A DNA stretch of 64,000 bases, taken from Octopus vulgaris. Lineage: Eukaryota. Within the stretch, counting starts at the first letter, position 1, and each line of letters starts with the position of its first letter. A program made the translations under genes and the position numbers. Positions 1-64,000 of the stretch are shown here, one piece after another. The notes below the pieces were generated by a model. The model worked only from the letters and a program-made list of their open reading frames with translations. It searched no databases and was not told where the DNA came from. The stretch is taken from positions 87,358,001 to 87,422,000 of the forward strand of contig OX597818.1 of assembly GCA_951406725.2 (NCBI GenBank), read 5' to 3'.

Positions 1-7
1 CACCTGT

Positions 8-1545
<1,538 letters not shown>

Positions 1546-1767
1546 GCGACTGGGTTTGCAAACATGGCAAAACTGTACTAATGTACTCAATACATTTAGT
1601 ATTGCTTATGCATGTATTACAATCTGTAAAGAACGGAAACGGCGGACTCAGATTACCGTTAGCTTGTTGATGGCATCAGCAAATAAAGAAGTCAATTCAA
1701 CGAGATTAAGTATTATTTAATGATATTTATATATTTGATATTTGATAATATTGTATAATGAATTTAA

Positions 1768-1807
<40 letters not shown>

Positions 1808-1872
1808 ACAGATATTTTGAAACTGAACCACTGCCGAATCGTGCTCAGTCTACACACACACACGCACGCACG

Positions 1873-1913
<41 letters not shown>

Positions 1914-2272
1914 GCACACACACTCACACACACACACACATAAGATGTTTTGGTATCCAGAGGATCCAAAAGGCAGGTAAGTCTATGTAAGTGCTACGGA
2001 AAGACTGCCGTTAGACCCCCCCCATATTAAAGCATAACTCTTCAATACTTCTAAATCGATATAATGAGGCCCTAGGTACATGCAGCCAGCGCTTCTTTCA
2101 TGCCTTCAAATTTTACCACAGATAGAAATGCCACCGAGATGACAACACAATGCATATACCGAATACCTCTTAGGTAACCTCCAAAAACCTTTCTTGACTT
2201 CCCAATTTCTAAAAAGAATTAATTTTTTAATTTTTTATTTTCATTCGTTAATTGTTTAATAATAATAATAAT

Positions 2273-2324
<52 letters not shown>

Positions 2325-2550
2325 GTGTGTGTGTGCATATATATATATATTATATACCATGGATAAGAAGCTTCTTTGTCCATTCTAAACAGCACATTCC
2401 TTGGATAATGGAACTGCAGCTGTAACATCCAACACACATTTTTATTTCTATTTTCATATTTCCCTTTGCACTTCCTATATCTCTCCCTTTCCAAAATAAC
2501 TTCTTATATATTAAACTCTACTATTTCCTTCTGTTTAACTCTCTCATATC

Positions 2551-2598
2551 GTCTCTGGTGATGGGTTGTCCTTTATATCCCTGAAACAGCTGTAAGAC
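2551..2598 (+). ncRNA. Degenerate minimal type I hammerhead ribozyme motif
   Basis: gtct-CTGGTGA-tggg..ccct-GAAA-cagctg-TA-agac. Stem I gtct/agac and palindromic stem III are present; core has A6G and the first stem II pair is mismatched. Confidence 0.7.
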
Positions 2599-2679
2599 TA
2601 CATCTCTCTTTATAAATGTCCTAGAAATTTCACACTTTATTGTCTCATTTTATTCAACACACACACACATTTATATATA

Positions 2680-4525
2680 TATAATCAAAATAAGCAACAA
2701 GAATGACTCCGGTAATTTGGTACGATCGTTTCGTACTACATCATTTTATTAAATGTTGTAAGTATTACAACAGTTTTAAAATACTGAGCACTCATCAGCC
2801 AATTATAGAGGTTTTCCGTTAATACAAAAATTTTCATATCAAGTGGCAACATTATAGAGAAGGTAGATACATAGACAAAGATATGTGGATTTAAATTTTA
2901 AGAACATTTGAGGTAGTGGAGCCCATCAACTGACTGACTAAGATTCAGTTGTTCCAGACTACTGTAAGGTTCTGAGAGGGAAGAACAAATGAAAAGAGAC
3001 AATAAAGATTTTCTAATTATAGAAATGGGGTAAAGCTCCATATAAGGAATTTATGTAGAAGACAGCATTGTCACAACTAAATGCCAATTACTACTATTTG
3101 ATGAACAGATTCAGCGTTAGGAGAACTAGGTCAAAGTCAAATTGTCACAATAACATTCACAGAGAATGCAGAGACCTTACAAACCCTATGCATATCAGCA
3201 CAACAGTTGGTCTATAAGTTCCAAGTACTTTGACACGTTAGAATAAAGGAAAAAATCTAAATCTAAAATTTATTCAAATTTGGAGAAAGAGACTATCACT
3301 TATTATGAGTAGGCATAGTACTTATTAACTGGGGGAAAAAGGCCTTATTAATCAAGTGAACATATTAGGGGTCAAAATATATACTAAGAAAGATGGAAGA
3401 GGGAAAACCAAAGGAGGAAGATATTCAAGGTTTAGTAGAAGGCGATATTTTATAACATGAAGAGAGGTAATTTAGAAGAGTAAATTATTCAAATTTCATG
3501 GATAGTGAGTTGATATTAATGGATTAAAATATAGGATCTATTGGAAATAAAATTTACTACCTGCGGAAAAAAGTTAATTAGTTAGGTAAAAACATCTTAG
3601 GTTAATTATATATTAAGAAATGGGAGTGAGATAATCAAGATGAACCAAATAGTTTCCCTAGGGATATAGGATTAATGCTACTTAGTACTGGAGAACATTA
3701 TAAAAAAGAAGAATCATTTATGGGTGTTAAACTAAAACCAGTATGGTATATTCGTTTCTATTTGGTTAAATATATTTTGTAAAGATATCTTAGACTAATT
3801 ATATATTAAGAAATGGAAGTGAGATAATCAAGGTGAACTGAATAATTTCTTTAGGGACATAGGATTCATACTATTTAGTATTCCTACTATTTGGGATTCA
3901 TACTATTTAGGATTCCAACTATTTAAATGCATACAGTTTAATTTTAGAAAAAAGAAGAATTCAATTTTAAGTTTGCAGTGAAGTTATTTTAGTCGTCTAT
4001 AAATGTTAAATTGAAAGCTAGTATGGTATATTCCTTCTTATTTGGTTATAAAGAATTAAAATTTGAAAAATATAGGAATATTCACAAAATTATTATTTAA
4101 AGTATTTAAACGTTCGGGTCGTACGATGTATACAAGAGCCTCCCAGCTCCAAACGGTTATTCAACAGATTTGTATTACTCTGATGTTTCAAAATTTCATA
4201 TGTTTCCATAGAACAGAGTTGACAACCATCCCTACTATTTCTATAAGGTTGCGCTCTTCTAACTATATCCCAATTTTGGTTGAATTCTATATTATTTGTT
4301 TTTAGTTCCCAAATTTTACTAGATAATGTTGTGCAACCTGTCTTATGTTTGAGCCTAAAAGAGGAAAAATGATTGTTTAGACGTTTTTTAAAATCTACCG
4401 AACAACCGAGATAAAGAAAGCTATTATTTGGTAGAGTCTGCAGCCTGTACTTCCGATAAGATGCAGCCCAGAACGTTTCTGCATCCTGCAGTTGATATAC
4501 ACAGACACAGACAAGCACACACACA

Positions 4526-4570
<45 letters not shown>

Positions 4571-4800
4571 ACACACACACACACACACAGACACACACAC
4601 ATGTATAACCAATTAAAATTCTAACATTACGTACTCGTTGGATCCAAAAAGAGGATCTGTGAATAAGCAGTCTAGTCTTAAAGGAGTCTTCGATTGCGCC
4701 GACATATTTCTGTGTATGTTCCATCAATGTTTGTCAACACTAATTTTGCATATTAGGCCAAGGCGTCTATGTTGCGTTGGAATATCCACACTGAAAATAC
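2680..4800 (-). mobile_element. Penelope-like element 3' part: broken GIY-YIG endonuclease, long AT-rich 3' region with ~190-bp tandem duplication, terminal HHR
   Basis: Peptides QKYVGAIEDSFKTRLLIHRSSF and YLGCSVDFKKRLNNHFSSFR..TTLSSKIWELK..WDIVRRAQPY..CQLCSMETYEIL..LLNNRLEL..CIH. The YxG segment occurs twice around a (CA)n tract. Duplication at about 3590-3780 and 3782-4050. Confidence 0.8.
2717..2802 (-). ncRNA. Type I hammerhead ribozyme, canonical core, branched stem II
   Basis: Minus strand: ttgg-CTGATGA-gtgct..(three small hairpins)..agtac-GAAA-cgatcg-TA-ccaa. Lies downstream of a minus-strand Penelope GIY-YIG relic. Confidence 0.88.
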
Positions 4801-5109
4801 AAATAACCACAACAGTGAAAGTTCGTAAGGAACAAGTGATATAAATTAAATCTCGTTTTTGTCATACTTTTCCTATACACATACACATGCAGCGGTACAC
4901 GTCCTTGCCTAGGTTTATTAACATCTAAAAATGGATACAATCACATGAAATCACTATATTTTGGGATAAATTCTTTGAAAACTTTTTTTAACGATTTTGT
5001 CCCAAGCAAAGCTTCAGGTCACTGTAAGGTATGAAACTACAAAGAAAGAAAAGAAGGGGTCAACAAATAAAAAAAAATATCGATTGATAGAAAACTTAAA
5101 AAAGTGAAT

Positions 5110-5560
5110 ATTATAGACCAGAGTGAAAGAAGACGACATCAGTGAGTTCCACAGAGCAGGAGTTTGAGAAGATAAGCTGTGGGAAAAAAGGGCTTATAAC
5201 TAACAAGTAGCTCAACAGAAAAACGATGTGCGTGTGAAGAGGAGTGGGTGACACATTGAAAGGACTTGGCAGGGTACTGGATCGGAAAGTCCATCTGAGC
5301 AGTGACCATGGAAATACTTATTGAAATGACACAAAGGAAGTATATTTCAACGATGGGCGAAAGGCTCCAATCTCGTAGAAAGAAGAGGGTCTAATGTGTT
5401 TGCAACTCGATTCTGAATCTGATTAATACACTCAGAGGAAGCACCAGTCGAAATATGACAGCAATATTCGATGAATAGTCGAATGGTGGTCTCATAGAGA
5501 TTTAAGATGCAATTCCTTGAAAAAACTTCAATTCAATTGAAAGAAATGTCGATACTCTAT
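5110..5560 (-). mobile_element. Degraded CR1/L2/Jockey-group LINE 3' fragment
   Basis: Minus-strand translation remnants resemble AHR..SFVSFQ.YFHGHCSDGL..FFPTA..LWNSL, typical of the C-terminus after the RT. Confidence 0.55.
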
Positions 5561-6861
5561 AATTTAATTAGTCTCAAGGCAATAGTGTTTCGTTTTGTTA
5601 CCATAATACACTGCTAGGTATATCACATGGTTATTAAGTCAATTCTGTGTCCTACTACCTGTTAACAGCGCTCAAATTTCATTTTAATGTTATCTGTATA
5701 GATTTTCTATAAAATTCAAACAGTACTGTAAGTTACAACATTTCGTAAAACAGATATGTTTATGTACACAATGTGATCGGAGACAGAAAAATAGGTAATG
5801 GATGTATATACATATTTCAAAGATTATTGTCCTTTCATCAGTACTTCATATAAACTATCAATCATCCACGTATACATTGCTTAAACATCTACTTGGTTTA
5901 GTGGTGTAACATAACAGGATAGATCAATTTGCATAGTAAACACATTCCTAGCAACTGGTACATATATTTAATTGCTGGCTGTGAACTCTATAGATATTCT
6001 GTATAGATAATATTAAAATGAAACTCTCATAATTGTTGTGGCATCTCAGAAATTCCGAACATACTTCAAATCAAGTTTTATAAACATGCATAAGAAATAA
6101 AAACTTAAAATTAAACATAAATATAGAGGTAATAAAAAAATCTATTCCTCAGAAAAGCATGTTTTTTTTCCTCTTTTAAAATACTGTACTAATTTACATA
6201 ATTACTCTAAATTAATTATCTTTGCAATCACAATAGTTTTCTGCTGTGTTTAGCAATGCTTGTGGGTATATGCATTAGTCTTATTTTTTTCTTTCTCCTA
6301 GTTAATAGAATGAAAAATCTTTTAGAGAAATGAGTCTAGCATTGATGAACACTATGAAAGAAAAAATAAGAAAAAGAAGGAAAAGTATTCTGCAAAATTT
6401 CAGCTACCCAGAAGCATGACTGTAATCTACAACTTGGAACATCCATCCATTCAATCATCCATACGCATACAAACATAAACACGCGCGCGCACACACATTT
6501 TTACTGAAAACACGACTGTGTTCCAGTTTAATCTGTTTTTTAAAGATTTTTCATATTTTATTTTTTGTTTTTTTTTTCAGTTTCGAACAATGAAGTTCGT
6601 CGAAAGATAATCGATGTTTCTATACTTTTACAGCCTTATAACCAGAATATGAAATATATATTTAAGTTTCTTTATCGCAAATTGTCAACAATATTCAAAA
6701 TTATCAACATGTTACACAATATAGCAGGGTAGAAAAAAACCTGCCATGCCTGTACAAAGCTAGACCTCTCTCAAACGTAATTAGCTGCGACCATGATAAT
6801 AATAATAATAATAATAATAATGATAATAATAATGATAATAATGATAATAATAATAATAATG

Positions 6862-6919
<58 letters not shown>

Positions 6920-6921
<2 letters not shown>

Positions 6922-7135
6922 GTTTCAAATTTTGGCACAGGGCCAGCGATTTCAGGAGGGGGGTTAAGCCGATTACACCGACTCCAGTATTCAGCTGGTA
7001 CTTATTTTATCGATCCTCTACAAGATGACAAGCAAAATCGACCATGGCGGAATTCGAACCCAGAAAGTAAAGACGGACTAAATGCCGCTAAGCATTTTTC
7101 TCGGCGGGCTAACGGTTTTGCCAGCTCGCCGCCTA
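6920..7135 (-). mobile_element. tRNA-derived SINE, family A
   Basis: Reverse complement of aggcggcgagctggc..gggttcgaattcc (B box)..cgataaaataagtaccag, set between (TAA)n tracts. Confidence 0.85.
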
Positions 7136-7163
7136 AATAATAATAATAATAATAATAATAATG

Positions 7164-7223
<60 letters not shown>

Positions 7224-7317
7224 TTAATAATAATAATAATAATAATGATGATGATGATGATGATGATGATAACGAAGATAATGATGATGATGATAATAAT
7301 AATAATAATAATAATAA

Positions 7318-8132
7318 TCCTACCAGAAACAACCATACAAACATCCTTTAAGATGGATCTGACTCGTCGTATAGAATTTGCTGAAAATTCACAGAGACAA
7401 TTGATCATGATGTTTTTGGCTGTCCAGTCTTCGCTGAAAAGGAGTACCTCATAAGACATGACAAACTAGGGCAGCACATACACTAGAATGCTTGAAAGTA
7501 CTACAAAATTAAATTCCATTATTAGTGGTACAGGCACCATCCAGAGGATGTAGTAAATGGCGAGGGCGTCACTATCCTTTGGAACTTCCCAATACAAACA
7601 CAAAGAAAAATTGAGTCTGCCCGACCAGACATTGTGATCAAGGACTACAACTAAGGAACTTGTCTGTTAATAGATATGTCAGTCCCACAAGATTAAAATG
7701 TCTCAAGAAGGGAATACGAAAAGCTTTCTCACTATAAAGATCTGCAAATTTAAATCGCAAAAATGTGGCAGCTTACTACTGTGATAATACCAGTAGTAAA
7801 TGGTACGCTGGGAATGACAAAGAAGGGAGTTGAGAAGTATATTAAGCAACTACCTGGTAACTCCAATATCCGTAAACTACAAAAGATTACCTTGATGGGA
7901 ACAGCCCATATACTATGGAAAGCACTCTCCATCTAAAATGGAATAAAGGTGGTGATAATTTTAACATGCATAGCAAAACAGAAGTGCCCTTGCTACTCAT
8001 GGTATTTTGGCAGCCTTATTGGGTGCAGCGTACATCTTAAGGAAAGTATAATCTGTGTAAAGTTCTTGTTGAGACTTGACAGATGACTAAAGAATCCGGT
8101 GCATTTTCCCCTACACTGTGTTACGAAGGAAT
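7318..8132 (+). mobile_element. R4/Dong-like non-LTR retrotransposon 3' fragment with restriction-like endonuclease, inactivated
   Basis: RHDKLGQHIH..WYRHHPEDVVNGEGVTILWNFPIQT..ARPDIVIKDY..CLLIDMSVP..KLSHYKDL..KMWQ..IPVVNGTLG, with in-frame stops. Flanked by (TAA)n/(GAT)n. Confidence 0.85.
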
Positions 8133-8134
8133 GT

Positions 8135-8192
<58 letters not shown>

Positions 8193-8245
8193 AATAATAA
8201 TAATAATAATTGTTTCTTTATTGGCCACAAGAGCCGAAAGTATAA

Positions 8246-8289
<44 letters not shown>

Positions 8290-8303
8290 TGATGATGATG
8301 ATG

Positions 8304-8418
<115 letters not shown>

Positions 8419-8440
8419 TAATAATAATAATAATAATAAT

Positions 8441-8830
8441 AAAGAGTAATAAATATAAAAACTTGTTAATAGAAATTGAAAAAATGTGGCATCTCAAGGC
8501 GACTACAGAACCAGTAATTGTAGGATCTCTAAGAATGATAAAAAATGGTACTGAAACCTATTTGAAAATGATACCCGGCTTACCGTCCCTACAGAAAGTG
8601 CAAAAAATCGTGTTAATTGGAACGGCTCATGTACTGAGAAGAGCATTATCGCTGTGAAAACAACATCCATTCATGAATTTATTTATTCATTAATTTTTTA
8701 AATACATATTTTACCTGTGAATTTGCATGTGTAATCTGGGAATGCATACAATGAGCTTCTCTGCCCTAGGTATACGGAAAACACTCGGCGAGAAACGAAA
8801 GAAAATTTGAAGAAAGAAGAAGAAAAAAAA
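8441..8830 (+). mobile_element. Second, divergent R4/Dong-like 3' end
   Basis: KYKNLLIEIEKMWHLKATTEPVIVGSLRMI..LQKVQKIVLIGTAHVLRRAL*, 5'-truncated directly at (TAA)n and ending in gaa/A-rich tail. Confidence 0.8.
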
Positions 8831-8832
8831 AA

Positions 8833-9412
8833 TCCTTTTTAATGAAAGCACAAATCCATGAAATTTTGGGGGAGGGGACTAGTCGATTACATTGACTACA
8901 GTGTTTCATTGATACTTAATTTATCGACCCGAAAGGATGAAAAGCAAAGTCGACCTCGGCGGAATTTGAACTCAGAACGTAGTGGTAGACGAAATACCTA
9001 TTTCTTTACTACCCACAAAGGGCTAAACACAGAGGACAAACAAGGACAGACAAACGGATTAAGTCGATTAAATCGACCCCAATGTGTAACTGGTACTTAT
9101 TTAATCGACCCCGAAAGGATGAAAGGCAAAGTCGACCTCGGCGGAATTTGAACTCAGAACGTAGCGGCAGGCGAAATACCTATTTCTTTACTACCCACAA
9201 GGGGCTACACACAGAGGGGACAAACAAGGACAGACAGACGGATTAAGTCGATTACATAGACCCCTGTGCGTAACTGGTGCTTAATTTTTCGACCCCGAAA
9301 GGATGAAAGGCAAAGTCGACCTCGGCGGAATTTGAACTCCGAATGTAACGGCAGACGAAATACGGCTACACATTTCGCCCGACGACTTACTTTCTGCCAG
9401 CTCGTTTCTGCC
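8833..9412 (-). mobile_element. Family A SINE multimer (three B-box-containing units, 182-bp period)
   Basis: gtcgacctcggcggaatttgaactc occurs three times; junction gaaatacctatttctttact near 8991 and 9173. Confidence 0.9.
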
Positions 9413-9414
9413 AG

Positions 9415-9480
<66 letters not shown>

Positions 9481-9499
9481 ATAATAATAATAATAACAA

Positions 9500-9706
9500 T
9501 AATCCATTCTACTATAAGCGCAAGGCCTGAAAATTTGTGAGAGGGGACTGGTCGATTACATCGACCCCAATATTCAACTGGTACTTAGTTTATTGACCGC
9601 GAAATGATGAAGGTAAAGTCGACCTCGGCGGAATTTGAACTCAGAACCTAGCGGCAGACTAAACGTTTTGCCCGGTATGCTAACGATTCTGCCAACTCAC
9701 TGCCTT
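9500..9706 (-). mobile_element. Family A SINE
   Basis: Same head, B box and body as the other copies. Confidence 0.8.
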
Positions 9707-9731
9707 AATACTACTGCTGCTGCTGCTGCTG

Positions 9732-9794
<63 letters not shown>

Positions 9795-9812
9795 ATAATA
9801 ATAATAATAATA

Positions 9813-9889
<77 letters not shown>

Positions 9890-10239
9890 CATTATCATCA
9901 TCATCATCATCATCATCATCATGATAAACACGATTGATAACAATGCCAACCCTGATAGCAGAGGGTCATTAACCGTTCGAATTATAAACAAGGAAAATGA
10001 AAAACATAATCTTTTTTTATTTCTACAATTATTTACACTATGTGACAAAATTACTTTTTTGCCTTTGATCAGTAACTATTATTTCCTGTTTGCTTCTATC
10101 TAGAAATCAAAGGAAATGACTAGTAGTCCCTTCAAACTTTGCATTGTGACTTGGACATCGACGTTTTGAAATTGACATATTTTCCATTACATTTCAAACA
10201 ACTTCAGTGCTGAGTTGCTGAACCAGAGATATCGTTATA

Positions 10240-10772
10240 GTAAATATTGTACGCAATACCACAGATGTACTTGTCAGTTGTCTGACTTAACCACTTGAGC
10301 ATGTCCCTTTGTGGCTGACAATATGTGCATCTCTGCTGATGAGCAGGAATAGTAAGGGAGCATTATAGCCATGTTGAGAGGGATTCTTTGGGGGTTTGAA
10401 TAAATGTAACAAAAGCAAAGTTTGTACGAAATATTATCCATTTTTAATACTTTCTAGGGGAAGGCAAATAGGAAATAACAGTTGTTATCCAAGGACAAAG
10501 TCGTGTTACAAATATTCTGCTCAATAGCACAGACTTGAATTGATTGTCAGTGATTTGAACGTAACCATTTGAGCATGTTTCTTAGTGGCTGACGATATAT
10601 GCATCTCTGATGATAAGCAGAAGTAGTGAAGGAAAGCATCATAGTCATGTGCTGAGAGGGATTCTTTGGGAGTTTGAATAAATATAAGAAAAGTAAAGTT
10701 TGAACGAAATATTAACCATAGGGGTACGCAAATAGGAATTAACAGTTGTTATCCAAGGATAAACATCGTGTT
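10240..10772 (+). repeat. Diverged tandem duplication, ~265-bp unit, of a SINE-like fragment
   Basis: aaatatt..caata.cacaga..gagcatgt..gtggctgac..gagagggattctttggg..aacagttgttatccaagga..tcgtgtta occurs twice. Confidence 0.85.
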
Positions 10773-11198
10773 AGACAGAGTTACACAACAGACCACATTT
10801 CAAATTATAACATTTAAATACAAAGAATCAGGGAAAAAAAACGATGAAAAACGGAAAAGAAAGAAAAGGGGAGGATCGCCACCCCACCACTGAGAAAACG
10901 GTGTACACAGCCGCGCGCCCCGCAGTAATGACCATGATGTTGAGCGGAGAATGGCCAGTGATGATCGCGGCAGTAGCCACTTCATCTCTCTGGACTTCAT
11001 TTGTCAAACGAAAATAGTCTAAAGGTGATTGTCAGGTTAGAGGCGAAAAGGACAAACTATTTTGAAATCTAGATTGGACAGATATATACACACACATATA
11101 TACACAAACGCACACATATACACATATACATACATGCATTCTAAAATATGTATACGCACATATAAGCACACACATGTGCGCGCGCATAACCACATACG

Positions 11199-11251
<53 letters not shown>

Positions 11252-11517
11252 CAAACATATATATACGTATGCACATACAAACACACAAATACACACACGC
11301 ACACACACTGACTCGAAACTGACATTTCAGAGTTCTTCGTTTTGAAACCAAAAGAGTTTTACATTGATGGGATTAAAAAGCTTGGAAGGAAGTCATAGAT
11401 AATCAGGGAAAGTATTTTGATGATTAAATTTCAATTAAATATAACATTTGATCACTTGTTTTCTTTATTCAAAATTCGGACAGAACGTACAGGATGATCT
11501 GATATATATATATATAT

Positions 11518-11700
11518 AGGGAGAATTCACAAAAAAACAAACCAACAAAAGACGAAGACAGGTTGTGTAGAAAACAAACATATGTATTAGTATAACGCTC
11601 GGGAATTGAAAAAGTCTTTAACGTTTCGAGCCTACGCTCTTCCACAGAGGGGAACACAGAAAGAAACAAAGAGAGAAAACAAATGTGTAGTGGTTAGCAA
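11518..11700 (-). mobile_element. (AT)n-abutting short module with degenerate minimal HHR (11616-11651); same family as 45518-45720
   Basis: Minus strand: CTGTGGA-a-gagc-gtag-gctc-GAAA-cg-TT-aaag. Flank acaaaagacgaag.caggt..aaacaaac..gtattagtat..cgctc is shared with the 45.5-kb copy. Confidence 0.65.
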
Positions 11701-11708
11701 TCTATCTA

Positions 11709-11853
<145 letters not shown>

Positions 11854-12268
11854 AATGGAGGTAGAATCAAGAACAAAAAAAAAAGTACTGAGAGATAAAT
11901 ATCAATTTTAATACACAAACAAAAGAGCTTCTAATAGTTTCCTGAAAGACTGCTCGGAGATACTGTTGTGGTGAAATCCTGACACTCCTATGAAATAGCA
12001 AGTGAACTGTCCTAAACCTTATAAAGGCGCATGCGTACTGGCAGTGCGAGATGCAGTGTAGTGTGTGCAGTCGCATTTGTGAAGGCAATCGTACAGTCGT
12101 TAAGAAGAGATATAAGTTTGTTACGTGTTTGTTACTGATTTAGTTACAGCTTAGTCTATATCCAAACGCAAGGATATTACAGATATATGGTGTACTTTAT
12201 AAATATGTCTAGTTAAAGCATCATAAAAACATGAAACTATTGGTAGCTCTTTTGGTTGTATATTAAAT

Positions 12269-12302
<34 letters not shown>

Positions 12303-12564
12303 TATCGTCACTAATTATTATTGAGGGTGCCGAAGCGCCAATATTGCAAGAAATAAGAGTTAAAAACTCTTAATGCTGTAAGAAGCGCACAACATATATG
12401 CACTGACAAGGGCGATAATTCCGCATGTGCGTCTCTAGGACCTAAAGACTACATTAGTTTCGCCTATCAGTCGGAGACTCGTCAGTAGTGACTATTGAAA
12501 CGCTCGATGGTTTGGCTAAATCTGCACGTCAGTATATATTTTTACCATAAAAATTTATAGCTGA

Positions 12565-12961
12565 CTAGCAGTATCGCCCGGCGTTGCTCGGGTTTGAAAG
12601 GGAAATAAATATAAAGCATTTTTAGAGAGTTATAGCCAAAAAACAGCAAAAAATGCATTAAAAATGAAAAAAAAATTATGGTAAATTTTTAAAAAAATCG
12701 TTGACTCATCGTAGACATTTTTAGAGAGTTACTTCCCTGTATTTAAAAAATATGCTTTAAAATGGAAAAAAAATTATAGTAAATTATTTTTAAAATCGTA
12801 GACTCATCGTAGACGCGCGCTAATACCCAGAAGGGCTCGATATGAATCACGACTATAAGATACCCGATTTTGGTTAAACTGTACCGTAAAATGTGGGAGT
12901 AGTTAGGAATCTAAATCGTAGGAGACAGACACTCACACAACTTCACTTTTATATATAAAGA
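12565..12961 (-). mobile_element. Non-autonomous Helitron
   Basis: Minus strand 5' TC(tttatatataaaa); 3' hairpin cccgagcaacgccggg followed by CTAG; inserted between A and T. Confidence 0.9.
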
Positions 12962-13012
12962 TATATTTTTATCATAAAAATTTATGTCTGATCTCCTCCG
13001 TCAGTGTATATA

Positions 13013-13347
13013 CAGAGTGGCCCAAAAGAAGGTTTACAGTTATTCAACTATCTTTTTCGCATTCATATATTAGCAGTTTAGATTCTAATTATTAAAAAAA
13101 ATACGAAACCATTATTCTAAGCTAATTTAATTAATTGTAAGATAGAAATTTAAATGTAATAAAATGTTTTAAAAGAAAGATACAGAAATGAATTTTTCTT
13201 CTCAAACGCGTGATAATGCTAATAAATATCAGTATAAGGCTAATAAATATCAAGATTAGGATAAATTATCCATACATTGCAGAAAAATATGTTACCGGCC
13301 TCCAAGTGCCTACGTGAAAACTGTAAACCTACTTTTGGGCCACCCTG
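13013..13347. mobile_element. Tc1/mariner-type MITE
   Basis: TIRs cagagtggcccaaaagaaggtttacagtt / aactgtaaacctacttttgggccaccctg, TA on both sides. Confidence 0.9.
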
Positions 13348-13503
13348 TATATTGTGCCCTTATGATAGCATTAAGAATTTTAAAGTCTAATTTTTTTGCG
13401 ATATAGGTGCTTCTGCAAACTCAGTTACTATTACTGACGATAAAATTTTACCTTTATTGTATTATATTGCGCCTAGCTGTTTATACATAGATACATAGAT
13501 ACA

Positions 13504-13580
<77 letters not shown>

Positions 13581-13581
<1 letters not shown>

Positions 13582-13790
13582 AGGATAAGATCGTTAATTT
13601 AAATTAAATGGCCAGCATGGAAATAAAAACCTTCAAAGGTAATAATAATTGTTAAAATTATAACTTAGGGTATCTACGAGATAATGCCATGCTGAAAATA
13701 GCAGCCAGTATCTGACTCTAAACCATCTTAAGTGTTCATATAGCACGCGGAGAGAAAACAAGAAGACAAAATAAAACTAGTAAAAAATAT
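13581..13790 (-). ncRNA. (AT)n-abutting module with unassigned four-way-junction RNA motif (copy 1)
   Basis: Minus strand: TGGCTGCTATTT, helix cagcatgg/ccatgctg enclosing three hairpins and ACCCTAA; outer helix agatggt/gccattt. Confidence 0.6.
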
Positions 13791-13799
13791 GTATGTTTG

Positions 13800-13833
<34 letters not shown>

Positions 13834-14628
13834 TGTATGTATTTATGCGTATGTGCTGTGTGTGTACGCGCTTGTGTATATTGTCACAGTAACGCAACTT
13901 CCTATTGCTACAAATTTTTGGAAGCCACTTGAATATGATATTTCAGTTTGCAAAATTTCTTCTGGGCGAAGACACCAATTAGTTCGGATCACAGCATGGG
14001 TTACAGATTGCCAGACATTATTTGCAATTGTTCAGTGAGCGTTAGAATTAAAAATACCACTTTTCAACACTAGCATTGGAAACAGTTCTGTTGTATTATA
14101 AGCAGCGAGGTCAAGGCAATAACAAAAATATGAGCAGAAGAGATAGACGCTGTGCGTGGCTCTCTTTTACGTTTTAAAATTGGAATTTATCCTCTCCAAT
14201 CCAATCTTGTTTTATAACTTATAAAATTCTTGGCTATTTTGCCTGTGGTATACGGAAGGTGTGAGTTGTGGGCTGAGTTGCATTGAACTTGAGTGAGAAG
14301 GGTAAGGTAGAAGTTAAGTCATGGAATCTAAATTTGGAGTTTCCAAGCAGCGGGCGGGGCTTGGTGAAATATGGAAATATATTACGACGGACGCTGCATA
14401 CATCCGTACGTACGTAGTATACATGGATACAAGCGCACGCACAAATACACACACATACACACTCACCAATACATATACACAAATGTAACTTTTAGAACGC
14501 TGAGGAAGGAAAAGGGAGGTGAGTGTGAGGAATACGTGGCTTTTAGGAGAATGTTGTTGGAATGTTGACAACAGTTGCTCACATGCGGCAATTCTTCTGT
14601 CCATCACACACATAAAAATCACTCGCAA

Positions 14629-14687
<59 letters not shown>

Positions 14688-14959
14688 ATATATATGTACT
14701 GCTTATAGAACCCAAATGAATGGTCGGGGGTCTTAGAAGGAAAAGAAAGGGTGTAAAATTGATATGCAGTTGTAGGGGGTTGGTAAGTTTACCATACGAT
14801 GTTCAGATCATCAGCACGCCACCACCCTGTCCGTTCTCTGTCTGGCTGTCTGTCTGTCTGTCTGTCTGTCTTTGTCATGTTTTAAAAACAGGTGCAATCG
14901 ATCATTCAGTTAAGTAGTCAACTGAAATCAACGATTAAAAAATAACTTTATATATATAT

Positions 14960-15290
14960 ATGTAAAAGTAAAAAAATACAAACTGGGACAAGAACGTGAA
15001 ACATTAGAAGACGACACAAAAAACACGGACGGGACGACACTCGAAGCCCTCAATCCCCAGTCAAGAACCGGATCATCCTCGCAATTTCGGCTGATTAATC
15101 TTGAGATTGCTCCGACCTGGCCAGCCCCAAAGGAAAATCTAAGCCAAGCGCATTAGATTCCTTGGAAGAAAGCCTCGAATGTATACAAAACAAGGACGGA
15201 AAACGGACGATGTTACACGAATACAAAAATACGTAAAAACAATAATGATAGCACGAATAAGAATACAAAAATACGTAAAAACAATTATGA
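14960..15290 (-). ncRNA. (AT)n-abutting structured module with rearranged hammerhead-like strands (15041-15178)
   Basis: Minus strand: gcaaTC-tcaaga..cagcc-GAAA-ttgc..tcttga-CTGGGGA. Stems I and III pair perfectly but the strand order is non-canonical. Confidence 0.5.
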
Positions 15291-15294
15291 TATG

Positions 15295-15434
<140 letters not shown>

Positions 15435-15510
15435 CATATATATACATAACACTATACAAATATTCCTTTAAAAAAAAAAAATTTTATGTTTCTAAATTTC
15501 ATTATTTAAT

Positions 15511-15558
15511 CGTTACAGTTGAAAAGGTCTCAAAATGACCGAAATCGGTACTGAAATG
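15511..15558 (+). ncRNA. Minimal type I hammerhead, U3-A8 variant
   Basis: cgttacag-TTGAAAA-ggtc-tcaaaat-gacc-GAAA-tcgg-TA-ctgaaatg, about 85 nt upstream of (AT)n. Confidence 0.75.
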
Positions 15559-15643
15559 TTCTTTATAAAATTATTTTAGCATTTTCTATCTTGACTTGTT
15601 TTTTCATATATATCAACTCGTGTGTTCCTTTTCACCCTTATAC

Positions 15644-15728
<85 letters not shown>

Positions 15729-15741
15729 AATATATATATAT

Positions 15742-15936
15742 TGTAAATAATAAAAGGGTAAAATGAATTAATTATTAATTAATAATTTTACCAAGTAGTG
15801 TTCAGTATGTAAAAAGACCATTTACGGTATATTTAAAACATTACGTTATATAATTAGGGTTCAGTAAAAAAATTTACTTTACCACGCACCGAACTGTTAG
15901 AAATAGCAGCCAAAAAATTTAGCTATTTCATCTACT
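15742..15936 (-). ncRNA. (AT)n-abutting module with the same four-way-junction motif (copy 2, different stem sequences)
   Basis: Minus strand: TGGCTGCTATTT, helix gttcggtgcgt/acatactgaac, hairpins agtaaa/tttact, tata..aacg/tgtt..tata and accg/tggt, ACCCTAA; outer helix agtag/ctact. Confidence 0.6.
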
Positions 15937-15973
15937 ATATATATATATATTTCATCTACTATATATATATGCT

Positions 15974-16878
15974 GTGAGTCAATGGGCAGACAGAAACAAA
16001 ATGCAACTGAATGAGGGAAAATTTGAGCTGATGCATTTTGGAAGAAATTCCTCACTAAAACAACCATACTCTCTTCCTTCAGGGGAACCGCTCACAGCCT
16101 CTAACAATATCAGAGACCTGGGTGTAATTGTTGATGACGATCTCAGTTGGAGTGCACACATCAACAAGAAGGTCGATATAGCTCGTAGGATGAGTTCCTG
16201 GATCTTAAGAACTTTCCGGTCCAGAGAACAAGTTGTCATCATACCACTTTTTCCCTCCTTTATACGGCTACACCTTGAATACTGCTGCCCACTGTGGTCG
16301 CCCCATACAAGACAAAACATCTCCAGAATTGAGTCACCCCAGAGGGCACTCACTAAACGAATTGAAGGCATGGCTGCTCTCGATTATTGGGATCGCCTTA
16401 AAGCCTTGAAACTTTACTCCCTCCAGCGTCGCCGTGAGCGGTACATCATTTGTACGATGTGGAGAATATACCGCCAACTTTGCCCAAAGAACTTAACATT
16501 AGCTTCAAGGTTCATCCAAGACTGGGACCACGGGCCATACGTCCCCTGCCCAATTCAAGATCACAACATACATGTACACTGCAACATAATTTCTTTTCCT
16601 AAACAGGCCCTGCCCTATTTAACATTGTCCCGAGGGAGATCAAAGAGGAAAAGGATCCCATCAACTTTAAACGGAGTCTGGATAGATTCCTTCAAAGAAT
16701 ACCAGATAAGCCACCCATAATTGGATACAACTCACCCAACAAGAACTCACTACTTGAACAAAATTTGACTTAAACAACACTTGACTTAAACAGGACTCGA
16801 ATAATCCTTTCAGGTGGTGCTATTAAGTTAGACATGGCCTGGACCAGTCTTTGGTCGAAACATATCCAAGTTTATCCA

Positions 16879-16882
<4 letters not shown>
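15974..16882 (+). mobile_element. CR1-clade LINE, 5'-truncated (RT C-terminus plus 3' UTR)
   Basis: WADRNKMQLNEGKFELMHFG..IRDLGVIVDDDLSWSAHI..LEYCCPLWSPH..QRALTKRI..YWDRLKALKLYSLQRRRERY; frameshift near 16490; tandem tail (atccaagttt)2. Confidence 0.9.
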
Positions 16883-16944
<62 letters not shown>

Positions 16945-16949
16945 TATAT

Positions 16950-18367
16950 ACCAAAAAGGATCAGTAAGGAATTCATTACTAAATCAATTGAATTCATCCT
17001 ACACAATAACCACTTCATGTTTGACAATACATTTTACCGTCAAAAATCCGGAATTGCTATGGGTACAAGGGCAGCACCAGTCATTGCGAACTTAACAATG
17101 GGATACATGGAAATAATCATTTACCAGGAATCTCTATCAATCTTTGGAAACTCCCTCTCTCAATACATAAAAGAGAATTGGAAACGATTCCTAGACGATT
17201 GTTTCATTCTCTGGAATGAAAACATAGATAAACTCCTAAAATTTAAAAACCTATTGAACAGCATAAACCCAAATATACAGTTCACAATGGAATACAACCA
17301 AAAGGAGCTCCCGTTCTTGGATATACTAATTAAAAAAATTAACCTTAAAATAGAAACAGACATTTTTTACAAAGCCACAGACGCCAAACAATACCTTCTT
17401 TTTAATTCATGCCACCCAAGACACACTAAAACAAACATCCCCTTCAACCTTGCAAGAAGGATATGCACAATAGTGTCAGAACAAAATACCAGGAACTTTA
17501 GACTGCAAGAACTCAAAAACACCCTGATTGACAGACATTACCCAGCTCAACTCATAGAGGATGGGATCAGACGTGCAACAGAAATCAACATAGAAACTTT
17601 AAGAAAAGTTCAACACAACAACACACCTTCCCCGAAAATACTACCTTACATATCTACATACAACCCCAGAAACAAAGAAGCCTTCACCATCATCACCCAG
17701 AATTTACCAATACTTCATAAAAACCCAAAATTAAAGGAAATTCTAAACATACACCAAATCATTAAAAGCTACAAACAGCCTAAATCACTTAAAAAGATTC
17801 TCACAAAGGCAAAATTGTCTTCTAAAATTACGGATGCAAAAGTAAAAAAATGTGGTAGATCGAACTGTGCAACATGTCCTAACCTATTGGAAGGATCAGA
17901 ATTCTTCTTTAAAGAGGGACAGAAATTCAAGATCTTCCCATTTTACCAATGTGCTTTCGGATCATCAACACAAATGAGACTGAACAAGGAAACATTCTTC
18001 ATTGAAAAGTACAAACCCAGACTCAACCATCCGAACATACTGACACAGAGAAATTAACAAGGAAAAGGAAAAAAAATTTTTTAAGCGATTATCTCCCCTA
18101 CACCGGAAAAAATCACTCACTACCTCCCCTTATTTAGAAATCTCCTGGAAATAAAAACAACGATAATTCCATGCAATATAAACATAACGTCACAAGAAAT
18201 TTGAAAAGCTACACGCGAAACCGGTAATTTCTTTAAAAATTTTAAAATTATGTCATTTTAAGGAAAGGGAAAAAAACTTTTTCCAATATTCTCCAGACAT
18301 TTTGACACAAATATATATATTTTTTAACATTTAAGCCTTCTGTCGTTTTTTCACACTTTACTATTTT

Positions 18368-18370
<3 letters not shown>
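16950..18370 (+). mobile_element. Penelope-like element: RT C-terminal half, internally deleted GIY-YIG, 3' HHR, ending at (AT)n
   Basis: Open frame to 18057: NHFMFDNTFYRQKSGIAMGTRAAPVIANLTMG, WKRFLDDCF, IQFTME..LPFLDILI, YLLFNSCHP..NIPFNLARR, CGRSNCATC, ..YKPRLN. Confidence 0.92.
18194..18233 (+). ncRNA. Minimal type I hammerhead, U3-A8 variant, in the Penelope 3' region
   Basis: aagaaat-TTGAAAA-gc-tacac-gc-GAAA-ccgg-TA-atttctt: perfect 7-bp stem I and palindromic stem III. Confidence 0.85.
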
Positions 18371-18413
<43 letters not shown>

Positions 18414-18435
18414 CATACATACATACATACATATA

Positions 18436-18720
18436 AATGATCTAGTGTTTAGAGCAGCGGACTCGCAGGTTCAAATCTCAGATCGGGCGATCTGTGTGTT
18501 TATGAGCGAAACACCAAAGTTCCACGCGGTTCCGGCAGAAGGTAATGGCGAACTTCTGCTGACTCTTTCGCCACAACTTTCTATCACTCTTTCCTCCTGC
18601 ATCTTGCAGCTCACCTGCAACGGACTGGCGTCCCGTCCAGGTGAGGACCTATACGCCAAGGAAACCGGGAAACCGGGAAACCGGCCCCATGAGCCAGGTA
18701 TGGCATGAGAAGGAACAAGA
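18436..18720 (+). mobile_element. tRNA-derived SINE, family C
   Basis: Head tgatctagtg..ggttcaaatc; body ggactggcgtcccgtcc..gaaaccgggaaaccg..cccatgagcc shared with 55950-56182. Confidence 0.75.
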
Positions 18721-18734
18721 AAGATATATATATA

Positions 18735-18819
<85 letters not shown>

Positions 18820-19029
18820 ATGTTTGTATTTCTATCTTATTCTCTTTTACCGTACTTCACTCTTCTCTCCTCCCTTTGTCTCCCCGCTCTCCCTCTCTTT
18901 CACATTTGACTATTTAAACAGACAGCGTCGTTCATCATGCATTTATAATACAGACATTTACAAGATGGCGTTAATAACGAAATAGCAGAGTCAGAGCTTA
19001 GGAATACTTTGCATCTGTTCTTCCACTTT

Positions 19030-19243
19030 TACAGGAAACCTAAATTGTTGCATGAACAAAAAGTATTTTACAATGATATTCTCAAAAGAGTTTGTTTATC
19101 GAAGGGGAGGACTGTTTTTCTTGGTGCTCCGACAGGAACTGGTAAAACATTTGTCACTAAGCTATTACTTGCCTGTAAATCGACAACAGAAGAAAATAAC
19201 TTTGGCTGTTGCTTCTTCAGGTATTGCTGCAATGCTACTTCCA
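19030..19243 (+). pseudogene. Helitron-type PIF1 helicase fragment, frameshifted
   Basis: VFLGAPTGTGKTFVTKLLLA (Walker A), then in another frame RQQKKITLAVASSGIAAMLLP; truncated by (ATGT)n. Confidence 0.85.
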
Positions 19244-19480
19244 ATGTATGTATGTATGTATGTATGTATGTATGTATGTATGTATGTATGTATGTATGTA
19301 TGTATGTATGTATGTATGTATGTATGTATGTATGTATGCATGTATGTATGCATGCATGTATGTATGTATGCATGTATGTATATATGTATGCATATATGCA
19401 TGTATGTATGTATGTATGTATGTATGTATGTATGTATGTATGTATGTATGTGTGTATGTATGTATGTATGCATGCATGCT

Positions 19481-19520
<40 letters not shown>

Positions 19521-19522
19521 GA

Positions 19523-19632
19523 TATAAAGGGTAAAATTAATTAATTAATTAATAATTTATAATTTTACCAAGTAGTTCGGTATATTAAAAGAACTAATAT
19601 CGGTAACCTTATACAAAAATTCTATAATTATA
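19523..19632 (-). repeat. Truncated relative of the 15742-15936 module
   Basis: Shares aaagggtaaaat..aattttaccaagtag..ttc.gtat..aaaaga..cggta; lies between (AT)n tracts. Confidence 0.65.
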
Positions 19633-19633
19633 A

Positions 19634-19687
<54 letters not shown>

Positions 19688-19689
19688 TA

Positions 19690-19966
19690 TCTATAAAAGG
19701 GAGGATGTGTGTACGTGATTGTAATTTATGCACATCCACAAATTAGTACGCATGTCACTCAAAGTTTAGAACATCTGTTAACACCCTATTTGGGTTTTGT
19801 CAACTTATTTTTTCCCCGAGGCACCCGCGGATAGGGTAAAAATCTATTTTCAACCATAGCTTTTAACCATAACAAATATCAGCCATTGTTTTTGATGGCG
19901 TCTAACAAAAAAAAAAAGATAAAGAAAAGTGGAAGAAGGAGGCAGAGAGTTTCACGGGAAAGACAA

Positions 19967-20018
<52 letters not shown>

Positions 20019-20838
20019 ATTGCTTTTTGACGGCGTCTAACAAAAAAATAAGATAAAGAAAAGTGGAAGAAGAAGGCAGAGAGTTTCACGGGAAAGACAA
20101 AGTGAGAGAGGGAGAGAGAGAGAGTAAGTGACTACGTTCATAAAAAATAAAATGTAAAATGTTTTGTTTTTTGTTTTTGAAAGACACTCACACAACAATT
20201 ACAATATATTTATTTTAGATCATTTATTTATTTTAAATCGTTCATCTTTCTCCCCCCTCTCTCTCTCACACACATTACTTTGGGTGCGAAAGAGTTTTGT
20301 TTTTATTTTACACTGAGTAAAAAAGTGTTTTGTTGACAATCCATTTATTTAACAACAAAGAAACAAAGAGGTGAGTAACAATTTGCCAGTGAATTACACA
20401 ATATAAATGGGTACAATTTGCGAGGCTTCCACCCCACCCCACTCCGTTTCACGGACCACAAAAAGGGTTTTGAGGCCAGAGTAGCTGATTCCATGCCAAA
20501 AAAACGGATTTTTTTCTTAGTGAAAATTGTGCGAGTGTTAATCCACAAATTTAACAACATTATTTCCATTCATTTCTGTTTATGAACATGTATGCGTGCA
20601 CAAAACATGCAATAGGTGTACGTGTGTATGTGTGTTCGTGTCTGTTGCCCATATATATTATATTATATATATATAATATGTATAATATATATATAATATA
20701 TATATATATAATATAACTAATTTCGACGGATTTCGCCCAAATTTGACGTTTATATTACATAATTTGGTTTGAAATAAAGAACTTGATTAGCTTAATAATC
20801 GTAACTTAATCCCGGGCAAGGCCGGGTTATACTGCTAG
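19690..20838 (+). mobile_element. Non-autonomous Helitron, second family, with internal ~130-bp duplication
   Basis: 5' TC(tataaaag); 3' hairpin cccgggcaaggccggg then tactgCTAG|t; gccattg..ggcgtctaacaa..gacaaagtgagag repeated at about 19882 and 20016. Confidence 0.75.
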
Positions 20839-21822
20839 TTATATATAAACGGTATTACAACGTGTGGAGTGCAGCGGTCCTTTCAATTATGAGTAACTGT
20901 GGATTTCTGCATCAAGAATGTTCTCCCTGGTGTAAAGTTGTGCAAAATTTGTAGTTAGCCATGCATGCAAATCTCTCTTATCTTCATACTATCATTATCT
21001 TGTTCAGAAAAAATGTTTTCATTTTGTCACTTACACGCCAAGGAAATCGAGTGGTCGTCTTTTGAGTCCAAGAGCCCAAGTAAAAAGAAGCAAGAAAAGA
21101 AAGGGAGAGTGTATATTTTTTCTTTTCTCCGTTATTTGCTTAAAGATTTTGTCCAAATATTTATGGTTTCATTTCTTTCTTTTACGCGCCATTCTTGTTG
21201 CAGACAGCTATTGAAGGGTTAATCTCCGTTATTTTTACCTTTGCTCAGTTTATAAAAGGTTTTAATGTTCGCGCCTATTCCTTTCACACAAACACAATCA
21301 GTCTCTCTCTCTCTCCCACACACACATACAGAAAGAGATTCACATGAAAATATATATCCAAACATTTTGGCTATTTGCTAATGTCCTCCATTAAAAAATA
21401 AGGAAGTATTATCATAAGTATATTAATTTTGCATAACATCCATTAAGATATATTGAGCATGATGTTTACATACATAGTATTTATATATTACTGTAATGCG
21501 GCTTCATAATTCTCCGTATTTTGTGCGTGTATATGCATGTATATATGTGCATGTGTGTGTGTGTACATTTTAAAAATGTATTTAAATCATTCATTTGAAC
21601 GAGAAGCCGGTTTCTAACAAAGTAACAGAGCTCCATTTCTTAGCTTTTAGATCACAATGAATAAAGAAATCGCATATTGAATTTTAGAAAAGCATTGAAT
21701 ACTTTTATTGTTTTTTTTTTAGCAAGTTTGTATTAGCTGGTCACTTTCTACGTCTGCATTCCGTCGCCATTGTTCTTCCGAAATTGCTACTCTAAACATT
21801 TACTATTATGAATACTATGCAT

Positions 21823-22920
21823 AAAGCAGCGAACTGGCAGAATCGATAGCACGCCGGGCGAAATGCTTAGCGGTATTTCGTCTGTCGTTACGTTGTGAGT
21901 TCAAATTCCGCCGAGGTTGACTTTGCCTTTCATCCTTTCGGGGTCGATTAAATAAGTACCAGTTTCGCACTGGGGTCGATATAACCGACTTAATCCGTTT
22001 GTCTGTCCTTGTTTCATCCTTTCGGGGTCGATAAATTAAGTACCAGTTCCGCACTGGGGTCGATTACATCGACTTAATCCGTTTTTCTGCCTTGTTTTTC
22101 CGTTCTGTGTTTAGCCCCTTGTGGGTAGTAAAGAAATAGGTATTTCATCTGCCGCCACGTTCTGAGTTCAAATTCCGCTGAAGTCGACTTTGCCTTTCAT
22201 CTTTTCGGGGTCGATTAAATAAGTATCAGTTACATACTGGAATCGATATAATCAACTTAATCCGTTTGTCTGTTCTTGTTTGTCCTCTGTGTTTAGCCCC
22301 TTGTGGGTAGTAAAGAAATAGGTATTTCGTCTGCCATTACGTTCTGAATTCAAATTCCGCCGACCTCCACTTTGCCTTTCATCCTTTCGGGGTCGATAAA
22401 TTAAGTACTAGTTACACACTGGGGTCGATGTAATTGAGTTAATTCCCTTATCTGTCCTTGTTTGTCCCCTCTATGTTTAGCCTCTTTTGGGCAATAAAGA
22501 AATAAGAATCGTTAGCGCTGCTTTTTCGTCTGTCTTTAGGTTCTGAGTTCAAATTCCGTTGAGGTCCACTTCGCCTTTTATACTTTCGTAGTCAAGAAAA
22601 TAAGTACCAGTTGAGAACTGGGGTCGGTATAATCGAGTTAACTTTTCCTCTTAAATTTCAGGCCTTGCGCCTATAACAGAACGGCTTATGGATATTATGC
22701 AAAAGGTGGTGAGCTGGTAGAATGATGAGCACGTTAGACAAAATGCTCAGCGGTTTTTCTTCCGTCTTTATGTTCTGAGTTCAAATTCCACTGAAGTCGA
22801 CTTTGTTTTTCCTCCTTTCGGGGGTGATGAAATAAGTACCAGTTGAGCACTGGGGTCGATGTAACCGACTTAACACCTTCCTTAGAGTTGCTGCCTTTGT
22901 GCCAAAATTAGAAATAAAAA
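21823..22920 (+). mobile_element. Head-to-tail cluster and multimer of family A SINEs
   Basis: Five ga(g/a)ttcaaattcc B boxes; junction aaagaaataggtatttc at about 22130 and 22312. Confidence 0.9.
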
Positions 22921-23099
22921 TCATTATGAATAGTTTGTGTGTACGTATATATGTATCCAATGATCCAATTTCCAGTGCGCAAGCGTGCACACACACAAAC
23001 AGATGTATGTATGTGTATGTGCGTGTATATATATGCATATGTATACGTACATGTATATGTATAGATCGCATATTCACTCTAACTCAGGTCATTGAACTA

Positions 23100-24312
23100 G
23101 CGAACGAATACAAGCTTCCTCCGTGCATCGCATTCTTTGATTGGCCTTCATCGCTTCTCACCTCTACTCTGCAACAAGAATGGCGCATAAAGGAAAAAAA
23201 TAAATCGATAAATGTTTGGACAAAATCTTTAAGCAAATAACGGAGAAAAGAAAAGGCCTTCGATAACGTCGAGACGAACGCAATGTTGCAATCTCTTGGA
23301 AATGCAAGGTGTCGAGGTGCAACACATCACAGAACTCAGAGATTCGAACACTGGATGCATAAACAGATATAGCTCTGCCATCACCACCAGTAAGGGTCCC
23401 AACATAGAAGGGTGTGAAGCAAGGTGATACCATCTCTCCAAAGCTCTTTACCAAACGACTAGAAATGGTGAAGGACATACACTGGATAGGTGGCGTGAAC
23501 ATGAATGGTAAGCAATTAACACCCCTCTGATTCGCTGATGAAATTGTACTCATCGCTGAAACTACAAATCGGCTTCAGACTATGCTGAAAGAGCTGGACA
23601 ATCAGAGTTTAGCAGTAGGTCTTAAAATAAACCGCATGAAAACAAAATGTGTCCAACCGGAAGGCTCGAAAACAAAATGTATCCGACTACAAGGCTCTAC
23701 TCTGCTTTGTAGCACAAGGCAGAGTAGAGGTGAGAAGCGATGAAATCGAAGAGGTAAAGGTGTACGTCTACTTAAGGCAGTCAGTGGATATGTGGTGAGA
23801 TATGGATACCGAAATCTCAAAGAGAATATGGGTAGGATGGAAGGCATTTAATTCAATAAAGAATGTGCTCAAATGAATGCTAGACAATACCATGTATGCC
23901 AGACTCTTCAATAGTACTGTCCCCCCTGTGCTTTAATACGCAAGTGAGACGAGGGCCACTACGAAGAGGACAGAACATAGATTGGCTTCGACACAAACAG
24001 CCCTGGAAATACCTGAACATATTCGAAATGAAATAATTTGAGAATGTAGCGAAGTGGACGTTTTGATCGCAGAATACTGACAACGCAAGATCCACTGAGC
24101 CAGACATGCCGCAAGGGTCAGAAACGACAGGTGAATGCAGTTGCCGTGTAGCATCCAAGAGATCGGAAAAGGCACTTGGAAGGCCTCCATGACGATGGGA
24201 TGACAATTTAGTCAAGCAATTTTGGTCAAGTTGGAAAAGTACAGCGTAATTAAGACAGCGTTGGAAGTGTATTGTGACCAGTGGTGTATAACAGCACCTG
24301 ATGGTCTGGTTA
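23100..24312 (+). mobile_element. RTE-clade LINE RT relic
   Basis: KGVKQGDTISPKLFT..GVNMNGKQLTPL*FADEIVLIAETTNRLQTMLKELDNQSLAVGLKINRMKTK; downstream KRHLGRPP*RWDD; many stops. Confidence 0.85.
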
Positions 24313-24370
24313 ATTATATAATATGTATATGTATGTATACTTGTATGTGTGTGTTTGTATATATATATAT

Positions 24371-24526
24371 AGGCGTAGGAGTGGTAAGTAGCTTGTTTAC
24401 GAACCACATGGTTCCGGGTTCAGTTCCACTGCGTGGCACCTTGGGCAAGTGTCTTCTACTATAGCCTTGGGCCAACCAAAGCCTTGTGAGTGGATTTGGT
24501 AGGCGGAAACTGAAAGAAGCCCGTCA

Positions 24527-24601
<75 letters not shown>

Positions 24602-24815
24602 ATATGTTTGTGTGTCTGTGTTTGTCACCCCAACATCGCTTGACAACCGATGCTGGTGTGTTTACGTCCCCGTAACTTAGCGGTCCGGCAAAAGAGACCG
24701 ATAGAATAAGTACTAAAATTACAAAGAATAAGTCCTGGGGTCGATTTGCTCGACTAAAGGCGGTGCACCAGCATGATCACAGTCACATGACTGAAACACG
24801 TAAAAGAGTAAAAGA

Positions 24816-24817
<2 letters not shown>
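24371..24817 (+). mobile_element. tRNA-derived SINE, family B, with internal microsatellite
   Basis: ggcgtaggagtgg..gggttcag.tcc..gcaccttgggcaagtg..cggaaactgaaagaagcc..(AT/GT)n..gactgaaac..taaaagagtaaaagag. Confidence 0.9.
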
Positions 24818-24866
<49 letters not shown>

Positions 24867-24874
24867 TATATCTA

Positions 24875-25086
24875 CAGGGTGGCCCCAAAGTAGGTTTACA
24901 GTTATTCAACTATCTCTTTCGCATTCATATATTAACAGTTTAGATCTTAATTATAAAAAAAATATGAAACCATTATTCTATGCTAATTTAGTTAATTGTA
25001 AGATAGAAATTTAAATGTAATAGAATGTTTTAAAAGAAATTTAAAGTGCCTACGTGATAACTGTAAACCTACTTTGGGCCACCCTG
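24875..25086. mobile_element. Tc1/mariner MITE, deletion derivative of the 13013 family
   Basis: Same TIRs with TA flanks; about 120 bp of internal sequence missing. Confidence 0.9.
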
Positions 25087-25313
25087 TATATATACACACA
25101 CATATATGTACAAACACAGGCGTAGGCACGACTGTGTGGTATGATGTTAGTGTCTTTGCGTTCCTGCAACTTAGCAGTTCGGCAAAAAGATTCCGATAGT
25201 ATAAGTATTAGGCTTAACAAAAAATAAGTACTGTGGTTGTTTCATACGACTAAAAAGTCTTCAAGACTGAGACAAAATAAAATTATATACGTATACGCAG
25301 GCGCGCGCGCACG

Positions 25314-25367
<54 letters not shown>

Positions 25368-25371
<4 letters not shown>

Positions 25372-25486
25372 AAATATTAGGGAATAAATCCAAACTTACA
25401 GGGAAAAATCAGATTTAGGATTGAATCCAATTTTATAGTAAAATATTATATTATATTAAATTAGAGATAAAACCACTATTAGGCAA

Positions 25487-25490
<4 letters not shown>
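25368..25490 (-). repeat. Short terminal fragment of an (AT)n-abutting module
   Basis: aattagagataaaaccactattaggcaa is shared with about 49670 and 51438, and as reverse complement with 47185-47213. Confidence 0.75.
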
Positions 25491-25569
<79 letters not shown>

Positions 25570-25571
<2 letters not shown>

Positions 25572-25852
25572 TGGACTCTCCACAACGTATGAGGGTTCGA
25601 GAATTTCTTGCCGAACTGTTACACAGATGATTTGCTTATAGTGATTAAATGTTTGTGTTCACATAAGCTCACTTCCTCCATCAAATTGACATTACCTGTA
25701 CAGGTGCGCCGTGTGCCACATGTTTGATGATGAAATGATGGCAGAGCAACGTGAAATGAAGAACACAACGCAACGCACGCCCGATCTGGGAATCGAACCC
25801 ACGATCTCGCAATTGTGAGTGCAATACCCTGACCACTAAAGCATGCGCCTTC
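25570..25852 (-). mobile_element. SINE with family C-like head
   Basis: gagcaacgtgaaatg..aacacaacgc..cgcccg.tc.gggaatcgaac..accactaa..gcgcct, as at 56065-56182. Confidence 0.65.
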
Positions 25853-25869
25853 TGGCTGTGCTACATCTT

Positions 25870-26290
25870 CGTTATTTGAAACCCCCTCTGATATGTTACA
25901 TTTGGTAAATGAAGGAGTTTGATGCTGCTGCCCTCATCAGTGTTTTTTTTTTCAGTGTGGTAAGCTCATCTGGAACCCTTGACAAGAGGAGATCCAGTTT
26001 CGTTTTGAAGACACCTACATCCACCCCATGTCAGTCTCTAAGGCATTTTGGAAGGATATTGAAAAGCTGTGGGCCATTGAAACTCAAGCTATTGCAGAAT
26101 CTGGTCCTATATTTTGATGGCGATGCTGAGATCTTTGGCACTATACAGTAGCGCTCCGTTCTGCTGTTTGTGTAACATTCAACGCCAAAGTTTGATGCAA
26201 GGCCATCCAGGATTTTCCAGATGTATATCATTGCATATCTTTCCCGCCTTCGTTCTTGGGAGGAGTCTTAACTCTTCCAACCTTTCCTAG
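25870..26290 (-). mobile_element. CR1-clade LINE 3' fragment
   Basis: RRERYAMIYIWKILDGLASN..GPQLFNILPKCLRD..FKTKLDLLLSRVPDE, homologous to the end of the 15974 element. Confidence 0.8.
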
Positions 26291-26542
26291 CAGCTGGAGC
26301 TGACATGTCGCTAGGTCACAGACAGAGGTGGACCCGTGCAGCTGCCGAGTAGTATCCAATATATATGCATGCGTGCTGGAAAATAAATATAAAGCATGGA
26401 AACAAATATTAGCAAAGAAATTTAAAATGTGACCATTTGTCTTGTCAAAGCAAGTCTTTATTTTAAAAATATTGTTAAATAACACTGCAGGGTTTATTAA
26501 TGCACGTATATATACTTATATCAGTCCCTGTTCGCATGTTCG

Positions 26543-26615
<73 letters not shown>

Positions 26616-26641
26616 GTCTGTCTGTCTGTCTATCTGTCTGC

Positions 26642-27857
<1,216 letters not shown>

Positions 27858-27941
27858 TGCACAGCTTAATGCATGAAAGTACTAGCTCAATCAGAAGGAA
27901 CATGTAATATTGTATCATTTTATTATTTTATTATTATCTTA

Positions 27942-28277
27942 TGTCTTCTACTATAGCCTCGGGTCAACCAAAGCCTTCATTGTGAGTTGATGTGGTAGAC
28001 GGAAACTGAAAGAAGCCCGTCGTATATATGTATACATATATATGTATGCGTGTGTATATGTTTGTGTGTTAGTGTTTGTCCCCCCCCCCCAAAAAAAAAC
28101 ATCGCTTGACAACCGATGGTGGTGTGTTTACGTCACCGTAACTTAGCGGTTCGGCAAAAAAGACCGATAGAATAAGCACTAGGCTTAGAAAGAATAAGTC
28201 CTGGGGTCTATTTGCTCGACTGAAGGCGGTGCTCCAGCATGGCCACAGTCAAATGACTGAAACAATTAAAAGAGTAA
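27942..28277 (+). mobile_element. Family B SINE, 5'-truncated
   Basis: tgtcttctactatagcctcggg..aatgactgaaac..aaaagagtaa. Confidence 0.88.
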
Positions 28278-28337
28278 GCGTTATATTATTATAAGATTGT
28301 AAATAAAACGTGAAAATCACAGTTGGAATTCCCTTGA

Positions 28338-28383
<46 letters not shown>

Positions 28384-28424
28384 CATATATATATACATAT
28401 ATACATACATATATATATACATAT

Positions 28425-28481
<57 letters not shown>

Positions 28482-28482
<1 letters not shown>

Positions 28483-28882
28483 TAGCAGTATCGCCCGGCG
28501 TTGCTCGGGTTTGTAAGGGAAATAACTATATAAGCATTTTTAGAGAGTTATAGCAAAAAAAAAAGCAAAAAATGCATTAAAAATGGAAAAAAAATGATGG
28601 TAATTTTTTTTAAAAATCGTTGACTCATTGTAGACATTTTTAGAGAGTTACTTCCCTTATATAATAGCGAAAAAATGCATTAAAATGGGAAAAAAAATGA
28701 TGGTCAATTTTTTTTTAAAATCGTAGACTCATCGTAGACGCGCGCTAATACCGAGAAGGGCTCGATATTAATCACGACTATAAGATACCCGCTTTTGGTT
28801 ACACTGCACCGCAAAATGAGGGAGTAGTTAGGAATCTAAATCGTAGAAGACAGACACACAACTTCACTTTTATATATAAAGA
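28482..28882 (-). mobile_element. Non-autonomous Helitron, same family as 12565
   Basis: Same hairpin+CTAG and TC termini; inserted in (AT)n. Confidence 0.9.
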
Positions 28883-29231
28883 TATATATATATACACACA
28901 TACATATATATAAATATATATATATGTATGTGTGTGTGTGTGTGTTTGTGTGTGAGAGAATATCTGTCCATGTGTGTATGTACGTATATATGTGACTGTG
29001 TGTGAGTATTAATATATATGTATATACTAAATACGTTTGTATATATATATATATGTGGGTTCATATATATATATATATATACATATACATACATGCATAC
29101 ATATGCATACATACGTGTACACCTGTTTGTACACACACACATGCATATATATATATGTATGTATATATATATATATGCACACATATATAAGTATATGTAT
29201 GCATACACAGACAAATACATACACACTCTCA

Positions 29232-29267
<36 letters not shown>

Positions 29268-29380
29268 CTCTCTTTCTCACTCACACACACACACACACAC
29301 CCACGTACATATATTCTGCAAAGCCAAGTAAATGATTATGCTATCCGATATTTCATATTCAGATATAACAATACGGTTAC

Positions 29381-29508
29381 TTGATCCCTGGGTTTCGATA
29401 TTGCAGAAGCATAAAATCTCTTTAGGCAGTTCATCACGTGGTCGATACGACATTGATGCAGATTCGCTGCAAGACGTATGCATCCCATGTGAACTAATTT
29501 GTCTTTAT
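29381..29508 (-). CDS. Possible isolated internal host exon (128 nt)
   Basis: ttacAG|..DKDKLVHMGCIRLAANLHQCRIDHVMNCLKRFYASAISKPRDQ|GTaacc. Open frame in non-repetitive DNA, but weak splice signals and no recognised homology. Confidence 0.25.
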
Positions 29509-29701
29509 CTGTAATATGGTCTCATAAATTCTCACTTTTGTCGCTACATTGCGTACAACTCATCACAAAGTCACATTTATACTTCTTCGTAATCTTTTCC
29601 TCGATTTTCCATTTCTTTCTTCACCATATTTTTTGAAAATACATTTGCTTTATATATATGTAAATGCATGTGTACATATATATATCTCACATACGTGCAT
29701 A

Positions 29702-29753
<52 letters not shown>

Positions 29754-29768
29754 GTATATATAAATATC

Positions 29769-29844
<76 letters not shown>

Positions 29845-29845
<1 letters not shown>

Positions 29846-30018
29846 CTCTTTTACTTATTTCAGTCATTTGACTGTGGCCATGCTGGAGCATTACCTTTAG
29901 TCGAGCAAATCGACTAGTATTTATTCTATCGGTCTCTTTTGCCGAACCGCTAAGTTACGGAGACGTAAACACACTAGCATCGGTTGTCAAGCGATGTTGA
30001 GGGACAAACACAGACACA

Positions 30019-30057
<39 letters not shown>

Positions 30058-30978
30058 ACACACACACATGCATATATACAACGGACTTCTTTCAGTTTCC
30101 GTCTACCAAATCCACTCACAAGGCTTTGGTCGACCCGAGGCTATAGAAGACACTTACCCAAGGTGCCACGCAGTGGGATTGAACCCGGAAGCATGTGATT
30201 CGTAAGCAAGCTACTTTATATCATTTGCCATAAAGGCAGTACACAGATATGTAGCTTTGCGGGCTAGACAAGACATTAATGAAGCGAATGATAAAGATAG
30301 AAGACAGAAAGCGCCCGCCCCCTGCTTCTCTAAAACATTATTAAAAAACAACATATATAGAGGTATTAAACGTCTTACAAATATATACAAAAATTGGACT
30401 AGAGGTCCATCACAAAAGAAACAAAATTTATACACATACATATGGAGGCGATAAACCTCTAGCATTACTCCCCAATTAACTCCTTTGCGGCCTGCAGGTA
30501 TTCCTGCAACTACCAATCGGAGCCCCCAAAAAGTAATCTGTAGTCCTCCTTTGGGAAGGATCTTGACCTGTGGAAAAAATATTTTCTTTCCAGTACCAGT
30601 GCGAAGGCCACACTGGACTATCAATAAAAATCGGGTTCATCAGAACCCGACTACCAAGATTTTTCTCCAAATACTTCTCAATCGCCCCTCCCCTGCGATA
30701 GAGGAATCAAATTCCTCATCACCTTTGCACGACCACAGGCAGGCAAATGTCTGGAACCCAGTGGAGACCCTTGCTCAACAAAAATTATTAATTACAGAAC
30801 AACAGACTCCACTAAGCCCCTCCCCCCACAAAAAAACACAAACAAACGCCTTACCTGTAGTCGTGCTTCCATTTTTCAATATTTCACCGTCGAACGACGT
30901 GACTTCGGAGTATAAAAACGCGAAGTCTTCAGTAATGAAGTAAGCAAGCTATTTACTACACACCCACTCCTACGCCTA
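29845..30978 (-). mobile_element. Family B SINE split by a ~725-bp insertion (30214-30939) with target-site duplication
   Basis: gtaagcaagcta at 30202-30213 and 30940-30951; the SINE head resumes after the second copy. Confidence 0.85.
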
Positions 30979-31123
30979 AACAGTCACTCATACGCCCTAT
31001 ACACACATACACACACACACACACACAAACACACACAGACACACACACACGCACGCACACACACACACACACTTATATATATATATATGTAAATGTAATA
31101 TGTGACAATTATTCGGTAGCCAT

Positions 31124-31184
31124 GATAAAACTCCGAGTTTCGGATACCGAGGTGGAAATCCACGCCGCCATCTCTTCAGTTATC
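31124..31184 (-). ncRNA. Type I hammerhead ribozyme, canonical core
   Basis: Minus strand: gataa-CTGAAGA-gat..gtgga/tccac..atc-c-GAAA-ctcggag-TT-ttatc; about 35 nt upstream of (AT)n. Confidence 0.8.
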
Positions 31185-31654
31185 CGGCCATCGGAAAAAT
31201 GCTATGAAAAATGACCGTTATACAAAGGGAAATTACTGTGATTGACCGTTATTAAGACAAAAGAGCTATTTGAATGACCGCTAAATAAGGGGAGGGAGTA
31301 AAAGTAAGGGGGTAAAAAAAGTTCATAGTATTCACGTTAGCGCGCATGTTCATACCTATACATGTGCGCCTGAACACCTACGTGCGTGCGCCTAAAAGTA
31401 TACATTCATCCACTCTCACTTGATAAACGTACTCACTTGCATCATTCGCCAAATATATTCCAAACTTTTGGCCACGACTGTATGTATATTTCATGTATTC
31501 AGCTACAATTTGCTCTCAGGTTGCCGAAATTTTGATCATAGTCCCATTTTTTCAAGGTTATAGAGGCTATAATGATTTTCTGCGATAATTTCTACAAACC
31601 TTTAAAAGGCTGGCCTTATGCCAAAATTTGAAACCAGTAATTTTATGTAGAGTA

Positions 31655-32148
31655 AAGTGGTGAGTTGGCAGAATCGTTAGCACGCTGGGCAAAATGCTTA
31701 GCGGCATTTCGTCCGTCCTTTACGTTCTGAGTTCAAATTCTCCGCCGAGGTCAACTTTGCCTTTCATCTTTTCGGGGACGATAAAATAAGTATCAGTTGA
31801 GCACTGGGGTCGAGGTAATTGGCTATCCCCCTCCCCCATCCCACACCCATATTTCTGGCCTTGTACCTAGGGCAGACAGGTTATTAAAGGAGGCGAACTG
31901 GCAGAATCGTTAGCACGCCGGGCGAAATGCTTAGCGGTATTTCGTCCGCCGCTGCGTTCTGAGTTCAAATTCCGCCGAGGTCGACTTTGCCTTTCATCCT
32001 TTCAGGGTCGATAAATTAAGCACCAGTTACGCATTGGGGTCGATGTAATCGACTTAATCCGCTCGTCTGTCCTTGTTTGTCTCCTCTGTGTGTAGCCCCT
32101 TGTGGGTAGTAAAGAAATAGATATTTCGTCTAGCGCTTCGTTCTGAGT
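31655..32148 (+). mobile_element. Two adjacent family A SINEs plus the start of a further multimer unit
   Basis: Heads at about 31655 and 31888; junction aaagaaatagatatttcgtct at about 32111. Confidence 0.88.
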
Positions 32149-32149
32149 G

Positions 32150-32448
32150 GAGAGCTGAACCATCTTGGGGTGCAGAGGATTCGCAATCTAGACTAGGGTC
32201 TGAAAGTTTACCACACCATGGTGGGTTACACCATGGTTCCTCTGCTTTGTGGCAGAAGTAGGAAGAAAGAGTGAAAGAAAGTTGTGGTGAAAGAGTACAG
32301 CGGGGTTCAACCCCCCGCTCCCCGCCGGAGCCTCATGGAGCTTAGGTGTTTTTGCTCAATAAACATTCACAATGCCCGGTCTGGAAATCGAAACCGTGTT
32401 CTTACGACCGCGAGTCCGCTGCCCTAACCGCTGGGCCATTGCGCCTCC
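32150..32448 (-). mobile_element. SINE with family C-like head
   Basis: Reverse complement of ggaggcgcaatggcccagcggttagggcagcggactcgcggtcg..ggtttcgatttcc. Confidence 0.7.
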
Positions 32449-32959
32449 GTTGTTGTTGCTAGTTACTGATGATGATCATGATGATGTTGATGTTGTTGTT
32501 ATTGAAGTTAATGCTATTATTACTGACTTGTTACTGTTGTAGTTGTTATTGCGTGTGTTACTATCATTGTTAGTTGTTGCTACTGTGATTGTTGTTGTTG
32601 TTGTTTTCTGTTGCTGTCAGAGTTTTGGAAATTTTAAAATTAAGCGAAAATTTTTTATGTTACAGAAGTTTAAATTTTGATAACTTTTTTTTACCGAAGC
32701 AGAGAGTAGGATTTGGAAACTGGCATTGTCTGCGTGATAATTATATATTACAAAATGAGTGCAAAAACATTACGATGACGAAATATTATGAAACAAAATA
32801 AAAACAAAACATTACGACGATGAAAGTTCTAAGAAGTTCTAAAGTTTTAATAAGTTTTAATGAACAAAGTCATGTGAAACGGTCGAACAGGCATGTAAAC
32901 AATCTAAGAAAGGAAAAATCCTCAACGAAAGTTTTTGGCGAATTCCAGAACTGTACGTT

Positions 32960-33646
32960 ATGATTTAGATTAAAGATTAGGGTCAGAGTCAAGGTTTAGG
33001 GTTGATGTTTAGGGTTGGGGTTTAGAGTTGGGATTTAGGATTGGGGTCATTGTAGAATTAGGGTTTAGGGTTAGAGTTAGGGTTTATGGTTGGAGTTTAG
33101 GGTTAGAATTAGGGTTTAGGCTTAGGGTTAGGGTTAGGGTTTAGGGTCAAGGCGGCGAGCTGGCAGAAACGTTAGCACGCCGGGCGAAATGCTTATTTCT
33201 TCTGCCATTACGTTCTGAGTTCAAATTCCGTCGAGGTCGACTTTGCCTTTCATTCTTTCGGGGTCGATAAATTAAGTACCAGTTACGCACTGGGGTCGAT
33301 GTAATCGACTTAATCTCTTTGTCTGCCCTTGTTTGTCTCCTCTATGTTTAGCCCCTTGTGGGCAATAAAGAAATAAGAATTAAGGTTTAGGGTTAGGGTT
33401 TAGGGTTAGAATTAAGGCTTAGGATTAGAGTTAGGGTTCATAGATGGGGTTTAAGATTAGAATTGGAGTTTAGAGTTATAGCTAGGGTTTAGAGTTAGAA
33501 TTATGATTAGGCTTAGAGTTAGGGTTCATAGATGGGGTTTAAGATTAGAATTGGAGTTTAGTGTTATAGTTAGGGTTTAGAGTTAGAATTATGATTAGGC
33601 TTAGAGTTAGGGTTTAGGGTTCTGGTTTAGGGTTAGAATTAGGGTC
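32960..33646 (+). repeat. Degenerate interstitial (TTAGGG)n-like array interrupted by a family A SINE (33150-33377)
   Basis: ttaggg, ttagag, ttagaa and tttaggg units; ttagggttagggtttagggt on both sides of the SINE. Confidence 0.9.
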
Positions 33647-33649
33647 AGG

Positions 33650-34893
33650 TGTTGCTCAGCACTCGTAGAGAGAAGACGTCCATTTGCTGCTTGCTGTCTT
33701 CGTGTTGCTTCTTATTTTGTTTATAATTTACCCTGAAAATGTCAAAAAAAAAAGAAAAGAAAAGAAAAGATAAACTGCTGACATCCCAATGGATAACATC
33801 GAGAAAAAGAAAAGGAAACATTTATTATTATCAAAAGTAGAGTTACTACAGAAACTTGATCGTGATGTGTCTGTGCGGTGGCTCACTGAAGAATACGAAA
33901 ACATTCCTGTAGACGATATGATGAAAATGTGTGATCGTCTAATATCTGGCCTCGAACAACGTGCATTTATTAGTGAGGAACAGATTATGGAAGTTTACTC
34001 AATTAAAGAGACATTGCTTAGACAGAAAAATATGCTAATGAGAGAGATGACACTTAAAAATGCTCTCTCTTGTAGTGCTGCTTCATCACTTTAGAATCCC
34101 GTTCCTGGCCCATCATCGGAAGTTTGCCTGCAACCTGATGACGACGTTGGTGATACTGATGGACGCTTTGAAGGCGGCGAGCTGGCAGAACCGTTAGCAC
34201 GCCGGGCGAAATGTGTAGCCGTATTTCGTCTGCCGCTACGTTCTGAGTTCAAATTCCGCCGAGGTCGACTTTGCCTTTCATCCTTTCGGGGTCGATTAAA
34301 TAAGTACCAGTTACGCACTGGGTCGATGTAATTGACTTAATCCCTTTGTCTGTCCTTGTTTGTCCCCTCTATGTTTAGCCCCCTGTGGGCAATAAAGAAA
34401 TAGATACTGATGGACCCAGTTCTACAACTTAACTGCAGATACATATTTAGCCTAGTTTGAACCAGTTTATGGCTCTAGCATATAAATAAACTGTTATTAC
34501 CATTTGTAGCCTTTCTTTATTTAAACCAGTTTGAATACTTAAACGTCTATCTACAGAAATATTATGGTAATGTGTATACCTGCACTTGTGAATCGTGTAT
34601 TTTTGTTTTAAATTATCCCACTATATGTATTTTGTTATTTATGTTCTTAATTATCTCGCTATTTCATTTACCTGTATATTACTCTATAAATAAATTATAA
34701 TAATATTTGTAATCTTTATTTCCGCCACTGATTGTGAGTACGTGTACATGTGCTTTTGCTACCATAGTAGGATGTCTGCTTTGATGTCTAGTTTACAATC
34801 TGGGGCAGCTGGCTTTTGTTCTGAAATCCGAAAAAATATGAAATTCAGAACACAACTGTCCCCAATTGTGCCCGATAAAGGATTATGTACCTG
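33650..34893 (+). mobile_element. Tigger/pogo-like deletion derivative
   Basis: ORF 33789-34094 joins an N-terminal HTH start (KRKHL..KVELLQKLD..VSV..LTEEY) to a C-terminal segment (IPVDDMMKMCD.LISGLEQRAFISEEQIM), with no DDE core; right end ..gattatgtacctg|TA. Confidence 0.65.
34171..34402 (+). mobile_element. Full-length family A SINE with 13-bp TSD
   Basis: gatactgatggac at 34152-34164 and 34403-34415. Confidence 0.93.
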
Positions 34894-35309
34894 TACATTT
34901 TTGTAGCGAAAGTTCAGAAAATATGTATGCGTCAAAGAAAATAGATAGGTAATGAAAATACACGTGGCGATAGTTTTTAAGGAGACTACTTCTTGGCTGG
35001 TTACTTTAGAAACAGGCACCAAAGTATCTGTAACTTTCGATTGGCTACCAAATTAGCCTGAATTTGCAAACTTTAAAAGCTATTAACTTTTTATTTATCA
35101 ATTTATGGCGAAAATGAATTTCATTTTCATAATTAACATACAAAAGTACACCAGTACGTCGAATTTGAACACAATTAGAACAAAATAGAAAAAAAAGAGA
35201 AATATAAAACTGTGACAGAAACAGAAAAGATCTGAAAACGCTCCAAAATTCAATAATCCAAATCTTGCATTATTATGGCTAATCATGTTTTATTGTTGTT
35301 GTTGCTTTT

Positions 35310-35379
<70 letters not shown>

Positions 35380-35493
35380 CCACTTTACTTCTCAGAGCGT
35401 TCGATCTTGTTTGCTCTGGTAGATTCCTGCTGCCAGAGATCTCTCAAGTTCTCGTTCTGCACACTATAAGCTTTGGTACTTGGTTGTTAATTA

Positions 35494-37038
35494 CACTGGT
35501 CAACAAAATGAAACTTTTTTTAATCATCAGAGTTGTTGATTGACTTTTCTGGGTTAATTTTTGATGCTGATTACAAATCTGAAGTTTGATTTCCTCTATC
35601 AGGTCACATTTTCATGTTAATGATACCTGCTGTTTTAACTTATAGGATACGTAAAGCATGTCTATATGAAGTATACTGAATATAAGATAGGATAATTTCA
35701 TGGATTTTTATTGTACAAAATTAAAATTATTGTGTACAAATTAGTTAGAATACACTCAAATGCATAACGACTTAAAATCTTTGGGATTTGAACTTTCTAT
35801 GATGTTCTGTCTCAGGTTCATCCCTGTATAACATTTTGGAATGCAGCTAACATTCCTGCATTACAAAATCCTTGATATAGTTGTTCCATCTTGATGAAAG
35901 CATTCCCCTTGCAAAAAAGTCCCGATGTGAATCAAGGAAATGGACTTTTAGTGATATCCGACAGCCCATTGCAGCGTAGGAGTCTAGAAGACATTTTACT
36001 CCCTTTCTAAACTCTAGAGATCTCTTGTTGCCTAGGAAATTTTCACAGAGCCATTTGAAGGATTCCCAGACTTTAAGCTCAGTCTCATCCAGTGCTGTAA
36101 GGAAGTGGTTGTCCCTCAGGAGTTCTTTTATCTGCGGACCTATGAATACGCCCTCCTTTAGTTTCGCCTCGGTGATTTTTGGAAATTTGGCCTTCACATA
36201 TTCAAAACCTTTTGAGCTTTTCCTGGCAAGTGTCTTCACGAATTGTTTCATGAGGCCAAGCTTTATGTGAAGAGGGGGAAGAAGAACATTTTCTGGGTTT
36301 AAAAGTTGCTTACTCTGGATGCTAGAAACCCCCGGATCATATGATTTTTGCAAAGGCCACTCTGATTGCACATAGTGCTTGTTAGTTGCACGACTGTCCC
36401 ATAGGCATAAAAAGCAACAATATTTCATGAACCCAGATTGCATCCCCATCAACATTCCATTCCCCTTCAAGTCTCCACATATTTTCCAGCTATAGTTTAT
36501 ATACTTTATGGCATTGAGGAGTATTTGCATGTTTTCATAACACTCCCTCATGTGCACTGAGTGTCTTATGGGAATGGATGGTTTCTTATTGCCGTTGTGT
36601 AGTAGTACTGCCTTGAGGTTTCTCTTAGATGACTCCATGAATAAGCGCTATTCAGCTGGAATATGCTCTTGGAACAAACAGCTAAATAACTCATCAGTGA
36701 GTCATTACTGAAACAAAATGGTCCATCAACAGAGAAGCATGAAGACAGATCCCTATAATGAGTAATACAGACATCTTTATTAAGCAGACATTTTTCATTT
36801 AGGTGAGTTCAGCTTTATCCTTCAACAATGACAAGTCTAAATCATTTAACTCTCCTTGAGAAAATTTCCTTGGTACGTCTCATTTTCAATCGCGAAATCT
36901 GCATCCACTTCAGTGTCTTCCACAGCAGTAGTACTTTCTTCAGGAAATACATCTTCATCAGACATCTGAAGGCCATTTTCTGGTGGTATTGGAATAGGAA
37001 GATCATCATCGTTGTGTGGTACTGGTCTTCTTGCTGAT
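35494..37038 (-). mobile_element. Chapaev3-like (CMC superfamily) DNA transposon relic
   Basis: ORF 35847-36638: SSKRNLKAVLLHNGN, WKICGDLK, CCFLCLWDSRA, LLPPLHIKLGLMKQFVK, AKLKEGVFIGPQI, SLKVHFLDSH; upstream RPVPHNDDDLPIPIPP; terminus CACTG at 35494. Confidence 0.8.
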
Positions 37039-37336
37039 TCCAAGTGGTTGGGAAGCAAGCTTCTTACCACACGACCACGACTGCACCTAGACGTATCTAA
37101 CGAAATATGTTTTCTTGGATATTACTGCTCTTCTTGCATCCCATGAATTATTATCTGTTTGTTAAGCATTTGCACACACCAGCAAATAATTCGTTTGCTG
37201 ATTCCTATGACAAAGAGTTCGTGCTCTTGTCAGATTCATTGGTTTAGCGGAGTAGTATTGACTGATGAGACACACAGCAAGGTCAAAACACCGCGGTGTC
37301 TCAAAGTTTCTTTATACCATTGAGTCAAATAACATG

Positions 37337-37438
37337 ACTTTGGTCAGCCCGAGGCTAAAGTAGAAGACACATGCCCAAGGTGCCACGCAGTAGGACTGAA
37401 CCCGGAACCATGTGGTTGGTAAGCCACTCCGGCGCCTA
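37337..37438 (-). mobile_element. Family B SINE 5' portion
   Basis: cccaaggtgccacgcag.aggactgaacccggaaccatgtggttggtaag. Confidence 0.85.
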
Positions 37439-37675
37439 TATATATATATATATATATATATATGAACATATATCGTCTAAAAGGAGGAGGCGTTCTCCGA
37501 TAGAGAAAGACAACTGCGATCCGTATATTCACGATCGAATCTGCCAGAAAGTATTAAGAATGAATAGATATACTACTGTTTGTGTTCCTGCTGTTCAATA
37601 TGTGGCCCATGTATGTATGTATGTATGTATGTATGTATGTATGTATGTATGTATGTATGTATGTATGTATGTATG

Positions 37676-37706
<31 letters not shown>

Positions 37707-37712
37707 GAAATG

Positions 37713-37794
<82 letters not shown>

Positions 37795-37864
37795 CCTACA
37801 TTTCTCTCTTTCTCCCTGTGTGTGTATGTGTGTGTGTGTGTGATTGTGTGCATAGATATATACA

Positions 37865-37898
<34 letters not shown>

Positions 37899-38215
37899 AA
37901 AACATACAAATATATATAAAACTGGCGGTCTTTCGTTTACGAAGAAAAGGGATCCAGTTGATCCGATCAAGGGATCAGCTTGCTCATGAAATTAACGTGG
38001 AAGTGGTTGAGCACTCCACAGACACGTGTACCCTTAACGTAGTTCTCAGGGAGGTTCAGTATGGGACAAAGCTGGCCCTTTGAAATATACAAGTACTACT
38101 CATTTTTGCCATTTTTGCCAGTCTTGCTCAAGACAACTCATTGCTGGGAATTGAGCTCAAGACCTTACTATCATCAGCCGAATACCCTAACCACTAAGAC
38201 ACGTGCCTTCACTTT

Positions 38216-38249
<34 letters not shown>

Positions 38250-38251
<2 letters not shown>

Positions 38252-38393
38252 CGTAAGAGTGGCTTACCAACCACATGGTTCCGGGTTCAGTCCCACTGCG
38301 TGGCACCTTGGCCATGTGTCTTCTACTATAGCCTCGGGCCGACCAAAGCCTTGTGAGTGGATTTGGTAGAAGGAAACTGAAAGAAGCCTGTCG

Positions 38394-38434
<41 letters not shown>

Positions 38435-38650
38435 GTGTGTGTGTATGTGTGTTTGTCCTCCCAGCATCGCTTGACAACCGATGCTGGTGTGTTTACGTCC
38501 CCCCGTAACTTAGCGGTTCGGCGAAAGAGACCGATATAATAAGTACTAGGCTTACAAAGAATAAGTCCTGTGGTCGATTTCCTCGACTAAAGGCGGTACT
38601 CCAGCATGACCGCAGTCAAAAATGACTGAAACAAGTAAAAGAGTAAAGAG
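38250..38650 (+). mobile_element. Family B SINE, near full length
   Basis: Same head, body and tail as 24371-24817. Confidence 0.9.
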
Positions 38651-38656
38651 AGATAT

Positions 38657-38725
<69 letters not shown>

Positions 38726-38799
38726 ATATGCTGTTCATACAGATTTGCCGCTTGTTTCTCTGGGATTGGTCAAATTGATGAAGATACTTCTGATGATAA

Positions 38800-39200
38800 T
38801 CCAATAAGGTTCGACCAATGAAAACGTAAGAGCTACTAAAATAAAATGGACGCTAGACAGAAGCCAATAGGTGACGATGTACATTAGACTTAAAAGACTG
38901 GAGGTCATGTTGATGTGGAAAACAAGACTATGGAAGGGAATTCCAGAGTTCAGAAGAGCGAGAGAAGAAACTGGTACTGTAAAGTGCTTTAGGATACTAA
39001 GGAGGTTGCACAGTATACTGATGAGAACTGGCTGCAAGTCTAGTTGAGCGCTGATAAGTTATTAAAGGGGAAACCAGAGGAGAGAGAGAGGTCGACTGAA
39101 CAATGTCCATGAAAATACTTATAGGAAAGAGACAAGGAAGCCACACGACGACGATGAGAGAGTGAATCCAATTTAGAAGATAGATCAGGAACAATAGCAT
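38800..39200 (-). mobile_element. Degraded CR1/L2-group LINE 3' fragment
   Basis: [26 protein letters not shown]..; FSRSSELWNSLP; related to 5110-5560. Confidence 0.6.
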
Positions 39201-39334
39201 TATTTTTTCATCATATTTTCAATCTATGTTTCTATATCTATGAGTTCTACACACACACACACACACACATGCACACACATACACATACACTCACACATAT
39301 TTTTTATGTATATGTGCGTACATATTTATGTGTA

Positions 39335-39389
<55 letters not shown>

Positions 39390-39391
39390 TA

Positions 39392-39451
<60 letters not shown>

Positions 39452-39491
39452 CATATATATATATACATATACATACATACATACATACATG

Positions 39492-39558
<67 letters not shown>

Positions 39559-41376
39559 GTATGCATATACATATATGTGTTTATATATATTTATATGTAA
39601 ACATACAGACATATATACACATATATATATGTACACGCAGACATACACACTTGTACACACGCACTCGCTACACGTATATACCTATATATAATTAATATAT
39701 ATTCATATGCGTTTAACATTCCATTTATATAAAACTTCTATCAACTCTCCTGTATTTAAAAACAACGAACGACAGCTTCTTTCATCTTCAACCAATAATC
39801 CATACTGGCTATTATATGTGACTAACTAGTGTTCACTTTGCCGCTCTACCATAAATATATTCTACTGTCCTTGTTAACGCAAATCATTCTTAAGTGTACA
39901 GGATTGTACCAAGATCGGTAACAACGAGAAATTTCAGGAGTTACGATTTGTGAACTCCCAGTATCCAATAAATATAAATTACACACCACCAAAACGTTCA
40001 GACACATGTATGTATGTATGTATGTATGTATGTATGTATGTATGTATGTATGTATGTATGTATGTATGTATGTATGTATGTATGTATGTATGTATGTATG
40101 TATGTATGTATGCATGTATGCATGTATGTATGTATGTATGTATGTATGTATGTATGTATGTATGTATGTATGTATGCATGCATGCATGCATGTATGTATG
40201 TATGTATGTATGTATGTATGTATGTATGTATGTATGTATGTATGTATGTATGATGTATGTCTGTATGTAGAGTTAATCCAAACAAGAAAGTACAAAAAAA
40301 TACAACAACGCGAGGACGTGGAACAAATATAGTATTATTGGACACTCAGGAAAGAAGGAAAGAAGGAGCTCTTCGTCGGAAACATAGGAGTAGGAAAGAT
40401 CCAGGGAAGGGACGACAGAGGAAAAAAATCGCCAACGGTACACACGCGGTAACATTTTGAATGTATGTATGCATGTATGTGTGTGTGTGTGTATGTATGT
40501 ATGTATATAACGAAGAACAAACATAAGAAAAAAAAACAACAACAACGCGAGTCAGACTTGAACTTGAAAGTGTTACATAAAATATGTACATAGTATGCAT
40601 ATTTAATACATTCTTTTCTGCGCAGAGTTTCTGATTGCTGGTAGCTATGTGTAGCGCTATTTCATTCTTCTTTAGAATCGCCAGCACAGCATAATTGAGA
40701 CAAATAAATGAAGCTAAATTCAACATTGCACGAATTTAAACATTTCTTATTCTTGAAGTTATACATATAAACACATACATATTTTAGCTCACGCATAGAC
40801 ATATGTACATATATATACATATATTTGTGTGTATGTGTATGCCTATATATATATAATATATATACATGTATATATTGTGCAGTCAAATATAATTAAACTT
40901 CTCTGGAAGATTAATAGTTAAAACTCAACGTAGTGTAGCGTATAATAGTAGTATAATGAGAGCATGTATATATACACACAAACATATAAATATTTATATA
41001 CATACACATACATATATATATACATATGCATCTATGTGTGTATGTGTGTGGGTGTGTACGTGGATGTCTGTATTCATATGTACATTCACACACACACACA
41101 CATATATAGTCACAAATACATTCACTCTCTTTGCCAACACAGACACTTACAATTCCATCGCTGGAATCTTGAACTTTTTCAACAATTCATTTAAATTTCT
41201 TTGACCAAAACTATTTACCGTAAAATATCTTGGAAGTGAAGGGAATGAAAGAACAATTAAGAACAAAAAAATAAAAAAAAAACAGGGCAAATAAGAGAAG
41301 GGAAAAAATGGTAAGGAAGAGTTGAAGTAATATAATGAAATGTTCAAAACAATGAAACGATCGAACTGACACACAC

Positions 41377-41415
<39 letters not shown>

Positions 41416-41589
41416 CATGTGTGCGCGAGCGTGTATGAACCAGTACAAACACACATATAAACCCAAATATACATAAATATATCGACTTTCTATGCATGTA
41501 TATATATTTCTTTCCCTCTATATTTGTGTGTACGTGTGTGTATGCGTATGTATACGTGTCTATGTGTGTCCATCTGTATCGAATATCCA

Positions 41590-41666
<77 letters not shown>

Positions 41667-42013
41667 GTCTGTCAGTCTCTTTGCCCCTCTCTCTGTCTCT
41701 GTCTGTCTGTCTGTCTGTCTCTCGCTCTCTCTCTCTCTATCTCTCTCTCTCTCTCTCTATCTATCCATCCAATTGTCAATGTATTGTCTATGTATGCATA
41801 ATTGTATGTTTGTAGTATATACATATATTTATATATATATTTAAGACAATCCATAGTTATAGATATATGTATACATACATGCGTATATATATGTATATAC
41901 TTATATATATATATACATATATACATGCATATATATGTACATATATTCATATATATATATATATGTACATATATTCATATACATATATATATATATATAT
42001 ATATACTTATAAA

Positions 42014-42051
<38 letters not shown>

Positions 42052-42136
42052 TATATGTGTGTATTTGAGTATGTGTATATGTGCGTATGTGTTTGAATCC
42101 ATCCACCCACCCATCCATCCATCCATCCATCCATCC

Positions 42137-42186
<50 letters not shown>

Positions 42187-42192
42187 GTTTAT

Positions 42193-42279
<87 letters not shown>

Positions 42280-42588
42280 TATATGTATAATTATTTATAT
42301 GTATGTACGTGTACCTGTGTGTTTGTATTTATGTATATACAGCATAATCTCAATATATATATGCATATGTGTACATAAACACAGAACATACACTCACTCA
42401 TCTAATTATACATATATGTGTGCTTGTGCATTTTCAATAGATATAAATGTATATATTTATGCATCCACATTCATAGTTACACATACACATCTTCGCGCCA
42501 CTTATCTATACTCACACACTTGCATATATACACGTATATACGTACGTTTGTGTATATATATATATATATATACATGTATATATATATG

Positions 42589-42619
<31 letters not shown>

Positions 42620-42627
42620 GTGTATAT

Positions 42628-42699
<72 letters not shown>

Positions 42700-43341
42700 T
42701 ACTAATATAGGTGGAGAATTACAATAGAAAACTATATAACTGGAAAATATATCAGCGGAACAAAGATATAAAAAGATAAAACAAAGACTCCCCCAGCGCC
42801 ATTACCACCACCCCCGCCGCCACCTACGACAACAAGAAGACGAAGAAGAAGAAGAAGAACAACAACAACGGCAGCAAGAAATTCATTTAAGAATTGATAG
42901 ATCTTTAGTAGAGGTCTCTCTCTCTTCTCGAGGAGGCATCTATCGGGAAAAAGTACTGGGGGTATGTATATTATTGAATCGAATCGAACAGAATGGAGAG
43001 GAAAGAATATAAGAATATGAGAATGCAGGGAGAGAAAGGGAGAGACAGCAAGAGAGAGAAAGAGAGGGGAGAGTTAGGCGGTAAAGAACGAGGAGTGTGG
43101 AGAGCGCAATGCAGTGGAGAGGTCGAGGGCGAGAGGTATCTGAACAGCGAATGGTGGGTTCTTGGAAGGAGAAAACAATAGTATAGAATTGGCAAAGTAG
43201 TTAAATTCTCTGTCAGTTTTTACTGCCAACACTAATTCTCGGCTCCTTTGATCATCTTCCACATTACACATTTGATCGGAAACTCTGAGGAATACGTCTT
43301 CTGCTGTCTTTCATTTCAAGTTGCAACATTGTTTACTAATG

Positions 43342-43553
<212 letters not shown>

Positions 43554-43768
43554 ATTTGCTGATCTGTTTCTCTTCCTCTTTCTCTCTTTATCCCTAACTC
43601 CTTCCTTTCACTCTGTCTTTTCATCTATCCCACCATGAATGTATGTATGTATGTATGTATGTATGTATGTATGTATGTATGTATGTATTCATGTATCTAT
43701 TTATCCATCACACGCTCGCTTCAATATACACACACGCGAGCCCACACACATACACAAACACATATATG

Positions 43769-43828
<60 letters not shown>

Positions 43829-43885
43829 TACACACATACGCGCACACAAATATACATACATACGTTCACACGTGCATACACACAC

Positions 43886-43916
<31 letters not shown>

Positions 43917-43987
43917 CATATATACATATACGTACATACATATGCATATAAATGTAAATATGTTCATATATATGTATGTGTATATAC

Positions 43988-44030
<43 letters not shown>

Positions 44031-44604
44031 CACGCATAAATAAATGTATATATGGATACACATATAAATATGTACGTACACACAGACACGCACGCACACA
44101 CTCACTTATGTATATACGTACTTGCATATATCTTTTAATCAATGCCAATATAACGAAACAAAGTGTATGTAGTTATATCGAACAAAAGGATAAATTCCCT
44201 AAGAAAAGGCCTCGATTCAACGGAAGACATAGCTTTAAAATAGTGTTTCTCCCTCAACGATTCCATGATTAACCTCGCCATCATATACCTTGTGATGAGG
44301 TCACAGTTTCACACACACACACATATATATATATATAAATATATATATATATCTATACATATATAAACATATATATATGTAAATATGTATATAAATGAAT
44401 ATACTCACACTTTAAACAAAAATAATGTGGTATGGTATCATCATTAATCATAGTGAAGAAACGAAACGCGTTAGGTTTCATTCGCTCCGGGAAAAGACTT
44501 GCCTCCAATTTCTTAACTGCTTTTCGATAAAGTTTGAAATGTGTAATACTTTGTGTTGTATAAACAAGAGGTAGGTATAAATATGTTTAATATTTGAAAG
44601 GCGG

Positions 44605-44746
44605 AAGGCGGTGAGCGGGCATAATTGTCAGTATGCCAGGCGCAATGATTAGCGTCCGTTCGCCCAACTTCACGTTCTGAGTTCAAATTCCACCGCGGTC
44701 GACTTTGCCCTTCATCCTTTCGGAGGTCGATAAAATAAGTACCAGT
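44605..44746 (+). mobile_element. Family A SINE, 3'-truncated
   Basis: aaggcggtgagc..gagttcaaattcc..cgataaaataagtaccag. Confidence 0.8.
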
Positions 44747-44789
44747 TTAAGTAATGGTCAATACGGGTAGAGGATGTTAAAGTCGCTCC

Positions 44790-45030
44790 TTTCTTCTCCT
44801 GCGTTTTACCTCCTCATTTTATCTGTTCTGCTCGAAGAAGCTGGCTCTATTGCAGATGACAGTCCTCCAGGCTGTCCTATCCATGACAATCTGTTCCCAT
44901 GAGGATAGCTGGATGTTAGTCTGAGCCAGGGTCTGTTTGAGCTGGTCTTTAAAACGGAATTCCGGGCATTCCCTGGGTCCTGTTCCGATTACAAGTTCTC
45001 GGGAGACGAGACGGCTTCGTACGCTGGACA
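44790..45030 (-). mobile_element. RTE (BovB-like) LINE C-terminal fragment
   Basis: ELVIGTGPRECPEFRFKDQLKQTL..WEQIVMDRTAWRTVI..FEQNR. Confidence 0.7.
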
Positions 45031-45346
45031 TGACCTGCCTAGCAGAGACGATGGCGAAGAATGGGACAGATTGACCTTCTACTCTGCTATGCATGCGCAC
45101 TAAATTTTAACCTTCTCGCTTTCTTCCGCTGTTTACAGTAGTGCTTGAAAGGAACGTGTGTAGAGTGTGATTGTTGCATTGGGCATGACAGAGAAATCTG
45201 AGCAGAGAATCTGCCTCAAATATATATACATACACATGCATATGCAAATATACATACATACATACATACATACATACATAATATATACATACATACATAC
45301 ATACATACATACATACATACATACATACATACATACATACATACAT

Positions 45347-45379
<33 letters not shown>

Positions 45380-45474
45380 TATTGATGTAAGGATTGCATT
45401 GTTCAATTAAATGGAGCCGCTTGAAACGGTTGTACTGCATCACTACTTGATATCTTGTTTATTTTGATTATATG

Positions 45475-45520
<46 letters not shown>

Positions 45521-45615
45521 GGGAAGCTTTATGAAAATAAACAAAAGACGAAGGCAGGTGGAATACAAACAAACAATTGTATTAGTATGGCGCTCAGGAA
45601 TATAAATAAAACAAG

Positions 45616-45653
45616 TCTTTTACGTTTCGAGCCTACGCTCTTCAACAGAAAGA
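45616..45653 (-). ncRNA. Minimal hammerhead variant (CUGUUGA core with extra A) in module 45518-45720
   Basis: Minus strand: tcttt-CTGTTGA-a-gagc-gtag-gctc-GAAA-cg-TA-aaaga. Confidence 0.72.
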
Positions 45654-45784
45654 TACACAGAAAAGAAACACGGAAAGAAACAAGGAGAGAAAAAAAAATG
45701 CGTGCAGAAGCTAGCGAACACACAGATATGACAAAAATAAATAGAAACCCTTATAATCATTAAAATTTATTTAAATTTGAAATT

Positions 45785-46980
45785 ATAGTCGGCCGCCAAT
45801 ACTTTTGGGTAGCTTATCCTGTTCAGGTTATATTATTAGCATTATCCTGCGTTTGAGAATTTAAAATCACTTCCTTAACTTTCTAAGACATCTCAACGCT
45901 TAGCAAACTTCATTTGTTTATTTATGTTCATCGTAATTTGAATTTAACGTATTTACTAATTGTTATAATGTGGATATTTAATATTTATTAGATATGCTCT
46001 CTGCATTTTTCAATGCAAGGACCCCATTATGCATATTACTGATCACATAAACATTCTCTTGCTGAATTTCTTGGCAAATAATCTTGAAAGATTTGGTTGT
46101 GAAGATGCTTTCTTGTTCTTTTTAGGAAGTGTCCCGTCCATTATGTCCCGGAGGTGTTCAATAGGGTTCATATCATGTGACTGGCTTGGTCAATGAAACT
46201 TTTTAATGCCATTCTCATCCAACAAATCTCGGGTCATTTTAGCCCTCTGACCAGGTGCACATCTTCCATAGATAAAGAGTCTTCTTTAATCATTTCACCA
46301 TTGAAGAAGATTGGAAGGAGTCCTTTCTGCAATATGAAAATATATCTATCTGAGTTTATGCTTTCCTCACACTCTACCAGCTCTGATCAACTATTGCTTC
46401 AAATTGCTCCCCAGACCATCACAAAATAGCTGTCATGTTTTATTGTTGGCTGAAATCATTTCACATCAAATTCTTGATCATAGAATCTCCAGTGCCACAC
46501 TCGACCACTGTCAAGAAATACAGCAAATCTTGACTCATCAGAGAATATGACAGTGTCCCAAAATGCCAGTGGCCTCTCCACCATCTCACTGGCCCAATCT
46601 TTTCTCTGCTTGATGTTGGCTGGTCGAAGAAGTGGCTTCCATCATGCTGCTCTGCTATAGTAATCACGTTTGTAGAGATATCTGACAGCTGTTTTGGATT
46701 GACATCAACTTGTTCTGCTGTCAGAGGCTTTGCAACGAGGATTATACTCCACATTTCTTTTGCAAAGAGAAAGGTCCTGTCAGAGGGCCCTGGTTGATCT
46801 GGTCGATGTGATGTGGACTCCTTCCCCTCTCTGGTGAATTGCACAATGTAGAAATTGGGACCCCAGGATTTTGTGCGATTTTACCTTCAGGATGGGTTTC
46901 CTTGAAATCCAGACAGTTCCAAGGTTTCTTTTGTACATAGTATAATTAAACAGTCACACACATAACCTGAAACATAAAAA
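45785..46980 (-). mobile_element. Degraded Tc1 transposon, most of the transposase
   Basis: Minus strand: DTVIFSDESRF, PTIKH..VMVWGAI, RYIFILQKGLLP, APGQRAK..LDENGI, *PSQSHDMNPIEHLRDIM (DDE region); multiple frameshifts. Confidence 0.85.
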
Positions 46981-47026
46981 TGTCAATAAAAAAAATATAA
47001 ACCATCACAAATTAAAATAAATAAAC

Positions 47027-47090
47027 CACCTGATGAATGACTGCGACTCAAAAATTTGAAGATGTTAGCAGGCATGAAACGATCGTAGTG
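47027..47090 (+). ncRNA. Type I hammerhead ribozyme, canonical core
   Basis: cac-CTGATGA-atgactgc..gcaggcat-GAAA-cgatcg-TA-gtg; module ends at (AT)n near 47215. Confidence 0.88.
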
Positions 47091-47215
47091 TGATATTAAT
47101 TATATATTTAAATAATTTTGTTATATATTTAAATAATATAAATTAAATAATATTATGTATTGGATTAAGTTTTTCATTGTTTGATTTGCCTAATAGTGGT
47201 TTTGTCTCTAATTTA

Positions 47216-47296
<81 letters not shown>

Positions 47297-47479
47297 CAAA
47301 ATTAGAAAATGGAGAAACATACTTAAATCAATCAAACATCAACCATCAGATGATACCCAATCAATACTTTATTACACCATTACATAACAGTAAAGGCATT
47401 ATACAAAATATATTGTAAATATAATTAGACAAGGAAATAGAAATATAAAATATAAAATATAATATGTAATTATATCATA

Positions 47480-47590
47480 TCTGACAGCTGTTTCGGCAAT
47501 AAGGGCAAGCATGCCTCATTTAACCTATAAGCCATATAAGGCACGTATAAATGAGACATTAACAAGGATGCCCCACCGCCTCTTCAGAGA
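47480..47590 (-). ncRNA. Type I hammerhead ribozyme with very long stem II
   Basis: Minus strand: tct-CTGAAGA-ggcggtggggca..atgtctcattta/taaatgaggcat..tgcccttattgcc-GAAA-cagctg-TC-aga. Confidence 0.85.
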
Positions 47591-48216
47591 ATTTAATAAA
47601 TTATAATTGTGAAAAAATTTTTTTCCATATACATATAAATATAAAAATGTAAAATATAAAAACGTGTGCATAGACACCATAATACTACACACATATATAT
47701 ATTCATTAATACAATAATACAAGATAAACAAAACAAAATAAAACAAAATATATATCAATATATATTAATAAGCACAGTTATTCTACATATTGAGCTAATA
47801 TTTCTAAAAACTAACACACAGGAAAATATATGCACACTCACATTTAAATTAAAATCAGACCTATACATGAAAAATAATAAAAAAACCACATTTCAGTTCA
47901 TAAAATTATAAACCTGTAAAAGTCAATAAAAATTACTATTAATATTAATAATAATAATAATAATAACAGATACAATTATGTCTGTACCAAGTACATCCAT
48001 CGGATATCGACATATCTATGAGTCTGGTTATTCTGTCCGCTTGATATTGATTATTCTAGATTAATTCGATTGGTTTATAGTTTAAAATTTGAATCACAAA
48101 AGAAATTTTACGGTTAGTTAGTCAAGAAACGCACATACGCACACGCACATCCACAGATCAATCGCAAATACATACATAATTATATGTATACACACACACA
48201 TACACTCATACACATA

Positions 48217-49015
48217 CATATCCACAAACAACGTCCAACACATAAATAAATAAATAATAAAAGAGGTATAGTCCTATCAATGCAGCCATCCAGCCTCTCA
48301 AAACTACAACCATGCCACAAAATTAACAAAATAGATCCACTCACATATTTCCATAAAATATTTGTTTTAAAGATACATATATTTATATATCACGACATCG
48401 AATGTTATTTACGCAGGGTACACGTAGAATGTGGCACCGGTCTTATCTGTAGTCAACATAACGATTACTGATTTCAACGTAATTTGCTATAATCGCATGT
48501 ACGCTAAGTTATAAAGTATAGATTAATTTTTTATATTATAAATATATATCTTTTCTACGTAATAAATCAAGTGCCATTATAATATTAATATTTAACCAAC
48601 AAGGAACCTAACCTACGAACTAATAGAATTACACTCAGATATACATATTCTTGTGTATCAGCAGATATAAACAAACGCACCGTCTATTCTCATATGTGGC
48701 TCGCAAGTACTTATATATAAATATACTTTTAAGCAACCGTGGACACATAGATAACAAATGTGATAATTAACAAGATTTGGCATTAAATAATATCAATGGG
48801 GGACTAACCAATACAATTATATATAAGTAAATAACAGAAATTAAATTAATTATAAGTTAATAAATTGTAAATACTTAAGTTAAAAATATGATAAAATAAA
48901 TAAGAAGAAATAATTAAAATTATATACATAATATAAGTACAAACCAGTATACATGTATCCATATATTATTAAAATAAATAATTGATATGCATGTATATAT
49001 CTACACTTAAATAAG

Positions 49016-49046
<31 letters not shown>

Positions 49047-49580
49047 CTAAATAAGTAGATGACTAAATGAATAGATAGATACCATAGAGAACAAATTCAG
49101 ATAAATGCATAGGTACAGGTACACCTAATATGTAGTAATGCTAATATGCATATATCCACATATGCTTAAAAGAGTATATATGTAAATAAATAACATAAAA
49201 TAAAGTGAAGATATATATTGAAGAAAGTACTAATATAAACTTAGTATACAGGCTAATATTATGTAAATTTATACCTGTAGATAATGAGTAAAAAAATGAA
49301 TAGATGAATAACATAATGTACAAATCCAGAAGACTATAAATATAGACCAAATATATAAGGCTGCTAATATTTATAAAGCCAAATGTGAGTAAATGAAAAG
49401 GTTTATTAATAAATAGCATAAGATACAAATTAAAGTGAGTACAAAGATACACCAAATATACAATATATAAGCCTGCCAAATAAACACATACAAAAACCCA
49501 AATTCCCAACCCAAACAAACAAACTCCCAAAAAGACTCTCCCATGGTGGGTTGAATTTTCAACCCCTATCTCATTTTATA

Positions 49581-49651
<71 letters not shown>

Positions 49652-50783
49652 TATATATATATAATATGAATTAGAGATAAAACCACTATTAGGCAACTCA
49701 AACAGTGATAGGTATAAACCAATACATAAATAACAAATAATATAAACATAATTAATATAATATATATATATATATATATATTTAAACTTTTAAATTTTTA
49801 AGTTTAAAATTTTCCAAAAAGTATAAAACAAATGATAAATATATACTCCACATATATATTAATAGTTATCGCCAAGCTAATGTGGCAGTCCATAAATATA
49901 GGGCGAAAGCTGCCGTTGATTAGCTCTAAGCGGCCATCGCCTCTAGCTAGCTATATTATAACATTCGAACAGGGAGGTCAGCCGCATATCCACAAACAAC
50001 GTCCAACACATAAATAAATAAATAATAAAAGAGGTATAGTCCTATCAATGCAGCCATCCAGCCTCTCAAAACTACAACCATGCCACAAAATTAACAAAAT
50101 AGATCCACTCACATATTTCCATAAAATATTTGTTTTAAAGATACATATATTTATATATCACGACATCGAATGTTATTTACGCAGGGTACACGTAGAATGT
50201 GGCACCGGTCTTATCTGTAGTCAACATAACGATTACTGATTTCAACGTAATTTGCTATAATCGCATTTACGCTAAGTTATAAAGTATAGATTAATTTTTT
50301 ATATTATAAATATATATCTTTTCTACGTAATAAATCAAGTGCCATTATAATATTAATATTTAACCAACAAGGAACCTAACCTACGAACTAATAGAATTAC
50401 ACTCAGATATACATATTCTTGTGTATCAGCAGATATAAACAAACACACCGTCTATTCTCATATGTGGCTCGCAAGTACTTATATATAAATATACTTTTAA
50501 GCAACCGTGGACACATAGATAACAAATGTGATAATTAACAAGATTTGGCATTAAATAATATCAATGGGGGACTAACCAATACAATTATATATAAGTAAAT
50601 AACAGAAATTAAATTAATTATAAGTTAATAAATTGTAAATACTTAAGTTAAAAATATGATAAAATAAATAAGAAGAAATAATTAAAATTATATACATAAT
50701 ATAAGTACAAACCAGTATACATGTATCCATATATTATTAAAATAAATAATTGATATGCATGTATATATCTACACTTAAATAAG

Positions 50784-50814
<31 letters not shown>

Positions 50815-51348
50815 CTAAATAAGTAGATGACTAAATGAATAGATAGATACCATAGAGAACAAATTCAGATAAATGCATAGGTACAGGTACACCTAATATG
50901 TAGTAATGCTAATATGCATATATCCACATATGCTTAAAAGAGTATATATGTAAATAAATAACATAAAATAAAGTGAAGATATATATTGAAGAAAGTACTA
51001 ATATAAACTTAGTATACAGGCTAATATTATGTAAATTTATACCTGTAGATAATGAGTAAAAAAATGAATAGATGAATAACATAATGTACAAATCCAGAAG
51101 ACTATAAATATAGACCAAATATATAAGGCTGCTAATATTTATAAAGCCAAATGTGAGTAAATGAAAAGGTTTATTAATAAATAGCATTAGATACAAATTA
51201 AGGTGAGTACAAAGATACACCAAATATACAATATATAAGCCTGCCAAATAAACACATACAAAAACCCAAATTCCCAACCCAAACAAACAAACTCCCAAAA
51301 AGACTCTCCCATGGTGGGTTGAATTTTCAACCCCTATCTCATTTTATA

Positions 51349-51419
<71 letters not shown>

Positions 51420-51754
51420 TATATATATATAATATGAATTAGAGATAAAACCACTATTAGGCAACTCAAACAGTGATAGGTATAAACCAATACATAAATA
51501 ACAAATAATATAAACATAATTAATATAATATAATATATATATATATATATTTAAACTTTTAAATTTTTAAGTTTAAAATTTTCCAAAAAGTATAAAACAA
51601 ATGATAAATATATACTCCACATATATATTAATAGTTATCGCCAAGCTAATGTGGCAGTCCATAAATATAGGGCGAAAGCTGCCGTTGATTAGCTCTAAGC
51701 GGCCATCGCCTCTAGCTAGCTATATTATAACATTCGAACAGGGGAGGTCAGCCG
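48217..51754. repeat. Near-identical tandem duplication, 1768-bp period
   Basis: catatccacaaacaacgtcc at 48217 and 49985; paired ORFs 48280/50048 and 49141/50909; only a few substitutions plus microsatellite length differences seen. Confidence 0.95.
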
Positions 51755-51986
51755 CTTCCCCTTGCTGGTGAGGCAGCTGAAGACTAGTTTCAGGATATTT
51801 GCCCTTTATCAATGCAGAGTAGCCGAACCCAGCAGGGATCGCTGCTGAGCGTCTGTTCGAAGGGTTATTTACCTAAATTCAGTGGAATACATCCACTGGT
51901 TTTCAAAATTAGAAATATTATTATTTCTAAGTCTCTCTAAAGGAGATTACGGCAGCGGTACTGGATATTAATAGTTATCACCAAGC
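51625..51986 (-). ncRNA. ~340-nt terminally redundant, highly structured unit containing a U3-A8 hammerhead (51777-51817)
   Basis: Direct repeat atattaatagttatc(g/a)ccaagc at 51625 and 51965. Minus-strand HHR: ctgca-TTGATAA-aggg-caaata-tcct-GAAA-ctag-TC-ttcag. Nested long-range helices. Confidence 0.75.
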
Positions 51987-52041
51987 ATGCTTTAGCTTCG
52001 TTACTATGGCAACAGTCCGGATATTTGTTGAACAGACCTCG
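51986..52041. mobile_element. Isolated mariner-type TIR end
   Basis: Reverse complement reads TA|cgaggtctgttcaacaaatatccggac, a typical mariner terminus. Confidence 0.6.
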
Positions 52042-52120
<79 letters not shown>

Positions 52121-53071
52121 TTATATAATTCTGTGTATATATATGTGTGTTTAGGAGTGTACATATATGTATATGTATGCGCCTGCACAGGCACCTGCAA
52201 AATAACCACCCACATACATACTCATTGTTATTTTTAAAAAGCACTCTGTCGCTGATATCTATCAATTGAAAGCATTACTTAGAAGTATTATTTTAGAATA
52301 TTGCTTAAATAGCAATCCAATTTCACGTCTTCGATTACATGGGATTTATGACGTACATAATAATATTACCACGATAACCAGAAATGAAATCAAAAGTGTG
52401 TGTCTGAAGCTGTCTTTTTCGCACGTGTCGTTCACAAAGATTTTTAAACGAAAGAACGTGAAGAAAAGAGTTTACTTCAAACTTGCACTTCATATTTAAA
52501 AAAAAATATTCAGACAGCGGATATTCAAAAGAAAACCAGGATTGGTTTACCAGTAAATGATCGGAAACGAGCAACTCTGGTTACTGGAAATCAGAGCCTT
52601 TACACTTATATCTTTGTGCATGTTTGTACAAGCGAGTGTACTTGTGTCACACAACCTAAGCAAGGGCGTTTATATATCCATATCTGTGAACGGTTATATT
52701 TAATACTTTTTTCACTGTATTGTGTATTCGTTACTTTTTGCATCTATTAATTATTATTGATCTTATATAAAAATAATTTGCTGCTTCTCTGTACACAAAC
52801 TGAGAAGACATCTTGCGCAATAGCCGTTATTTTAATGAGATATATCTTGTAATCACTCAAAGAGACACATCTACACCGTCAGATACTCCCAAATCAGTTG
52901 TCAAGTATCCCACCCGTGAGGGATCAATGCTAGATAGGCCGAAACAATTGTAGTCATTAATAAACATTCTCGTATCTTCCATCTTCCGTCTCTCTCATTA
53001 ATCAAATATACGACGGAAACATATATTCTAAAAGAGAAGCAAGTCCGAAATGAGCCGAGCTTTCGAGCCAG

Positions 53072-53122
53072 TCTTAACTGATGAGGCAACGGAAATTGCC
53101 GAAACTGACGTCAGTATCAAGA
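53072..53122 (+). ncRNA. Type I hammerhead ribozyme, canonical core, 12-nt palindromic stem III
   Basis: tcttaa-CTGATGA-ggcaa-cggaaa-ttgcc-GAAA-ctgacgtcag-TA-tcaaga. Confidence 0.9.
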
Positions 53123-53374
53123 ATTCACGATCGGCATTTTTCGGACGATTAAGGTCCTTGTTAGTATATATGATTACATTTATGTGCGTTGACAACAGCA
53201 TCGGAGCATTTTAGCTCTTATTTATAGCAATGTAAGTGTTTCTAACACGCTAGTCACATTTAGTGACAATTGTGTGTGTGTGTGTATACATATATACATA
53301 TATATTTATATATATTTATATATATATCCATATGAATATATATATACATATACATATACATACATACATACACA

Positions 53375-53424
<50 letters not shown>

Positions 53425-53789
53425 AAACTAAGGGAAAGAACTTTGAATGAATCATTGTGATAGCATTGAAGTTTCACCGCTACCATGATAACCAAGCTGA
53501 TCAACGCAGAGGAGTTCCAACTTGATGAAATTTCCAAGTGGTTTAAATGTACAAGTCTCGGATATCCAAAGTGGTTAAAAAGTGTCAGAAGGAGGGCACC
53601 CAGGAGTCATGGCCTGGATGTAGCCCAGCAGCTTTAGAGCGTAAGAAGTTAAAGGTCGAAACACTTGCCTGTTAAAGGTCGAAACATAAAGATACATACA
53701 CACACACACATATATGTATGTATGTGTGTATATATATATATATTGGATATATGTTATCCCATGGAGGGTTGAATTTACAACCCCTATCT

Positions 53790-53842
<53 letters not shown>

Positions 53843-53860
53843 TAAGCACATATACATAAA

Positions 53861-53923
<63 letters not shown>

Positions 53924-53927
53924 ATAT

Positions 53928-54087
53928 GCGACAGGCTTCTTTCAGTTTCCGTTTACCAAATCCACTCACAAGGCTTTGATCGGATTGGGACTATATAATA
54001 ACAGACGGTTGTCCAAGGTGCCACGCAGCGGGACTGAATCCGAAACCATGTGATCGGAAAGCGAGCTTCTTACCACACAGCCACGCC
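53928..54087 (-). mobile_element. Family B SINE 5' half
   Basis: ggcttctttcagtttccg..ccaaggtgccacgcag..ttaccacacagccacgcc. Confidence 0.85.
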
Positions 54088-54459
54088 ATATATGTATGCA
54101 TGGACACACACACACACACACACATGTACAAGCACGCGCGCACACACACAGTAATATATTTGCAATCTACATTATTTCAATAATATATAGTTTCAGTAAT
54201 ATATTGACAATCTACTATATTTAAACTATATCTTCAATAAACGAACAATAAGCTCGTCAAATTTACATACTGTTGTATGTTTAAAGAGAATAAATTTCCC
54301 AGAGACCTCCTCTGTATGAAAAGCAGTAATCGAGTTAATGTCAGTGAGCATTAAAATCTAATCAGACATAATTAAGTGTAATTATGTGACAAGAAATTCA
54401 CAATATTTGTTAATGACTTATGTAATTTTAATTATTCTGAAAATTACGCTAGACAGCTT

Positions 54460-54810
54460 AGGCGCAACATGGCTGAAAGGCAAATAACTTCGCTTCGTAA
54501 TACAATGTCACAGGTTCGATCCTTCTGCATTAGATTTTGTGAAAACGTTATTTTGTATATCCTCGGGTTACCCAATGTATCTTGTGAGCGAAACTGGGTA
54601 GAGGGGAACTGTATAGAAGCTTGCCTGGTGGATTGTACATGTAATTCAAAAGATACAACGATGTCACACACACTGAGTCATGATGATTCTGCCTGAGAAT
54701 TAAAGAGTATATATGTGTGCGGAATACTCAGCCACTTATATGTTTATTCAAGAGCATGTAATTCAGTTGATCGAATAAATGAATCTTCGTCATCGAACGA
54801 CGGAGATCGT
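54460..54810 (+). mobile_element. Old SINE, family B-related head with a different 3' half; related fragment on the minus strand at about 37925-38215
   Basis: ggcgcaacatggctg..ggttcgatcc..gtgtgcggaatactcagccactta matches the reverse complement of aagtggttgagcactccacagacacg. Confidence 0.55.
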
Positions 54811-55084
54811 CCGTGACCATCGTCACGGGAGACAATTCTGTACTGCTTCGGTTTTGTTAGCTCTTTTTAACAAAAAAGAAAAAGAAAAAAAAAGAAAAAG
54901 AAATAAGCTTCACCGTACTCCATACTAATATGAAATTTTTTATAATTAGTTTTGTTTTAATGCTCTTCGCATTCTATATGTAAGAAAAACGCCTTTAACT
55001 ATTGTTTTTTAGGAGGATCGACTCTGAGTAATTTCTTCAAATACTTATTCCTATAAAGTATCTCAATTTCCTACTTGTCTTTCA

Positions 55085-55720
55085 AAAGCTGTAGTCTAAT
55101 GAACTAGTTTCACACCGTACGTTGGCATCACGAATCACCACACGGGCATAACAGCTAGAGATTTTAAGGGAAGATAAACGCAACGCATGCATTCCTTCAG
55201 GTGTCTACTGCTTTATCTCGCTTCTTCTAAAGACTCCAGAACCAAGGAAACGACATCCGTAATATCATATGGAGCAGCATTGACAAAGCTCCTTCTAACT
55301 TACCAGGGATTCATAATTGCCAACTCTGCTTCCGCGAGAAGCTTCATATACTTCAACATATTCTCTCTAACTTGTTTACTATATCGTGCATCTACATAGC
55401 TATTCTCTCAAAACTACAAGCAAGATACAGTCTGTGCTTTGCAGAAGTGGCCCAATAAGACCGGACCGAAATACATCTGGAACGCATTTCTATACTAACC
55501 TGAAATGACATTCCTAACATCATATGGAGCGTCAATGACAAGGCTATTCTTTACTCACCGGAGCTCATAATTACCAACAATGATTCGCTAGGAATCTTCG
55601 TATACTTTACATATACTCTCTAACTAGTGTACTATACCAAATGTCTTCATAGTTATTCTCTCAAAACTACAAAACTATGCTTCCCTGAAGCGGTCTAATA
55701 AGACCGAAATTTGGGATCCA
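55085..55720 (+). mobile_element. Penelope-like GIY-YIG C-terminal relic in diverged tandem (~255 bp), each unit ending in an HHR remnant
   Basis: STALSR..NIIWSSIDKAPSNLPGIHNCQLCFREKLHIL; second unit ends ttcc-CTGAAGC-ggtc-taataa-gacc-GAAA-ttt-ggga (55681-55716). Confidence 0.65.
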
Positions 55721-55949
55721 GAGCTCCCAACTCCACAAAACAAATATTGGCCATTATTCTATTTTCTTTAACTCATAATTATTTCTAATTATATTTTTAT
55801 TACTCACTGTATAAATAGGTTGATACATACCTAACTATAAGTATTTTGGAATTCAATTTACAAAATTTTATAATATTTATTTTAACTTACATTATGATTT
55901 TTCTTTTAAAAATCTCAACAATCATTAAAAAAAAATGCGCCATTTTAAA

Positions 55950-56182
55950 GCATAGCCAGGCTCATGGGCCCGGTTTCCCGGTTTCAATGGCTTATGTGTT
56001 TCCCAGCAGGACGGGACGCCAGTCCATCGCAACGTTACTCATTTTTGCCAGCTGAGTGGACTGGAGCAACGTGAAATGGTGTGGTTTGGTCAAGAACACA
56101 ACGCATCGCCCGGTCCAGGAATCGAAACCATAATCTTACGATCATGATGCTTACACCCTAACCACTAACCTACGCGCCTCCA
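55950..56182 (-). mobile_element. Family C SINE
   Basis: Reverse complement of ggaggcgcgtaggttagtggttagg..ggtttcgattcc..gatggactggcgtcccgtcc. Confidence 0.8.
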
Positions 56183-56339
56183 CTCAATAATCATTTACTT
56201 ATATTATATAATTGTATTTGGATACGTTTAACTTGATGTATTAGTCGTTAATTGTATTATTTTAATTGGATGTGTCCAACTTGATGTATAAAAAGTTTGC
56301 AGCATACGAAGCAATGGGTTAACAAAAGGTTTACACAAT

Positions 56340-56553
56340 AGTTTCAAATTTTGGCACAAGGCCAGCAATTTTGGGGAGAGGGTAAGTCAATTATATCGAT
56401 CCCAGTTTCTCATTGGTACTTATTTTATCAACCCCCGAAAAGATGAAAGGCAAAGTCGACCTTGGTGGCATGTGAACACAGAACGTAAACATGGACGAAA
56501 TGCCGCTATGCACTTGGCTCGGGGCGCTAACGTTTCTGCTAGCTCACCGCCTT
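56340..56553 (-). mobile_element. Family A SINE
   Basis: Same tail variant as 6920-7135 (gtttcaaattttggcaca.ggccagc). Confidence 0.85.
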
Positions 56554-56599
56554 AACAAATTTATGTATTGCAAACAAGAATTATTTGAAACTCATCATA

Positions 56600-57113
56600 T
56601 CTCTATATATAAAACTGTAGTTGTGTGAGTGTCTGTCCCCTTCGATTTAGATTCCTAACTACTCCCACATTTTGCGGTGCAGTTTAACCAAATTCGGGTA
56701 TCTTATAGTCGTGATTCATATCGAGCCCGTCTGGCTATTAGCGCGCGTCTACAATGAGTCTACGATTTTAAAAATAATTTAACATAATTTTTTATTCCAT
56801 TTTAATGCATAAATTTTCGTGTGTCGATGGCGGCGGAGTTGGCGTCCACGCTCACAGCTGCACCTGTGTTGCTTTTCCCCCTTCTTCCCTCCCTCGTGAA
56901 GCTGTGGGGAAGGGAGTGTAAGCAAATCAACGTCGTAAAGCATTGTCAAGGAGACCAGCGTTCTTTTAGAACAACGACTTCATGGCTTGAAGACACCAAA
57001 ACAGAAATGGCTAAGAAAGCCCGAATTGGCATCTATAAGGGAAGTAACTCTCTAAAAATGCTTGTATAGTTATTTCCCTTACAAACCCGAGCAACGCCGG
57101 GCGATACTGCTAG
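56600..57113 (+). mobile_element. Non-autonomous Helitron of the 12565 family with a different internal segment
   Basis: a|TCtctatatataaaa..cccgagcaacgccgggcgatactgCTAG|t; 56815-57037 is absent from the two sister copies. Confidence 0.9.
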
Positions 57114-57420
57114 TGTAATATATATCGTCATTAGAGTATCACACCCCATCGTAAAGGCTCCAAGCTTCAGTGATTCATAACCTGTTTTCCTTTTGTCGTT
57201 TCTCCAAAGTAAACTCCGAGTATCATAACTCCGATCGAATTTTGCTCTTGGTGGCCGCCATATACAAGATGTCTGTAGGTGTATTGTGACCAAATTCCAC
57301 TTTTCAAAATATCCTTGAAGTACATATACGCCATCTTTTGGTTTTTGACTACCACCCACACGTACAATAGGGATAAAATGATACAGGTGTCGCCACTAAA
57401 AAATATATCCGTACCCATTG

Positions 57421-57486
<66 letters not shown>

Positions 57487-57592
57487 GACTGTGGGTATCA
57501 TTTTGTCTTTCTCCAACTCCCACTCAGTGCATACATGTGCGCACGCGTTCGTGTGTGTATGTATGTTTGCGTGCATACATGTGTACATGTAT

Positions 57593-57662
<70 letters not shown>

Positions 57663-58239
57663 ATATATATACGTACATATACTCGTTTGTATCTAAGCAC
57701 GTTTTTGTATTCATACCTTCACGAAAATAGTGTCACGTTCAATAGGCGCAGACATACACACACACACACACGCACATACACATACACACACATACAAAAA
57801 ACACACACACGTACAAACACGCACACACACTCACTCACACACGCACACATATACACACACACAAACACAAACGCATATATATGTAAGTGTACGTGAAGTT
57901 CCGAAATGGTGCATTTACGACTCCAATAACTTTCGGAGATAAATTGAAACTTCCGTTTCCGGTTTGCCTCTTGAATTGGAAAAATGATCATTTAATATAC
58001 CAACTAATGAAACTATTCAGAGATATATGAGTAGATGTATGTATGTATGTATGTATGTATGTATGTATGTATGTATGTATGTATGTATGTATGTATGTAT
58101 GTATGCATGCATGTATGCATGTAGGTATGTATGTATGTATGCATGCATGCATGCATGTATGTATGTATGTATGTATGTATGTATGTATGTATGTATGTAT
58201 GTATGTATGTATGTATCTATCTATCTATCTATCTATCAA

Positions 58240-58314
<75 letters not shown>

Positions 58315-58362
58315 GTCTGTCTGTCTGTCCGTCCGTCTGACCGTCTGTCTGTGTCTCTGTCC

Positions 58363-58513
<151 letters not shown>

Positions 58514-58722
58514 AAATTATTCGTTATTAAGTGATGCTTACAAAAAAAAAAAAAGAAAAAACCAAAAAAAAAAACCGAAAAATATACATTACTTTACAAA
58601 AAATGTATTGAGCTCTCCTTTTTCTTCTCTGATTGCCTTAAATGTATGCATTTACGTTCAAACACACACACACACACACAAACACACACATTCAGATAAG
58701 CGTGTGTCTCTATGCTAGGTGC

Positions 58723-58759
<37 letters not shown>

Positions 58760-58781
58760 TATGTGTGTGTATGTGTGTAGT

Positions 58782-58826
<45 letters not shown>

Positions 58827-59069
58827 CAGGGTGTAATTTACTTATGTATTATCAAGGTAATACTGTTCAAAGAAACACATTTGATGTATTCTACATTTAT
58901 ATATTTTAAAACAAAACATGATTAAAGCGGGTAGAAAGCCAGTTGACGATTTCTTTCTCCGTATACCCCATTTGTTAATGGTCATGTTTATTATTGAAAT
59001 ACATTATGCATTCACATACGAAGGAACACATACACGCACACTCACACACACACATACACACATTCATAC

Positions 59070-59122
<53 letters not shown>

Positions 59123-59198
59123 TATACATATATATATACATGTATATATATATATACACACATGTATACATATATATATATATATACACACACACATT

Positions 59199-59250
<52 letters not shown>

Positions 59251-59350
59251 CATGTATGTATGTATGTATATATATATATATAAATCCTTGAAGTACATGT
59301 ACCGCCCACAGGTACAATAGGGATAGAATGATACATATATATCATATATG

Positions 59351-59476
<126 letters not shown>

Positions 59477-59810
59477 GAAGCCAGGAGTGGGCTGTGCAGG
59501 CATGGAAAGAGTGGAGGTAAAAAGGCAATCATAACAAAGCAGGCATTATTCACCGAGAATTTGTAGATTAAAACAAAATAAATATTTGTGGGAAATTAGC
59601 TTTCGTCCTTCTACACGCGCACGCGCACGCATACATGCACACAGATGCACGCACATGCTCATACACGCTACACATGCGCACACTAACAAACAAATGCAGG
59701 GACACATAACGACGCACAACCGATCTCTCCTCCGTGCACAGACTCACGCACATCCCCGCAGAAAATTTCAAAGGAGAATGAGACCGACTGAAGAAGTATA
59801 TGAGATGCGG

Positions 59811-59861
<51 letters not shown>

Positions 59862-60210
59862 TACATGCACACACACATACATACACATGTACAACCCCCA
59901 CATACAAGCAGACACACACATACACACGCACGCATACACATATATATATATATTATATAACTTACCTATATATATATATATTATATAACCTACCTATATA
60001 TATATATATATATATATTATATTATATATTATGTAACTTACATATATATTTTATATAACATATATGTATATTTACTATATATATAATATATACACCTATG
60101 TTTAAATATAGACATGTATTATATACACTTACATCTATATACAAATTACACAAAACATGAATGCATTGTATTTGTATCTGTATATATATGTGTATATATA
60201 TATATCTATA

Positions 60211-60322
<112 letters not shown>

Positions 60323-61031
60323 TGTATGTATGTATATATATATACACACATATATATGTGTGTGTGTTATGTATGTATGTATATGTGTGTGTGTGTGTGT
60401 GTGTATATATTTGTGTGCGTATATTTATGTATATGACACAAAGACAAAACGAAAAAAGTATTCGCCCGTACACATACTTACATATATACACGTACAGAGA
60501 CATATATTTATGGCGCAGCAACGAAAAACAGAACGTGTAACATATATGGCAGCAATTAATAGGAAATATCCAATATTTGCTTTTGTAATAATTACAATTA
60601 TTGTATCTATTGTCATTGAAATCTAAAGCTAGTTTCTCTTCACCTTCCTTTGTACCGTTGTCGGTGTAGCCTTATAGAGAAATTAAATAATTCACATTTT
60701 ATATACGTCGTCCATCAACACAAACGTTAAAAACTCTTTGTAGAATATTAGCGGGAGTAACAATGGTAGATGGTCTTTGAGGGTTTTCATCGTATTGGCA
60801 ATGATATTAAACTGTGGAAGCATTTATCGTTCAGAAAATGGTTCTTGAGAAGGAAAGTTACGTTACTCGTATAATTATTATTAATCGCGTAATGTATGTT
60901 GTGTACGCGTACCTGTGCAAATGTGTACGCCAGCGTGTGTGAGAGTATGAATATATATATATATTCATATATATACACACACGTATGATTATGAATACGT
61001 AGATATGTTCGAACATATGTTCGCATATGTA

Positions 61032-61078
<47 letters not shown>

Positions 61079-61510
61079 CACATAGATATGTATATGTTCT
61101 TATATATACATGAATGTATACAAGCATATATATGTCTATATATATGCATATATATACATACATGTATACGCACACACATTTGCTTTAGCACAAGAGTATT
61201 AGCTGTTATAGTGTGCCGTTGATACAATATATAATTGGGCGCCTATTTCAAGGATGCATAATTTATGCGTGCATGTGTATATGAATCTACGTAAGTGTGT
61301 AAGCATATATTTATGTGTGCATCTGTGTTTATGTGTGTATCTGTATTTGTGTATGCATGTATATATATATATGTCTATGTATGTATGTATGTATGTATGT
61401 ACGTTCAATATATTCTAGATTTCAACAAGTTTAAGTATTTGAGTAATAAAAGTTAAATGTATTCCATTTATACACTCACTTTCTCCATCATACATTTATG
61501 TATATGTATG

Positions 61511-61574
<64 letters not shown>

Positions 61575-62227
61575 CATATATATATACATATACATACACA
61601 CACATATATATTGAATACATTTAGATTTATTACTCAATGACATAAACTTCTGGGAATATTGTATAATGTATATAATGTGCGTGCGTGTGTGTATGTATTT
61701 TATATGGTGTAGAAGTAGGTGTGTGTATGTGTGTGTGCGTGCATCCCATCCGACATTGTGTCCGTGTGATAATGAGGGTCTCGTGTGTCTGTGTGTATAT
61801 AAGTGTAAAAGTAAGTAGATTTACGGCTACGTGGGTTTACTTTACACACACACACGCACACATATATGCCCGCGTGTTTATAAATGTATATGTATATATA
61901 TATATAAACATACATTAATATATATGTATTCATACATATATATGTGTGCATACATATATACATACATACATACATACACACAGACATGTTTACTAACCTT
62001 TATAAGTAAAACGTTTGACGGTAATTCGGAAGTTTCGGCTTGCGCGCCTTCAAAATCTCTTCAACCTTTTACATACATAAGTTAATAAATATGAGAAAGT
62101 ATTGATTTATCCCTGAGTTTAATGTTAAATTGTTTTTATTCAAAACTTTATAACTTGACATAAAAGCAAGCATTAATATATAAATACGCAAACATATGAA
62201 TATAAATGCATATACATATATACACAT

Positions 62228-62436
62228 TCTTTTCTACTCTAGGCACAAGGCCCGAAATTTTTGGGAAGAGGGCCAGTCGATTAGATCGACTCTAGTACGC
62301 AACTGGTACTTAATTTATCGACCCCGAAAGGATGAAAGGCAAAGTCGGGCTCGGCGGAATTTGAACTCAGAACGTAAAGACAGACGAAATACTGCTAGGC
62401 AATTCGCCCGGCGTGCTAACGCTTCTGCCAACTCGC
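62228..62436 (-). mobile_element. Family A SINE
   Basis: aggcacaaggcccgaaatt..cggcggaatttgaactcagaacg..cgcccggcgtgctaacg. Confidence 0.88.
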
Positions 62437-63708
62437 ATCATTACACACACACACACACACACACACTCACATGTATATAAGTTGTATTAAAAAGTTTAGG
62501 TAGGAGACTTTAAGGTGCACATCGTTCTCCCCCCCCCCAGGGAACAGTGCAGAAGTAAGCCTAAACGATCGTTGTCCTAAATAAAGCTTCCAGTATACTT
62601 TGTTTTCAATCGTTTAGAATGTGTGTGTATATATATATATACATACACACACCGAAGTTACGAACAGGTCTTTTACGAAATATTTACCGTATTTTTATAG
62701 TCATTTTCACTATAAATTTTTTTTAAATGCCAAAAATGTTTTGTAATGGTATGCATTTGAAAATAATTTAAAAAAAAAACATTAAAATATTGTCTGTTTA
62801 AAGAAAGCCACAATATCTATACTTACTGTAGAAAGAACTTACATTTTTGAAATCACATTTCTAAATGATTAAATTATTGTATTTAACAAAAACAGAAATA
62901 GAATCATTTACTGTGAAAAACAACTCATATTTTTTCGTTGGGAAGTTAGTCACTAATGTGTCTAATCGGAAGGTAAGAGTTTCTTCCCTTCCAGGGTTAA
63001 GGTATTTTCGGAGTATTTTCCCATCATGCACCGTTTTGGGTATTTATAACCCAAAACCCCTAATATCTCAAGAATCACTTGTCCGATTTATTCGAAACTT
63101 GTTTTATTCCGTTCGTATTCACATTTCAAGGGAGACTTAATTCACAGTATTTTCCCATTATGCGCCAGTGTGACTGTGTAATATTGAAGCAAGCAAGAAA
63201 GAACGAAGCTCATGTATTATATTTATATATCGTTGCTATTATGCAAAAGTGTCGTAAGTCCAAAACGTTGTTTTTTCAGAGAACTCCATAGCAAAACTGT
63301 TGTACTACAGTTTGACAGTATTTGATATCCTGGCATCTGAAGCAGCTGGAGATACGATAGTTTGACCAAAAGAACTAGCTATTGCAAGCAAAAATAAATA
63401 TTGACAGTTTAACATAATATCAACGATATATTGTGAATTCAAATAAACAAACAATTCAAATAAACGAATACAAAAAAAAAAGAATAAAACGAACGTGAGG
63501 ACGTGCACAGGACGCTCGGTGGAAGGAGAGAGTTTGATGTAGAGCTCTTTAAGAAAGGGGTAAGAAAGGGATTTATGCCTTTCTTAAAGAGCTCTACCCT
63601 CCTGATCTTAATATTCATAAGGGCCTTTATATAGGTAGCCCTTCTAATTAAGTGCCCCTAAGTAACTATAAATATCATGTATGGAGTAACAATAACTTCT
63701 TAAACCTA

Positions 63709-63768
63709 CAATACAACCCTTAGTTTTTAATACAACCCTTAGTTTTTTAATACAACCCTTAGTTTTTT
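63709..63768. repeat. Minisatellite, 3 x ~20 bp
   Basis: aatacaacccttagttttt(t) three times. Confidence 0.9.
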
Positions 63769-64000
63769 AGTGTAAAATTAGAATGTCCTATAACATAAAT
63801 ATTCTTTTAGCTAATACCAGGTATCAGTCTTTATTGATACTAGCTAAATAAGTAAATATATAATTTTTAATTTAATATATTTTGAATTGTTATACATTTT
63901 TGCAAAATATTTGTGAAATCTTTGTATTTCTGCCGTAAGGCTTCATTTCCACACGCGCCAGCTTAATTCAATTCGTCCTTAGTCGAAAGACACCTGTTGT

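Follow-up and report, generated by a model that had tools for sequence, protein, structure and literature searches.

A covarying RNA domain associated with two insertion-end sites in hammerhead-bearing non-LTR retrozymes of Octopus vulgaris

Motif copies in the window

The window, by which we mean the whole 64,000-nucleotide stretch of DNA that was analysed, contains two copies and one partial relative of a folded RNA motif. All three lie on the minus strand, where the preliminary description had correctly placed the two main copies. Copy 1 belongs to a family A retrozyme and spans 13581..13791 (-). It keeps 84 nt upstream of a 12-mer (UGGCUGCUAUUU), is 5'-truncated short of the hammerhead, and has its 3' end at site II (defined below) against (TA)n. 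Its folded domain, delimited from predicted folds and from pair changes across families, occupies 13606..13728 (-) and is built of P1 (13722-13728/13606-13612), P1b (13713-13719, pairing into the 12-mer at 13696-13707), P2 (13687-13694/13613-13620), the inner part of P3 (13671-13683, the outer GGU being mutated in this copy), an AU-rich P4, and P5 (13629-13640). P6 is represented by its 3' arm only (13583..13589), the 5' arm having been deleted.

Copy 2 is a family B1 retrozyme at 15742..15940 (-), also 5'-truncated, with 28 nt kept upstream of the 12-mer and a 3' end at site II against (TA)n. The folded domain at 15793..15936 (-) contains P1 (15932-15936/15793-15798), P1b (15922-15929 into 15901-15912), P2 (15884-15894/15800-15810), P3 (15873-15883/15858-15868) and P5 (15817-15828), and is followed by the terminal hairpin P6 at 15757..15792 (15784-15792/15757-15763), with site II 13-17 nt further on. 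A LINE-like RT fragment at 15973-16880 (+), 5'-truncated and ending in a short repeat and then (TA)n, lies directly beside this copy.

A truncated relative had been noticed near 19523-19632, and it proved to be a 5'-truncated family E-type copy at 19521..19635 (-). It consists of the 3' half only (the P4 3' arm, a mutated P5, the P2 and P1 3' arms, and P6) and ends at site II against (TA)n. Two further hammerhead modules, at 53078 (+) and 12485 (-), are unrelated in sequence to the motif families; each is situated about 200 nt upstream of an end that abuts a microsatellite. The window also holds an interstitial, degenerate TTAGGG-like array at 32993-33650 with a higher-order period of 88 nt.

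A lineage of non-LTR retrozymes

In the window the 12-mer has two exact matches and one with a single mismatch, compared with 0.34 expected. A genome-wide collection of matches to the 12-mer followed by ACCCTAA, the approach proposed in the preliminary description, returned 1461 matches against 0 for the reversed control. A 21-mer of the type found in the 13606 copy gave 1518 matches at no more than one mismatch, and a pattern for the 3' hairpin gave 2294 against 17 for its control. These counts show that the motif marks a repeat lineage and is not a chance occurrence. The host genome is 2.8 Gb and rich in microsatellites, and motif copies are spread along whole chromosomes in (TA)n. Pieces of family A were also recovered in contigs of 4 of 24 sequencing runs (organisms A, B and C), contigs that are silent on strand, ends and circles; an apparent joint in them running back by 496 positions reflects no more than the ordinary continuity of the unit as it was delimited. 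A pattern scan of metagenomes yielded four matches in sequence of 41-55% GC, without the fold, which were taken as chance, and a single two-word match (L160) was dropped because it resembles a fusion of an old repeat with the hammerhead of another element.

The lineage is large, comprising thousands of copies of non-autonomous non-LTR retrozymes, and the two window copies are ends of such elements that have lost their 5' part. The units are 470-620 nt long, and the sequence 3' of the motif re-enters the next unit, some units being arranged in tandem arrays. Family J includes a six-unit array of 484 nt per unit with units 98-100% alike, and the units of family K measure 473 nt. Near-perfect multimers of J and K are located at C10:8927302-8929971 and C8:104850133-104852292, respectively, and partial tandems were found in families A, C and E. 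The preliminary description had pointed to an upstream open reading frame in long copies, but the units are non-coding: those read whole contain no RT or endonuclease coding sequence, and tblastn with Penelope-like element (PLE) proteins gave no match inside them.

The motif had been thought to stand in the position that a hammerhead occupies in sister modules. Instead, every family carries a type I hammerhead of its own, situated 76-125 nt upstream of the motif. Among 64 distinct copies found through the 12-mer, 37 are truncated before the hammerhead, both window copies among them, and 27 extend far enough 5'; the hammerhead core is kept in 20 of these 27, three of the 20 being the references themselves. 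Stem I has 5-6 bp, with paired changes from one subfamily to another, and the predicted cut follows an NUH triplet. The hammerheads were recognised by pattern, with a first stem II pair that is non-canonical in A, B1 and C, and the Rfam scans missed those of the retrozyme units.

Tandem units, a type I hammerhead, the lack of RT and endonuclease, low GC, the range of unit size and a PLE as the likely helper are all shared with the animal non-LTR retrozymes described in PMC7229834 and bioRxiv 10.64898/2026.07.22.740005. For those elements the consulted parts of the two papers define neither a conserved fold beyond the hammerhead nor a rule for insertion ends, whereas the lineage described here has a covarying domain and two structure-linked ends across some eleven subfamilies; no parent pLTR was found. 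The class of element is already known, and the conserved RNA domain and the one-site-per-arm rule are apparently undescribed, no account of either having been met in the literature searched, which was thin on subscription journals and on Repbase/Dfam.

Structure and conservation of the RNA domain

The helices named in the preliminary description fold as predicted there, but two elements had been missed, the hairpin P1b and the terminal hairpin P6, so that the domain is larger than first noted. An outer P1 encloses P1b, P2 and a four-way junction with P3, an AU-rich P4 and P5; the 3' arm of P1b is the 12-mer that was called invariant, and P6 starts two bases after P1. The same fold, built from different base pairs, is present in about eleven subfamilies, among them family J, which is nearly unrelated in sequence (BLASTN of J against families A and B detected no similarity beyond the region of the 12-mer). 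The median folding z-score of 33 full copies was -4.9. Family J folds unaided into the same topology, with a z-score of -5.4 and none of 200 shuffles as stable. For one J copy folded as a complete unit, the linear prediction lost P2 and P1b, and the circular prediction lost P1 in addition.

In a comparison of 11 subfamily representatives, pairing was seen in 281 of 297 cells and a double-sided change in 19 of 27 columns, the latter figure being overstated in that the P2 register was chosen for maximal pairing and P1/P1b of K are mis-anchored. For P6, which was anchored by landmarks only, the same representatives gave 73 of 77 paired cells and double-sided changes in 5 of 7 columns. The within-clade alignments A2 and A4 showed 95% and 94% of cells paired, with two double-sided pairs each; as many arose in 236 of 500 (A2) and 110 of 500 (A4) shuffles, and covariation within clades is thus modest. 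A covariance model built from B/C copies (R1) scored the 13606 copy at 15 bits (E 0.58), below an unrelated repeat, and therefore cannot join the families. MAFFT placed A out of register against B and J.

In the named helices of 12 B/C copies, G-U pairs occupy 45 cells on the motif strand and A-C only 8; at least two G-U occur in 8 of 45 columns and at least two A-C in none. This bears out the earlier argument from G-U pairs, and together with the orientation of the hammerhead the counts point to the minus strand as the RNA. Folding energy alone leaves the strand unfixed, since minimum free energy favoured the motif strand in 28 of 33 copies and the z-score favoured it in just 21 of 33.

Neither of the two words put forward as invariant is so. 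The 12-mer is exact in 6 of the 11 representatives and ACCCUAA in 7, and ACCCUAA is not unpaired as had been proposed, because its ACC closes P3 with an upstream GGU, a pairing that becomes GGC/GCC in family C. What persists across near-unrelated families is a small set of unpaired landmarks: AG/CU in P1b, CU after P3, UU/UG between P1 and P6, and C-Y-U after P6.

An old SINE-like repeat (L081-L095; 94 exact matches) carries the P1b word and aligns with family J over 35 nt at 86%. The shared word is followed by a short GGUCG-NN-YGACC hairpin, and no hammerhead was seen upstream; the repeat is possibly an ancient relative.

Insertion ends

The 3' ends of insertions fall at two sites tied to the fold: site II follows P6 by 11-25 nt, and site I follows P3 by about 12 nt. 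Families A, B/C and J together gave 94 non-tandem 3' ends, 52 at site I, 39 at site II and 3 elsewhere, counted with wide site windows that were drawn after A, B and J had been seen and by searches to which ends upstream of the query words are invisible. (TA)4 occurs within 12 nt of 79 of the 91 ends at either site. Family K was examined after the sites had been defined, and all 23 of its non-tandem ends fit (10 at site I, 13 at site II), although its primary matches favour site II. In all these counts copies with identical flanks may have merged.

In the young family J, where P3 ends at +43 and P6 at +141, insertion ends peak at +55 to +57 (17 ends) and at +152 to +163, and they avoid the longest TA-alternating stretches of the unit (+64-67, +144-148 and +197-201). 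In A, B and K, TA-like sequence makes the position of site I less sharp. The sequence around site I varies from family to family, and the ends at site II scatter over about 12 nt. The predicted hammerhead cut lies at a variable distance from the motif (76 to 125 nt), whereas the offsets of the two sites from P3 and P6 are preserved.

Insertions of the PLE type are recognisable by their 5' truncation, inverted and partial-tandem copies, a tail at one end and a microsatellite target, and all these traits are present here. Outward-facing inverted insertions combine one site I end with one site II end in 27 of 28 cases in the A, B/C and J set and in 5 of 6 cases in K, that is, in 32 of 34 overall.

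Proposed role of the domain

We lean towards a reading in which a Penelope-like RT acting in trans would use the domain as a platform for docking and for setting its start sites. Tandem units would be transcribed, and a PLE protein, likely of the Neptune type and possibly a dimer, would bind P1/P1b/P2/P6 and nick both strands of (TA)n. Priming within the four-way junction, about 12 nt beyond P3, would give one cDNA, and priming 11-25 nt beyond P6 would give the other. Both cDNAs would be 5'-truncated and would then join head to head, and the stretch of about 100 nt between sites I and II would correspond to the PLE 'tail'. Taken from the known PLE mechanism and the mapped ends, such an in-trans platform, with one start in the junction and the other after P6, seems to us just on the probable side. 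The minus-strand RNA, the conserved fold, the Penelope-like context and the option of an RT-recognition structure, all of which had been put forward in the preliminary description, are supported by the present results.

The closest precedent is the Poseidon PLE of Anolis (PAc). According to the sections of PMC11167929 at hand, the purified protein starts reverse transcription at two internal sites downstream of the hammerhead, nicks and extends both strands of AT-rich DNA, and requires a defined segment of RNA rather than hammerhead cleavage, with the two starts bounding the genomic tail. Two internal sites downstream of a hammerhead, extension of both strands, the AT-rich target and a tail formed by the stretch between the starts are the points of likeness. 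PAc differs in being autonomous, its starts lying in one AC-rich stem-loop within the ORF and bounding a tail of 30-40 bp (PMC11167929), whereas the retrozymes are non-coding and their sites, about 100 nt apart, flank the 3' half of a two-junction fold. A pLTR tail at just one end of an inverted insertion is characteristic of PLEs (PMC8557442; PMC3846280), and the extension in the retrozymes resembles it, except that it is about three times longer and follows a near-strict rule of one long and one short arm. The bias towards (TA)n has been tied to the Neptune-type linker in the accessible portion of PMC8557442; three motif words searched in one supplement of that paper were absent from it.

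The most serious alternative, which we consider rather unlikely, is that selection retains the fold because it serves the RNA in a general way, through compaction, stability or circularisation, and that the end sites are merely accessible AU-rich stretches that the RT happens to use. Both sites do lie in weakly paired AU-rich segments, the J monomer as a whole is 62-65% paired, outside the domain as well, further long hairpins occur elsewhere in the unit, and retrozyme circles are predicted to be highly self-paired in the part of PMC7229834 consulted. General compaction, however, does not account for a topology and a few unpaired landmarks that persist across near-unrelated families, nor for other AU-rich open stretches that are not used as ends, and the pairing of one site I with one site II end needs a dedicated geometry.

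It is less likely still that the domain binds a host factor (one for export, a ligase, or a protein blocking the hammerhead of the circle), with the RT positioned only indirectly. According to the Discussion of PMC7229834, some cause other than self-pairing probably blocks the hammerhead in animal circles, and the old SINE-like repeat shares the P1b word over up to 35 nt. The domain is also shared by none of four autonomous PLEs, but these are just four of the many PLE families in the genome, and the insertion ends map onto the domain itself.

That the two-junction fold is an undescribed self-cleaving ribozyme, cutting at sites I and II to leave 3' ends that a Penelope-like RT copies onto two target strands, we regard as very improbable. 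Site I is indeed sharp in J. A search of the window and four loci, as the preliminary description had advised, returned no Rfam ribozyme match at gathering score or at E up to 10, and the blank over the domain carries little weight because the same scans were blind to the hammerheads. A hammerhead is already present in every unit, invariant positions are few among the unpaired bases, and neither the variable surroundings of site I nor the spread of site II favours a cleavage site; internal initiation by a PLE has, moreover, been demonstrated independently of cleavage (PMC11167929). Twister-sister-like ribozymes have a conserved CA cut site in an internal loop between two stems (PMC11620745), and no such CA is among the unpaired landmarks of the 11 representatives.

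The suggestion that ACCCUAA, as a complement of the telomere repeat, serves as a telomerase-like template or telomere-annealing site can practically be set aside. The heptamer does sit directly 5' of site I and equals the reverse complement of TTAGGG with one base more, but the idea fails because its ACC is paired, and covarying, and because J and K, both active, lack the word, while A3, F, family C and a B2 variant carry altered forms of it. An endonuclease-minus PLE annealing to telomeres, or a telomerase template, would need an invariant single-stranded repeat and a terminal location, and was rejected for a word that is paired and variable in copies that are interstitial, all along the chromosomes in (TA)n. 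Penelope-like RTs are the sister group of telomerase RT, and in telomerase RNA template-positioning elements place a structure beside the internal template and so set the RT start. The resemblance of the proposed platform to these elements is an analogy only, as the retrozyme domain shows no repeat template, pseudoknot or sequence likeness to them.

With its very young arrays (J and K) and two mapped end sites, the lineage provides a small cis-element that nature has already mutagenised. It makes directly testable both how Penelope-like RTs recognise RNA and choose internal starts and the presumed mobilisation of animal retrozymes by PLEs.

Candidate partner elements

Four young autonomous PLE families, three of the Neptune type and one other with a GIY-YIG endonuclease, were examined among the many present in the genome, and the domain is absent from their own ends. 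Clade labels were given by motifs, a cysteine linker marking the Neptune type, and not by a tree. The first two Neptune-type families resemble the retrozymes in having two 3' ends.

Full copies of the first Neptune-type family (L164, L165, L167) contain two overlapping ORFs with open frames of about 450 and 811 aa. No canonical hammerhead was found by pattern in this family, and its two 3' ends are about 45 nt apart. A copy of this young family, 5'-truncated and with an internal deletion in the endonuclease, is present in the window at 16954-18360 (+). The second family (L204-L223) has a frame of 775 aa, and all 150 of its 150 scored protein matches are 100% identical. It carries a hammerhead-like element with a CCGAAGA core, and its 3' ends are 32 nt apart. 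An older copy in the window, at 27795-28350 (+), has the core CTGAAGA, and a word resembling the motif in this family was rejected as it is not kept in the older copy.

In the third Neptune-type family (L225-L243, L247-L250) all young copies carry along a 3' region made up of GT/AT simple repeats and longer than 1 kb. In the fourth family, of the GIY-YIG kind (L061-L080, L244-L246), an inverted family C retrozyme sits in a long simple-repeat 3' region and has been amplified as a passenger, which inflates one of the counts used in assessing ACCCUAA. A GIY-YIG fragment from another PLE family lies in the window at 4093-4620 (-).

Follow-up and report, generated by a model that had tools for sequence, protein, structure and literature searches.

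A retrozyme-like copy with terminal redundancy

Positions 51625 to 51986 of the 64,000-nucleotide Octopus vulgaris stretch analyzed here ("the window"; assembly GCA_951406725.2, contig OX597818.1, positions 87,358,001 to 87,422,000) hold a worn, single-hammerhead copy of a high-copy noncoding family with end-to-start joints. The family is likely a metazoan non-LTR retrozyme, with a predicted circular RNA of 340 to 361 nt. The direct repeat, the contigs from public sequencing runs, and the predicted fold delimit a minus-strand copy of 362 bases, i.e., one 340-nt unit plus a 22-nt overlap, within AT-rich, microsatellite-rich animal DNA. Five of the defining features of metazoan non-LTR retrozymes that were tested were found in the unit, its family, or the window.

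The overlap is a direct repeat formed by 51625 to 51646 and 51965 to 51986. The initial annotation had proposed a 22-nt repeat at an offset of 340 nt, and this is borne out at 21 of 22 positions, the identity not being perfect; in 40 dinucleotide shuffles of 51560 to 52040, the longest repeat with at most one mismatch reached only 9 to 13 nt. The left copy corresponds to the 3′ end of the hammerhead strand, and the last two bases of the right copy are common to the neighboring repeat. No other direct repeat is found at the unit ends, where there is no LTR layout (PBS and PPT judged by layout alone). The 340-nt unit has a G+C content of 44% and is noncoding, its longest ATG frames when read as a circle being 42 aa (plus strand) and 21 aa (minus strand), and it falls within the size and composition rule for metazoan non-LTR retrozymes (about 150 to 450 bp, G+C below 50%, no protein). 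No polymerase III A box was found on either strand of the unit, and B-box-like words were only loose.

The unit belongs to a high-copy family

Twenty public sequencing runs containing the unit were listed, of 24 rows, under five organism labels, none of them labeled as RNA. Contigs from four of the 24 runs were aligned on the 489 bases from 51552 to 52040 at 80% likeness; X1 and X9 (organism labels A and E) are guessed to be DNA, and X15 and X16 are guessed to be RNA. X1 contributed 6,509 contigs and X9 5,510, those of the neighboring repeat included. In X1, the summed depth was 33.5 at 51552 to 51568, 1,257 to 2,114 at 51586 to 51619, and 17,800 to 698,000 across the unit, the last being 500 to 20,000 times the left flank, a many-copy signal. 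The step is abrupt, from about 1,250 at 51603 to 51619 to about 229,000 at 51620 to 51636, a drop of some 180-fold just left of 51620. X9 showed the same step at the left edge and a summed depth of 18,700 to 983,000 across the unit. Summed contig depth counts overlapping contigs and is not a copy number; single-joint depth, which was 53 to 73 as a rule, suggests as a rough estimate that the family likely numbers hundreds to thousands of copies.

Joints leading from the unit end back to the unit start were present in all four runs aligned (15 joints listed of 37). The joint from 51964 to 51625 was seen in X1, X15, and X16, in two contigs each, whose shorter arm spans 33 to 60 letters; equivalent joints carrying bridging letters occurred in X1 and X9, and 41 X9 contigs continued past 51986 into sequence resembling the unit head. 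No contig spanning two hammerheads was found among the 32 listed of 12,734 pieces, so the joints could stem from permuted monomers rather than dimers. No loose end marking a fixed family end at 51625 was seen among the 24 rows listed of 606, a weak negative given that most rows lie outside these 24. Many other copies carry an extra 21-nt hairpin between 51723 and 51724; it is seen as loose ends in 50 contigs each of X1 and X9, so a variant of about 361 nt exists. X15 and X16, the runs guessed to be RNA, contain the unit and its joint as the DNA runs do; contig depth is no measure of expression, and a circle and a tandem transcript give the same sequence in contigs.

Four single-contig joints, from other copies, connect 51683 to 51769 to the opposite strand and all end at 51984 to 51986, a pattern that would fit either truncated copies in inverted orientation or more than one insertion into a single site of the neighboring repeat. 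Whole copies sought with a 26-nt hammerhead pattern numbered zero in viral and zero in metagenome contigs. A 21-nt pattern retrieved one metagenome locus, one bacterial genome locus, and no viral locus; both loci were dropped, being alike over the 21-mer only.

A type I hammerhead on the minus strand

The unit carries a type I hammerhead at 51767 to 51829, recognized by motif search, shuffles, family letters, and comparison of its loops with those in PMC2632901 (this and the other sources cited by identifier were available in part, and statements about them refer to those parts). The U3-A8 hammerhead placed at 51777 to 51817 by the initial annotation has the right coordinates; its strand, previously unstated, is the minus strand. 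Helix I pairs 51818 to 51813 with 51781 to 51776, its distal part reaching 51829/51767, with an internal loop 1 of UAC opposite U. The core with U3-A8 (51812 to 51806) is followed by helix II (51805 to 51802 with 51795 to 51792, loop CAAAUA), GAAA (51791 to 51788), and a palindromic hexamer as helix III (51788 to 51783). C17 is 51782, and the predicted cut lies between 51782 and 51781. A descriptor, written after the motif had been seen, matched in 0 of 5,000 unit shuffles and 0 of 30 window shuffles versus two real matches within the window.

In the locus copy, two of the six helix I pairs are mismatched, at 51780 and 51776, and the helix has a pair probability of at most 0.31 in the fold model. 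Rfam at gathering score gave no match over the whole window; among 23 weak matches in 51400 to 52200 none was a hammerhead, and 51755 to 51840 gave none. Both the weak helix I of the locus copy and the lack of an Rfam hammerhead match count against the retrozyme reading. With its single damaged hammerhead, the 51625-to-51986 copy is likely dead and on its own could not set a monomer free.

The family letters, drawn from short unphased contigs and not from whole copies, restore both pairs and thereby helix I (minus strand, 51818 to 51776). The family has C at 51780 in 66,475 of 67,023 (X1) and 63,307 of 63,475 (X9) and in all of X15 and X16, and T at 51776 in 68,109 of 73,804 (X1) and 63,559 of 63,748 (X9). 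G at 51795 (98% in X1, 81% in X9) turns the fourth helix II pair from G-U into G-C, and C or T at 51770 lengthens distal helix I. Since 51812 and 51807 have no difference row among the 40 listed of 93 although their neighbors do, U3-A8 is, judging from these letters, most likely the core of the family hammerhead. It is a natural, active covariation of the hammerhead core (PMC3088659), present in about 1,300 Schistosoma mansoni Penelope-like motifs (PMC4209133).

As predicted from the family letters, the motif would thus be a canonical type I hammerhead with a Schistosoma loop 2 and a U3-A8 core, matching the "canonical" metazoan type of PMC4209133. It shares with the S. mansoni type I hammerhead (PMC2632901) the loop 2 CAAAUA, the 5′ U of loop 1 with UAC opposite, and, in family letters, a 6-bp helix I and a 4-bp helix II. 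It differs from the S. mansoni motif described there in its U3-A8 core, in the pairing (G-C) of two further loop 1 positions, and, for the locus copy, in the two helix I mismatches.

Penelope-like elements in the window

Penelope-like elements, which accompany metazoan retrozymes in the same genome, are represented in the window by an RT-HTH fragment (16957 to 18054) and a GIY-YIG frame (4096 to 4620). At an E value of at most 1e-30, the RT fragment has 263 relatives, many of which carry RVT_1 and GIY-YIG. In the 120 relatives listed, every named host protein comes from a mollusc (Argonauta, Octopus, oysters, abalone, scallop), and the highest-ranking of these is from Argonauta (54%). Inserted behind a TA run, the plus-strand element at 16957 to 18240 comprises the RT fragment, a Cys-rich linker, and an endonuclease end that is shortened. 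The GIY-YIG frame fragment, on the minus strand, had a Pfam E value of 0.00037, below cut-off, with protein atlas matches named GIY-YIG.

Further hammerheads occur at 2798, 18201, 47030, 47587, and 53078. The one at 2798 to 2721 (minus), 1.3 kb beyond the GIY-YIG fragment, has a 59-nt helix II region. The one 147 nt past the stop of the RT fragment combines a U3-A8 core as in the unit with a palindromic helix III and a helix I of 7 bp. Between 46900 and 47750, two hammerheads of minimal type, one per strand (47030 plus, 47587 minus), face a TA run, that at 47587 having a 10-bp helix II and an insert of about 65 nt. In the hammerhead at 53078 to 53116 (plus), helix III has a palindrome of unusual length, 12 nt.

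The left flank of the unit (51436 to 51554, minus strand), beside a TA run, is related in inverted orientation to the tail downstream of the 47030 minimal hammerhead (alignment score 118 versus at most 61 in 100 shuffles), and by this resemblance probably derives from a Penelope-like element, as its 3′ tail.

The proximity of these elements raises the question of whether the unit could be the pLTR (3′ terminal repeat) of a 5′-truncated Penelope-like element, its joints reflecting partial tandem insertion and no independent circular RNA. Penelope-like pLTRs do bear type I hammerheads, U3-A8 included (PMC4209133), Penelope-like elements insert as partial tandems, and a preprint derives retrozymes from pLTRs (bioRxiv 10.64898/2026.07.22.740005); at hand are also the U3-A8 hammerhead behind the RT fragment and a left flank resembling the tail behind a minimal hammerhead. 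The minimal pLTR hammerheads (Cervera and de la Peña 2014, PMC4209133) are, like that of the unit, of type I with a palindromic helix III for dimer cleavage. However, as described there they have a helix II of 7 to 8 bp, a helix I of 4 to 5 bp, and no defined loop 1 and they flank an RT-endonuclease frame. The octopus unit shows none of this: its hammerhead is of the canonical kind, with 6 bp in helix I, 4 bp in helix II, and Schistosoma-type loop-loop letters.

Neither a minimal hammerhead nor an adjoining RT plus GIY-YIG frame was found at this locus; the 63 frames scanned, of 75 with at least 45 aa within 43 to 58 kb, gave no RT or GIY-YIG match. Depth falls about 180-fold at the left edge of the unit, and copies reenter the head instead of other sequence. 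Of six hammerhead or Penelope-like regions elsewhere in the window, the pLTR at 18055 to 18500 included, none resembled the unit beyond shuffles, and the unit has no sequence link to the Penelope-like ends there (78 to 94 and 66 of 100 shuffles reached as high a score). Taken together, we consider a pLTR origin of this copy unlikely, and a non-LTR retrozyme the better description.

Several changes across the family preserve pairing on the hammerhead strand

Positions 51785 and 51786 change at equal depth (5,877 and 5,863 in X1, 638 and 638 in X15, 47 and 47 in X16; rare in X9), and this double change converts one helix III palindrome into another. At 51833/51844, one X9 consensus of nine contigs has T-A in place of C-G, a double change. 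With the changes at 51770 (the X1 letter), 51805, and 51856, the minus strand still pairs, through G-U, and the plus strand does not. An exception is T at 51815, the majority letter in X9 (26,131 of 28,336) and present at 14% in X1, which breaks a minus-strand helix I pair unless 51779 changes; a compensating 51779 change is absent among the 40 difference rows listed of 93. The paired helices I and II, the palindrome-keeping helix III, and the wobbles on the hammerhead strand point to selection that would act on a single-stranded RNA.

These patterns bear on the possibility that the family is a dispersed satellite that now spreads at the DNA level, through unequal crossing-over or circular DNA, with no present-day RNA step and with the hammerhead as a relic. 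The joints are seen in DNA runs and hence need no RNA, the locus copy is damaged, and local DNA amplification is also invoked in the 2026 preprint (bioRxiv 10.64898/2026.07.22.740005). Yet helices I and II are kept paired, the helix III change preserves the palindrome, the 51833/51844 change is double, and the wobbles at 51770, 51805, and 51856 pair on the hammerhead strand only. Such a purely DNA-borne satellite appears very unlikely compared with an RNA-borne retrozyme.

Predicted fold of the unit RNA

The linear fold of the 340-nt unit was better than those of 100 of 100 shuffles on each strand (z of −4.53 plus, −4.31 minus). Folding as a circle, a check that the initial annotation had called for, likewise predicted a stable, self-paired molecule (MFE −102.8 kcal/mol, z −4.37), which 0 of 60 shuffles equaled.

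All 15 helix words quoted in the initial annotation are present, at the given places where places were given. The nested helices it described (51678/51949 and 51733/51853) are recovered in the predicted fold. A long-range 8-bp helix (51678 to 51685 with 51949 to 51956, minus strand) is predicted to close a multibranch domain spanning 51678 to 51956. Within it lie an inner 9-bp helix (51733 to 51741 with 51853 to 51861) bearing the hammerhead arm and the hairpins 51880 to 51898 and 51909 to 51930, all with minus-strand pair probabilities of 0.71 to 1.0. Of the hairpins it listed, all words exist, with minus-strand pair probabilities of 0.00 for ggggag/cttcccc and 0.2 for cagcag/ctgctg.

The two mutually exclusive folds did not hold up, the local ggcag/ctgcc and gctaat/attagc helices having a probability of 0.00 versus 0.92 to 1.0 for the long-range pairing. 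A conformational switch through the local alternative (51644 to 51694) was rejected, at 0.00 in the linear minus, circular minus, and plus strands, and the alteration of the gctaat arm in the X9 run-on consensus is a further point against it. The stretch from 51748 to 51848 may fold in two ways: energy favors a rod (pair probability of 0.75 to 0.79 in the locus copy) and the 51833/51844 double change (nine X9 contigs) favors local hairpins, a fold that places the variable 51837/51838 in a hairpin loop.

Junctions of the copy and surrounding sequence

To the right, 51985 to 52042 is the end of a separate high-copy repeat, which ends at a TA run and which we take to be a mariner-like inverted-repeat end. 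Its other copies extend left of 51985/51988 with other sequence (124 plus 148 contigs in X1, 141 plus 219 in X9), indicating that it was cut by the unit, with two bases in common.

The reading of the locus as a retrozyme-like monomer plus overlap, rather than an insert between ordinary target-site duplications (TSDs), gains support here, as other copies of the unit run from its end into its start and the other copies of the right neighbor lack the 22-mer, which thus belongs to the unit. A 318-nt insertion between 22-nt TSDs is largely refuted and barely credible, for although metazoan retrozymes may have TSDs longer than 4 bp (PMC7229834), the 22-mer is itself high copy (summed depth of 229,000 to 545,000 at 51620 to 51653) and elsewhere joined to the unit on both sides.

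A partial duplicate of the unit (51625 to 51755), with no hammerhead, lies at 49856 to 49985 on the minus strand (99.2% identity over 131 nt). It forms part of a 1.77-kb tandem duplication (48217 to 49985 and 49985 to 51755; 99.6% identity over 1,771 nt) whose breakpoint at 51755, within the retrozyme-like unit, is either real or an assembly product.

Other elements of the window include a dispersed repeat of about 180 to 250 nt (8881 to 9363, 21928 to 22504, 31653 to 32148, 33149 to 34406, and 62233 to 62442), in places with short tandem runs of period 182 to 184, presumably an octopus SINE-like repeat. The frames at 15923 to 16717 (plus) and 44822 to 45106 (minus) we assume to be LINE C-terminal fragments, and that at 35850 to 36647 (minus) a DNA transposase fragment; none of the three had a Pfam match at cut-off. 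A degenerate TTAGGG-like array with an 88-nt higher-order period occupies 32993 to 33653, distant from the window ends.

Relation to known retrozymes

Metazoan non-LTR retrozymes measure 350 to 390 bp in mussels, 220 to 245 bp in corals, and 330/350 bp in the axolotl (Cervera and de la Peña 2020, PMC7229834). Like those described there, the octopus unit is noncoding, a few hundred bases long, below 50% G+C, of high copy number, and highly self-paired, with one canonical type I hammerhead per unit, length variants by indels of about 20 nt, and Penelope-like elements in the genome. Size, G+C content below 50%, the 20-nt-scale indel, and the weak palindromic helix III match PMC7229834 and PMC4209133. 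It departs from the retrozymes of PMC7229834 in having a U3-A8 instead of a C3-G8 core, the published cores being compared by their text alone, and from the arrays reported there in that the locus is a monomer plus overlap and the octopus circles and their cleavage are predicted from sequence.

A parallel also exists with the solo "monomer" copies of Li, Clavereau and Pollet (2026, bioRxiv 10.64898/2026.07.22.740005), dispersed single units of families that also have dimers and multimers, for which descent from Penelope-like pLTRs was proposed. By the rule of that preprint for "active" loci, i.e., two consecutive hammerhead units, the locus copy is not active. Its survey of 35 species covers, in the part available, vertebrates, insects, and a coral and no mollusc. 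As a caution on activity, eight of nine Xenopus retrozyme dimers showed no in vitro cleavage and one of nine was cleaved (same preprint). We found no description of a cephalopod retrozyme in the literature searched, subscription papers, repeat databases, and key supplements lying largely outside its coverage; a giant squid paper, in the part available, merely counts 235 Rfam hammerhead matches.

Proposed cycle and implications

Following the published model (PMC7229834, PMC7761336) for read-through, dimer cutting, ligation, and Penelope-like reverse transcription, a tandem copy would be transcribed by read-through into a multimer RNA, in which cutting at 51782/51781 would follow the pairing of two hammerheads via their palindromic helix III. 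An RtcB-like ligase of the host would then close the monomer. Because ligation of a circle at 51782/51781 gives back the sequence of the genome, no new junction is expected there, contrary to the monomer junction suggested in the initial annotation. A Penelope-like reverse transcriptase may go more than once round the circle or multimer, and we infer that the locus copy arose in this way, as a reverse transcript begun near 51625 that would have run one round plus 22 nt and been joined to the neighboring repeat through the two common bases. Given its lone hammerhead and the two mismatches in helix I, this copy would probably be unable to make a circle itself.

More specifically, a Penelope-like reverse transcriptase might have been primed at the TA run on the Penelope 3′ tail (51436 to 51554), switched template to retrozyme RNA at 51625, and run one round plus 22 nt. 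This is a tentative scenario that we regard as doubtful, and the idea of a helper enzyme draws on the U3-A8 core common to the unit and the Penelope-like element (18201 to 18207).

Corals, mussels, and salamanders are known to have non-LTR retrozymes, which give rise to abundant circular RNAs, and the enzyme mobilizing animal retrozymes is still merely proposed. The present data add a high-copy, probably octopod family, found under at least two organism labels (A and E) and with no description in the literature searched, that leaves the known picture of the retrozyme class unchanged. Of specialist interest are the apparent U3-A8 family core of its canonical loop-loop hammerhead and the paired change keeping helix III palindromic, which may be read as natural evidence for dimer-gated cleavage. 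If the template-switch scenario were true, this cephalopod family would name the helper enzyme lacking in the retrozyme model, and an abundant U3-A8, dimer-gated circular RNA would be predicted in octopus tissues.
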